Position numbers and translations under genes: made by a program. A DNA stretch of 64,000 nt, from the NCBI GenBank assembly GCA_010015585.1, contig ML975151.1. One strand, 5' to 3'. This document shows, piece by piece, positions 1-64,000 of the stretch; position 1 is the first letter of the stretch, and every line of letters begins with the position of its first letter. This stretch comes from Eremomyces bilateralis CBS 781.70 (taxonomy: Eukaryota). Below the pieces are notes generated by a model that made no database searches, was not told the DNA's origin, and saw nothing but the letters and a program-made list of their open reading frames with translations.

Positions 1-1431
1 GAACGCCGTGAGCGCTACGTCGCGCAGAAAGGCGGAAAAGACTCCGATGACGAAACGGAAGACGATTCCTCCACCGACGGCGATGCCTCGCGCTTGTCTA
101 ACGAAGACCTGTGGGACTTCGGCACCGTCAAACCCGTCAACAACCGCGCGGCCGCCCTCCAAGACCTCAACGACGCCGCCGCCAACGCCCGCACGACGCA
201 CCACTCTCCCGCCCCCTCCCCGACCAAAATCGATCGATTCGACTTCGCCAACCCCCTCCCCAAGCGGTCCGGCTCCGGTGAGGAGAACCGTGCCCCGGGC
301 GAGCCGCAGCGGCAGCCACGCGTCCCGTCGGCAAGCACGCTCCGCATCCGGGCACCGCCAGCGCCTCTACCTGCATCGCCGAAGCGCCAGAGCGGTATCG
401 ATGGAACGGTCGTGCAGGAATCGCCAACCCGTGCGGCGAAGATCCCGTTGCCGCCGTCGCCGGAGAAAGGGCGACTGGAGAAGACGTTCGTGCCGCTGAC
501 ACCGTCAAAACAGATACGGGATGAGATGCTGCTGGGAGAAGAACGGAGAGTCACGCAAGAGGCGTCGCGATTGGATGGGTTCTTGCAGCGGGGAATGGCC
601 GGGTTGAACATCCATTCCGGACCGCAGAGGAGCCCGGTGGTAGTTTCGCAGCAGTCACCGTCTCACCGTCCCTCGACTCCAAAGCGGCACGATGAAATCC
701 CGCTGCCATCGTTCGAAGTGCCACGGGCTCGACCGTACCGAACCGTGCAAGAGCAGGCCCCTCCCCCGAAGCTTTCCACGCCGATCACCCTGCCTCCTAT
801 CCCGCCATTCAAAGGCAACCCTCCCCGCCCATCCCACGACCTCCCATCCCACTCCTCCCTCAACCCACAAAAGCCCCTCCCCTCCTTCTCCCCTCCACCC
901 CAACCATTCACCCCACCCCACCCCCACCCCTCCCCCTCCCACCACCCGTCCCCACTCTTCCCCTCACCCCACCTCTCCACTCCCTCTCAAAACCAACCCC
1001 CCCCCGGCTCCCTCCCCATCCCCACTCCCACCCCCCTTTCCAACATATCCACCCCACCCTCAACCCACCCCCCTCCACCTCCCCTCCACCCCCAACAAAC
1101 CCCCGACATCACCGCCCTCACCTCCGTCGTCCTCCCCGCCCTCGAAGAAGCCCTCCGCCGCCGCAGCGCCTCCGTGCACCACGCGCAAACCGCCTCCCGC
1201 CGCGCCGAGACCCACACCGACGCGTCCCGCGCGCATGCCGACGCGCTCCGCACCCAGCGCGAGGCGCACGAGCAGATCCGTCGGCTGGTGGGGAAGGCGG
1301 CGCGGGTGTTTCGGGAGATCGATGCGTGGGATGCGGCCGGGCCGGTTGAGATGGGTGGGGGAGTGGTGAGTTTTTTGGAGGGGATGTTGGAGGAGGTGTT
1401 GGTTAGGGTGGAGGTGGGGGATGAGGAATAG
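1..1431 (+). CDS. C-terminal part of a Ste20/GCK-family Ser/Thr kinase (kinase domain lies upstream of the window)
   Basis: Open frame from base 1 (ERRERY...EDLWDFGTVKP), then a Pro-rich linker and a helical tail (LTSVVLPALEEALRRR...FLEGMLEEVLVRVE) typical of fungal GCK kinases. Confidence 0.7.
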   Translation, partial: ERRERYVAQKGGKDSDDETEDDSSTDGDASRLSNEDLWDFGTVKPVNNRAAALQDLNDAAANARTTHHSPAPSPTKIDRFDFANPLPKRSGSGEENRAPGEPQRQPRVPSASTLRIRAPPAPLPASPKRQSGIDGTVVQESPTRAAKIPLPPSPEKGRLEKTFVPLTPSKQIRDEMLLGEERRVTQEASRLDGFLQRGMAGLNIHSGPQRSPVVVSQQSPSHRPSTPKRHDEIPLPSFEVPRARPYRTVQEQAPPPKLSTPITLPPIPPFKGNPPRPSHDLPSHSSLNPQKPLPSFSPPPQPFTPPHPHPSPSHHPSPLFPSPHLSTPSQNQPPPGSLPIPTPTPLSNISTPPSTHPPPPPLHPQQTPDITALTSVVLPALEEALRRRSASVHHAQTASRRAETHTDASRAHADALRTQREAHEQIRRLVGKAARVFREIDAWDAAGPVEMGGGVVSFLEGMLEEVLVRVEVGDEE

Positions 1432-1522
1432 GAGTGAGGAGTGAGGAGTGAGGAATGAGTGGAGGGATGATGATGGTCATGGCTGATGCTTTATGATGGA
1501 TGATGGATGATGGATGAGTGAT
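1432..1522. repeat. Short GAGTGAG and (GATG)n simple repeats in the 3' UTR
   Basis: gagtgaggagtgaggagtgagg and gatggatgatggatgatggatga are visible. Confidence 0.6.
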
Positions 1523-2391
1523 GGGTAGGGCGGACTGGCGGGATGGACGATTGATCGATGCGATACGGATGACATCGGCGCTGCTGAAGTGAGCCTTTTC
1601 TGTTTTTGTGCGGCTCGCTGGGCGTGGCTTGTGGTATTTTTTCTACGGACGACAACGGCGTTTCAGGGGCAGTGATGGGCCCGAGTAGCAAGTCATACAA
1701 TCGATGCACGTTTGGCGAAGCGGATTTTATTGCTGTGGTTTACTTCGAACTATAGGCGGTGGGTAAGAACAATAGCAGCTATTCTGATGTGGAATTCTCA
1801 TAATGGGTGATAGGTGAATGGTATTTGACTAAGTATTATCAACATGAATTTCATTCAACTAGGGGTCGGCGGTATAGCAGAACCCGATTGACTATCCTAG
1901 CCATGCGTCCAGTTAGCCCTGTGCCAGAACCCCGTTGTTAACTCATCAATAACGCAAGTGTAAGAGTGGTCTGGTTTCCCGATGCTTTCAAGTTCTTTGT
2001 AATTCCCTGTACTTCGTAATTTCACGGGTACATCAATGGGATGGCGCGTCCCTCGAGTGCCCGACGCCAGTCAACGCTGCATTTATTCTACTTCAATAAC
2101 CTGCGTCAGCCTGCGCATTCCGCTTTAAACGAATATCACGATCGATTGAATAGGAACACAGATCTTCCAGGTAAGAATTAGAATGATCATAGAGCTACGG
2201 GGTGGGCTACTCATGTTTACGATAGGTATAGAATGATGGTAGCGGACAGCACTGAAACCGTGACAGTTACGACATTCGGTCTGAACACCGCACCAAGTCC
2301 CGGCTTCTCAAGAGAAGGTGAAGTAGCATTGACGACCCTGTACCATTCCATTATTAGCTCCCATCGAACCTCAGTGATATATAAATAATGC

Positions 2392-3946
2392 TTACGGAGC
2401 GACGTGAACCACCCAGTCCCGCCCCGATTCATTGACAAAAAATGGATGCGTCACTTCAGAAGCCAAGATGCCATTCCGCGATCCATCTTTTAGAAATTGG
2501 AGGAAGTTCGCCGACACATCGATGTAGCGCTGGAGGGCCACCTGCGGGTCGATGGTCGCGTTGCCGGCACCGCTATCGAATGCAGTGATGAGGTCTCCGG
2601 CCAGGATTGGGGCGTCGGATACTGATACATGTGCGGTTCCCACTTGTTACGGTTAGCATGCGGACGGAGACCATTCCCCATGGTGTACCTACGATTCGTC
2701 ATGAACCAGCTACCGTTTGTCTTCTGCAGGGAATCTTCGGCGATTCGTTTGACCAGATCGAAATGATTCTGGCCGTCGAGCAGGGCGGGTATCAGGGACC
2801 ATTCGAGAGAGTCGGCCACCAAGAGAGGAACGGACACGTTTCTGTTCAGGGGACCACTCAATTTACCACTGCGGGATCGATTAGTCTCAACAGCGTGGAA
2901 CTTGGGGTTCAGAAGCGTACGGATCAAAAACAATTGAAGCAGTGAATGAGTCCACCAGTGTTAACTCTCCCCCGAGAGAATCCATCTGTTCACCAAAGTC
3001 AGTCAAAAGCGAGAGTGCGCGCAATTCCACGTACAGTAGAAGTAGCTCCGAATGAATGCCCACTGGCTACAAGATGAGTAAGGTCCAGGCGGCCTTTCCA
3101 ATTCGCCAAATCTCTGCCTTCATTGCGGGAGTTGCTGCGATAGGTCCCCCCCCCACCCCCGTCATTGATAGCCTCTATCATCTGGACCACCTCGTGGACT
3201 TCTCCTTGCCGAAAGGTCCGCTTCACCATCGTGAGGTTCAATTCCGACGGAACCGGCCTGCGCACCGTCAGTTGGAGCGCCGATCCCACATCGCGAAGAG
3301 CACCTACTCCACATCCTCGGGCCGGAGGTACGTCAGATTTCTCTCCTGCCCATCTTTAGGGCGGATCACCGTCCCAGCAGACGTGCCATCTCGATGCTGA
3401 ATCGCAACGACCACATTTCCCCGACTGGCGAGCTCGCCGCAGAAGATCGAATACCACGTCGACAGCGACGTATCGCCATGGCTGAAGACAATGACAGGAA
3501 ATGCCCCGCCGTCGGGAGAGAGCGGTGCGTCGACCTGCGCCGGGATCGTGACGTTCCCTCCGAGAACTTGCAGCCCCGCCAAGATGACCGATGGATCACC
3601 GAACCCTCCCGCTTTCGCGAACCCTTCGGCGATGACTTCCAGGGGTCTGGGTAGCCAGGGATGCGGCGCTTGGGAAGCGTTCGCATAGTCTTTCGCGGTC
3701 GGATAGTAGATGGACGTCAAGACGGTTTCGAGCTGCTCCGATTGAGATGCTGATAGCATGGGATGGCTTGCCACCACTCACATAAAAGGCTCTTTGATCC
3801 GTCCCCTTTAAGGTATAATTACTGAATGTCGCGCCGTTCCCGGGGACCTCGACGTCTATTAGGCCGACGCCATAGGGCCCGGTATACGCAGGCAATTGCC
3901 CAAGGACTTGAGACACAAAACAAAGGACGGATATGGAGAATCGCAT
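2392..3946 (-). CDS. Secreted PAF-acetylhydrolase-like alpha/beta hydrolase (multi-exon)
   Basis: Signal peptide MRFSISVLCF, LPAYTGPYGVG, FPVIVFSHG, ELASRG..V..HRDG, nucleophile GHSFG and spliced DP|GKLSGPLN; GT-AG introns restore the frame. Confidence 0.88.
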
Positions 3947-5721
3947 TATGAACAAGCAACTAGATGAGAAAAAGAGGGAATATGTCAAAAGCAATATCGC
4001 TTAGGGTACTTTATATTTACTGGTACAAATCCAAGGTACGGAAATGCAAAACTCGCCATAGAAACAGACATCCAAACAGAGCATGAGGCTTCAAGTATCC
4101 TAACCATCGCAGGTGGGAATAAGGATTCTCGAGTACATGGGACATTTGCCGCTCTTCGTGGAATCAGCCAACCAACGCGTCATTTCCCTCTTCATGTCTC
4201 ACCCTCTTTTGGAGGGGGCCACGGCCACCAACAGGAACGCTGAGGGTTCCCAGAGTGACTTCTCTAGATGCGCTGATCATCTCCTTTCAGAGTTTTGACG
4301 GATCAAGACTCAAAATCATTTGAGGCTTCTCTCCCTTTTTCTCATGATCAAGGGTCAAGGAATTCATTCGGTTTATTTCCGTGGATTCTTTGAGACCGGA
4401 TAGAAACAATTCGAATCCTAGGCAAGAATCCTTCGCTATCATGGTTGGCTTCGTCGTCGAATATTGAGATTCGAGGCTTTGCTGTCTACCAACCCCTTCC
4501 CAGTAATGTTTCCATTAATACTCCGTACCGTCATGGATTCTGGGCCCAGGAATTCATCTCATTGTTGAAGGATTTAACAGCTCCATGATGATTTGGTCTT
4601 GGCAAATGAAGGCTCCCGGGTCCCCATTCAAATTGCGCGGTCCGTTGCCCTTCCACGCGACGAACTTTCTAAAGCTAGACTCTGCACAAACCTTTTGATA
4701 TTGGAGAGAAAGAGAGTGGCCATGATTTTATCAGGACCGGAATTAGAATATTATTGACTTTCCAGGTCGGCAATCTCGAGAGCAAGTGGTTCATATTTTC
4801 TTCTTGTTGTCCCTTAATATTACTCCGTCCATATTAGTCCATACATTGACAGGTCGCGTCACGCGTGCTTTTTACTGTAGTGCTTCCTAATGGTTGCGGC
4901 GAATAGGGGATTTCTGCACCGCCGTTTGCGATTTGTCGATCTTCGACTATTCAGGGACCCTCTTAATTATAAATTATGTGCCGTTCAAGAGCACAGGCTC
5001 CGAGGCCGCAGCTAACCTGTTTTTACTTGCGAGTCCTTCAGACTTCACAACTTCAGATCCTCATCCACAATCCAGCAATTTGCAACAAGCTCTGACATGT
5101 ACCTCAGAGCGATTGGTTTCAAGTCTGAAAACGGATGAAGCGTATATTGAAAGTTTTGGGTTCGTTGGCAAAAGCCAATCTTTCTTTACCCAAAGTCCAT
5201 CAAGTTTGATTTTCATTGATGTCGAGTTCGTAATAACATTGCTTGAGAGCTGAGGTCCGTTCTTGTCAGGATGTAGGCAAATTTGGAGGTCCTGAAACAT
5301 ACCCCATACCCACCGTTGCAAGATACGGGTAGTCTGCCGCACCGTCCCAGCTCATAGGTCAATACCTACGCACGAAGCCAAGGATACCTGTTCGGTAAGC
5401 ATAAGATGAGGATGGGCATACAGGCATGTCACGATGGTGACGAAGTGGCTGAGGCTCTCTCGCGGGCTTTCTCTCGCTTCATGGTCCTTATAATCTTTCA
5501 ACTGTATGTCTTCAGGGACAAAGTACGGGGTAAGTATGGATCCATATCGTACTTCTGCTTCATCAAGGTTCGGTTCGTTTGAGACTAGCGATCATGTTCA
5601 AGATGATATATTTGGCAAGGCGTGTCCGTCTCGATATCAGGTAGCTCAACGTTTAATCCATTGTATGGTATTTGAACGAGTCGTTCCTTTGATATGCGTT
5701 GTTGAGCAATTCGTCAAGCAG

Positions 5722-5754
5722 TCATTCATTCATTCATTCATTCATTCATTCATT
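5722..5754 (+). repeat. (CATT)n microsatellite directly before a start codon
   Basis: tcattcattcattcattcattcattcattcatt followed by ATG at 5755. Confidence 0.9.
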
Positions 5755-7708
5755 ATGTTTTGCTATACGCTCCTTAGCATTGTTGTTCTTTCGCTCCTTT
5801 TTACTACTTCTTATGCAATTGAGCTTCAGGAGATCCGGCCATGGGACCACATACGGTCGTCTCGGCCGCTGGACAAAAGATTGAATCCTGCTCTTAGCCT
5901 AGAGAACTTTCATTTGATGAGCACAGAGACTTTCCTGTGGGGGGGAATAGGTTAGTGGCTGCCCTTCACGCATCGTTGGGTTTCATTAACAGTTCCTAGA
6001 TGGTAACGATGCTATTTTCGGAAACATGACGGTCGATATGCCTGGCAGTAATGAGAATATTCTGTCAATGGAAAGATTTGACGGAATGCTCAATAAGGTC
6101 GAGTGCGGGAACAATAGCATGACCCTTGGGTTTGTGGACGATGAGACTTTCAAATATGCCCAGCAAGTCTGGGACTGGGTGAATGGTTTTGACAATCGCA
6201 CGTTTGTCATGTTCACCGGAAGAGGCGACTGCAGCAACAACAGTCGTCGGATGCCGTACTCGGTCCATAACATTCAATATGACGAGGTGGCTAACGTCGC
6301 ATACTTGAATGCCACTGCTGGCAAATGGAAGGACCTGGTCCATACTTACAAGCTCCACGTCGGCAGCGTGGAAATGCCATCTAATGTCCATTCGAGGGAC
6401 CTATCCAAAGACACTTCGATCAATCTCAATGCCGATCTCCGCTTTGGGGTCGGCATCTCATCCGGTCCCGTGTTTGGCGATTTCTCGTGCAATCCGTGCA
6501 AGACGTCCGGAAAGCTCAAGTTCGAGTTTGACGTGGAAACGGAGTTATTTATCCCCACCGGTTTGAAGTTCAAAACCCGTCCTCAAGGAGTGAAAGCCGA
6601 GGCCGGCATCCGACTAAGAGGTGGGGCGAAGATCGGCAGTACCGTTCCTGTTACGCGGATACCTATCGCAGAGGTCCCTCTTCCAGGAGGCATCAGCATC
6701 CCGGGCGATATCCTCAGTCTAGGACCCGTCCTCGACGTCGAGTTCGGCATCGACGTGTCCGGCGCGGAACTGGCCTTCGAACTAGCGACTGGCGCTACGG
6801 TTACGCTACCCAACGACGCGATCCTTGAGGTCGACCTCCTCGACCCGTCCAACAACAAATTCTCTGGCTGGAAGCCGGACGTCCAGATGAAGCCGCTCGA
6901 CCTCCAAGCCCGCATCTCCACCAAAATCACCGCCTTCTTTCTCTGGGCCATCCAACTCGAAGCGGAGGTCCTCGGCCAAGGGGTCGAGACAGGACTGGAA
7001 TTCCGGGCTCCCAACTTCGAGCTCAGTGGGCAGGTTGTCGCCAGCAAGAATGGCCACGCCTGCAATGAAAACGATAATAATCACTTTGCTTTCAGAGTGG
7101 TTCCGACATATGGCTACAGCTTCAAGTTTACGGTGGGAAAGATCCGTGGAAAGACGCCAGTCGATATCTCCCTTGCCCACGGCAGCTTCCCCATCGCCGA
7201 ACCGTTTTGCTTCCCTTTCGATGAGGCTTCGTCAACTACCACGAAGCCCACAACTAAGGCGCCGTCGGCTACCACGAAGCCCGCAACTAAGGCGCCGTCG
7301 GCTACCACGAAGCCTGCAACTGAGGCGCCGTCGGCTACCAAGAAGCCTGCGAAATCCGACAAGGTCACTACCCGCGACAAAGCCTCATCGACCAGCCCTA
7401 CCTCTGCCAGCCCGCCAACGTCGACTGGCAGCGGGAACAATTGCACAATCCAGTCTGGACAGAAGGGCGTCTGCATGGATCGGACAGCTTGCAAGGACAG
7501 CGGGAAAGGTGCGACACCGGGATTCTGCTTGGATGACCCGGTAGAGGTTCAGGTGAGGACAATTGTTTGAATGGGGAAAATATCATCAACTAATGTCATC
7601 TAGTGCTGCACGGAGTCAGACATCGGCTGGAATACGACCTCCGCCGACAGCGGAAGGACACATGGTCGGCATCGTCGGCATCGTCGGGAGGGGTTCCATT
7701 TCTCTTAG
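5755..7708 (+). CDS. Secreted fungal protein with beta-rich core, Thr/Lys/Pro/Ala repeat linker and C-terminal 6-Cys module
   Basis: Signal peptide MFCYTLLSIVVL, intron near 5952-5999, 514-aa ORF, intron 7553-7603 joining ...DDPVEVQ|CC..., stop at 7706-7708. Confidence 0.75.
7237..7352 (+). repeat. 33-bp coding tandem repeat (~3.5 copies, ATTKPATKAPS)
   Basis: ctaccacgaagcccgcaactaaggcgccgtcgg repeated with a few substitutions. Confidence 0.9.
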
Positions 7709-8193
7709 GTGGGGGATTTCGTGTATCGATATCTCAAAATTAATGAATAGAAATCGGAAAGGTATTCTCCAAGATGGAGGGGAGCAATCTGGATTAATTT
7801 CGACGCGCATTCGAGGCATAGGGCGAAGGTCTAGAGTCGATTTTCTCTCGGACGAGTTCATGCCCATGAATGGCGTTTCTCGGTTTCTGGTCGTCTGGAG
7901 TACAAATAATTGCCCAGGCTTGAATATATAGCCTTATATCCAACCATCCATTCGATTGCCAAATAGAGATCTTCAGGCTGTACGCCTGTACCACGTATTC
8001 TGCTATTCTTATGTCCCTGTTGCTAAGATTAGACCGGGCTATTCGGTCTATTTGGAAATCGAGCTGACGGGTCATGGGAAATTCCCCCCTTTCCCCATTC
8101 CGGTTTAGCGCCCCTCCTTTCGTGTTTAGCGCCACCAAGCCCCCAGAGTATTGCCTATCTTCGACTTTATTCCGTACCTAGTCGTTAAATCCT

Positions 8194-9545
8194 CTATATT
8201 CTGTATTGCAACTTCTCGTCAAAGAAAGCAAGAGCAGCAACACAGAGAGCATGAATACCCGTTTGCATCGTAGGTTGTATCACCGGCGCAAATCTCGCCG
8301 TATGGTTGGCAGGAATATCATCAATTCTCCCCTCTTTCCGCCTCTGATCCCACAGGGCTTCCTCTATTCCTCCCCAATGCCAAAACGCACACGGCCGACC
8401 CTGCGATGTTGCGAGGACCGAAAAATCCTCCGAAATAGTCGTAGTGGGTATATTTGCATCAAAGTCGTCTTCAAAATACTCCCTGAAGCTCTTCACGAGC
8501 GTTTTCATCATCGACTCGTCATTCACGGTGTTTGGCAGGTGCCGAGTCATTCTGAATACGGGAGCAACCGTCGAACCGCTTGCTTCGCATTCAGCCTTGA
8601 CGATGCGCCGAATTGAGGCCAGAAGTTTCTCGCGGGTTTCCGGCCGCACGCTGCGTATGTCGACACCAATTTCCGCCGAGTCGGCGATGATGTTCTCGGT
8701 CTGACCGGCTTGCAAGCTCCCAACCGTCAGAACGGAAGTATCGCTTGGATTGATTTCTCTACTGATGACAGTCTGGAGGCGTACTACAACGTGAGCTGCC
8801 AGGACAGCAGGGTCAATCGTCCGATGTGGCTGTATATGTCAGCTCTTGAATGCAGTAGATAGTGTGTATATCCACCCACCTGCGACCCATGACCACCAAC
8901 CCCAAATAGCGTAATTTTCATACTATCCGCCCCCGCCATAATCGTTCCCATTTTCGATCCCACACTCCCCGCCCGCATTGCCATTACATGCTGGCCGAGT
9001 ACAAAGTCGGGCACCGGGATCTGGTGCTTACCATACAGGCCATCATCTACCATCGCCTTCGCTCCAGTGCCACGCTCTTCCGCAGGCTGGAACAGCACAA
9101 TTAACGTCCCGCTCCACATCTGTTTAAGTTTGAGAAGCGTTTCAGCGGCAGCGAGGAGACACGTCACGTGCATGTCATGGCCGCACGCGTGCATCACCGG
9201 CCGCATGACTCCCTCGACGTCGGGCATGGTGACGGTGCTAGCGTAGGGAAGGCCTGTTGCCTCCAAGATTGGGAGGCCGTCCATGTCGGCGCGGAGAAGG
9301 ATGGTTTTCCCTGGGCCATTTTTTAGCACGCCGACGACGCCATGGCCGCCAATGTTGGTGGTGATGTCGAAAGCCTGGAGACGCGATAGTTGGACTGCGA
9401 TCGTTTTGGCAGTTTCAGCCTCAAGATTCGAGAGCTCGGGGTGCGCGTGGAAGTGCTTGTAGAGGGCCTCGTATTTCTCGGTGTTTATCGGTGCGTCGAG
9501 AAGTAGGTCGGTCAGAGAGCTGGCGACTCGACGATTTAAATCCAT
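8194..9545 (-). CDS. M20 family amidohydrolase (hippurate hydrolase-like)
   Basis: HAHPELS, LLRADMDGLP, MHACGHDMH, FQPAEE, GGHGSQ|PH, SEDFS and NHTARF; one intron at about 8832-8880. Confidence 0.93.
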
Positions 9546-10087
9546 AATTGCAGATCGCAATGGCGGTGATTGCCTAGCACAAGGTCAAAAGATATTAGAA
9601 TAGGGCAATTCTGGAACTTTCTAAAGGCTGAGATCTTTAGTTCTTTACTTACAGCTTTACTTACGGTTTACCTTATGACTTAAAGTCCTAGGCGGTTCTA
9701 CACAAGGTAGATGGCAGTAGGATACAACTTGAGGGAAGCAACTCTCATGTAAATTATTACTGTACTTACAGTAAGCCGCATGTAAGACCCTCATGGTTGG
9801 AATTGCGGGTCCGTATTAACCCCGGTCGTGTGAGCTTTCTTCATCAGCGTGAATTTTAGTTATCCCGCGCTGAACAGTTGGACATTCCGTATCCTCGTGC
9901 CATATCTTCCCGTCTTCTTCGCAACCATTGACTTCTCTCGTTGACACCATTCTTGCCCGGCTCTTCTACTCACCTTCTGTAGACTGCATGGCTTCAACAG
10001 ACGTCCCATCCTAGCATTCCGGCCCTTGTACCATCCCGCATACCACACGACCTCTCCTTTCCGGCGTGGCGGCCAGCCAAAGCACCT

Positions 10088-12048
10088 ATGGCGATATCGG
10101 TGGTTTCTATATCGCGGCGGCGCATCACGCTGGTCGTCCTCGCCTTCCTCATGGTCTTCTTCCTCTTCCATTACTCACGTAACCCTCGGGGGCAGGAACC
10201 GTACCGGACCGTCGGGGTGCTCTCGAAAGAGGATGATGACGAGGAGAATCGATTGCGAAGACCGCAAAACCCGCTGCCCAAAGGACGGGATGGAAAGTTC
10301 CATTGGAGCACCGTGAAGTTACGGCATCCGATCCCGACGAAATCCATGAGGAAGGTGCCGGCGCCGAAGCTAGGGAAGATCCCTAAGATTCAGACGTCGT
10401 TCGATACAGAGCCGGAGTCGTTGAAGAAAGTGCGCTTGCAGAGATTGGAATATGTGAAGAACAATTTTACCCATGCGTGGGAGGGATATCGGTCCAAAGC
10501 CTGGTTGAGCGACGAGGTGCGGCCGATGTCTGGGGGACGATACAATCCTTTTGGAGGTTGGGCTGCGACGTTGGTCGACTCATTGGGTACGTGCTGAAGA
10601 ATAGACTCCAATTGCAATATGCTGAATTTGAGCAGATACATTATGGATCATGGGCCTCAAGGACGAGTTCGACGATGCGGTCAAAGCCATTGCGAATATC
10701 GACTTTACGACAAGTAATTTGGACGAGATTAATGTTTTCGAAACCACGATCCGATACCTGGGGGGATTCTTGGCCGCATCCGATTTGACCGACGGACAAT
10801 ATCCGATTTTGTTGGAAAAGGCGCGAGAGTTGGGAGATATGCTTTATGTTGCATTTGATACACCAAACCACATGCCCGTCACACGATGGAGGTTCGCGGA
10901 TGCCGTCAAGCGGACAAATGAGCAGGTCGCGTCGACAAATATGCTCGTCGCCGAGATCGGCTCCTTGACTTTGGAGTTCACGCGGTTGAGCCAGATCACC
11001 GGAGATCATAAATACTACGACGCAGTCCAGAGAGTGATGGATCACTTCGAATATCAGCAAGGCAAGACGAAACTCCCAGGAATGTGGCCGGTGGCCGTCA
11101 ATGCGATGACCGCAGACTTCACACAATTTGGGGGCTTCACGATCGGTGGTATGGCGGATTCAGTGTACGAATACTTGCCGAAGGTCAGCATCCTCGCGCA
11201 TGCATTGCTTGCGATCTATTGACACCTAACAGGAATTTGCTCTCCTTGGCGGTGGAATGGGCCAATACGAGAACATGTACAAGAAGTCCCTTGCAACAAT
11301 GAAGAAGCATATCTTCTTCGCCCCCAACGTCGAGGACGATGTCGACATCCTCTTCCCCGGCGACGTCGACTCGGACGGCGAAACCCCCCTCTCCGAGCTC
11401 GAAACCGAACCCAAAGCCCAGCACCTCGGCTGCTTCGCCGGCGGCATGGTCGCTATCGGCTCCAAGATCTTCTCCCAGTCAAAAGACATGGCCATCGCGA
11501 AGAAGCTCGTCGAAGGCTGCCTCTGGGGCTACGAGCGCGGCCCGTCCGGCATCATGCCGGAGATCATGCACCTCCAGAAATGCCCAGCGAAGGGCGAATG
11601 CAAGTTCGACGAGCAGAAGTGGGAGAAGGGCGTCGCCGCCATGAACCCGGGCATGAACGAGGAGTCCCTGAGCGCGAAGATCGCCCGTCTGCGACTCGTG
11701 CCGGGGGTCACGAAAGTCGACGATCGGAGGTACATCTTGCGACCGGAGGCGATCGAGAGCATTTTCGTCTTGTACCGCGTCACGGGAGACACGAAGCTCA
11801 TGGATCGCGCGTGGAAGATCTTCGAGACGATCGTCGCTGCGACGCAGACCAACATCGCCCATGCCGCGTTGGATGATTGCACGGCCGAAGATCCGGGGAA
11901 GACGAAGGTCGACCGGATGGAGAGCTTCTGGTTGGCGGAGACGCTCAAGTATTTTTACTTGCTGTTCGCCGAGCCGGACCTGGTGAGTTTGGACGAGTAT
12001 GTCTTGAACACGGAGGCACATCCGTTGAAGAGACCGTCACGAGTTTGA
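10088..12048 (+). CDS. Class I alpha-1,2-mannosidase (GH47), type II membrane protein
   Basis: N-terminal TM; GWAATLVDSL|DT, FETTIRYLGG, AEIGSLTLEF, DSVYEYL, HLGCFAGG, LRPEAIES, MESFWLAETLKY, NTEAHP; two introns. Confidence 0.96.
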
Positions 12049-12408
12049 TGTTGCTCCGTGTTTTTCTAATCGATTCTTGTGAACATACGTTGGCGCCATG
12101 TTATCTCCGGACGTGCTTGGCGGGTGTCTTGCATTTGGGATATTAATCTGGGACGCCAGATTGCATCTGGCTTGTATAAATAGAATAGGGAATGGGCAAC
12201 GGCGCTAGATGGTCGATACCCGGCGAGGTTGGATCGAGACCACTTTAGATACAGCTATACAGGCACTATTAGAGTGTCCGAAGCACCAGATCTTTGAAAT
12301 TAATGAACATGATTGTTAAATCTAGAGGCATCCATCACATCAGTTCCTAAATATCATCTTGTCATCCTCTCGTCCGGTCGTTGCTCTACAAGCCTCTCAG
12401 TCGTCCAA

Positions 12409-13180
12409 CTACCTTCTTTTCTTCGCAGCCACCTTGATCGCCCCTGGTTGTGGGTATTTGACCTCCGGCCGCTCATTAATCCACTTCCCAATTGCGTCCA
12501 AGAGATCCCTTGCGTCCCTTCCCCTGCCGTTGTCGACAACCCAGTTGTAGACCTCCCAGTGGATCGAGCTCATCAGTTCGAATTTCGCCAGGTATCCCAA
12601 CTGACAGTTCTTTCGATCGCCGACTTCGTCATTCATGCCGTACTCAAAGAGGATTTGATGAATCCAGAGTCCATAAGCTCGAACTTGTAGATTGTACTTC
12701 CACGCCTGGACGTGTTCAGCGGCTTTACTGCTTAGTACTATTCGGCCGGGGCCGTCATGAGACAGCACGCCGTTGGGGCAGAGCGCGAGAGTCGTAGCGA
12801 CTTCGGGCGTCTTATTGTCATCCAGCTGTGGTCCGACCCAGGAGGCAACTGGCTTCGAATGGTCGCCGAATGGGCTGGGCTCGAGAGCATATTAGTCAAG
12901 CAACCATCATTGGCACGCGAACGCGGTATAGAGCCCCTAGTCCATATGACAGTGTGTCAGACGGTTGTATCTTCACTCCTGCTTTTCTGGCCGACCTAGG
13001 ATCGAATCAGCTAGGCTCTGCCATCACAAGAAAGCACCTCGAGCCCCATGAGTTTGCTACTCGTAAGACTTTGTTATCTGTGTCGGTTGCGCCTGTGGTG
13101 TGCATTGTCAGCATCCCTGGAACGGCAACTAAAGAAGGCAAGGTGCCATAATATACCACGGTGATATGGAAGAATGCCAT
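12409..13180 (-). CDS. Hypothetical protein (exon structure uncertain)
   Basis: About 150 open codons ending at 12409 with protein-like composition; candidate upstream ATG at 13180 with intron-like segments; no recognised motif. Confidence 0.35.
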
Positions 13181-13293
13181 ATCAAGAAGAGTGATTTGTC
13201 GTATTGCGAGATTATACCGTCTGGGACAGTCAAGCGCCATTGCATTTGTACTGCACTTTGGGACCAAGAAACCAAAACGATCTGCAATTTCAG

Positions 13294-16200
13294 CTACAGG
13301 CTAAATCGATCCAACCCCTCTATATACTCCCTAAACCTCTGATCCCGACTCAACCCACACTCTAGAACCGCCATCCAACACAAAATCAACAACGACGGGA
13401 ACCGCCCGGTCCAATACTTCAGATACCCATCCGGCAAGTCCCCTACCTTCAGCCGCACCTCCTCCGGCATGTCCGCGTAGTGGTTCTTCTTGTTCCGCAG
13501 CGCGCGCAGCAGGTCCAGCAGCCGCTCGCCCGAGTACTTCCGCTGCTTGCCGAGTGTGTCGATGAACGACCTGTGCAACCGCGAGAGGAAGTTGTTGCCG
13601 GCGTCCTTGAGCACCTCGGGGGCGTAGGATTCAAGGACCTGGAGATGCGGGGAGGGGGGGTCGCGCGGGAGGCTTTCCCAGTGGTCGGAGACGTCACAGA
13701 GGAAGGAGAGGCGTTTGGCGGGGGTCCAGAAAAAGGGATGGTTCATGACCTGTTTGGCGGTCGGGCGGTCCTCGGGCTTCGGCATGAGCATCCATTCAAT
13801 CAGTTGGAGGGGCTCCTCGGTGTCGGGGCCGAGGTTTTTCAGCTTGCTGAGGTCGAGGAGGCCTTTCTTGATGTTGACCTCGCGCATCACGCTCCAGGAA
13901 TCGTCAGAGGATTCAAAGGGGTGGGCGCCGTTGGTGAGGACGTAGTAGAACACGCAGCCGAGCGAGAAGATGTCCACCGAGCGCTTGAAGCCGGGGGTGA
14001 TCGCCTCGGTAGAGTTGGTCGAGTTGCGCGAGTCTTCCGCGGTGCTGGAGTTTCTCCCTTCGCCGCTATGAGGGCGAGAGATCAGTTCAGGGGCTTTCCA
14101 TCCGACCGTCCCCGCATTGCCCGTCGTCGGACCTAATGTAGACTGGTTGTCGGGTAAAGTCTTGCAGAGTCCAAAATCGGAAATCACCAAGCGAGCTCCC
14201 TTGGTTTGGGTCTTCTTCGGGTGGGCAATAAGAATATTCTGCGGCTTGATGTCCCGGTGGATAACCCTCAGACTGTGCAAGTGGTTCAGTCCATCGGCCA
14301 GTTGGTACAGAGCGGCAGGAACATTCAAATTGATCTGGTTCTTGAGCTCCAGCTGCTGCTCATTCAGGCCGTTAATTCCACAGCCATCCTTGAAAAGGTC
14401 GAACAGCGAAGCCTGGCAGAGCTCGACTGCAATGTAGAGGAAATTCGGGTCTTTTTGCTGGCAAAAATATCGGATGACGTTGGAGTGGTAGTCGCTCTGC
14501 TGAAGTAAGGAGACTTCTTGCAATGCCAACTCATAGTATTGTGGAAGCATCCGCTTTATTGCAACTTGTCGGCCCTATTCAATTGTGTCAGAATGTGGGA
14601 CTCAGAAGAGGGTGAACCAAATGTGTTACCTCGAATGTTCCCTCGCAAACAATAGTCCCACCGCTACCATAGCCCAAAATCTTATCCTTCCAGACAACCA
14701 GGTTATTCAATTGAAGAGTACCGCCAACATCAGAAACTCCTTCAACACCGACACTAATCTCATCAGGTTGGATACCTGGGTCGCGATTGAGTTGCATCAC
14801 CCCCTCGACAACCTTCTCAATTGAATCGTCCGCTTCATCTTCAGCGATCTTGGTTGCCTTCTTTCGTCGTCGGCCACCCCGCGTTCCGCGATGTGCCTTC
14901 TTCTTCTTCGGTGTGTCGGGACTGCCTTCACCATTTGCGTCGGGAGCTGCGTCTTCCGCAGTTTCAGGTGAAGCCCGAGCCTCTGTTCCATCCGCTTCAT
15001 CGGCAGCTGGATCTGTTCCTTGTGTTTCGGTTCTCTCGAGCAAGTTCTCGGTATCGGTGTCAGCGTCTGCGAATCGAACAGACTTTCTCTCCACCTCCAA
15101 GGGCGCATTCTTTGCGGCGAGTCGAGAGTTGTCGGGTTCCACTCTAGTAACTGTAATGTTATTGTCCGGCATCAGAACGGAGGGTTTCGCTTTCTCGGCC
15201 CAAATATTGGACGTCAACGTGGAAATGGTAGAGGAGTCCTTTAACGCCACAGCTAATGCGACGACCAGGAAGGACATCACGGTAAAGAACACTTGGGGGG
15301 TTATCCACGACGAATTCTTCTCGTTCGGCGGGCTTGTCCGATTGTAGGCAAGAGCCGGGTCCTCACTTGCAGGTTGGTAATCGATAATCCCCACAAGGTC
15401 TCGCGGCCCTTCAATCGTTGGAACCCCCGTGCCCGAGCTGCCTCCTGATGACGGCGCAAATAGGTTATGCACACCAACGAGGTCCGCACAGCCGCCATGA
15501 ATGGGATTTGACCAGAAGTCGGTCTCGCCGTCTAATACAGATGGCTCGCCAGGGACATAACACTTCGCTCGAGCTGCCCCATCGGTGACGCTTGGATAGT
15601 GCATTTCGCTCAATGCATACCACGAGCCATGGTCTGTGCGGTTGATGAAGATGGAATCGATATTGTCCAAGGGGTCGGTCGTCGGATTCAGAGTGTTGGG
15701 AGCGACCGGCTGCTGGAGCACCACGAGTGTGGCATCGCGCGTATCTGCATTGACAGGTCGAGCGACATCGAAGACCTGCGCTACAGGAGAATGCGTGAAC
15801 TTCTTCGCATATACCAGCCGCTCTGGAGTGCGAAGTCCCTCTTCGATTTTGTTCGTCTGGTGGTGCTTGTACTCGAGAGCCATGATGCTACCATCGTATC
15901 GAGTGTACACATACCGCTTGTCCATTGTGAAGGAGTATTGAGCTTGAAGGTCGCGGTCTCGGATGTTCGGCGTCCACTCGAAGTACTTGATGGTGCAGAT
16001 CTTGGCACCCGTATCACCATTCTGTATTCCAACTGTGTACTCGGTTCGACCGAGTAAAATGGTTGGAGTCGGTTCACACTCGTCGTCTTCATCCTCCAAC
16101 GATTCCAGGCGTCGGAGAGGTTTGCATTTGTCGCCTGGAGTGGTGACTCCAGAATTGCCCGCGCTGAAGAATTTCAATGCGGATCCATCGGTAGCGTTCA

Positions 16201-17125
16201 ATGTATAAAGGGTATTCCGTTTCTCGGCCGTATAGACGAACTGAGAATCTTCGGAAGCGTAAGGGGAGAGTTCCTCCGCAAGTTGTCGGACTGTTAAATG
16301 GAGGTTCTTCATCCCACCCTCAGAGTGGGGATCGAACAGGTAAAGCGCCCCATCCAGTGAGGGCTCTACTATCCACATGAAGTCATCTTCCCGGTTTTTG
16401 GAAAGGATTCCCACTTCGGTCATGTGTTCATCTTCATATCCATCACGGAATCCATCATCGTCATCACCTTCCTCTTCACCACCCGATGTGGGTGTTCTCC
16501 GCGAGGAATTGTCTCGATGATACATCGTCTGCACCATCGACGTCTCGGAATAAAACCTCCACACCTCATCCCCTGTATCTCTTTTCCTCGCATATATCGC
16601 CCCATCAACGGTCGCCAGAAGCACTAGGTTTTCAACTTCCCAATCCTGCAGTGATCGCGCTCGAGGTGCCCTGACTCCGCGGCCTCCGGCGAGGCCATCG
16701 TATCGTTCAGCAGACAAGTCTGGGCGGGACCCGGCAGCGGATCGTGCAGATTGGGAGGCTCGGACAGCCCGACCCCGGGAGACTCGTTCTTCCACGGGGT
16801 CGTAAGCTGGAGCAAGTGTCGCAACGGCGCCATCGTTTTCGATGTTCGGGACATATACCGGTGTATCTCGACCGCGAGGTTGGGTCAAGCGGTCATGTTC
16901 GGATAACTTCTCTCGGTCCGCGGGATGCATGGCATCCTGACGCGAGGAGATGGTGCGGAGGATGGAGTCGGCATCGTCGGAAGGAGCGCGATGCTCGCGG
17001 ACCGAACCGGCTTGGGGCTGCTGCTGCGGAGCAGCCGCAAGGGAGGCGGTGGCAAGGGAGGAGAAAAGGAGAGCAGTGAGGACGAGGTTCTTCTTGGACG
17101 ATCGGCCTGTGCTCGAGTTGGGCAT
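13294..17125 (-). CDS. IRE1: Ire1 ER-stress sensor kinase/endoribonuclease
   Basis: Signal peptide, luminal domain (LLATVDG, WIVEP, LGRTEY), TM, GYGSGGT, HRDIKPQN, DFG, WKAPE and KEN domain (DLLRALRNKKNHY); intron at about 14575-14628. Confidence 0.97.
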
Positions 17126-18126
17126 GGCGAACTGGCTCTACGTTGAATGGGACCAGTTCGCGAAAGTGGATGCCTGGCGGAGGCTCATGGAGCGAGAGAC
17201 GTGAAGCATCCGCTTGTGGTTGGATGCCAGCAGGAATAGAACACTTTGAAGTAAATTCGAGTTCGGCAAGATTTCGTATAGATAGAACGAAGGGAAGGGA
17301 GAAGAAAGTCCACGAATCCTTTCGGAGGTCGGGGGATGGCTGAGGTTGGACGGATGGTGTGCGACTTGGAGGAAGGTGGTGAGACTGGAGAGTGGAGTAA
17401 CTTATTGTGGCTAATCCTGCGATCTGATTGGCCCCAACTCGGTCGCTCCCGCCGCCAACACTCTTGCACGTGATTCTCAACGGAGTTCAACCCACAGGCA
17501 ATCTTTGGCGCTTCGATCGAGGGAAGATGTTCTAGACGTTATCGACAATAGCAATGACAATAGCAACGGGGAAGAGGAAGGAAAGAAGGTGGAGGAGGAA
17601 GAATTGACGAAGGAATGCAAATCGGGCGAAAGGCACATGCAATTCTCAAACGCACCAACGCACTCAAAAATTCCTCAGCCAAGGCAACCAACCCCTTTGC
17701 AGGCATCCTGATTCCTGTCTTGTCGGGCCCTCAAGCGGTCAAGCCTAAACACGACCCCAATCTATTCTCGTTCCCCCGCAGATTCGCTCCCTTGATCCTT
17801 AGTGTGCCGCGGTTTTCGAATGCTCCGGAACCATGGAGACACGATGCTACTAGGTCCAGGCCCGCAGAGGGCAGCTATTTCCCCAACGTCCCGATGCCTG
17901 AAACTGTAAATTGTGGATGTGCTGGTTAAGCGTCCGACCGATTGTTACGGAGTACAGACGCTCCGGAAGGCAATAGCCAATAAGTGAACAACTGGTGGCT
18001 GGGACGGATGGCGGGCAAGTTAATTTATTCACCGGCAGGGGGATAACGGACATTTTCATCTGCTTCAGGATCCGATGTTTTCTTTCTGCTCCAGTCGACG
18101 TCAAAACTATAGTACCGGTACGCAGT

Positions 18127-19198
18127 TTACAATAGAGCTTTCCAGCCTCCCGTTGTCGGTCTCTCCAACCCCAGATGGTCGACCACCAGCCCAAGATGAC
18201 TGAATCCCCAAAATCCATCCGTCTCCCCGTTCGAATTCGTCGCTATTCAACCAGTTAATCGATCTATTCGTCCGCATATATGTCTTTCGTCAACTCACCC
18301 ACGAAATAGGGGATGCCAAAGGCACCCTCCTCCACCGACGTGGACGTCCGCTTGGTCAGCAGATCCTTCACGTCCTTGTCGTTCGCCTTCCGCAACATCT
18401 CCTTCGTCGCCTCCTCGCCGATGACCTTTGCGAATGCCGCGCCGTGCACCTGAGTCTCGGCGATGGGCTTCCCCAGCACCCAGTACTCATGGTACAAGGC
18501 GTCGATGACCTGCGGCAGCTTGTCCGCGTACGGCGAGACTGAGAACGCCGTCAAGGCGCGTTGAACCTGGTTTCCCGTGTCAATTACGATGAATTTATAC
18601 GAAGCGGAAGGAGCACTTACCGGCAGCGTCCTTGCAGGGAACCCAGCGGGTGTGCCGCCGATGGGGATATTGAAGAGCTTCGCCCAACGTTCGCGCTCTT
18701 TGTTGATGTACGGGCCCTTATCTGCGTTTCGTGTATCAGTCTCTCGTGGGACAAATGGAGACGGATCGTCGCTTACTCTTGATCATGATCGGGGCGGCGT
18801 TGCCGCACTCGTTCAGGATGCCTCCGAGGAGGATCGGCACGTATGTAACATCGCATTGTTTGAAGAGTGGGAAATTATGTGGCAAGTCAGTACACAGTAA
18901 TGCCTATTGGACCTCATGTAGAGTTCTGTCAAATATGAGAGCTGTTGTAGGGATGAGATGATGTGATTTGTGATCGATATAAGATCCGCGCTTTGGGACT
19001 AGATTAGTCGAATCAAACTTACATGCAGTGCATAAAATGCAATGTAAGCGAATGGACTGACGACTATAAGATCTTGTCAGCCGCTATTACTTTTCTAAAA
19101 CAGTCGCGTTTCGTTTGATCTTGATGTTGAATCGAGAGCTAGTAGGGAGTAAAGGGTCACTCACTGTCCACATAAAGTTTGAGTTGCGGCCGTGCCAT
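18127..19198 (-). CDS. Glutathione S-transferase kappa / HCCA isomerase (DsbA-like), multi-exon
   Basis: MARPQLKLYVD|IVSPFAY, ILGGILKECGNAAP, GAFGIPYFV and FWGFSHL...WKALL*. Confidence 0.88.
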
Positions 19199-19708
19199 GT
19201 TCAAAGTTCTCGGTTCTTTCTGCTTAAAAACGTCTGGCTAGTGTCGTAATGTGTTTTCTGATGAACTTCTGGCTTCAATTTATATATCTTCCAAGTTTCA
19301 ATGTCTACAAATGTCGATTCTAGGGCGCAAGTTCATCGGCATCGCTCCAGATATGTGACGATCTGTCACCTCACCCCTCTTCCTCGGTCCAACATCTAGC
19401 TCGGTTTAGCCAGGTTGGTACTGGTATTCTTGCATCTGCATACCAAGTACCATTATCCCTAATAGACGTAGGGCGCGTGTACGGGTATCGCCGAATTCGA
19501 ATTGAATCTGGATACGAGATACTTCAGCTCTCCGCTTTCCGGTCCCGCGTCCACAGGCAAGAGAACGGGCATCTCTAGGAACCCCGACGGCGTTGATTAC
19601 TATCCAATCTCAAATACACAGTTCCGCTTCACGCCAAGAGAGCACAGAAACTAATCAACCCCCATTTCATAAATTTCTTTATCTCATCGTTCAATGAAAT
19701 ACAACAAA

Positions 19709-21497
19709 TCAACCATCCAGCCCGTACTCGCTAATTAGCCTCTCCGCCCCCGTCTCCCCAACCAGATATGCCCAGCTCACGGTGTGGGCATTCGGTACAA
19801 ACGGAAGAACGCTCAAATCGATGACTCGCAGTCTTTCAATGCCCTTCAATCTGAATTTCGTATCCACGCATGCCCGCTCATCCTCCCCCTTTCCCATCCG
19901 TACCGTGCAGCTCATATGCCAAGTGGAGGAGACGTTCCCCTTGATGAACTCCCAGATCGCTTCATCCGACTCATCCGCCGGAACGAGATACGGCTTTACC
20001 ATATCCTTCTGCAGCGACGAATTCTTGACGATCTCGAGAGCATATCGGATCCCGCGAATCGCGTTCTGCTTGTCGTAGGGATTGGTAAGCAGCTGCGGGT
20101 CGCAGAGCGGCGCATCCGCGGCGTTCCTGCTCGCCAGCGTGACGCTCCCGGTGGATTGCGCCGTCATCCCGACCGGCGTGAGACTTAAGTAGCTCTTCCC
20201 CCCTTCCGGGGGGAACGCCGGCACAGCGGCGATGACCTCCATCGTCGGCACTGCGGGCTGCGAGATGTATTTCTGGACCTCTGCCGGCAGGAATTTTGCC
20301 TCGGGCGTCGCGACCGTGGCGGGATCGTGGATCCAGGCCATGATGCAGGAGTTGTTGAAGGTCGTAAGGGGTCCGGTGCCGTTGCGGAGAAATTCCTCCT
20401 TGGCCCGGGCCATTTGTGATGGATCTTCGAGCGCGGGGCGGTCGTCCCAGCCGGGCTTCATTTCCCAGACCACAGACGTGCCGTAATGGTCTTGCAAGTT
20501 TTGTCCCACGTCGGGTATGTCGAGAAGGACGGGGATGTCGTGTTCCTTCAGGTGCGGTGCAGGCCCGATACCCGATAGCATGAGGATCTTTGGAGTATCC
20601 AGTGCACCGGCGGAGAGGATCACCTCCTTGGTCGCAGAGACTATGCCATATTAGCCACGGATCGGAGTGTCTGGATAAAGGGCTTACATGTTTCTCCATT
20701 CACTACGACACCAGTGACTTTCTTGCCTTCCAACACGATCTTGCTCACCTGAGAATTTGTTTTGATGGTGAGATTCGGAGGAGTGTCTTTCAAAAACGAC
20801 GAAGCAGCAGTGGTCCGGTATGATTGCTTTGCGGTGGACGGAATGAATCCCACTCCGAGTGGATCACCAGAATTGAGATCTAGATTTCCCTTGAGCCCTT
20901 GAACGCCGCTCTCAATCATAGCGTCGACGATTCCAACATAATTCTTCTCCGCCTCCGAAGCAAACATGGTATCCATCGAACCATTATTCCCATGGCTGTA
21001 ACCGTCAAAGTCGACATACTTCTCTACTGCGGACGCCGTATTCTTCGCGTAGTTTTCAAACTTCTTAATCCGTCGTTGCGACTCCGACCAGTTGAAGAAC
21101 GGATCATCCACCTTCCGCGCCCATTCATCATAGTCCTCTTTCGGTCCCCGAGTATAGCAACAGAAGTTGATGAGGGTCGACCCTCCCAGGCCCTTGCCTC
21201 GGGAGTAGTCGATTTGGCGATTATCCAATGCTTCCTGCGGCGTTGTCTTGTATCCCCAGCCCATCTGAGGATGCGTCACCCATGTCGCGTAGCGATCCGC
21301 GAGCAGGCGATTTTCTGGCTCGTTATAATCGCCCCCTGCCTCGAGGAGCAGAACGGTTGGCCGCTGTTTGCTCTTCGCGAGGCGGGATGCCACAACGGAG
21401 CCCCCGGGACCGCCTAAAAGTGGTCAGCATCAGCTTCTAAGATCGAGACTATGTTCGACTCACTTCCAACCACAATGAAATCATATTGGGCTGCCAT
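19709..21497 (-). CDS. GMC oxidoreductase (AA3-like)
   Basis: YDFIVVG|xGPGG, VLLLEAG, RGKGLGGSTLIN, LSAGALDTPKILMLSGIG, VGQNLQDH, WHMSCT, LRVIDLS and PNAHT. Confidence 0.95.
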
Positions 21498-21861
21498 GAT
21501 TTTAGCTTGAGGTATATCTTAATAAAGTATGGAGGCCACCGCTGGTGGTCTTCGGTTTCTCTGGAGTGTAAATATTGAATTGTAGCAGCATCCTACGTGT
21601 TGGCCCCTTTATATGCTCAACCCATGATGATGTTGTCCGGTCACCGGTTTCTCCTTCAGGCTAGGATGTCCTATGATCTTTCGAATCTACTGATTTGCGC
21701 CCCATATAAGCTCTACCCGGTAGATGTTTTTCGGGTAAATAGTTTATGTGAGACGCACCCTGCATCCAGCTCTTCTATCCCCGCCCTTGGTTCGTTGGCT
21801 GAAGCTTAGCTAATCATCCTCAGTTTTGAGGACGCTCCCTATATAGGAGCGCCCACACTCC

Positions 21862-22124
21862 AAACGGGATTGGGGGCCAAATGGGATTGGGGTCCAGACG
21901 GGATTGGGAGAGAGAGAGAGAGAGATTCATACGCCCGTCAGGCCTCTCGGCGAGGCCCATGTGGGGAACTACCTAAGCTGACTAATTACATACATTGGTG
22001 CCTTGTGGCCTTGTGCCCCCATTTTCTATCTTCGGTCTTCTAACTAGCTTCTATATCTGCGGCTAACATAGGGAAATATAGACGGGATTGGGGTCCAGAC
22101 GGGATTGGGGTCTAAACGGGATTT
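21862..22124. repeat. 17-bp minisatellite (AGACGGGATTGGGGTCC-like, six units) split by a 171-bp insert
   Basis: Units start at 21862, 21879, 21896 and at 22080, 22097, 22114. Confidence 0.88.
21909..22079 (-). mobile_element. Probable 5'-truncated non-LTR retroelement or SINE 3' end with (TC)8 tail
   Basis: (AG)8 at 21909-21924, subterminal hairpin GGCCTC-GCCGA-GAGGCC, flanked by 13-bp direct repeat AGACGGGATTGGG. Confidence 0.55.
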
Positions 22125-22377
22125 AAATACAATCTGTCACGTGACTCACAAACCCTTGCGCTAGTGCACTGAACCAAGAGGTCAACAATACGTAATATAT
22201 TGTTCTTTTCCGGGGCAGAGGCAAGAACCAATCGTCAAGGGAGCCTCGGCGGCTCTAGGCCGGAAGCGGGTAGTCTTGAAACGGATCGGCCGAAGGCGGG
22301 GAGTTCGATACGAAGTTTACAAAACCAACACGTGAAAATCATCAATCATGTGATTTAAGTTTGGGTAGAGAAGACAG

Positions 22378-23042
22378 TTACCTCAGCAAGCTCAGGCCAT
22401 TGTGGTAGTGCCTGAGGCAACGAACCGCGCTATACCTAATTGGTATGGTCCTCGACCAAATAGCCTGAGGATCCTGTCATTGATTTTCGGCCTGAGTCGA
22501 GATCGTTTGTATGAGAGCAATTTAATCACTTCAACCTCGTTTTCCTCCACAACGAGCTATCACACAGTAAAATTGACACGTTCAATCGAATCNNNNNNNN
22601 NNNNNNNNNNNNNNNNNNNNNNNNNNNNNNNNNNNNNNNNNNNNNNNNNNNNNNNNNNNNNNNNNNNNNNNNNNNNNNNNNNNNNNNNNNNNNNNNNNNN
22701 NNNNNNNNNNNNNNNNNNNNNNNNNNNNNNNNNNNNNNNNNNNNNNNNNNNNNNNNNNNNNNNNNNNNNNNNNNNNNNNNNNNNNNNNNNNNNNNNNNNN
22801 NNNNNNNNNNNNNNNNNNNNNNNNNNNNNNNNAATTATAATAAGTCCTTGTGTTGTTATTGAAGAATATGCAAAAGTGAGGTTTCCAAAATCGTGAAAAA
22901 CACATGAAAATTATCGAACAGTCAGTGTGAACCATTGACAGAATCCTCAGGCTATTTGTTCGAGAACTGCATTGACCGATTAGGTATAGTGTGGTTTGTT
23001 GCCTCAGGCACGACCACAAATAGCCTGAGCTTGCTGAGGTAA
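22378..23042. mobile_element. TIR DNA element (MITE-like; Mutator or hAT class) spanning the assembly gap
   Basis: ~110-bp imperfect TIRs TTACCTCAGCAAGCTCAGGC.../...GCCTGAGCTTGCTGAGGTAA; 8-bp TSD GAAGACAG at 22370-22377 and 23043-23050. Confidence 0.88.
22593..22832. other. Assembly gap (240 N)
   Basis: Run of N bases. Confidence 1.
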
Positions 23043-23096
23043 GAAGACAGAAGTGACGCACAGAGCGCACAGAGCCCAAAGACCAGCCCTCAACGG

Positions 23097-23353
23097 GTAA
23101 CCACGTGACCGATAACTTCCCCTGCCAATGCCAAAGAAACCAGAATGATTAGGAAACTTTGGTCGCAACATAACGTCGCCCTGGCATAAGATTTTGCAAT
23201 TTTGCAATTTTTTCATACTGCCTCGTACTCTTCATTCCCAGATTTCGGACCGAAAATGCAACGTAATGAAGTGGTTGTGTGGGCAAAGCTTGCAAGTTTA
23301 GTGTTAGGATCGCGTTTTGACGAGGAAGTTGAGCGCTGCACCAACGGCCATCA
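23097..23353 (+). repeat. Diverged direct repeat, copy 1 (upstream of P450)
   Basis: Collinear blocks shared with 25809-26044: GTAACCACGTGACC, AGGAAACTTTG.TCGCAACATAAC, GCATAAGATT, AATGAAGTGGT..TGTGGGCAAA, CGTTTTGA.GAGGAA, GTTGAGC and GGCCATCA. Confidence 0.85.
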
Positions 23354-23729
23354 CACTATCACAGGATAGAAGTTCGGTTGGAACTAGCGTGGGTGCGTGG
23401 GTAAGATGTCTGACAACTTCAATGGATGGACATGTCAATCACCTACTGCACCTTACAAAAACCTCAACCAACCCAACCGCCCCCATCTCCCTAGTACTAT
23501 GCAAGTACTACTCATGCAGGCAGAAAAGCAGTTTATCAGCAAGAGAAGGCAGCGAATAAGATGCCGCCGCGGATGCACCAACGTCCACATGAAGATGATG
23601 GGAACCCCGCCGCGAGATTCGCTAAGGACGCAGAAGAGCGACTGAGAACTACAAAACATCCTCCATGTCGCACTCTTGTTCCTCATGCTTCTATGTAGAA
23701 TAGAGTATTGTTTTCGTTGAGTGCGCAAT

Positions 23730-25475
23730 ATGGCTGTGATCGTTCTTCTCGCATTGCTTGGGGCAGCTTTGGCCTATCGTGTCGCGTACCGTCTTTATCT
23801 AAGTCCTTTGGCCAAATTTCCCGGCCCGAAGCTTGCCGCTTTGAGCACCTGGTATGAATTCTACTACGATGTGATCAAAAAAGGCCAATTCAGCTTTCAC
23901 ATCGATGATCTCCACAACAAATATGGTCCAGTGGTCCCGTTCTTTCATGTAGCATGTATTCGCTGCTTGAAGCTGCTGACTGTCATATAGGACCCATCGT
24001 ACGTATATCTCCGGAGGAACTGCATATCAAAGACAGCACTTTCTGGGACGAGTTATATGCTCGTAACCCGAAACAGGCAAAATATAAACGGAATGCGGCA
24101 AGGCTAGGTAACAAGACGTCCACCTTCTCCACCACAGATCCGCAGCTTCATCGTCTGCGGAGGAGCGCCCTGAATCCAATGTAAGATTGGTGATTTGCCG
24201 CGGATTTCGGCTTCCCAGCGTCTCACGCAAGGACTTATGCTCGTCAACAGGTTTTCTAAGCAAGCGATCCGAAAGTTCGAGTTAACTGTCCGAGACAAAC
24301 TAATATACATGTGCGACAAGATCGCCTTGTATAAGGAGTCCGGGAGCGTTCTCACTATAAATAAAGCATTCTCTTGTCTTACGGGCGATATCATAACAAA
24401 ATACTGCTTTGGAATCGGCTATGAGCACCTCAAGTCACCAGACTTTCAAGACAATTTCCACGATGCTTTCTTTGCGTTGGCCGGATTTGGACACGTCGTC
24501 CTGCATTTCCCCTGGCTGCACCCTCTCATGAGGAGGATGCCTGACTCTTGGAGAACTACTATGAACCCTGCCATTGCGAAGATAATTCGACTCCGTAAGG
24601 CAAGTACTGAACATTGCCATCGCAAACTCGGAACGAGGCTAACGGGTTCGTAGGATCTACAGCACAAAATCTCCAGCATCAGATCGGAAAAAGGCGCCGT
24701 ACCGCCTCCAGAGCATCCTACCATATTTCACGCTGTATTGGAATCGAGTTTGCCGGACTTTGAGAAGTCCCCCGGCCGGCTCGTCAACGAGGCACAATTA
24801 CTCATCGGTGCTGGTCTGGAAACCACAGCCTGGGCGCTCTGCAACGCCATCTTCTATATCCTATCCGACCAGGCAGTACATGATAGGCTTCGCCAGGAGC
24901 TCTTTAACGCGATCCCTGACCCGTCGGCGGCGGATGCATTTAACTTACTCCATCTAGAGAGTCTACCGTACCTGAAAGCTTGTATTAAAGAATCGGTTCG
25001 GTTCTCTATCGGTGTCACAACCAGAACTGCTCGAGTTTTCAGCTCGCCATTGCCCTATAGCGACTGGGTCATTCCACCGAACACGCCTGTGTCGATGACG
25101 ATGACGGATATTAATTTCGATGATTATGTCTATGGAGACGCGCGGAAGTTCAGGCCGGAGAGGTGGCTAGGCAACGCCACTGCGAAGGACGGGAAACCGC
25201 TTGACCATTATTTCGTGGCCTTCGGAAGGGGTCCGAGGGGCTGCTTAGGAATCAAGTGAGTGATCAACCGAGCAACCGAGCGGTTTGAAGTTTTCAAGAC
25301 TGACTATGAGAACAGCCTTGCGCATCTAGAATTGTATACCACGATTGCGAGCATCTTCCGAAGGTTCAAGCTGGAGCTCTTCGAGACTGACCACACTGAT
25401 GTCGAGATGATAGCTGACATGTTTCTCCCATGTCCGAAACCCGACACCAAAGGCATCCGCGTGAAAGTGGTATAG
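23730..25475 (+). CDS. Cytochrome P450 (CYP58/CYP682-like clan by resemblance)
   Basis: N-terminal anchor, [34 protein letters not shown] (ExxR), FRPERW and heme motif [10 protein letters not shown]; four introns. Confidence 0.96.
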
Positions 25476-25808
25476 GGAAAGACTTTATCTAGAGTATATG
25501 ATTTGACGGTAGACAACTCGTGCATGGGCTCTGTCATCGCAAGGCATGGGCAAGAAGTATGAAAGAGCACGGGGCTGCCCACAGGGGAATTCCTGGCTGG
25601 AAGCGTTCGATGTTGATTTATTATCGGATATACCTCGAGTGCTACCTCAATCGAGGCATTATCTCACCATATCTCTACTGTGCTGGGCATACCTTTTAGC
25701 TTGTCCGTGTACTCTCGTTTGCCTCGTCTCCCACATATAGGCTCGTGTCTGCGACCTGCGTGTTGCCCTCCCTGCCTTTTAGTTAGCGTACTGGGTCCGA
25801 CATTGGGT

Positions 25809-26044
25809 GTAACCACGTGACCTATTACTTCTCTTAATGAAGAAACGAAGGGTGATCAGGAAACTTTGATCGCAACATAACACAGCATAACATCGCCCTA
25901 GCATAAGATTGGTATTTTTTTTCCAAATTCTGTGTCTGACTGAAAATCCGATGCAATGAAGTGGTGATGTGGGCAAATCATTCGAATTCATTGCTAGAAG
26001 CTCGTTTTGATGAGGAAAGTTGAGCACTGTAGTGATGGCCATCA
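25809..26044 (+). repeat. Diverged direct repeat, copy 2 (upstream of amidase)
   Basis: Same collinear blocks as 23097-23353. Confidence 0.85.
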
Positions 26045-26651
26045 AGGGGATGTTAGGATGGAACCCACCCAGTGTCCGAGCCCGCCTCCGAGGAAGGTCC
26101 GGATGACTGACAAATTAACCAGCCAACCATACGGCACACAAGCAAGTATTTACGAACCATTTACGGAGTAATTAGGCCAAATTGAATTTGTCAGTGCCGA
26201 TTTTGAACCGAGCGACCGTTGCAAAGGGCGCCAGAAACTACAACTTGCGGCTACCATTCTATATACAGTTGGCGGCACTGGCTAGCACAAGATACGAAAC
26301 CGGTTTTGCCTTAGGCTGTTGCGGCTGAACAGGTTGGAGAACCTCTCCTGGAGAATTAGAGTGTACTACTACTTCAGAGTGACGTTCAGTGTGATATGTC
26401 ATATGTGTGATGTCCGAAGGTTCGGCGAAGATACAGAAGTAGCACCACGATGTTGCCTCATTAAGAATTCGGCAGTGGGGATTTACGAGATACTCGTGGA
26501 TGGTGTCATGGCGAGAGGATAGGAATTGATAGCATCAAACGTGTATATAAGAACTGGCATTTGCACACGTTTACTGGTATTCTGATATTTCAGATATACC
26601 TCAACTACCTCATTATACCAACCCATTTCATCATTCATCACCGTTGCAAAC

Positions 26652-28545
26652 ATGACAAACAGAGCGTCCCCCCTACCCAATTGGGCCCAGAAATCCGCCC
26701 AGAAGCGCGATTCGTTGAAAGCCAAGATCAACCCAGCCTGGCTTCTGGACCTGTCTCCGACCGTGGACCTCAGTGAGAGCTCAACCGTGAGCGCCATGGA
26801 TGTGCTGCAGCAATACGGCCGGCAAGTCTTGTCGAAGCAGGAATGGGAGCTCACGGAGGAGCACGACGCCACGGGCATGCTGCAATTGCTCGCGGAGAGG
26901 AAGGTGTCCGCGGTAGAGGTGACGACGGCGTTCTGCAAGCGGGCGGCGATTGCGAACCAGCTGGTCAGTGAGATTGTGGTGAGAGTATGTCCATTGGCTG
27001 ACTGTCGCAGGTCAATTGCTTGACGGAGGTGATGTTCGATGAAGCGGTGGAACGGGCCAAAGAACTGGATGAGCACTTCGAGAGGACGGGGAAGCCGCTG
27101 GGGAGGCTCCATGGCCTGCCAATCAGTCTTAAGGTACGCAAGATGATGAAAAAATCGCATGGAGTATATCATGGATCTGGGAGTTTGACACCGCCTAGGA
27201 CTCGTTCAACGTAAAAGGCGTCCAATCCGCCATCGGATACGTCTCGTTCCTAGACCACGAACCACCCACCTCGAACGCCGCCCTCGTGGACATTTTGCTC
27301 GCCGAAGGCGCCGTCGTGTACTGCAAGACCAACGTCCCGGTGACCTTGATGATGGCCGATTCCGTCAATAACGTCACCGGCCGAACCCTCAACCCCAACA
27401 AGCTCAGCCTGACGGCCGGCGGCAGCACCGGCGGCGAAGGCGCCCTGGTCAAGCTCCGTGGCTCACTCCTCGGCGCAGGCACCGACATCGCCGGCTCGGC
27501 CCGCATCCCCGCGCTCTGCAACGGGATCTACGGCTTCCGCCCGACGACCCTCCGCGTGCCGTTCGTCGGGCTGACGGCGCCCGGGCGCGTCGGGAGCCCG
27601 AGCCCCATTTTGCCGGTGATAGGGCCAGAGGGGCACTCCGTGCGGGACCTGGAGTTATTCATGCGGACCGTGGCGGACAGCGAGCCGTGGAAGGTAGACC
27701 ACACGTGCGTAACGGTGCCCTGGCGGACGGTTGCGCCGCCCACCCGTCCGCTACGCTTCGGGTACTTGAAGGAAGATCCATCGCGGCCACTGCATCCCAC
27801 CGCCCTACGCGGCATGACGTCCGCCGCGCGGAAACTCGAGGACACGGGCCACGCGATCGTGGAACTCGACGGACGTGTCCCATCGCTATGGGAGACCTCG
27901 CGGCTGGCGTGGAAGTTCTTCGAGACGGATCCGCAGCACGTCCCCGCGCAGCATCTGCGCGCCTCGGGCGAGCCGCTCGTCCCCGCGTTAGAAACGACCA
28001 CGCTCCCCGAACTCCAGGGGTGGGAGCCGAGCGTGGACGAGCTGTTCGAGATGAATTTGCAGAGGCAGGCGCTGGTGGGAGCGTGGCATGACATCGTGGT
28101 GGCGGAGCGGTTGGATGCGATCATCCTGCCGACGTACCAGTCGACGGCAGTGAGGCATGACACCTATGGGTTCATGATTTACACCGTGTTGGCGAACATG
28201 CTAGACGTAAGGAGCTCGTGACGCCACGCGGATGCGCAGTTCATTGCCGGCTAACGATCACATGGCAGTACCCTGCACTTGCCCTCCCGTACCTGCGAGC
28301 CGAGAAAGCGAAAGATAACGCCTTTTTCAGGCCAGATGTGCGCTATGAGCCACCTTGTAAGTTCGTCTTTGAGCACTGTGCGAACCGGATACTGACCAAA
28401 CCCGGCAGATGAGCCGGATTCGGTGGAGGGCGCTCCTTTCGGCTTCCAGATTATGGGGATCCCAATGAAGGATGAAGAGCTGTTGAAGATTGGAGCCGTT
28501 GTTGATGAAGTGCTCCATGGTGCTTATGGGGTTAGCGTACCTTGA
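26652..28545 (+). CDS. Amidase signature family (acetamidase-like)
   Basis: AFCKRAAIANQL, LHGLPISLK|DS, KTNVP, GGSTGGEG, GTDIAGSARIP and GAPFGFQ; four introns. Confidence 0.95.
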
Positions 28546-28660
28546 TACCCTGACTCAATTGGAAGTCTTACCTGAAATCGCAAGAAATAAACCCCTGAAC
28601 TGGGACCATTGTGTTAAGTCTAAATCAACAATCGTGATAAGCATTGGAATAAATAGCATC

Positions 28661-29499
28661 TCAAAACGCATGCGGTCTGATCCTGTCCCCTCTCCAGAAT
28701 CCCATCAGCTCGCCTGTCCCCGCGATCCACTCCTTAACTCCCGAGACTGCCGCCTTCGCCATCCCCGTATTCGTCCCGCTCCTCATCCGACCATAACCCG
28801 ACGCCCCCGGCTCAGCGCCCGGCTTCGCAAAGCTCGAGCCGGACCCGGTCGCGTATTCACTGCCCATGGTGGGCAGGACGTTCTCGCCGGCCGACAGTCC
28901 CACGAACAGGGAGAACGGCACCAGCCAGACGCAGATGCCGAAGTAGGAGGCGATCTCAGTGAAGCTAGGCAGGTTGTAGGCGTCGTAGGAGGAGTAGGAG
29001 GATCCGTAGCCTAGGACTGGGGATGGGGGAGAGGAGAAGTGGCGGAAGCAGAGGTAGTGGTTGACGAGCACGAGGACTAGAAAGCATATATTAGGACGCT
29101 GTCGGTCGCAGAGTGTTGCGTTCCGGCATACCGCATGACAAGATGAACACCGGGCTCGTCAATTTGACCACGGGGAATCGTTGAAGATTCAGGTAGTAGA
29201 CAACGTGGCTCCCGATGCCGATTGCGGTCAAGGTGAGAGGGAACCCGTCGACCGCGCAGAGGAGGACCTGGATGGCGATCACCGTGAAGATGAGGCGGGT
29301 CAGGAATTTCTTCGCGAGGACAGTATGTTCTTCTAGCACCTCTGATAGATAGTAGAGGCCAGATGCTGTGATATACGTTAGCCATTGCGTACAAAGGGGG
29401 GATCGCTATCGTCGCATTGGTGAACGTACCTATTGCCAGCGTCATGAACGCGAAGCCGAGCACCAGGCCGATGATACCAAGGACGGAGAGAACCCACAT
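28661..29499 (-). CDS. SVP26: Svp26/TEX261 ER-Golgi cargo adaptor
   Basis: TLAI|ASGLYYLSEVLEEHT, NHYL.FRHF, ASYFGICVWLVPFSLFV and SAGENVLP. Confidence 0.92.
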
Positions 29500-29794
29500 T
29501 GCGTCAGAACTGTGAGCATTAAAAGCAAATATCTTTGAAGTTTGATGATAAATGCAAGAGCTCTCAGTTCTCAGCTTGGTGGTCAAATATTAATGCGTAG
29601 CTGTCCTTAAGTCTTAACCTGAACAACCCTGGCGTTCGGGTCGACCCGAGATAATCTGCGCCCCACAATTGACTTTTATCATTTCATCAATCACTGCAGA
29701 GTGCAGATTTATATTCGACTTGGACAGTTCAGCACACCCTCCAAAACTCCAAAGAACCCGCCATATTAACCTCTACCACAAAAATCCTGTCATC

Positions 29795-30749
29795 ATGTCT
29801 CGACCCGAAGATATCCTGTAAGCCTTCCCCCCAATCCCCCAATCCTACCCACCCACTAACCCCCACCAGCCCCCCCGACATCTACTACTCCTCCACCACC
29901 GCGCGCAAATACACTACCTCCTCGCGCATCCAGCATATCCAAGCGCAGATGGCCCAACGCGCCCTCTCCCTCCTCAACCTCACCACCCCCTCCTACATCC
30001 TCGACGTCGGCTGCGGCTCCGGCCTCTCCGGCGCCATCCTCTCCTCCACGCCCCCGGAGGCCGGCGGGCCTCACGTTTGGGTCGGTATGGATATCAGCGC
30101 TGATATGCTTAGCGTGGCGCTCGAGCGGGGGGGCGAGGATCCCGATACCGGCAACTCCGATGACGGCAGCGAGGAAGGCGAGGGCGAGGAGGAGTGTCAG
30201 GGAGATCTGTTCCTCGCGGACGCAGGGCAGGGGGTCCCGTTCCGCGCAGGCACATTCGACGCGGCCATCTCCATCAGCGCGGTGCAGTGGCTCTGCAACG
30301 CAGAATCGTCAATCGAGACAGCGGAAGGGCGACTCAAGCGATTTTTCGAAGGGCTGTACGCGGCGCTGCGGCGGGGAGGCAGAGCGGTGTGTCAGTTCTA
30401 CCCCCGGGACGAGGGGCAGAAGCGGATGGTGGCGCAGGCGGCGATCCGGGCGGGGTTCGGGGCGGGGTTGTTGGAGGATGGGGCGGGGACGAAGGCGGTG
30501 AAGGTGTATTTGGTGTGTACGGTTGGCGGGGGGGATGTGGCCGGGGGAGATATCACGGGGGTGGTGGAGGGGATGGAGGGGGTGGAAGTGGACGATACGA
30601 GACGGAGGGTGCGGAGAGGAGGGGAGAAGGGGATGCAGAAGGGGAGTAAGCAGTGGATTTTGCGGAAGAAGGATCGGATGGAGCGGAAGGGGATGGTGGT
30701 GAAGGCTACCAGTAAATACACCGGAAGGAAGAGAAAGATTGCTTTCTGA
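29795..30749 (+). CDS. BUD23: 18S rRNA m7G methyltransferase Bud23
   Basis: MSRPEDIL|PPD, LDVGCGSGLSG, GVPFRAGTFD..ISISAVQWLCNA, CQFYP and SKYTGRKRK. Confidence 0.96.
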
Positions 30750-30950
30750 TCCGAGGATTTCGGTTCATTAGGGCCTTTAGGGGATCATTCATCTGCATCG
30801 GTCGGCGTTGGTAGGGTCTATGAACAAACATGATACCATTGCATAGACGAGCATACTATTTCTTTATACAATAAACCATGAATCCAAAATTGAGCAAAAC
30901 ACCTGCAGGAAAATCCTTATTTACAGCTCTATTGTCGCGTCTCCAACCTC

Positions 30951-32358
30951 TCATCCTGATGCCTCCATCTTGTCTAAGACCGCTCGGGTGAACTGTTGCG
31001 TAGTGGCATTGCCACCCATATCGCGTGTCCGTGATTTACTACAAACCGTCAATAATAGATACAACATCTAGGCCTAGCGGAACTTACGGGTCGGCAATAA
31101 CATCATACACAGCCTTCGATATCCTGTTCGCGTGGTCATCGAGGCCAACATGACGCAGCATCATGCTCGCGCTCAACAGAAGTGCGCTGGGGTTAGCCTG
31201 GCCCTTGTCTTTAATGTCCAATCCAACGTGACGGCATCCGGGCTCGAAGACGGCGACCTCCCGGCCCATATTGCAGCCGGGAACGATTCCAGGACCGCCA
31301 ACCAGGCCGGCGCCGATGTTGGACAGGATGCCACCGTACAGATTCGGCATGACCATGACATCGAATTGCTGCGGCCGGGAGACGCACTGCATGGAGGCGT
31401 TGTCGACGATCATATCGTTCGACTCGAGGGTCGGGTAATCCTCGCCGACCTTCTTCACAGTGTTCCGGAACAGGCCGTCGGCCAGCTTCATGATGTTGGC
31501 CTTGTGGATGCAGGTGACCTTCTTGCGGTTGTTGGCCAGGGCGAAGGCGAAGGCGAACTTGGCGATGCGCTCGCTCTTGGCGCGGGTGATGATCTTGAGG
31601 GACTCGACGACGCCGGGGACCGATTGGTGCTCGAGGCCGGAGTACTCACCTTCGGTGTTCTCGCGGATAATGCAGAAGTCGACATTCTTGTGGCGGGTCT
31701 CGTAGCCGGGGATATTCTTGATGAGGACGATGGAGGCGTAGATGTCGAGTTCTTGACGGAGGGCGACGTTGAAGGATTGGTGACCGGAGCGCTCTACGGG
31801 AGTGTGCAAGATACCTAAACGAAATCTCAGTTTCAGTCCGGATAGGAAGGGAACAGGTTGCATTACCCTTCAATCCGAGTTTGTTCCTCTTCAACGAAGC
31901 AACCGCCTCCCGGAAAAGATCGTCGGACGGCTTGCTTCCCGACTCCATACCGGACACATCGACCTGTTCCCATTCGACGGGAACATTGTCCGCCTTGAAG
32001 ACCTCCTTGACCGTTTCTGACACTTCAGCACCGATGCCGTCGCCTATTGTGATCGTAAGAGGGCTGCGCAAATCCTGATGCCGGGGCGGGCCGACATACC
32101 TGGAATCAAGGTGACGGTGTATTTCCCACCGAACTTGGTGGGCTTGAAGATGTCTGTGGAGACGCTTGCCATGCCTTTTTATCGTGTTAGCCATACTGCA
32201 CGCCTATTACCATTAATTGGCCTGTGGTACCTCGAGCCGTTGGTCGCGACCCCCGCAGGAGGCTCTGATAAGAGATCGACGTCAGTTTTCGGTGGACAGA
32301 GTCAAATTGGAGGGCAGAGGCTTACCTGCGCGGCTCTCTGGGAGCTTCGGACCAGCAT
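30951..32358 (-). CDS. IDH1: Mitochondrial NAD-isocitrate dehydrogenase subunit 1
   Basis: IFKPTKFGGKYTVTLIP|GDGIG, SFNVALRQELD, IRENTEGEYSG, IHKANIMK, FEPGCRHVG and TRDMGG. Confidence 0.96.
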
Positions 32359-33266
32359 ATTGACGGTACTTCCCTGGAAAGGAGAGAATTGGGTTTAAGG
32401 GATCGTAGGGTGGGTGGCTGAGGAGAGATGCGAAGAATTGAACAATATTGAAGGGAGAAATGCTTGCATGACGATTTAGTTCCTGTTGACGATTTGCAGC
32501 CCTTGGCCCTGGTGGACTTGCGGCGACAGGAAGAGGTCAGTGCGCGCCACCAATTTGATGCTTTCATTCCGCGTTTCCGTTCGTCCAGACTTCATCATCA
32601 CCTGTCCATTGCCCACTCACAGTCTTGCACTGTTGATAGATCCAATTAGGGCCATTCTTGATTGAAATCTTCCTCTAAGATGCTGCGAATCCTTGAATTG
32701 AATCTATCTCGCTGTTCGCAAAACATGGAATCCAAACTTGACTCGCTCAGAACGAAAGGACCTGGAATGTCCACGCTGACCTCTCCGCAAGTCCGTTTAC
32801 TCCTGTGACAGCGTCTCGGAGTTATCCCTATTTCTTGCTGTATCTGTATGTTCTATATAAATATATCGATCAGGTTAATCTGTGTTTGGGGAAAGGAAAG
32901 ATTCACTGCCTGGCAAGGCCCCCGAGGCCTCAGTGTATGCCACAAGACCATAGCGTCCGCAACACATGGTGGGCTCGCTGGTCTAAATGTTCTATGGGAC
33001 GGTTCCTTTATCATGCATGGTCTGCCGAGCGGATAGCATTTCTAGCGCACCAATCTAGTCCAGAGCGACGCGGAATAGAGTAACCGATAAAGGTTCTTCT
33101 TTCGGATTTGGATGCCCCGGCAATCGCCTTCCCCGCCTTTGACGCCAGAGATGTTCCGGGCCGTCTGGTTGGTAAGGCTGTAGATATATTGAGCGATATC
33201 GCTCCGTGTCCATTCTTTCTTTACTTCACAGTTCTGAGTCATATTTCCATTCTCCATAAGTAAAAC

Positions 33267-34294
33267 ATGCAAGTTGGAGACTTTCCCATTAAAGATAAAG
33301 TGGTGGTAGTGACAGGTGGTGGCTCGGGTATGTCAATCGATGCTTAGCAATCTAGTCAAGACCTAACGACATTAGGGATATGCTTCGAGTTTGTCAAGAA
33401 AGCGATTGAGGCCGGAGCGAAAGTCCTAATAGCGGACTTAAAGCTCACTACGCAAGCCCAGACGTGGTTTAATGAGGTACAAGACAAGCGTCCAGTTGCA
33501 TTCGCAACATGCGATGTAACGAAGTGGTCAGACTTGAGAGAACTTGTCGATGCATCCAGAAAGCATTTCAATGCCGTCCCAGACGTCTGGGTACCCGGTG
33601 CCGGCGTCTTCGAACCTGTCAGTAAGCTCCTCCGGCCGAAGATCCACGATTAACGAATAGCAGAAATGGTCCAACTTCTGGGATGATCTGGAGACCGAAC
33701 GGTACCAGGAGGTAGATATCAACGTAAACCATCCGATAAAGCTCACGAGAATCGCTATGCAAGCGCTTGCCGAGGCCGACAAAAAGGGCGTAGTCCTATC
33801 CGTCGCATCGATCGCCGGTCTGTCAGGAACCTATTCTAGCGCACTATACGTGGCGACAAAACATGCCGTCGTTGGTTTCACTCGCAGCATGGCTCTGGCA
33901 GATAAGTATGAAGGCATCAAGATCGTAACGATATGCCCGGGGTAAGCTACACCCACTGCGACCTGATCTATTAGATACTGACGTTCCCTCCAGCGTTGTG
34001 AAAACCCCCCTCTGGACCGACCGAGATGACTACATGAAGCAATTTGGCATCTCCGACAAGCTTTCGCTGACTCCGGAATATATCGCCGACACGATGATGG
34101 ACATCATCCAACAGGGACGGTACCCCGGTGGTACGGTGCTGGAGGTCCGGTTGGAAGGAACAAGAGTCATTCACGAATGGAATAACCCCGTGCCTGAGAG
34201 TCTGAAAGCGGAGATTCCGAAGGAGTTCATTGAGCATAATATTGCTCCGATGAGAGCCATCATGGATTCTTATCGAAAGAAGCCGTCTTCTTAG
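33267..34294 (+). CDS. Short-chain dehydrogenase/reductase (15-hydroxyprostaglandin dehydrogenase-like)
   Basis: VVTGGGSG|I, CDVT, PGAGVFEP, YVATKHAVVGFTRS (YxxxK) and ICPG|VVKTPLW. Confidence 0.93.
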
Positions 34295-34319
34295 CCAGAG
34301 TCATCTACAAGTACCATAT

Positions 34320-34680
34320 TATTATAATAATAAGAATCAATTTAACGTACTATCTGGATCCCTTTCGGGTCTATGAGCACGGCATTCTATCTGGTCTGCC
34401 GCGGGCAAAAGTTTCCCCGTTGCCCTGAGGCTGCGGGTACATAAAATCCCGCCTCCTCCCTTTAGTAGACTATCTCAAACGTTTATCATCTATCCGTACG
34501 AGTCGGTGTTTCCGCCTACGCGGAGAGCTTATTCTGGCACGTCGTGGAGGAGCTGGAACGGTTTCCAGTCCTCTATTACCTCCTCCTCAACTTCCTTGGC
34601 CACCCGGTATTGCTCTAGGCCTCCCGCATCGATCAGCCACCTTGCTGCGTAGCGCACCTTGTCCCTGTCATGCAAACCAT
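34320..34680 (-). mobile_element. Relic 3' end of a fungal LINE (ORF2 C-terminus plus 3' UTR)
   Basis: Minus frame LHDRDKVRYAARWLIDAGGLEQYRVAKEVEEEVIEDWKPFQLLHDVPE* (stop at 34529) resembles Tad/I-like ORF2 ends; no ATG, upstream in-frame stops, hairpin-rich downstream segment. Confidence 0.5.
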
Positions 34681-35011
34681 GTTATATAGCCTTTCAATCT
34701 CCTCGAACTCCAATTCCGTAAAATGTGCCAGGACCTCGAAGTTACTGACAATTTACGATACCTCTTCTTGCTCCGGTTTCAGGGATGCAATCCAACTTCG
34801 TCGCTTGATAAAAAATACGAACAAGCGGCAAAAGTTTCCCATTTCGAGGAGTTTGGTAAAGCCACCCAGAAAAGTGGCGGAGCTGAACTGGAACAGTGAC
34901 GATGGTTGCGGGATATAAAGGCGAGCAAAGTCCTGCGCTCGTGAAAAGGTGAAAGACCAAACGCGAAACAGCAAAAACGAAATATCAACAAGACGTTCGA
35001 GAAATATCAGA

Positions 35012-35507
35012 ATGGCTAACCTCACCGGATCCTGTGCCTGCGGCACCGTAAAGTACGAAGTCACCTCCCCGCCCCTCAAGCACGTCTATAACCCTTTCGC
35101 CTCCCCCCCAGGCCTAACCAACACCTAACCCCCCCGCCCAGGCCATCTGCCACTGCGTCCAATGCCGCAAAGCCACCGGCAGCGCCTTCAGCACGAACAC
35201 CGTCGTCCCCCGCCCGGCCTTCCAGCTAATCGCCGGCGTGCCCAACACCCAAACGTATACTTTCATCCAGGCGGAAAGCAGCATCCCGTTCACGCTCCGC
35301 TTCTGCACGACCTGCGGATCGACGGTGGTGAAGGTATCGGAGCACGAGAGCTTTCGGGACGTGGCGTTGGTGGCGGCGGGGACAGCGGATGTGGGATTCG
35401 ATACGCTGAAGGCGGATACGGAGTTCTGGACGGTGCATCGGGCGGGGTGGTTAGGGGCGGTGGAGGGGGCGGTGGAGGGGGCGGAGCAGGCGGAGGGGTT
35501 TGAGTGA
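35012..35507 (+). CDS. GFA/CENP-V family zinc-binding protein
   Basis: LTGSCACG, AICHCVQCRKATG and RFCTTCGS; one intron. Confidence 0.92.
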
Positions 35508-36265
35508 TGGGGTTGGGAAGGGGTTGGGAAAGGGGCTCGTTGCAGTTTGCCGGGCAGAAGTATGATGCTTCCACCGTCGATACCACAGTTTGCTGTGACG
35601 TTGGCAAGCCAAGATTCAGCCTCTACACGTATTGCCGTCGATGATAATTCGTGCCTTTGCTACATGCGTAGAAGGATGGGAATGGGCTAGCATCCAGCGT
35701 CGGATTCTCGTATAAATAATCGAATATAGTAGTAGAGCAGACCAATCATAGTGAATTGGCACTAGCTGAAATTCTGTCCAGCCTCCGAAGATGAACTCCT
35801 ATTACGGTGTATTTCAGGTGCGCCCCTCGCTCGTAGGAATGCGTCTGTCTCGGCAGAGCGCGCCTAACGATCTAGGCTACACGGATGGCTTGTCACTGAC
35901 GACGATATGCGAAAGAGTCATAGAAGGCTGGCTGGTCGGAACACGACACATCAAACCCCGGCCCAAACGCGGCGCAAGGAGTCGGGTAGACATATCAAGT
36001 CAGTGATTTTAGTTCACTACTGCTATAGAGTTCATTTGTGGCCTGCGACCGCTTCCCATAAACGAATATTGCACCATCGCTAAACGTTGCTTCCAGGCCG
36101 TTGACCGCCCGTCCCCGAACGATCGTAACAATAACCGAAAACCATCAATCCGCCATGTCATGCTGCTGAATACTGAAAACGCCCTCTTATCATCATGAGA
36201 GCTGTCTGCTCCGTCCGTCGTGATCGTCCTTGCAAGAAAATCGATTCAACGCCAACCACCCCCCT

Positions 36266-39200
36266 CTAACGACTTCGCTCACCCCGTGCGGCCGTCGACG
36301 CCACGTTCTCCCTCGCCAGCTGCTGCCCGAAATTCTCCGCCACGCCCGGAAGCCCGACTCCGCTTCGCGGCCGCAGTCCCTGGATCCCTGCATTTGTGTG
36401 CGTGCTCCCCTCTCCTGTCGCAGCCTGAGGTCGTTCGGTTCGCCGAGGGGGCACAAACGGTGCCGCCGGCCCGGAAACCGCTCGCTGTCGCGCGATGTTG
36501 GCGCTTGACGCCGCATTGCTGAATGTGATCGGGTTGAATGCGGTGCCGAGTGGCGCGGCTGAGGATCGTGCACTGGATGGACCAGAGGAGACGCTGATGG
36601 CGTCGGAACCGTGGACTCGGCGAGGGGTTGACCCTTGGAGGAGTTCACGCTCGCGACGACGGACGAGTTCGCTTGCGCGGCGGCGACGCTCGGCGTCGTC
36701 GAGGACACCGTTGAGAGGGGTGATGGGAGGCATGTTAGTGACCTGGTCGACAGCGGCGCGAAGCAGTCGGGTTGATGGCTGCGGCATCAAGCGAGCTTGG
36801 GAGGGTTGAGGTCGGAGGTTGGCGCGAGATGCCTGTGGGCGTGCGGAACTTGGGCTATGTTGGCTGGAACTGGATGGTGCCACAGACGCTCGTGGGGTTC
36901 GGGATCGGTCAGGTCCAGACGCGGTGTCGTGATCTCGCATCGAAGACTGAGAGGGCGGGGTGCGCATCGTGCGGGTCGAAGTTCGAGGTCGGATCGTCGC
37001 TGTTGAAGTTTGCTCGCGAAGTCGTTGGCTGGATTGGCGGGGTCGAACGTTGGTTTGGAGACGCGGTGCGAACGGGTTGTGACTTTGCTGCATGGTTCGA
37101 ACAGCGGAGTTCAGACTTTGTTGCACGGATCGAGCCGCGAAGTTCAGACCTGGGCCCATAAAAGGGCTTTGATACGGAGCATTGACGGGTGCAGTTGGCC
37201 GTCGGCCTGTGGCAGAAGGAGGCCGCGAATTCTGACGGCTCATCGGACGGACAATTGCGTCTGGAATTGTTGCGCCGCTCGCTATTGGATTCGACGCTGC
37301 ACGAATATTGGGCCGTGAATCCCTTGGATCCGGATCCACAGAACCTCGTCCATCAATGTAGATGCCGTTTCCGGAATTCCCCAAATGCGCAGATGAAGCC
37401 GGGACAAATGACGGTGTGAAGCCGTCAGTCTGCGCAGCTGCTGCCATAAGCCTATTGTTGGAGGCTCTTCTGCCAATCCCTGGCGTTCGGCGACGGTCTG
37501 GAGAAGCTTGCTCAACAGGGTACGCAGGATGTTGTGCATATGCAGAATTCGTATGTCCGTTCATAGTATTTGCTGCGTTTCGCCTGTTTCGATTCGATGT
37601 CCCCGGGCGGTGAATTGGGGTTGATCCACGTAACAGCTCCAACTGGGCAAAGACGTCGTCCTCCCTCTCCATAGACACGTTTCTCTCAAAATTCTGATGT
37701 TCCGCAAACATAAAGCTAATTCGTGGGTCGTAGTCGCGTCGTTGTCTCGTACGTCGGCGGCCTTGGTGTCGTGCAATCGATTCATCGGATGAGCCGTCCG
37801 AGACGCCATCCAGCCCATCTCCGAGGACTTGTTGCACTCCAACGGATGGTCGTGATATGGACGCCCCCAACCTAGCATTTGATGCGCGTCTAACATCTCC
37901 CATAGTGCTATCGCCATCTCGATCAATATCGGAATCATCGTCGTCTGCCTCTCCTTCGTAGTTTATGGATGAGACAGAAAGTACGGAACTCCTTCTCCGG
38001 AGTCCTCGGGAACCGTCCGGGAAGCGGGTCGTCCGAGGTCGTGGGGATGAGGTGGAAGCCGCGTTATATGTGTCTGCAGTAGGTGTTAGAGATCCTGAGT
38101 TTCGGTTCCGCAAAGCGTGGTTCGTGTTCGTCTCTAACCCGACCGTCGTCCTTCCCCCATCACTGTCCTCATCATACTCTCCACCCCCTTCTTCCACCCC
38201 AGCAGAAGCACCCTGATCCAATGGTGACCAGCCTCGATTCCGGAGAGCCTGATGGAATAAATGGTTTTCCGGATCCATGTTTGAAGAAGGCACATTGCGG
38301 TTGCGGTTCAAACGGGCCTGCACCCTGGTCTGTCGTCGTCGAATGTGTGAGATAGGGCTCTCGTCTTCGTCGTCTTCATCGGATTCCTCATCAAGAGAGG
38401 TCGACCTTGACGTTGACGGTCCCCTAGGTTCCGGCGAATCAGAGACTATCACTATGGCCCGCCTTGGGTGGTTTGGCCGTTGCTCCGGTTGAGGAGTCCC
38501 ACTGGCGCCGGTGGATGAGCTCGTCTGCGAAGCAAGTTCGATGTTATCGTCATCGAGGAAGTCGGCCATAGAGGAGTCTTCTTCATCCTCATCTTCGTCC
38601 TCATCCTCTTCTTCGACGGTGTCCATATCTATCTCATCGGACATGAGACTCGCAGTGTTCGATCGGCGTCGACTTCCGGCAGCGCTGTGGGCAGCGAGTG
38701 GTCGCATTCGTCGGATTCCCTGAGGCGAAGGGGGGCCGCCGCGTCTGTTCATCCATTGCTGAATGTAGTTATTGCCGTCGTAGTCTCCAAATTCGGCCGA
38801 GGCCAGGTGCTCGTGGGCCATTACGGCGATAATATCGGAATCCAGATCATTGTCCGTCATGTCGAGGTCGTGGTCTAAGTCGTCGGCGTCAACATCATCC
38901 GTTCGTGCATCATCATCGCTAAATCCTCGGAGTGACCCGCCCCACACATCACGAAAGACCGCGGAGTCTGAATCGCCTGTCTCGATGTCCCAGTCGTTCC
39001 AGTCACAGTGCGAGCACATTCCCTGAACTACCTCATGGTGGCAGGCCGGGCACCTGTCCACATTGTCTTCATCGTCATGATATGCATCGGTACCGAACCG
39101 TCGCTTAAAGGCCCCCTTGAAGAGGCCGCCGTGCTGAGGGTTGGTATTGTTCTTATCCTTCTGCACCGCTTCGGCTTCTTCTTTCTGCCATCTTTCGTGT

Positions 39201-39797
39201 TCATCTTTCTCCGACGAAGGGAGGAGCTCGGTCCGGGAAATCATGACTGTAATCAGCTCTTTGAGGAGGTAGGCTGGGGCCGGCATCTCGTGGACCGCGG
39301 CGCGGCAGTCTGGACAGGTTTTGTTGTGTTTATTGTTGGAAAACCACGTGCAAAGGCAACTGTAGCAGAACGTGTGGCCGCATGAGATGATGTAGGGTTC
39401 GTAGAGAAGCCGGGCACAGATCTTGCAGGAGGCGATGCTTCGAATGGACTCCATGTCCGATTTCAGCGAGCTCAGCAGCTGTAACGGGATTAGGATTATA
39501 TCGTTCAAGTGACGCATGGAAGCTTACCTCTTCATTCTTCTTCGCGGCAGCCATGATGATGCTCTCACTGGATTGTGTCTTAGACGAAGATGCCAAGGAA
39601 CCATCAGAAGAGCGTGGCAGCTTCAGCCCCTCCTGTGAATTCTTGGAGTACCTCCGGCTCCTATCGCTCGCGAGAGAGGTAGATGATGCCGAGGCCACAT
39701 GATTCGGGATATTCGGTGAATTTTGGGAGCGACGAGAGGGTGGTTTTTCACGAGCACGCGAGGCGTTTGACGGAGACGCCTGCCCAACAGCCTCCAT
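36266..39797 (-). CDS. RING-finger E3 ligase (Psh1-like) with long disordered C-terminus
   Basis: C3HC4 CKIC...CGHTFCYSC...CPDCR, then a CxxC-CxxC element (RCPACHHE..GMCSHC); intron near 39480-39527; start may instead be at 39554. Confidence 0.85.
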
Positions 39798-40509
39798 CTC
39801 GGCAGGATCTCGCAGGTGGAGTGTTGCTACTCCTCATTCCAGGGGATCACGGGTTGAAATTAGGGAAGATTGAATATGAGGATTGGAAGAGGATGAGAGA
39901 GAGATTCATGGAGCTTTTGGAAGAGAAGAGCAGTGATGAGTGTGAGATCACTGAGTGAAGTGCAGGTGTTGTAACGTGAAGTCAGAAGTGGTGGGTGGGT
40001 AAAAGTGGGACGTCTAAGTCGGGGTCGATCCTGACAAGCACGCTACTCCTGATTAGGTATTAGCTTCGTTTTTCACCTTCTCGGGCAGTTGGGCTCCAGC
40101 CCTCAGCTAACGCCATCCTTCGCACTGACAACGCCAGTCGAACAATGGATTACGCTATGGCGGCTATGCTGGATCATCGCTGGACTAATACATTCTATCA
40201 TCCATGAGCCTTGTACTTAGATTTGACCTCAACTCATGGGAGTCACAGACTCGCAGTTGGCACGATATCGGAACTCGGGTGCAGAGGGGATGTGAATTAA
40301 TTTATTGACAGGCCGTTTATCCATATTCTCTCTCGCTTTTTCCCATTACCGCTTTCTCATAGTACTGCTTTTCCCCGTACCACTGCTTTTTCCCATCCCG
40401 TAACAAGCTCATGCTACATGTAAACGAAAGTCGAAAACTATTTGTGAAAACAAGAATGCCAACCGATCTGCCGCTGCCCATTTTCCGTCTATTATCAGAA
40501 GTCGATCCC

Positions 40510-41793
40510 TCAGTCCGTACGGGTGCGCTTGGTAGGACGCTCCATGCCCCCTTGGTTCACATCGACGACGACATCCGGAATATTCATCTCCTCAATGTAC
40601 CCCGACGCAATCATATCTTCATCCACCATCTCGCTGTTCATGTGAGCGAGGAACTTGGTCTGCTCCTTCAAGAAGGCCTTGAAATCGGACGTTGCGAACT
40701 TCTTGCCCGCTCGTTGCCGGCGCTCCATTTCTCGAAGCTTGGCGCGGATGCGGTCCTCCATGATTTGGAGACGGTATTCGGCGAACTGGTGGTAGAGCAT
40801 TGACACGTCGGAGATCTGGCGGACGGTGTTCAAGACGGTAGCGTCGGCAGCGAAAGGATCCTTGGGTCGGAAGGAGGTCACGGAGGTGATGCGCTCCCGG
40901 GTACCAAGAGCTCGGAGAGCCTGGTGGGTGATGTAGCGGCCTTGGAGGATGATAGCAGAGCCCTTGGATATTTCAGCGGCAAGTTCGGAAATGAACAGCA
41001 TTGGATCATGCGAACTTACCATGCCGGGTCCGCGAACGCGGATGACAGTGCCGTCAGGCTTTTGAATCGCAGTCTCTCCTCCGACCATGTTGGTGCAGTC
41101 AGACAACATCAAGACACAGACGAAAGGGTAGCTGTCCCGGTGCCATCCGACCACCGGCTTATCGTCCTCCCATGGGCAGCCGGAAATGCCTTCATCCGAG
41201 GCGAAGAAGCATTTCTGAGCATTGATCATGTCGATCTCCTGTTGAACTTGCTTCTTGCTCTTGACGGCAAAGTTGATATGGCCAATCTCGTAGTCAACCA
41301 CAACAGTGAGCTCCACCCCTGCGATCTTGGACATGATGGCGAGGGTCTTTGGGTGAGTCCAAGCGTCATAGGTGAAGGGAGCAAAGCTACATGGGTCAGA
41401 AAGAGTCTCTGGCAGAGGATGGATGGCTTACCGGCCAGCATAACCTCGAAGCTGGGATGCTGCAATATTGCTGCGGAATTGGCAAGTCTCATTGACTTCC
41501 TTCTTGAAGATCTCCTGTCGCATCTGATCGACCGCCTCCTTGGTGAAGAGTTGGAAAGGTTGGCTCATCGCCACTGGGGACACGCCGGTGTCTTCGGGAT
41601 AGCCGATGTCCTTCATGGTCAAGATCTCGGGAGCCTCCTTGAAAGCAAGGTGCTTATCCGGATCGAAACTCTCGACAGCGCCTGCATTGGTTTCAGGGTG
41701 AGGCTTTTCTGTACACTTCACAATGATATGGTCGCAGGCCGCCTGAGTAGCACACCCTGTGGCAGAGTCGGGCATAGCTGGCGAGGCCAGCAT
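40510..41793 (-). CDS. Conserved fungal Fe(II)/2-oxoglutarate dioxygenase-like protein
   Basis: SPVAMSQPFQLF, YEIGHINF, WHRDSYPFVCV (HxD), GGET, ITHQA and RITSVTSFRP; two introns. Confidence 0.8.
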
Positions 41794-44093
41794 GATGAAT
41801 TGGGTGGAATTAGGTGAGTCTCGGACAAAGCGAGGTTACAGAACAAATGACAAAAGTCTTCTGGCAAGATGTTTGATTAGGATCGTGGTTCAGGTCGAGA
41901 GGTAAAATGAAGGTTGATCAAGTCAAAAGGTCTGAAGAGCAGAAATATCGATTTTTAGTGGGATATCGACAAGAAGGAGCATGGACTGGTAATTATCAGA
42001 GGCCCCGAACACATGCAGGAATTCTGGTGAATTGAATTCTCAACCTCACCGCATCCAGCCCACAAGCGGAATAGGAATCCGATATTAAGCGTCCTGCTGG
42101 CAGAAACGGCAAACCCTTTCACAAAGAGGGAGGGGAGACAAATAGACCCGAGATGAGGTAGGTTCACAAAGAACTAGATCTCATAGACCTCAAGAGATTG
42201 TACGTGCAATAACAGTATATACGGACACATTCACACGAATGAACAAGAATGTGGTGATTAAAATTTGTTCCCAATGTTATCAAGGCAGACGGTAAAGGTA
42301 GGGTCAATTGTGTGCTCATGGAATGCGAACGAGGCCTTTTATACTGCAGGATAGTCCAACCCCATGCATTCTATATACTGAAATGGCAATATCTCCAACG
42401 CCAGTCCCCAACTGCACTATATTCAAGGCGTCCTACCTCCGTGCCAATCACATCTTGCCGGTTTCTGAAACTTAGAACGGACTGGTAGCTCCACTGCCCA
42501 GCTGACATCAATGCCGACATCGTGAGTAGTCAGTGCTATCTGGTCACGATGGCAAGGAGCAAGTCCATCGCAAGGGGGATTGTTCGCCAGACAATGAACA
42601 AGAACATCCATCGATTTTTACCAACTGTAAATACCCGTTTGAGGCTTTGATCGCACTGGCATATTATCTTATCGCCAACCTGATACTGGATTCTGGATAG
42701 GGACTGATACCAGAAATGATTCTATCCAACATGCCATGCAACCGAGGCTTCATCGGGTGACTGATACCATACTTCCCATCATGGACACAATGTGGTTTCC
42801 TCTTCTCTTTTTCCTAATCCAAAGGAATTGTCTTCCTGATCTCGCAAGCTCGACATGCATTGTCACAACGGCATTGTGAGCCCCTGCAGGATACGGCAAC
42901 CGCCGGCAATTTGGGGTCCAGTGGTTCAATGCTAGATTGGTCGGGGATGCTAGTGATGATACTGGGAACCAGAATACCCAATTGGGTTATGGAATTTGAG
43001 GACGAAGATAGGCGATTAGAGCTCGGATTTCGCATCCATTGTAGGATCCATCCAACGGTGGGAGGGAAATGTCACCAGTTCCCTATTTAGACCATCAGCT
43101 AATGCAATATCAATAACCATCATTATCAAAAGTGGAGGCAACATCGAAGTCTTCGAGCCCATCAGTGTGGAGGCGATTTGAATCTAGAAAGGTTGGGCAT
43201 TGAGTTTATGTCTCGGTCTATGGACTTCGTTTCCTGATCGAGGAGAGCGCAGGGCGACCCCGGCGGAACATTGTGATATCCCCTCCACACCTCAGTTGAA
43301 TTATCGTCAACTGTTGTCGTGTCGGCCCCAGCGAGTTCAGTCATCGTGGACCGATTTGGTCCAGAGCATCAACGAGCAGTGCTACCCCGCCGGGGCCCTG
43401 AATTCTTGAACGTAACCAGAAGCATAGCATCACAAGTTGAGACCGCGATATGCGAGGTGATGAAGGGGTTCAGCCTCCCAATGCATTTGCGAAATAGAAC
43501 ACGGTCGAGAATTGTCCTTGCCGCGACGCATGCCGTTCGTGAGGATCTCGAGTCGGCTCAGCGTCGTGGACTCCAGGTGTTGATGGAGGTTAGCTTCGGT
43601 GCATGATAAGGTTTCAAATCACAGCTACCGGTACCCAGCCAACGGCATCATGACTGAATAACCGTACGATTTTAAGCACGACTGCAACGAACACGTGGAT
43701 CTCTATAACATGTAAAGCATGCAATCTATCACCTGGAGCGAGTTAGTGGACAGGCATTGGGTAACCCTTCATCGCGTCCTCCGACGAATCGGAATCAGCG
43801 CCACGATGCGAGATCCAGGGTCTACTCCATCTAGAACGACGGTATCCCGTTCTCGAGTCGCTAGGGCGCCCGATATCTTCGACATCCAACACTGAAGTTG
43901 AGTTGAAGTTGACGTTGTGACAGTAACCAGGAGTCCAGGAACGGGGAACCTTGGCACGGACGCGGTCTCGTGAAACATTTTTCCGAGCTTGAACCGGCCG
44001 CAACATGTGGCGTCGGATTTGATCAACGAACGCCTCGATAACTCTGCGCTTTGTATTCATCCCACGGACAGAGAGATATGTGGCGATAGCAAT

Positions 44094-44593
44094 ATGGCGT
44101 CTCAACCGGGTGAGTCGGCATGGACCGAAGAAACGGCGAAGAAGTTTGAATCGTACGTTGCCTCGTCCAACAGTCAAACAGCTGCAACGGGCGACCCTCA
44201 TGTCAACCGGAAATCTGATACTGACCTGTTCTGGATTATCGTAGAAAGCAGCTGAGCAAGTACATGGATCCATGTCAAGAAGCTGCCAACCGCAGTTTAA
44301 AATGCCTGGCGAGGAACGGAGGCGAAAAGGAGATGTGCAACGACTACTTCCTGTAAGTTGTTTTGCTATTTCTCTACGTCCCCTTATTAAGCAGATATTA
44401 CTACCTTGGCAATGATGGGCCTCTACACAGTACACACTTGTGCATCTTGACTGACGAGTTTCGATAGAGCATACCGTGACTGCAAGAAGCAGTGGGTTCG
44501 TAACGTCCATGGATAGCTTTTGCACCCGTTCAGATACTGACAGTCACACAGCTTGAGGACAGGAACAAGAACAAGAAGGGCTTTTTCGGATGA
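44094..44593 (+). CDS. COX23: Cytochrome c oxidase assembly factor Cox23 (twin CX9C)
   Basis: Four short exons give [42 protein letters not shown]; not present as a single ORF in the track. Confidence 0.9.
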
Positions 44594-44833
44594 AAGCCGA
44601 AATCAGAGAACAGATCTGGACCTGGCAAAGGAGATGAGCTAGGCAAAATCACACTTCCACAATTACTTCAATGTATACTAGCAACCCAATCGTAAGATCT
44701 ACACGGATCCGAGTAATTTCTAGTGCCTAAGGATGACTAGAGAGCATGAATTGTCTTGCGGGATCGAGTACACATGCTATCTATAAGCTCGTGCGCCGGG
44801 TATATGCAGATCCTATGAACTCCATGCCCAAAT

Positions 44834-46593
44834 TTACATCCGCTCGCGTCTCCGAGGAGCGCTCTTGATGATGTTATCGACCCTCAGTAGGAGCTAAATT
44901 GGTCAGTTAGTTTGTATCCATAAGCGAAAGACTTGAAACAAGGAACTTACCTCCGCCGCTTCCGAAGCGGATGAGACCACCGCACGCTTCAGCTTGTAGC
45001 TCTCAATAACGCCCAGCTCCCGCATATCCGCAATCCCGCCGCCCGGCGAGAACATATCCAACCCGGAGCTCGTCATGCCCGCGTACACCGCCTTCCTCAA
45101 TCGCGCGATCAGATCGCTCGAATCGTACCCCGCATTATCCGCCAGGATCGTCGGCAGCTGCCTCAGCGCCTTCGCAAACGCATCCACCGCCAACGCCTTC
45201 TTCCCCGCCACGTTCTGCGCCGCGTGGTCCACCGCCTTCGCCATCACCATCTCCGCGCTACCGCCGCCGAGCGTCACCCGCGGCTCCTTGACCGTCTGAG
45301 ACAGTACCGCCAGCGCATCGTGCAGTGATCGCTCCGCTTCGTCGAGCAGCTGCTCAGTGGCGCCGCGCAGCACGATCGTGCAGGCGCGCCCGGCGGCGAC
45401 GCCGGAGAAGCGGATCAGGCGGTCTTCGCCGATGATGACTTCGTCGATAAGGTCGCAGTGGCCAAGCTTGACGGCCTCCGGGTGGTCGAAGGTGGAGGTG
45501 ATCTCGCCGCCGGTAACGAGGGCGAGCCGCTCGACGCCGTCGAAGTCAGCGTGCTCGATAGAGGAGATACCGACGTCGGCGAAGAGCTGCTCGGGCCAGT
45601 TGTAAATGAGCTGCCGGTTGACGAAGCAGTTGATGCCGTGGGCCTTGATGCGGTCGACCTTCTGGCGCATCTTTTCTCGTTCGGCCTTCTCGAGCTCGGC
45701 GAGCTTGCCGGTCGAGTCGACCTTGAGTCGGGCACCGAAGATCTTGACCTTGTCAGTGTCCATAGACGTATTCGAAATGAGGATCTTGGCATTCTCGATT
45801 CTCCGTGGCTGGTTGACGCCGAACTTCTTGTCTAGGATGAAGCCTTCCTCGAGGTATGAATCCTTCAGTTTGCCTCCAGCCTTCTTGATGATCTGGATGT
45901 GTGACAGGTCGGTTGAGCCTTTCATTCGTAGCACAGCATCGACGGCCAGGTTTGCAAACTGGTCCCGATCCTGATTCAGTACCTTCGAGCTCAATGTCGT
46001 GCTCCCGATAGCAACCAGGTCTCTCCTGAACTTCTCCGGATCGTTGCTATTGTTGACCGCCGTGCTTTCCAGCGCTTGGAGCGCAGCATGGCTGGCTATT
46101 CTGTACCCTTCGATGATGGTCTGAGGGTGTATCTTCTGGTTCACCAGCTGTTCCGCTCCTCGTAGGAGTTCCGCGGCCAAAACGGCGACTGATGTTGTGC
46201 CGTCACCAACCTCATCGTCCTGGACTTTTGAAATGTTGACGAGAACTTTCGCCGCGGCATTGTCGAGTGCGATGGATTTCAGGATCGTAGCTCCGTCGTT
46301 TGTGACCATGATTTCTCCAGTGGACCTGATAGAGCATGTTAGCTGCCTGCGCACCACCGCCTCGCCTATCGCCGATATCCCAACTTACGCGGACTGTAGG
46401 ATCTTGTCCATGCCTTTGGGCCCCAATGTGCTCTTCACCAGGTCTCCCACAGCAATAGCACCAACGAACGCTGATAGTCGTGCATTCTCTCCCTTCTCCT
46501 CAGTGACATCGTCCGCAAAAATTTGGGTCGGGGGTTGGTAAGCCTAGCGACGTTAATACGATAAACAGCAAGCATATCAAGAACACTCACCAT
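44834..46593 (-). CDS. CCT2: Chaperonin CCT/TRiC beta subunit
   Basis: [34 protein letters not shown] and LRVDNII; first coding exon is ATG only. Confidence 0.97.
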
Positions 46594-46864
46594 TTTTACC
46601 AGCTCTGGAGTTGAATAGGTAAGTTTCTGGTAAATTTATTGGAGTTGAGAGCTTCTATTGAAAGTTGAGATGCCGTTGTTCTGATCTGAAAAGTCCCGAA
46701 ATCCAGTGACAGGGAACTCCCCAGCTATAGCTTGATGATCACGAATCGCGTATTTCCACCTCAACCTGAATGAATGCTACAGGAAGGCTGAATTCTCTTA
46801 ATATTGCACTAAATTTCATGAGCTACGAGTCCCCCATTTACTACGCAGAGGTTATCTGATCAAA

Positions 46865-48541
46865 ATGGCGAAACGACGCGCTGCTGAACCGTTGGAAGCA
46901 GTAGCACATGCCGACTCGCCCGCGTCCAAGAAGTCCAAAGTCGACGACGTTCCAGACGAGTCGGAGCTGGTCGAGAACGATGCCCCAACCAACGGTCACC
47001 TTATGAACCCTCGAACGCAAGATGCCGAAAAGCTGGATATCCTTGGAGCCGCCGAACAAGAGCATGAGGAGCTGGAGGAAACCGGCTTCGACTCCGAGGA
47101 GGAAGACATGCAGGCCGCGCCGAAACGGCAAACCGCCCCGACGGAGGGATACGACGATCTATACCTCGACACCATCAAGCGAGCCGTCCTCGACTTCGAC
47201 TTCGAGAAACTGTGTTCCGTCACGCTGTCCAACATCAACGTCTACGCGTGCCTGATTTGCGGCAAATATTACCAGGGACGGGGCACCAGTTCGCAGGCAT
47301 ACTTCCACGCGCTGGACGAAGGGCACCATGTGTACATCAATATGGCGACGAAGAAGGTGTACGTCCTCCCCGAGGGATACGAAGTCAAGAGCAAAAGTTT
47401 GGACGACATCAAGTTTGTGGTAGACCCCGTGTTCAACAAGGCAGATGTCATGGCATTGGACAGAGAGCAAAAGACAGCCTGGGATCTAGTGAATCGAAAG
47501 TACGTTCCAGGATTCGTGGGGATGAACAATATCAAGGCGAACGATTACTTCAACGTCATCATCCATGCTCTCGCGCACGTCGCCCCCCTCCGCAACTATC
47601 TCATGCTGGAAGACCTCTCGAACCGACCGCAGCTCGCTCAGCGATTCAGCATCCTCGTGCGGAAGATCTGGAATCCACGAGCATTCAAAGCGCACGTTTC
47701 CCCCCACGAACTTCTTCAAGAAGTGGCCTTGCGGTCCGGAAAGCGCTTTAACCTGACCGAACAGGCGGATCCGGTCGACTTCCTGACCTGGTTCCTCAAC
47801 CATCTGCATCTGGCCCTGGGAGGCAGCAAAACCAAGCCCGGCACGAGCATCGTGCAGCGCGTCTTCCAAGGGGCAATGAAGGTCGAATCCCAACTGATCA
47901 CCGCGCGAGCCGACGCCGGCGATCGGCTGCGCTTCGAAGACGCGGACGTGCAGACCGAGACGCAGCGATACATGTTCCTAACCCTCGACCTCCCGCCCGC
48001 GCCGCTGTTCCAAGACGAGCTCGATCGCAACATCATCCCACAAGTGCGATTGGGCGAGATCCTATCCAAGTACGACGGCCGCCGCGCGCAAGAACGGCTG
48101 AACCACCGCCGCCGCTACCGTCTACTGCATCCGCTCCCCCCCTATCTCCTCTTCCACATCAAGCGGTTCAGCACCAACAAATTCGTCTCGGAGCGCAACC
48201 CCACCATCGTCACATCCGACCGCCCCTCAATCGACATGGCCGAGTACGTGGAGCCGAACCCCAGCCTGCACTCCCCCGCGGACCCGATCATGTACGATCT
48301 GGTCGCGAACGTCACGCACGAGGCGGTGCGGATCCGCGACGACAGCGTGGAGGGGGAGGCGGAGAAGAAGGTGTGGCACGTGCAGCTGCGGGACAAGAGC
48401 CGCGACGAGTGGATCGAGGTGCAGGATCTGTTTGTGGAGAAGATCATGCCGGAGACGCTGTTTACAAAGGAGAGTTATGTGCAGGTGTGGGAGCGACGGC
48501 GGGGGCCGGCGAAAGGGAAGGGTAGGGAGGGGGGGAGATAA
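46865..48541 (+). CDS. SAD1: U4/U6.U5 tri-snRNP protein Sad1/USP39
   Basis: LDFDFEKLCSVTLSNINVYACLICGKYYQG (ZnF-UBP), GMNNIKANDY (inactive UCH) and FKAHVSPHE. Confidence 0.96.
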   Translation: MAKRRAAEPLEAVAHADSPASKKSKVDDVPDESELVENDAPTNGHLMNPRTQDAEKLDILGAAEQEHEELEETGFDSEEEDMQAAPKRQTAPTEGYDDLYLDTIKRAVLDFDFEKLCSVTLSNINVYACLICGKYYQGRGTSSQAYFHALDEGHHVYINMATKKVYVLPEGYEVKSKSLDDIKFVVDPVFNKADVMALDREQKTAWDLVNRKYVPGFVGMNNIKANDYFNVIIHALAHVAPLRNYLMLEDLSNRPQLAQRFSILVRKIWNPRAFKAHVSPHELLQEVALRSGKRFNLTEQADPVDFLTWFLNHLHLALGGSKTKPGTSIVQRVFQGAMKVESQLITARADAGDRLRFEDADVQTETQRYMFLTLDLPPAPLFQDELDRNIIPQVRLGEILSKYDGRRAQERLNHRRRYRLLHPLPPYLLFHIKRFSTNKFVSERNPTIVTSDRPSIDMAEYVEPNPSLHSPADPIMYDLVANVTHEAVRIRDDSVEGEAEKKVWHVQLRDKSRDEWIEVQDLFVEKIMPETLFTKESYVQVWERRRGPAKGKGREGGR

Positions 48542-48772
48542 GCGTCATGTCTTGTATGTATATAATATAATCTTCGAATCCTCCAAAACATCATCCGCGA
48601 CAGTCATAAGGTACTGGGTGCGATTCGTGTAGACCCGACAATTACTCGGAGTCACCCATCTCGGCAGGAGCGAAATTCCATCAAGCCCAACGGCGGAATC
48701 TCTCTCAAATCAGACGTACACGCGGACTTCAAAAATCACAGCAACATCAATCACATCAATCACGTCAAGTGG

Positions 48773-48943
48773 TCATGTATCCCTTCGTGGCGCTTCGTAC
48801 CCATCGCCGTCAATTAAGACGACACACGGGAGGATGCTTCCTATACTCCAGGACGTGGTTCTCTCTACAGAGCATTGAACCGCAGAGCGGATGGCAACAC
48901 TACCGCTGTGGAATGCTAGCGGAGGTCGTGGCTGCTCTGATGC
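48773..48943 (-). ncRNA. snR34: Box H/ACA snoRNA, probable snR34/SNORA65 orthologue
   Basis: Hairpin-H box (AGAGAA 48859-48864)-hairpin-ACA (48776-48778)+3 nt. Pocket 1 GCCAC/GCCA fits LSU UGGC-UU-GUGGC; pocket 2 AUAGGAA/GCC fits LSU GGC-UC-UUCCUAU (rRNA sequences recalled from memory). Confidence 0.85.
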
Positions 48944-48984
48944 TTTTTTGATGAAGATTCCCAAGGTTGCGAGGGTGCGAGAAG

Positions 48985-49050
48985 TTTTTATGCGATGCGG
49001 AGGGGTGGGGCGGACGGGGCGGACCAGGTGTGCAGATTGTGATTGGTTGG
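48985..49050 (-). promoter_or_regulatory. Probable Pol II promoter of the snoRNA
   Basis: CATAAAAA about 45 nt upstream of the RNA, CCGCCC boxes and a CCAAT box. Confidence 0.5.
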
Positions 49051-49383
49051 GATCTGCTAGGCCTTAAGGCTGTAAGGCCAATAGGGCTGTAAGGCATGAA
49101 GATTGTTTGTATCACAGAGTCGCCTTGAGGTTGAAATGATCGGAAGACTCAAGACTGCCGTAGATGGCCATTCAGCTGGGTTCTACGGTCTATAGGCACT
49201 GCGCGGTTTATGTGGCCACATATGGATCTACTGGTATATGTCGAATTGTTGACATGGAAAGATCCTTGATATGCATTCGATTAGAAAATGCACGACCCTG
49301 GCTGTCCGGTATCAGGTGCAATGCTAAAGACAACCATCAAGCAAATTTGAGATCCAGTACGCCAAGTACACATGTCCCGTCCC

Positions 49384-50208
49384 TTATGCACTCCTTACAA
49401 CATGGTCATCGGTGTATTCCTCCTCCCGAATTCCATCTCTGGTGATAATCTTTACGGCAATCTGGTCAATCGCGTTAGTTCGGCGACGTCCTCATCGTCG
49501 TGCTGGATTAGCTTACCCCTTTGAAGTCAACTGGCAATCGTCGTCTTAGCTCATCTGTGCACATCCGGAGGATCTTCATTCCCGTCTCTAGGTCGATATC
49601 GGGATGGTGGTGCTTGTCGAGAATGGAGAGGCAGTAGTACCTAGAATCCGTTAGCTCCTGTAGATGCATCCCAACACCTTGACACATACTGAGCATATCC
49701 GTGCGCCGCATACGGCAGGGGAACACATGATGCAAGGTAGTCGATCCAGTATAGACTCGGCTTCTCAGTAATCGAATCGAAGCCGCCCAAGAGTAGGTTC
49801 ACAGTATACGGTCTTCGACTCCGTAATGATCTCGCCAGTTCCCCTCGGACAAAGCTCGCCACTGCCGGCGGACCGAGATGTGTATCGTTTCGCATGGAAT
49901 ATAGCTGGATGTTGGCCTGGATGTACTCCGCGAATTGGACTGAACCGTATGGTCAGCCTCCGTCCACCATAGCTGTGCAACTTGACTACATACCCGTATC
50001 TCCCGCTTCTCCTGAAAAGGCCATGAGCGTCTGCTTATTCAACTCCCGTGTCTTGTCATCGGTGGCTTTGAGGATGGTGGCTCCACGCATCGCAGCCTTC
50101 GATGAGGCCATGATGGTGAAGTCCTTCCCGGTGATTCCAAGTAAGACCTCCCTGACTTCGCGTTAGCTCTATTCCGATGGCAAGATACATTGCGAGAGAT
50201 CCTTACAT
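49384..50208 (-). CDS. PRE1: 20S proteasome subunit beta-4
   Basis: MEVLLGITGKDF, FSGEAGDT|VQFAEYIQANIQLY, RSRRPYTVNLLLGG and YAAHGYAQ|YY. Confidence 0.96.
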
Positions 50209-50535
50209 GTTTGCAGATGTATTTGAAGGGGCGTTTGAGGATATAAGTAGAAGAAGTGAACGGGAATAGCACCAGCAGTTGGAGTTGAGTGTTGAATGGA
50301 GACGCGGAAGCTCCAGGTGCCTGGCTGAGCTCGGACCAACGACGCACTCCCAGTTGGAGTCTGTTGGACCCACTCTGAAATTTTCCAGATTGTAGATTTC
50401 GAAATGGAGGGAAAGGTTGGAATATAATTCAATTTCACTCCACACTTCATTTTCTATGCATGTACAGTAAGGTGCGACGGGCCACGTTCTTATTGAAGCC
50501 CAGTCTATAATTAAGAGCTTGGATCAGACGGAGAA

Positions 50536-53500
50536 ATGTCTCAAAAGGCCACCCTCAAGACCACGTTCGACCGCACCCAGGTCATCCAGCCCTTCTATAC
50601 CGGGGCGGGTGTTGCGCTGAGCCAGGATGGCCGAGTCCTTGCGACTTGCGTTGGGGAGGATGTCCTGCTCACCGATATGCGATCCGGGCAAGTTCTATCA
50701 CGGATAGAAGGCGTAAGTGCTCAAGATAGCAGCTCTCGTCATCCGGTTCTGACATGTTGACTGGTAGTAGGATGGTGAAATAGTTACGAGTCTCTCCTGT
50801 ACGGCCATACGTTTGTTCCGATCTCGATTCACGGTTCTAACAAGCCCTAGTAACCCCCTCCGCAAGCCATGTCATCGCCTGTTCCCGCTCCTTGTCGATG
50901 CGGATATACGCGATCGATGCGCCATCAGAAGATGCGACGGTCGAAGCAACCTTGCTCCGCACATTGAAGCCGCACTCGGCTCCGGTCATCGTCTGCGCTG
51001 TAGATAAGACCGGTACACTCCTTGCAACGGGGGGCGCAGATGGCGTCGTCAAAGTTTGGGACATCCGCGGCGGGTATGTCACGCACACTTTTCACGGGCA
51101 CAGCGGGATCATATCTGCGTTATTGTTCTTCGAGGTGGACCCGTCGACGCATCCCGAAACTAGCAAGAATACTGCCGGCCGGAAGCGGAAAGCGAACAGA
51201 AATGAAGTTGAGCAGGCCGAGGAGAACAACACCGCGGGCTTTCGACTGGCCTCGGGCGGTGAGGACGGAAAGGTGCGCGTATGGAATCTCCTCAAGCGGT
51301 CCACCGTCGCCATCCTGGATTCCCATGTCTCGGTAGTCCGAGGGCTTGACTACTGCCCCGAGGAAAATGCTTTAGTTTCCGCCAGTCGCGACCAGACAGC
51401 CATAATTTGGGATACTCAGACGTGGAAGACCAGAAACACCATACCAGTGCTCGAAGCCGTCGAAAGCTGTGGCTTTTTGCAGGGCGGGTCTGTGATCTTT
51501 ACGGCGGGCGAGAGAGGCTGCGTCCGATTATGGTCGGCGACGAAAGGAGAAGAAGTCACCGCCGAGCAGGACGAAGGTACAGAGACGGAAGCCATCCTCT
51601 CGGTCCTTTCGTCTGACCAGCTTCCCTTCCTCCTATCCGTCCATGCGGATCAGACTTTGGTGATGCACTCCTTAAGTCCGCTTACCGAAGACGGCTTAAA
51701 ACTGCCCATACCTCCATTACCTATATTGCGCCGCATATCCGGAACACATGACGAGGTCATTGATCTTGCGCTCATAGGTCAACATGGAAAGTATCTAGCA
51801 CTGGCCACAAACACCGAAGAGGTTCGCATCGTTTCCCTTGAAAGTCGGCAGGATACAGAGTCCTCAAATGACTCGTTCACTGGGGCATACTTTGGTTCGG
51901 ATATTGCACAGCTGAAGGCCCACGAGGACATTGTCATTACAATCGATGTTGATCCATCAGGACATTGGCTTGCCACCGGTTCGAAGGATAACACGGCCAG
52001 AATATGGAGGATGGATCCAGAGAACAACTCCTATGGCTGCCACGCTGTGTTCACTGGGCACGCCGGTGCTTTGGGTGGTATAGCAATGTCGCATTCCGAT
52101 CCCGAAACCGACGATCCTTTGTCCCGACCGCCACGCTGGTTGGTGACTGGCAGCCAGGACCGAACAGTCAAACGGTGGGAAGTCCCTCCTTACGTGCCCG
52201 GCAGAACGAATACGCCAGGGAAGGCTAAGTACACACGGAAGGCACATGACAAGGAGATCAACGCTCTCGACGCCTCATACCACCCCCGGGACCCCGTCTT
52301 CGCTTCCGCATCGCAGGACAAGACGGTGAAGATTTGGGATGTCGAGAGCGGTGAAACCCTCGGTGTCCTGCGCGGGCACTCGCGCGGTGTGTGGGCAGTG
52401 CGGTTCAGCCCCCTGGATCCTTCGATATCCATCCAAGGCGCGCAGCACCAGGGGACTGCGAAAGGGAAGGGATGGGTGGCCACCGGCGGTGGAGACCGGA
52501 CCGTACGGATTTGGAGTTTGGTCGACTATAGCTGCGTCGCGACGCTCGAAGGGCACTCGAACAGTGTGTTGAAGGTGGTGTGGCTGCCATCGCCCTCGAT
52601 GGCCGTAGATTCGTCCGCGAACAATGACGACGAGATGGACGTAGACGGCGGATCCGCCAAACCGCAGAAATCCACCGACAAACGAACACTCGTAGCGTCA
52701 GCGGCCGCGGATGGCCTTGTCAAGGTCTGGGACCTCTCGATCGGCGAATGCGCCACCACGTTGGACGGCCACGAGGACCGCGTCTGGGGCCTGGCCGTGA
52801 TCGATCCCGCCAAGAACGCGGGGACATACTCCGAGTATAATCCGCTCTTCTCCACGCGCACGCTGATCTCCGGTGGCGCTGACGCAGTGCTCAATTTCTG
52901 GAGCGATACGTCGGCGTCCACGGCGTCCGCCGCTGCGGAGCGCGAGGAGCGGATCATCGAGGAAGATCAGGAGTTGTCGAACCTGCGGTATGCCGGGAAG
53001 TTGCGCGAGGCCGTCGGGTTAGCTATTGCCATGGAACGACCCAGCACGCTGTTGAGCCTGTTCACCGAGGTTCTGCAAAAGAGCGCCGAAGCACACAATC
53101 CACACGAAGACGGTGAAACCATGGATGTCGACGTCAGTTCGACCACCGTCTCCCACCACCAGCGTCGACGAGTCCGAAAGATCGGCACCGACACCGACAA
53201 CGAAACCCTCAACGCCATCGTAAACGCCCTCAGCGACTCGCAAATCTTCGCTCTCCTCCTCTGGCTCCGCGACTGGAACGCCAGCGCCAAGAACTCCGGC
53301 ACCGCGCAGCGGGTGCTCTATGCGATCGTGCGCAACGTGCCAGCGGAGCGGATGGCGAAGCTGCATGGAGGGACGGTCACGGACGGGGGGCCGGAGGGGA
53401 AGCGGTTCCGGAAGGGGAAGGCGGAGTTGAAGGACGTGGTTGCGGCGCTGGCGGCGTATACGGAGCGGCATATACAGAGGGTGGATGAGTTGCAGGAGGA

Positions 53501-53555
53501 GAGCTATTTGGTAGATTTCACGTTGGGGGAGATGGATGACGTTGGGGGGGGTTGA
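50536..53555 (+). CDS. UTP13: U3 snoRNP WD40 protein Utp13
   Basis: LKTTF..IQPFYTG, ATGGADG..KVWD, AHDKEINA, many WD repeats and Utp13 tail (LRDWN, YTERH). Confidence 0.95.
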
Positions 53556-54076
53556 TGGCGGGATAGAGTGCTACTTGTATAAAGCTCTGAGTGAGGAACT
53601 AATCGAAGCCTACTGGTCATGGATTGTGTTTACATTGCGTTCTTATCGTCATACTCCGTCTGAGTTCGCCAGTCGTCGACTCTTTTGAGCTTGAACCCAT
53701 GGGACCGCTTTCTTCTCCGCTTCCCCGGCGGACTCGTTAATGAGGGCCGTTTATGGAATATGCACTGTTAGATCTGTCCTTGCTTATATTGCCCCGAGAT
53801 CACTCAGTGAAAACATTTTCGTGTCTTGTCTACCCTACCGTTGCGATTACATTTTCAATATCGAGTCCAACTCTCAATCAATTGTTTGCCAGAATTGCCA
53901 ATGAAGACTTTGATTTCTTTCTGCCTATTCTCATGTCAATCTAGAGTTTAGTTTCCATTTTCCAACTGCTGGGACAGCCTCATGCCTGCAATTCATCATA
54001 GTCTTTGTCCAGCAAGCTAGTTCAAATCGGTCTGTTCATGTCAGTGCTGCGAGTGCTGGGAGTCAAATACCGACTT

Positions 54077-54640
54077 CTAATCAATCGTATTGATCTGCAA
54101 ACCTGCACATTCTCCCCATCGGCAGGATTGTAAATTGTATGTCTGGTCCTTCAGCACAACTCCCCAATCGTTCGCGTCCACTTTCCCAATCTTACGTATC
54201 AACGCCGCTTCACCTGGGACAGCCGGGTTTAAACACCGCTGCCAGTCCAAGCAGAAGACAATGCAACTGGCGCATCGCAAGTTCTTGTGCCCGCACTCGC
54301 ACGGCTCGAAAGCTATTAGACTCTTGGGGCCTTCGCGCCCTTTGTTAGACCGACCACACCTGTGGCACACGAAGCCATGTGTAACGAGGTCAGGGCGACC
54401 ATTTACCACGGAGTAAGTACCGAACTTCACCTTGCAGATAGCCCAAGAATCTATCTTGCAGTCGAGGCAAAGGGCGCGGTCGCACGCTTGGCAGCGAAGG
54501 GTGCCGAGCGGTCTCGACGGAGTCGGCTTGCGGGAGTCGAGAGTTTCGCTGTCCGGTGTAGGGAACGGGGTTTGCTCACCGCAGTGACGGCAGATCCAGT
54601 GGGAGGCGTCCAGCAACTTGTTAAAGGTTTGACAATACAT
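54077..54640 (-). CDS. Small Cys-rich protein with multiple CxxC pairs (double zinc-ribbon-like)
   Basis: Single 187-aa ORF with WICRHCG, CQAC..CLDC, CHRCG and CECG..CASC; TATA-like sequences upstream. Confidence 0.7.
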   Translation of the reverse strand: MYCQTFNKLLDASHWICRHCGEQTPFPTPDSETLDSRKPTPSRPLGTLRCQACDRALCLDCKIDSWAICKVKFGTYSVVNGRPDLVTHGFVCHRCGRSNKGREGPKSLIAFEPCECGHKNLRCASCIVFCLDWQRCLNPAVPGEAALIRKIGKVDANDWGVVLKDQTYNLQSCRWGECAGLQINTID

Positions 54641-56466
54641 ATTTAACTGGTGGTTATATAAGGTTGGTTGAGGTTGTTTCTGATGGAAGATTGGAACCTT
54701 GGAGTCGGCAGGCGCTTTATATAACCGTTTGGCCTATATATATAGCATCAAAGAAATATATGAATAGGATACACATTGTTCCTATGGTGGGTTGACAATG
54801 TCGATACCTTTTGTCCACCAAGTTTCTATATTGAGGTTCTGGGTCCAGAACAAAGAATATCGACTGAAAACAAAGATTTCAGGGAAATAAGAACCGTTCT
54901 ACAAATTCATTGCATTCCAGGTGTTTTACATCCATTGAACACGTGGGATCCTAGGTATTTTGAAGATTCAGGTTCATTCTCACGAAACTCGATTCCGACA
55001 GGACAACTTCCGCCACCATTCACCTTCGCAAGTTCCCGGAAATTCAGCATTGGCGACAATTTTCGTCGCACAAATCCTATCTATCATTGCCATTTACCGT
55101 TTGCTTCGCTAAATGGACTCCCTAGAGAGGGTTGATCACCTTGATCGCCTGTTCCAAGCCGGATCTCTGCGACCAGCTAAAAGGGGGAAGAGGGACTAAG
55201 GTGGCAAGCCAAGCGCTGCAATTAATGCGTATAGTAAGAAATCATAGTAGGCGATTAAAGGTCTATGACTTTGTTTGATAGTTCATGATCTCGCTCATGT
55301 TCATCTGAAGCACCAGATTCATATGGTGCTCGCATTCAGTGCGACGCCCAACTATACAGACCCAATACAAGAATATACAATTCGACATAAGGTAATAAAT
55401 CAAGTGATGACCGTGACGTTCATGTTTTCCAAACTGAATTATGTTTAAAATAGATAAGATACATCTTCCGACTCTAGGCGCTGTGGATTACGTCTAACAA
55501 TGGCGCTTTAGGGGCACAATTATTGTATCAGTCGCATCAGTGTCGAAAGAACCTGGCCATGGAAAAGAATAGTGTCAAGGGAGTCTGACAATTTCTACTG
55601 GTTTATAATTGCATTTAAACGCCGATATTCTGTTTCAAGATATCATATTTCCCTTAGACTGTAAGCTACTCTCCCTTTTCGGCTAGAAACACCTTCGTTG
55701 TTATTAATTACTTCGTATATTTGGTTGACGCTGAGCAACTCGACGAGCCGCAGTCGGCGACCTTAATGAACAAGCCGCCCTGATTAGACGGCTTAAGGGT
55801 ACACATCGTGATAATGCTGATATTAGCTTGGAGTTGCTTGATGCTGTTCATTCAGGCGAACCACGGTCAGCTACGTTGACTAGTTCATGGTTCTCGAGAT
55901 GTGTGTTAACACTAAATACGGACATTTTAATTAATACGCTCTTCAGACCGGTAGTCCCTGTGTGTAGGTGTTACTGCAGGAGGTGCTGTCGCGAAGATAG
56001 TGGTTGATAGATTCAAGGATAATGCAATTGAAGTCGTTTGAACCTTGGGCGGTAGCTACCTTTTTATACTGGCAGCAATTAGACCTGGTGAGTCAATATG
56101 ATTTAAAAGTTCACGAGTCCTAGGCAAATTGATAGCGTGTTTGAGCCCATAATGACTAATGCGGCAGCAAGATACCAACGCACTGTTTTAACCAGCAATA
56201 TCCCTTCACAAGACCCTGTCAGTCGTAAAGCTTGTCTGATATCCACCGTTGCCACCGATCATAAACAATGCAAGTCTAATAGAATCGATTTCCATTTCCT
56301 AGGCATATCATGCGATATGCCCAACGCCAAACACTCTTTAGCAACGGCTATGCCGTCGTGCTCAATATCAAATCCAAGCCAACTCCCACTTCCACAAGGA
56401 AGACGCCTCCTATATGCAAATATGCCAAGTCATTGAATCATCACGCGGGCACAGCCCTATTCTCCT

Positions 56467-58671
56467 TTACCACACAATACCCCTCCAGTCCGGGATTCCT
56501 GCATCAACGTTCCTCCAAACGTGTCCGTCCCAGCCGAGTCCCTCCTTGCCAAGCATGCCCTCCCAACCGACCATGACACCGAGGAGCCTGCATCCTGCAG
56601 AGCTGACCGCGCAGACCACCGCGTCGCACTTGCTGAGAATGCTGAGATCAAGCAGGTAGCTCCTGGCGAGCATCTCTCGCAGCTGCAATGTCTCCTGGCT
56701 CGGTGGGATGTAGTCCGAAATCCCGGCGTTTGATAGACTGGAGCCGGGCGAGTTGACGTCTGAATGGCCACCATTGTTGGAAGCCAACTTTGAAGGGTCG
56801 TCTTCATGTTGCGGTGGCTCCACCGGCTTTACCTTCGGTGGTATTGGCTTTAACTTCTGATTCGATGGCGGCCGTTGGCGGTTTGGCCGAGGGCCTCCAA
56901 CGGTACTCTGTTTACTTTTGTGGTCATGACCGAGCGACCAGAACACATCGGCGTAGAACCCTCCTTCCCAACCCAGCATATCGTCGACCCAACGCTTGAT
57001 TGGAGTCGCAGGCTTGCCACGATTTGCTGCAGCCGCTTCAGCAGCCGCCTTTGCTCGGGCGGCTTCCATCTGAATCTTTGAGCCAAGAATAATCCGGTCT
57101 TGCGCACGTGTTGCGCGTGACACCTCTGGCTCGAAGAAAATGTCCGGATCGTCCGAGGCAAGAATCAACTTGCTTTCCGACAAGCCAGGAGCGCCATGCC
57201 GTTTACCGTGCGTCGCTCGAAAGACAGCCTTTGCGAACGGGGAACGGGATTTTCGGTTCTTCGAGCGCTGTGAGTGGGGGGTAATCATGCCCAGACCAGT
57301 GGCGTCTTCCGCTCCGTCCTCGAACAGCTGGTATAGAACCTCCCTTCCCTCGTCCGTATATCTCGTCAAAGGTAAGTAATCGTCTCGGTACTGTGACTCG
57401 TACGGATGTCGGTCGCCTCTTCGGATATGCATTCCTACAGCCATGCCGCCCTCTTTTCTTGTCTGGTCGACGAGCTGCTTTACCCGCTGGTCTGCATATT
57501 TCTGGTCTCCTTCATCGGCAAGTTTGAAAAGCGCCTCATACCCTCTTCGGGCAAGCGCAAAAATGTTCTTTTGTCGCGCTGTCCCCATTCCTTTCGGATC
57601 CTCAAACGCTTCAATAAAGTGATGGCCAAAAGCGAAGGAATGCGTGGCAGAAGAAATGACTTTGTGGCGAGCGGAGTACGGGCAAGGAAGTCGATGGTGT
57701 GACGGCGGTGGAAGGCAAGATGGCGGCGGGGGATCCTGGAAGTAGGTCGTATAATTTCCATACGCCCACCTGGTGTCATCTACGAAGAAAGCTCTCTTTT
57801 CCTTCTCCGCAAGACCATATGCCATCCAGAGGCCCATGAGTGCCTTGCCAAACCCGGCATCGGTGCTCTCCAGGACGTATGTAAGGCTCCGCTTGCACAC
57901 TTTCAAATTCTCCGAACCTTCATCTTCGACCAAAGCTTCCTGAGCCTCCCCCACCTGTGGTAGCAGTCCCTCTCTTTCAGCTTCATCGATATCTATGAAG
58001 AATTTGTCCGTTTGATAGTACCCGTGTCTCTTTTTTCGAAGCTTCATCATACCAGTAAGGCCTCGCTCGGGTTTGTCAGGCTGTCCCGGCTCGTGATCCA
58101 CTCTGCCCTTCGCGACCCTCGATAGGTGATGCGGCATGTCATGCGCCTGCTCGCACAATTCATGATACCAGTTTTGCTCCAAGGGAAAATCGTACTGCTC
58201 AGGGATACTAATTGTCCAACTCGGTCTCCCAGCCTTGTCATGAACTATGAGAGCTGTAGGATAGTCCGGAGGTGCATCCTCCCCAACAATCTCATAGCCT
58301 GCTTCTCCCGGCCGAGGTCTTGGTGGCCGTAGTTGTGGTAATGTATTCGATCCTTGGGGGGGAGATTGGGAGAAGAGTCTCGGACCATATGCGAGGATGT
58401 GAAGCGCACCCCATAGAACGAGTATGATTCCGAGGAGTGGAAATAGAAGCTTCCATACTAGTCTGCTAGATCGAAGCGGTGTTCTTTTGCCGTGCCTTGG
58501 GATTAGAGATGGTAAGCTCGGAGAACTAGGCGTTCTGGGGGAGAGAAGAGGTCGGTTCAATGGGACGCCAAGTCGTGGGGATAGTGAGGATGTAGATGAT
58601 ATGGAAAGATGTGTCGGCTTTCGAGAATGCATGTCGGATCGTGGAGAGCGCGGATGTGAAGAAATAATCAT
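56467..58671 (-). CDS. Type II membrane protein with alpha-1,6-fucosyltransferase (FUT8/NodZ, GT23)-like motifs
   Basis: Single TM; GFG...AYG...RAFFVDDTRWAY, VGMHIRRGD, LILASDDP and DLSILSKCDAVVCAVSSAGCR. Confidence 0.75.
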   Translation of the reverse strand: MIISSHPRSPRSDMHSRKPTHLSISSTSSLSPRLGVPLNRPLLSPRTPSSPSLPSLIPRHGKRTPLRSSRLVWKLLFPLLGIILVLWGALHILAYGPRLFSQSPPQGSNTLPQLRPPRPRPGEAGYEIVGEDAPPDYPTALIVHDKAGRPSWTISIPEQYDFPLEQNWYHELCEQAHDMPHHLSRVAKGRVDHEPGQPDKPERGLTGMMKLRKKRHGYYQTDKFFIDIDEAEREGLLPQVGEAQEALVEDEGSENLKVCKRSLTYVLESTDAGFGKALMGLWMAYGLAEKEKRAFFVDDTRWAYGNYTTYFQDPPPPSCLPPPSHHRLPCPYSARHKVISSATHSFAFGHHFIEAFEDPKGMGTARQKNIFALARRGYEALFKLADEGDQKYADQRVKQLVDQTRKEGGMAVGMHIRRGDRHPYESQYRDDYLPLTRYTDEGREVLYQLFEDGAEDATGLGMITPHSQRSKNRKSRSPFAKAVFRATHGKRHGAPGLSESKLILASDDPDIFFEPEVSRATRAQDRIILGSKIQMEAARAKAAAEAAAANRGKPATPIKRWVDDMLGWEGGFYADVFWSLGHDHKSKQSTVGGPRPNRQRPPSNQKLKPIPPKVKPVEPPQHEDDPSKLASNNGGHSDVNSPGSSLSNAGISDYIPPSQETLQLREMLARSYLLDLSILSKCDAVVCAVSSAGCRLLGVMVGWEGMLGKEGLGWDGHVWRNVDAGIPDWRGIVW

Positions 58672-58694
58672 GGCGGATGACCTGGTGTCTCCGT

Positions 58695-58869
58695 CACCAG
58701 TCCAATGGTGAGTCTTAACTGGTAGACGCCACTTTCAAATGCAATAGAAATTATGAACGAATGTAGGGCTATAGCATTAGCACCAGTCCAATGGTGAGTC
58801 TTAACTGGTAGACGCCACTTTCAAATGCAATAGAAATTATGAACGAATGTAGGGCTATAGCATTAGCAC
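58695..58869. repeat. Perfect 86-bp tandem duplication
   Basis: CACCAGTCCAATGG...CTATAGCATTAG starts at 58695 and again at 58781, with CAC microhomology. Confidence 0.95.
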
Positions 58870-61324
58870 GAGTATACGAAAGCTCTCAATGAGGTGAAAT
58901 GGTGAAGGAAATGTCGACGGTGACGTTGTGCCGTTGCCCGGCCGTTGGAATTTGGCAAAAGGGATAGAAAAAGATAATGCGATCTAAGGAAGACCAGAAT
59001 GTAGATCGAGTTGATATGATGAGGATCGTCGAACCGTCCGATCAACGGCCTATCAAACGCCCCACAGGGTCCTGTTACAGGCCGAAACACGGAAACGGGA
59101 GGAGGGTCGACCCATACAGGGCAAACGGAGTACACCAGATTGAATGAGCAGGTTGGAGGACTCAGATAACGTTTCGACTCAGGATTGATCAAGAAGGTCT
59201 GACAAAGAAAGATGGCGGAGCGACATCACGAAGATGCGCTGGTTGCAGCGGAAAGCTAACTTGGATGGATGTGAAAAAAGAATCGCACTAGCAAGAGGCA
59301 GACCCGGCGTATATGCATTAAGATGTCCACAGGACAGGCAAATTATGCCGAGAAAGCAGGATATGGTCCGGGGTCCTTCCTGATCAGCTTCATTCCGAGA
59401 CGTTGTGAGATATTCCAGCATAATATGGGAGCACAGCAGCTTGCATCGTCGTATGAATGGATGGCTGCTGCTGCTCCCGCTGCCGCTCACCTTGAGACCA
59501 TTTATGTGCCCCTTTGATGATCTTGTCGATTACAAGGCTCGAATGACGACCACCATGTTGACCTTCTGTATTCAAAGAAGTTCGATGGGACCGGACTTGC
59601 GCCGGTCGGAACGATTGACGTGAGGGATGTCGTTCCGGGACAAGATGTGTGAGAAGGAGAGTCACTAGAGAGAGGGAGGGGATGTGGACAAGGGCTCTGA
59701 TACGCTTGGCCCGCCCACTTGAAACACGCCATGATGTCGTGCGACGTTTCCATTAAATACGTCCTCCGATACGGAGTACTCTCTGCACTCTGGTCTTTGG
59801 TCTACTATGTATGGGTTCTCGTCACTATTATGGTTTCCCAGCCAAATCTAGGAATCCGTCTAAACTCTAATTTCCAACCAGAATACAAGATAACAAAGGG
59901 GGGTGTGGCACGTGGGTCCTGGCAAATCACATGACCACTAATGTGTCACGTGAAATTGCCTTGAACGTCACCTAACTTGGGACAACCAGGCGGTTAAACT
60001 TGATCGTGCAACAATAGAGGACAAAGACGCCAAGTATAACATTGTACCCGGTTCGTATATTCATGAAAAGGTTGGCTACAAAGGATTGATTATTGTGAAA
60101 ATGAGACTCTTCGGCCATGTTGCTCCGCCACAACTCTGCCTTGTACACGTTGCAGTGCAGGTAGTAAAGTACGGCAGCGCAAGTCTCATTCATTGCGCCG
60201 ACTTCACTCTGAGTCATGAAAGAACGACTGGAATACTGGATGTCTGAGATGGTGAGTCCATTGTGTACAGTATCGACGCGACCAAGGAATTGTGTTTTCT
60301 TCTGGCACGTCAGGATAGTATGCTGTATGGTCAACTGAGTCTGGCATCCAGATTGCCCTCAGCTGTCAAAAGGTGTAGATCATGGTAGCTTGACAAGGGA
60401 TGAATGAGCAAGGATACTGATGCCTCAGCGATTGCGAATGGAGCCAAATCGATGAAATAAAGCGAGGTAGGAATTGTTGTTGCAGACAACAAGAAAGACC
60501 AGAAGCGGACGGGACATATGATACAGATACAGTACTGGTATTGGTATATCAGTAAGGGAGCAAGACACGAAACGAGCATTCAACTGCCCAACATTGAAGA
60601 CCCTATTCTAACCCCTTGATTGTGAGGTAATTTACCATATTACCTACCCACCTATTTCAATGCAATAAGGGATCCATTCCTTACATATCGCAATCACTCA
60701 GTTGGTAGACCAAGGTGTTGACACCTTCGTTCTTTCGTACATTTAGCGGCTCCTCATGCAGCAAACCCATGAACTTAATATACATGATAGTATCATATGC
60801 CGACCAGTGGACTCGTTGGATTGGAAAAGAGAAACAAAACAGAGCAAGTCTCGTACAGGATGCAGTGGGACTCCAAGCCCGGCTTGCGCCAGGCGTCTTC
60901 GTCGCGGAAACCATCCATGAAGAGAGACCCCCTATCCGATGCCCTGATGCCTTGTGAAGCTCGCTGAAAAGAAAGTGTAGACGAAAAAAGATCGATGCAA
61001 AGTGGGTATGGGTATGGTTTAACGACAGATGGAAGAATCCAAGAAAGGGTATCGGTGGAGAAGTAGAAAGAAAGAAAAAATAGAACGAAATAGAAAGCTC
61101 ATCGGGGACGCCAGTTCCGCAACATCTTGAATACCACATGACGCCATCAAATCAATTCGTTCTCTTCCTTCGAGCGGGCAGTTTGTCACTGCAGTCCTGT
61201 GAATCGCCCATGCAGACATAGAATGAAAGGCTCGTCGGGCGCGGAAAACTCGTAAAGCGCATTGCTTGGAAATCCATGACCGGATCTTCTCCACAGGAGT
61301 CAGAAAGAGGATGGGAAACTGAGA

Positions 61325-64000
61325 TCATTTCCCGACCACAATGCCACTATCCACCCTCACCTCCTCCTCTTCCGTGGTGCCGAGCGCTGGGCCGCCAACC
61401 ACGCCGCCAACCGCGCCTCCAACCGCGCCTCCCTCCGCCTTTTCGTCCCCATCAATATTCAAGACGCCCCCCGCAAAGCTCATCCGGCTCCGCTCCGTGA
61501 TCATCTGATCCAGCAACCGCGTCATTTCCTCGACGCCCCGCCGTCGCTCTTCGCCTTCCGTCGTCTCCTTCTCCGTGCCACCGTTCAGCAGCGCAACCGG
61601 CGTGTGCTTCACCCCGTTCGGTGCCACCGGCCCTGCCTCGTTCGTTGCCACCGGCCCCGCGGCGTTCAACGCGGCGGCGCTGCCTGCGCTCCCACCACTC
61701 CCGCCGCTACTCTGACTCCGCACGCTCGCTCGCTTGTTCACCAGAATCGGGCTGACCGTGCGACTCGCAGGGGAGCCACCAACGTTCAATCCCAACCCCA
61801 CCCCATTCCCCGTGTCGACCTTCAGATCCCCAAGCCGCAACCGCGACCTCAGCGCCTGACACATCCGCTCCAGATCGCCCACCCGGCCCCTCAGCTCGCT
61901 GATCTCCCGGTCCTTCTCCTGGAACACTACTTCGACCCCCGCGCCGTCCTTCCCGTCCTTCGCTGCGGACTCGCGACACGCGACGCAGAAGCTCGTGCCG
62001 GCACCGCTCGGCCCGCCGAAGAAACCGCTGGAGATACGGCTGCTGGAGCTGCGGCGCGCCTGCAGCAGGCGGCGCTCGAGCGTATTGATGTAGCGGTTTT
62101 TGTCGGCGACGTCGGCGCGCAGCGCGTGCAGTTGGGTTGAGAGGGACGCGGTGCCGTCGCCGTTGCTACCGAGGCTGTCGGTCGAGTCGGCGTCGGAGGC
62201 GGCAAAGTTGAGGGCTGGGGATGGGTGCACGCCGTGGGTGGCGGGGGTGGAGGCGGTGGAGAGGCGGGAGGCGGAGGTGTGGCGCTGGAGGGAGCGGAGG
62301 GAAGCGGAGCCGGATTCGGTGCGGCGAAGGGCGGTGGGAGGATGTGGAGCGCCGTTTGCGTCGAGGGTGGTCGTGGAGGCAGATCGGGCGGAGGTGGTGG
62401 ACGCTTGGCGGCTGAGAGGGAGTTGAAGATCGGCGGCGGACATGAGGGATTGGCGGGAGGAATGGGCAGTAGGCCTATTGCCCAGGGCGGAGACGCTGCG
62501 AGGTACGGTCATATTATGTGTGTGATTGACGCCGATGGATTTCGATGATAGAATGAGGCGGTTGAGGTGCTCGATTCGCTCTTTCAGGGCGGTACGTGCA
62601 AGCTGCATCTCGAGCATTTGCTCTTCGTGGCGAGCTTGCATCTCTTCCTCTTCTTTGGCCTTCCGCTCACGCTCTTCCTCGGCGTCGAGAGCGGCCGACT
62701 CCGGATCATGATCGGGCTCGCCTATCGCGCCCGATGCGCCGCCTTTGGATGAAACGTCCTTCTGCCCTTCGAGCTGGCGACGGAGCTCGAGGATTTCCAC
62801 TCGATACCGGTCAAGAAGAGCTCGGGAAGTTGCATCACCTGCGAGAGCTTCCTCCGCCTTTTTGGCGTGCGAGACGATATTGTTCTTGGCACGAGAAGCG
62901 AACTTGAGAGTATTCAACGTCTCGCCAGTGTGATTCTGAGCGCTCGCCACGGATCCCGCAGACCCGATTTGGATGGTACAAAGGATTGAAACCAGAGAGT
63001 TCCCTGAGAGTGCGGGTTGGAGGAGTCGGGTGAGTTTCGAGTCGCGGTAAGGTAAATGCTTGAGGCCGTCTTTACCATCTTTCTCCTTGCCATCCCCCTT
63101 CTTGTCTCCATCTTTATCCCCGGACAATCTTCCGATGACAGTTCCAAGCGTAAGCAGGGACTTATTGATGTGCGCTCCCTCCGTCCTTCGCTCCTTATTT
63201 TCTGCAGCCCGTTCACTCCCGGCCAAATCGATCAAGCTTAGTGTACTCACGCGAACACCACCTGGAGCAATACCCGTTCGCTTGTCGGCGCCTGGGGCCG
63301 AGGCGCCAGGTGGTGAACTTCGTTCCCGCGACTCAACGACGATCTGCACGACGGCATGCGAACGGGAACTTCTCGCGTTATATTGCGTCGATCCGGTCCG
63401 CCTAGAATTGTCACCTCTAGCGATCACTCTCAGCAACTGCGTCGGGCTCTGTACGATCTCTTCCTTCAGCGGCGTGGCGTAGACGCCTCTCTTGCTATCC
63501 TCCCGTAGTTTAATCTCTTCTTGCGGACCTCCCGTCATTCCGTTCACACCGGCAGCCGGGGTCGATAGCAGGTCGTGGATCTTCTCGTTGTAGATTTCCA
63601 GATAGCTGACCCGCAGCAAGAATTCTCGATGGGGCGTTTCGCGGATGAAGGAGAAGATGTCGGTGATGGCAAGTGGGATCACACCAGGGCTGGTGGCCGT
63701 ACCTTGCATGGAAAAGGTCTTACCAGTGCCTGTCATACCATAGGCGAAAACGGTGCCGTGGTAACCCTCCATGACACGGCGCACGAGACGCTTTGCGGCA
63801 GAATCGTAGACTTTGGCATTCTGGTCGTGCGCAGCGAAGACATTGTCTAGAACATGGCTGTTAGCACAATATATGAGCACGTGCAATCGCCGGGAACTTA
63901 CCATAATAATACTCTCCCCCTTCCCTTCCACGATACGATATCAAAGACCGTCTTCCGTCAACCATCCACTCCAATTCGCTCTTTTGTCCATCATGCCCAA
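61325..64000 (-). CDS. Kinesin-7 (KipA/Kip2-like), 5' end beyond the window
   Basis: P-loop YGMTGTGKT, VSYLEIYNE, NARSSRSH, LIDLAGSE, HLPYRDSKLTRLLQ, coiled coils and ALKERIEHLNRLIL. Confidence 0.95.

Follow-up and report, generated by a model that had tools for sequence, protein, structure and literature searches.

FUT8 is an alpha-1,6-fucosyltransferase of family GT23. The FUT8 loop at residues 218 to 221 is a phosphate-binding backbone, Glu373 is the catalytic base, Tyr250, His363 and Asp453 form hydrogen bonds with guanosine, and a Lys369Ala mutation abolishes activity (PMC7033129). In mushrooms, alpha-1,6-fucose has been found on N-glycans, and no FUT8-family enzyme is identified for it (PMC4106090). 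For Pezizomycotina, a survey counts 134 homologues of the Pfam family FUT8_N_cat, which it presents as scarce and as coming largely from entomopathogens (PMC10481521). The FUT8-like gene analyzed here belongs to a family for which we found no description in the literature searched, in keeping with the uncharacterised status given to it in a preliminary description of the locus.

The gene lies in a 64,000-nucleotide stretch of Eremomyces bilateralis DNA (the window) and is present in a single copy in the genome. Its whole coding frame occupies 56467..58671 on the minus strand, as do all features given below, and translation yielded 734 residues followed by a stop, with zero internal stops. The NCBI protein of this dothideomycete is the same sequence except for two called introns, which bears out the earlier assignment of the locus to an ascomycete. 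The two stretches spliced out of the public gene model are both in frame and measure 111 nt (57229..57339) and 129 nt (56803..56931). The frame is open across the first, which has no canonical donor or branch consensus, and a public contig reads through it unspliced (the kind of sequencing run is uncertain). Removal of the second deletes the conserved G581. Both called introns are probably coding sequence. The neighboring genes are Utp13-like and kinesin genes, which suggests that no glycan gene cluster surrounds the FUT8-like gene.

The protein begins with a Ser/Pro/Arg-rich tail (residues 1 to 74; 58450..58671), which is presumed from the inferred topology to face the cytosol and contains an SPxxPxLPSLxPRHGK stretch that is also present in the family consensus. 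A single transmembrane segment follows (residues 75 to 93; 58393..58449), with a Kyte-Doolittle 19-mer mean of 2.43, the only strongly hydrophobic segment in the protein. Exactly one N-terminal hydrophobic segment was found within the first 200 residues of 82/84 full-length homologues. By hydropathy, the sole basis for assigning topology, the segment is a type II anchor, as proposed previously. A conserved stem of a hairpin and helices (residues 125 to 255; 57907..58299) lies outside the part aligned with FUT8 and leads into the FUT8-type GT-B catalytic domain (residues 256 to 734; 56470..57906), delimited by fold match and profiles, which includes two nonconserved insertions modeled with low confidence. 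The last residues of the protein form a W-x-N-x-D...W element (residues 719 to 734; 56470..56517) in which W719, D723 and W729 are present in nearly all 45 sequences of the tree. All 117 of 117 homologues extend only 25 to 50 residues beyond motif III. An SH3 domain is absent: no SH3 Pfam match was obtained, and the alignment with FUT8 ends at FUT8 residue 502.

With the single protein as the query, FUT8_N_cat gave 11.7 bits (E of 0.11) against a gathering score of 27.6, NCBIfam gave no match, and the PDB search returned chance matches only, with no fucosyltransferase. Profiles built from homologues matched FUT8 with E values of about 1e-8 and 1.8e-11 and aligned three motifs in order; the sequence parallel exceeds chance. 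The family profile also matched NodZ (E of 6e-4), and no fucosyltransferase other than these two had an E value below 10. A profile from C-terminal fragments did not extend the alignment to FUT8 acceptor residues beyond Cys472. Among the homologues, 1/14 and 0/17 reached the FUT8_N_cat gathering score. Neither O-FucT (PF10250) nor GT11 (PF01531) matched this protein and no GT11 chain appeared in the fold lists; PF01531 gave subthreshold matches in 2/14 homologues. The PF10250 search of the genome was uninformative, since it returned no match and its controls likewise returned none.

The predicted model (pLDDT of 82, pTM of 0.84) retrieved FUT8 first in Foldseek (E of 1.4e-6). FUT8 was also first in the VIA fold comparison, with a Z score of 18.5 and an rmsd of 3.3 over 254 residues aligned to FUT8 202-502, followed by NodZ (14.7), POFUT1 (12.4), POFUT2 (12.1), plant FUT1 (11.4) and a next match at 8.1. 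The alignment begins at model residue 132, which is residue 256 of the protein; model residues 1 to 131, considered for a counterpart of the FUT8 N-terminal coiled-coil domain and folded as part of the whole model, did not align to FUT8. The FUT8/NodZ-type fold proposed in the preliminary description was thus recovered, and the protein is almost certainly a type II GT-B protein of FUT8 lineage.

The motifs originally quoted all occur in the translation, in an order that parallels FUT8: GFG (273-275), AYG (284-286), WAY (302-304), VGMHIRRGD (412-420), LILASDDP (502-509) and DLSILSKCDAVVCAVSSAGCR (675-695). The A-G-F-G loop (272-275; 57847..57858) aligns with FUT8 218-221, with G273 conserved in 119/119 homologues and G275 in 114/119. 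In W-A-Y-G (302-305; 57757..57768), the counterpart of Tyr250, Y304, is kept in 118/119. The motif I loop (412-425; 57397..57438) aligns with FUT8 without gaps and places H415, R417, R421 and E425 at His363, Arg365, Lys369 and Glu373; among the 119 homologues, H415 is found in 115, R417 in 119, Arg or Lys at 421 in 91 and E425 in 112. E425 is also present in 93/93 further homologues and is missing from 3/6 Pezizomycete/Orbiliomycete members and from most basidiomycete members. In motif II (502-509; 57145..57168), S506, D507 and D508 align with Thr408, Asp409 and Asp410, and each Asp is present in 118/119. Between motifs II and III, a G-W-E-G-G-F element (567-572; 56956..56973) is near-invariant among ascomycete members (W568 and G571, each 119/119). 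Motif III (670-695; 56587..56664) aligns to FUT8 Val450-Cys472, so that Y672, D675, C687, S691, A692, G693 and C694 correspond to Val450, Asp453, Cys465, Ser469, Gln470, Val471 and Cys472, and D675 is kept in 116/119. Counterparts of the FUT8 catalytic residues Arg365, Lys369 and Glu373 are all carried by this protein, and conservation in the family centers on the active-site loops. Motif conservation among fungal homologues held at H415 and at D507/D508 but not at R418, the counterpart of FUT8 Arg366 and the second member of the reported Arg pair. While R417 is invariant, position 418 is Arg in 66/119 and His in 53/119 homologues, Arg in 23/93 further homologues with His otherwise, and Lys in 10/10 basidiomycete-side homologues. 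The Arg pair of motif I, present in this protein, is not constant across the family, and its second member had been overrated.

Orthologues were found in all major Pezizomycotina classes sampled and also in polypores (six) and rusts. The family is pan-Dikarya and vertically inherited, and some of its UniRef entries are automatically labeled "GT23" or "Fucosyltransferase"; the preliminary description had overlooked both the family and these labels. Aspergillus, Penicillium, Fusarium, Neurospora, Magnaporthe, Saccharomycotina and Taphrinomycotina were not named among the matches listed (best 120 of 361 and best 120 of 602), and since only these best matches were listed, we infer no absence from such taxa. 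The lineages of the basidiomycete copies possess GDP-fucose genes.

Ascomycete and basidiomycete copies differ in the donor site, a contrast that represents one evolutionary event and not many independent ones. Residues 691 to 693 are S-N-[VIM] in 10/10 basidiomycete-side homologues, resembling S-Q-V of FUT8. In the first ascomycete set (n = 117), Asn occurs at 692 in 1/117, Gln, as in FUT8 Gln470, in 0/117, and position 693 is exclusively Gly, Thr, Ala or Ser in 117/117. Position 672 is Tyr in 118/119 homologues versus Val450 in FUT8. Val450, Gln470 and Val471, which provide guanine stacking and contact phosphate and acceptor, are thus replaced here by Y672, A692 and G693; because the base-stacking Val450 and Val471 have become Tyr and Gly, the guanine pocket is not simply retained. 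The counterpart of Ser469 is Ala in 33/117 and 52/93 homologues, and that of Lys369 is nonbasic in 28/119 and 42/93.

Genome searches were made in six frames, exon by exon, on one assembly that is possibly incomplete. Within that scope they found no GDP-mannose 4,6-dehydratase (best 47 bits versus a cutoff of 415), no GDP-fucose synthase (best 50 versus 500) and no salvage fucose pyrophosphorylase; eight SDR matches correspond to a UDP-glucose dehydratase, two GalE, two sterol dehydrogenase-like genes and one reductase-like gene. In keeping with the preliminary remark that filamentous ascomycetes are not generally described as making GDP-fucose, this fungus appears unable to make it. The genome does encode a Vrg4-type GDP-mannose transporter (E of 5e-48 and 2e-39 to solved transporters) and several further nucleotide-sugar transporters.

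Our best explanation, held tentatively, is that the protein descends from FUT8 (GT23), has switched donor and works as an inverting glycosyltransferase of the secretory pathway with a GDP-sugar other than fucose. It would act in the secretory-pathway lumen by the metal-independent, inverting single-displacement mechanism of FUT8, with the pyrophosphate held by R417 (with R421), the acceptor hydroxyl deprotonated by E425 and the nucleoside held by Y304, H415 and D675. Because no route to GDP-fucose was found in the genome, the donor should be another nucleotide sugar; GDP-alpha-D-mannose is the likeliest of all, given that the guanosine contacts are kept and a Vrg4-type transporter is present. 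This donor, also suggested in the preliminary description, leads narrowly as a guess and is placed slightly ahead of UDP-rhamnose. Inversion from GDP-alpha-D-mannose would yield a beta-mannoside, carried by a glycan of either a glycoprotein or a glycolipid, and absence of the SH3 exosite suggests an acceptor unlike the GlcNAc-capped complex N-glycan of FUT8. Against GDP-mannose, the family has variable counterparts of the pyrophosphate residues Ser469 and Lys369, the base-stacking positions are altered, E425 is missing from some members, the genome carries a UDP-rhamnose pathway, the ring shape of alpha-D-mannose differs from that of beta-L-fucose, and we know of no FUT8-fold enzyme with GDP-mannose as its donor. 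The family's Atlas cluster is named "Alpha-1,2-mannosyltransferase"; this name is automatic, has no Pfam family behind it and was given no weight as evidence for GDP-mannose; an inverting enzyme using GDP-mannose would not form that linkage.

In a reading that we consider unlikely, the same enzyme and mechanism would instead use UDP-beta-L-rhamnose, making the protein an alpha-L-rhamnosyltransferase that acts on glycans of the wall or on secreted ones. The geometry of a 6-deoxy-L-sugar would stay and only the base would change, and replacement of Val450 by Tyr could narrow the base pocket. The genome contains a divergent gene pair for UDP-L-rhamnose, a UDP-glucose 4,6-dehydratase (E of 2.5e-44 to a solved dehydratase) and a 3,5-epimerase/4-reductase (E of 2e-44 to 4qqr and 1e-30 to the UDP-L-rhamnose synthase 7jid); the frame that lies between the two weakly resembles nucleotide-sugar transporters (Pfam E of 9e-4). 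RmlD-like genes are reported from 638 fungal genera (PMC12295706), and plant GT106 proteins, which are POFUT-related, employ UDP-rhamnose with an equivalent Arg (PMC13010939). However, the counterparts of Tyr250, His363 and Asp453 are kept, the FUT8-like gene is not close to the rhamnose pair (contig C3 versus C2), and UDP-rhamnose is described in certain species only (PMC5698552), whereas the FUT8-like gene is found in every major class sampled. Botrytis showed no visible change when its whole UDP-rhamnose pathway was deleted (PMC5698552), and in Sporothrix rhamnose transfer is attributed to two other genes, RHT1 and RHT2 (PMC13429783). Use of another lumenal UDP-sugar (galactofuranose, galactose, glucose, GlcNAc, xylose or glucuronic acid) by an active inverting transferase is improbable. 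The further transporters and the altered positions 672, 692 and 693 of ascomycetes would accommodate it, but base and sugar must both change, a switch for which this analysis found no precedent in the fold, and the guanosine contacts are kept.

The often nonpolar counterparts of Ser469 and Lys369, considered with the inactivity of Lys369Ala FUT8, could also point to a noncatalytic or weakly catalytic protein, such as a nucleotide-sugar or glycan binder or a transferase partner, retained after GDP-fucose synthesis was lost. Differing functions have been proposed for plant POFUT-like proteins, among them MANNAN SYNTHESIS RELATED1 (PMC13010939). This reading is quite improbable given R417 in 119/119 and E425 in 112/119 and 93/93 homologues, the full catalytic complement of this protein and conservation centered on the active-site loops. 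Least probable is that the protein is still an alpha-fucosyltransferase that obtains GDP-fucose by an unrecognised route or only upon fucose scavenging. Its closest solved relatives are fucosyltransferases throughout, some UniRef entries carry the corresponding labels, and the Pezizomycotina survey reports 11 GDP-fucose synthases and speculates on a substitute dehydratase (PMC10481521). Those labels are automatic, the S-Q/N-V signature is lost from ascomycete copies, the genome has no dehydratase, synthase or pyrophosphorylase, and in the same survey GDP-mannose dehydratases, fucokinases and GDP-fucose transporters each number 0 for Pezizomycotina (PMC10481521). On present sequence evidence, the enzyme probably transfers a sugar other than fucose onto a glycan that nobody has yet tied to it.

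Filamentous ascomycetes, crop and skin pathogens among them, share this conserved and apparently single-copy glycosyltransferase, to which no function has been assigned. It is automatically labeled a fucosyltransferase although its hosts seem to lack the means to make GDP-fucose. A donor switch, if true, would reveal how an enzyme with the FUT8 fold can move to a new donor and would indicate a fungal glycan that is as yet unassigned. A broader scenario, which we regard as doubtful, is that a single gene of the FUT8 lineage was inherited by Dikarya. Basidiomycetes keep GDP-fucose synthesis, and there the gene would encode the missing enzyme behind the oligomannosidic N-glycans of mushrooms that bear alpha-1,6-fucose. 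In filamentous ascomycetes the gene would have outlasted the loss of GDP-fucose through a switch of donor; its product would be the first mannosyl- or rhamnosyltransferase with a FUT8 fold, responsible for a Pezizomycotina-wide glycan modification with no assigned enzyme. The basidiomycete orthologues are concrete candidates for the enzyme missing in mushrooms (PMC4106090).

Among described systems, the surveyed FUT8_N_cat set resembles this family in comprising fungal FUT8-like proteins from lineages without GDP-mannose dehydratase. The two are probably different sets, as judged by accession look-ups only: 0/12 looked-up accessions were shared, and the survey counts 0 in Agaricomycotina versus the 6 polypore orthologues found here (PMC10481521). 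FUT8 itself (PDB 6vlf, 6tkv, 6x5s) has in common with this protein the type II anchor and GT-B domain, the G-loop, W-x-Y and motifs I to III in the same order, and counterparts of Arg365, Lys369, Glu373, His363, Tyr250, Asp453, Ser469, Cys204, Cys465 and Cys472. The two differ in that identity is 17% over the aligned part, the stem is different, the SH3 exosite of FUT8 has no equivalent here, and Val450, Gln470 and Val471 are substituted; this protein also falls under the FUT8_N_cat cutoff, in a host genome without the GDP-fucose pathway. NodZ (GT23; PDB 2hhc), the rhizobial alpha-1,6-fucosyltransferase, is the second-best fold (Z of 14.7, rmsd of 3.5, 228 residues aligned) and likewise has no SH3 domain, but it is a 330-residue bacterial protein, whereas the present one has 734 residues, a membrane anchor and a eukaryotic vertical distribution. 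Plant GT106 (RRT/FRB1) is POFUT-related, while this protein is nearer FUT8 (Z of 18.5) than POFUT1/2 (12.4 and 12.1) and does not match the Pfam family O-FucT; GT106 nevertheless represents a fucosyltransferase-like GT-B that switched to UDP-rhamnose with its catalytic Arg kept (PMC13010939).

The gene under study (window 56467-58671, minus strand) encodes a FUT8/NodZ-like type II membrane protein, here the query, in a single open frame of 734 codons plus stop whose translation contains, in order, all motifs cited in the preliminary description. It is single copy: whether the genome was searched with the query, with a basidiomycete homologue or with Pfam FUT8_N_cat, this locus was the only match. 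A protein recorded at NCBI for the dothideomycete Eremomyces bilateralis is identical at 654/654 residues, the sole difference being two in-frame, low-complexity loops modelled as introns, residues 445-481 (window 57229-57339, minus strand) and 581-623 (window 56803-56931, minus strand). Both lack any canonical donor or branch consensus, removing the second deletes a Gly kept in 138/144 aligned relatives, and a 2,522-nt public contig crosses both without a joint (the RNA or DNA origin of that run is only guessed). The frame is therefore probably intronless; both called introns look coding, and the public protein is probably mis-modelled. The neighbours, a Utp13-like WD40 gene (window 50841-53555, plus strand) and a kinesin motor gene (window 61325-63940, minus strand), form an ordinary housekeeping context. 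Between the Utp13-like gene and the query gene lies a Cys-rich 218-codon frame with several CxxC pairs (window 54077-54733, minus strand; weak Pfam matches, E 0.025 and 0.05). An exact 86-bp tandem duplication (window 58695-58873; 2.1 copies, 98% match) lies a short way upstream of the query start codon; in public contigs the unit depth is doubled, and one contig bridges the junction.

The query alone matched Pfam FUT8_N_cat at E 0.11, and a single-sequence search with it found no glycosyltransferase in the PDB. A profile from 128 relatives matched eight FUT8 sequences at E ~1e-8 and NodZ at 0.022; a 16-sequence profile including basidiomycete members reached 1.8e-11 and 6e-4, respectively. 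Residues 125-734 were modelled with AlphaFold2 from 143 sequences (pLDDT 82, pTM 0.84), and the model gave FUT8 as the top Foldseek match (E 1.4e-6), followed by NodZ (1.4e-4) and plant FUT1 (0.02). In a VIA search of 48,161 chains, FUT8 was again first (Z 18.5, rmsd 3.3, 254 aligned), ahead of NodZ (14.7), POFUT1 (12.4), POFUT2 (12.1), plant FUT1 (11.4) and the next chain (8.1). The preliminary description named the lack of a FUT8 or GT-B structural match as a refutation; the model, Foldseek and VIA supplied such a match. The query is a real, well-supported FUT8-lineage protein and, as judged from the predicted model, FUT8-like by every structural test.

Homologue searches returned 361 proteins, 322 representatives at 50% and 602 proteins. 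Named members among the matches listed belong to Dothideomycetes, Eurotiomycetes, Leotiomycetes, Sordariomycetes and Lecanoromycetes, among others, and include Orbilia, Peziza, Tuber, Ascobolus and Rhizina; no model mould or yeast is named among the matches listed, which cannot be read as absence. Searching from a distant member added six polypore proteins, three rust proteins and one further protein (P0285-P0294); for a polypore protein, alignment to the query spanned 233 residues at 32% (E 2e-26). The query is not peculiar to this genome but belongs to an uncharacterised family across Dikarya. A FastTree tree of 45 sequences hand-picked for breadth (489 columns, root placed on basidiomycetes) recovered Sordariomycetes (1.0), their grouping with Leotiomycetes (1.0), Eurotiales (0.99) and the majority of Dothideomycetes (0.98); Pezizomycetes and Orbilia were basal, and deep nodes were weak. 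This topology follows the pattern of vertical descent.

Residues were counted in the best 119 of 361 homologues (identical copy of the query removed) and in 94 further homologues among the matches listed of 602 proteins. FUT8 numbering was the chain index of the profile alignments plus 107, and residue roles follow PMC7033129. R417 (Arg365) and G273 were found in 119/119 homologues, D420, D507, Y304 (Tyr250), C687 and C694 in 118/119 each, D675 (Asp453) in 116/119 and H415 (His363) in 115/119. E425, matching the catalytic base Glu373, a match absent from the preliminary description, was kept in 112/119 and in all 93 further homologues with the motif located. The proposed GDP-binding Arg pair held for its first member, R417, and was overstated for its second: R418 is Arg in only 66/119 and 23/93. 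Motif I Asp D420 is Ser, Asn or Glu in some divergent members (P0209, P0213, P0174, P0193, P0229), two of which have Eurotiales proteins nearest. The query has one N-terminal hydrophobic segment (from residue 75), as do 82/84 full-length homologues. A second, weaker segment of the query, at 684, lies within the fold, where it coincides with the strand and helix of motif III.

Other positions differ from FUT8. The Ser469 counterpart is Ala in 33/117 and 52/93 homologues; that of Lys369 (residue 421) is R or K in 91/119 and non-basic in 28/119 and 42/93. Val450 is replaced by Tyr in 118/119, Gln470 is Gln in none of the homologues counted, and Val471 is G/T/A/S in 117/117. These replacements speak against the family being a plain FUT8 copy. 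Ascomycete members are altered at 691-693 and 421. In all 10 basidiomycete-side proteins, by contrast, 691 is Ser, 692 is Asn and 693 is Val/Ile/Met, resembling the FUT8 Ser-Gln-Val, and 421 is basic. This shift fits a donor change upon GDP-fucose loss, but counts as a single event on the tree. Cutting the other way, the Glu373 position is mostly non-acidic in basidiomycete-side proteins (Gly 5, Asp 3, Asn 1, Ala 1), their Tyr250 position is Arg, and 3/6 basal ascomycete members lack the Glu.

The genome search proposed in the preliminary description recovered neither GDP-mannose 4,6-dehydratase (best 47 bits versus a cut-off of 415; controls above cut-off, 5/14) nor GDP-fucose synthase (50 versus 500; controls, 3/14), and the genome gave no fucose pyrophosphorylase (18 versus 34). 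Eight matches to the broad Pfam family came from six genes: one UDP-glucose 4,6-dehydratase, two GalE, two sterol-dehydrogenase-like and one reductase-like, the last three labels being interpretive. One GalE-like gene has a long N-terminal extension (contig C10, L002 1267-2655); the other, on C18, contains an intron. The lack of GDP-fucose genes agrees with the Pezizomycotina counts of PMC10481521, whose supplement 3 gives 0 dehydratases, 11 synthases, 0 fucokinases and 0 GDP-fucose transporters, versus 238, 163, 0 and 298 for Agaricomycotina and 35, 39, 0 and 19 for Pucciniomycotina. Fucose as the continuing donor is the least probable reading.

As in FUT8, the query would perform a lumenal, metal-independent, inverting sugar transfer, in which R417 would contact the pyrophosphate and E425 would serve as the base. 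GDP-fucose derives from GDP-mannose with C1 and C2 untouched. Because of this, and because the guanosine contacts are kept and a Vrg4-type GDP-mannose transporter is present in the genome, we tentatively favour GDP-mannose or another non-fucose GDP-sugar as donor; GDP-mannose would yield a beta-mannoside. UDP-rhamnose is a more doubtful donor. It would leave the 6-deoxy-L geometry unchanged, GT106 offers a precedent (PMC13010939), and divergent UDP-glucose 4,6-dehydratase and 3,5-epimerase/4-reductase genes form a UDP-L-rhamnose pathway (G000:C2:1830200-1834600; L016 8200-9390, minus strand; L017 2-2583), with a nucleotide-sugar-transporter-like frame between them (Pfam E 9e-4, weak) that is a candidate UDP-rhamnose transporter. 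However, UDP-rhamnose is patchy and dispensable in Botrytis (PMC5698552), and rhamnose transfer in Sporothrix is credited to other genes (PMC13429783). Another UDP-sugar is unlikely, and a non-catalytic protein less probable still.

Neither the FUT8 fold nor the GT23 label is new: the likeness already exists as an automatic label, because 7/10 UniRef entries examined, chosen for such names, are called 'Glycosyltransferase family 23 protein'. NCBI labels members hypothetical; 5 of the best 120 of 361 homologues have a precomputed FUT8_N_cat match, and 1/14 and 0/17 homologues scanned reached the cut-off. No description of the family was found in the literature covered, including by locus tags of five pathogens' orthologues; most subscription journals and supplement locus tags fall outside that coverage. 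FUT8-like proteins of Pezizomycotina are described in PMC10481521, which concludes that fungi are capable of all kinds of fucosylation; its parts examined do not draw out the donor problem for these proteins. Of 12 accessions of the query family looked up in its list, 0 were present, and it counts no FUT8-like protein in Agaricomycotina. According to PMC4106090, a FUT8-family enzyme behind mushroom N-glycan alpha-1,6-fucose had not been identified. The polypore and rust orthologues, overlooked by Pfam (0/10 at cut-off), are candidates for that enzyme, most without an acid at the Glu373 position.

In FUT8, an SH3 exosite gives the preference for GlcNAc-capped glycans (PMC7033129). The chain ends 25-50 residues past motif III in 117/117 homologues, leaving no space for it. 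As a member of FUT8, the query fails for want of SH3, at three donor-site residues, at the Pfam cut-off and in the donor supply of its genome. What makes the family of interest is that its fold and its donor supply contradict each other in a clean, directly testable way.
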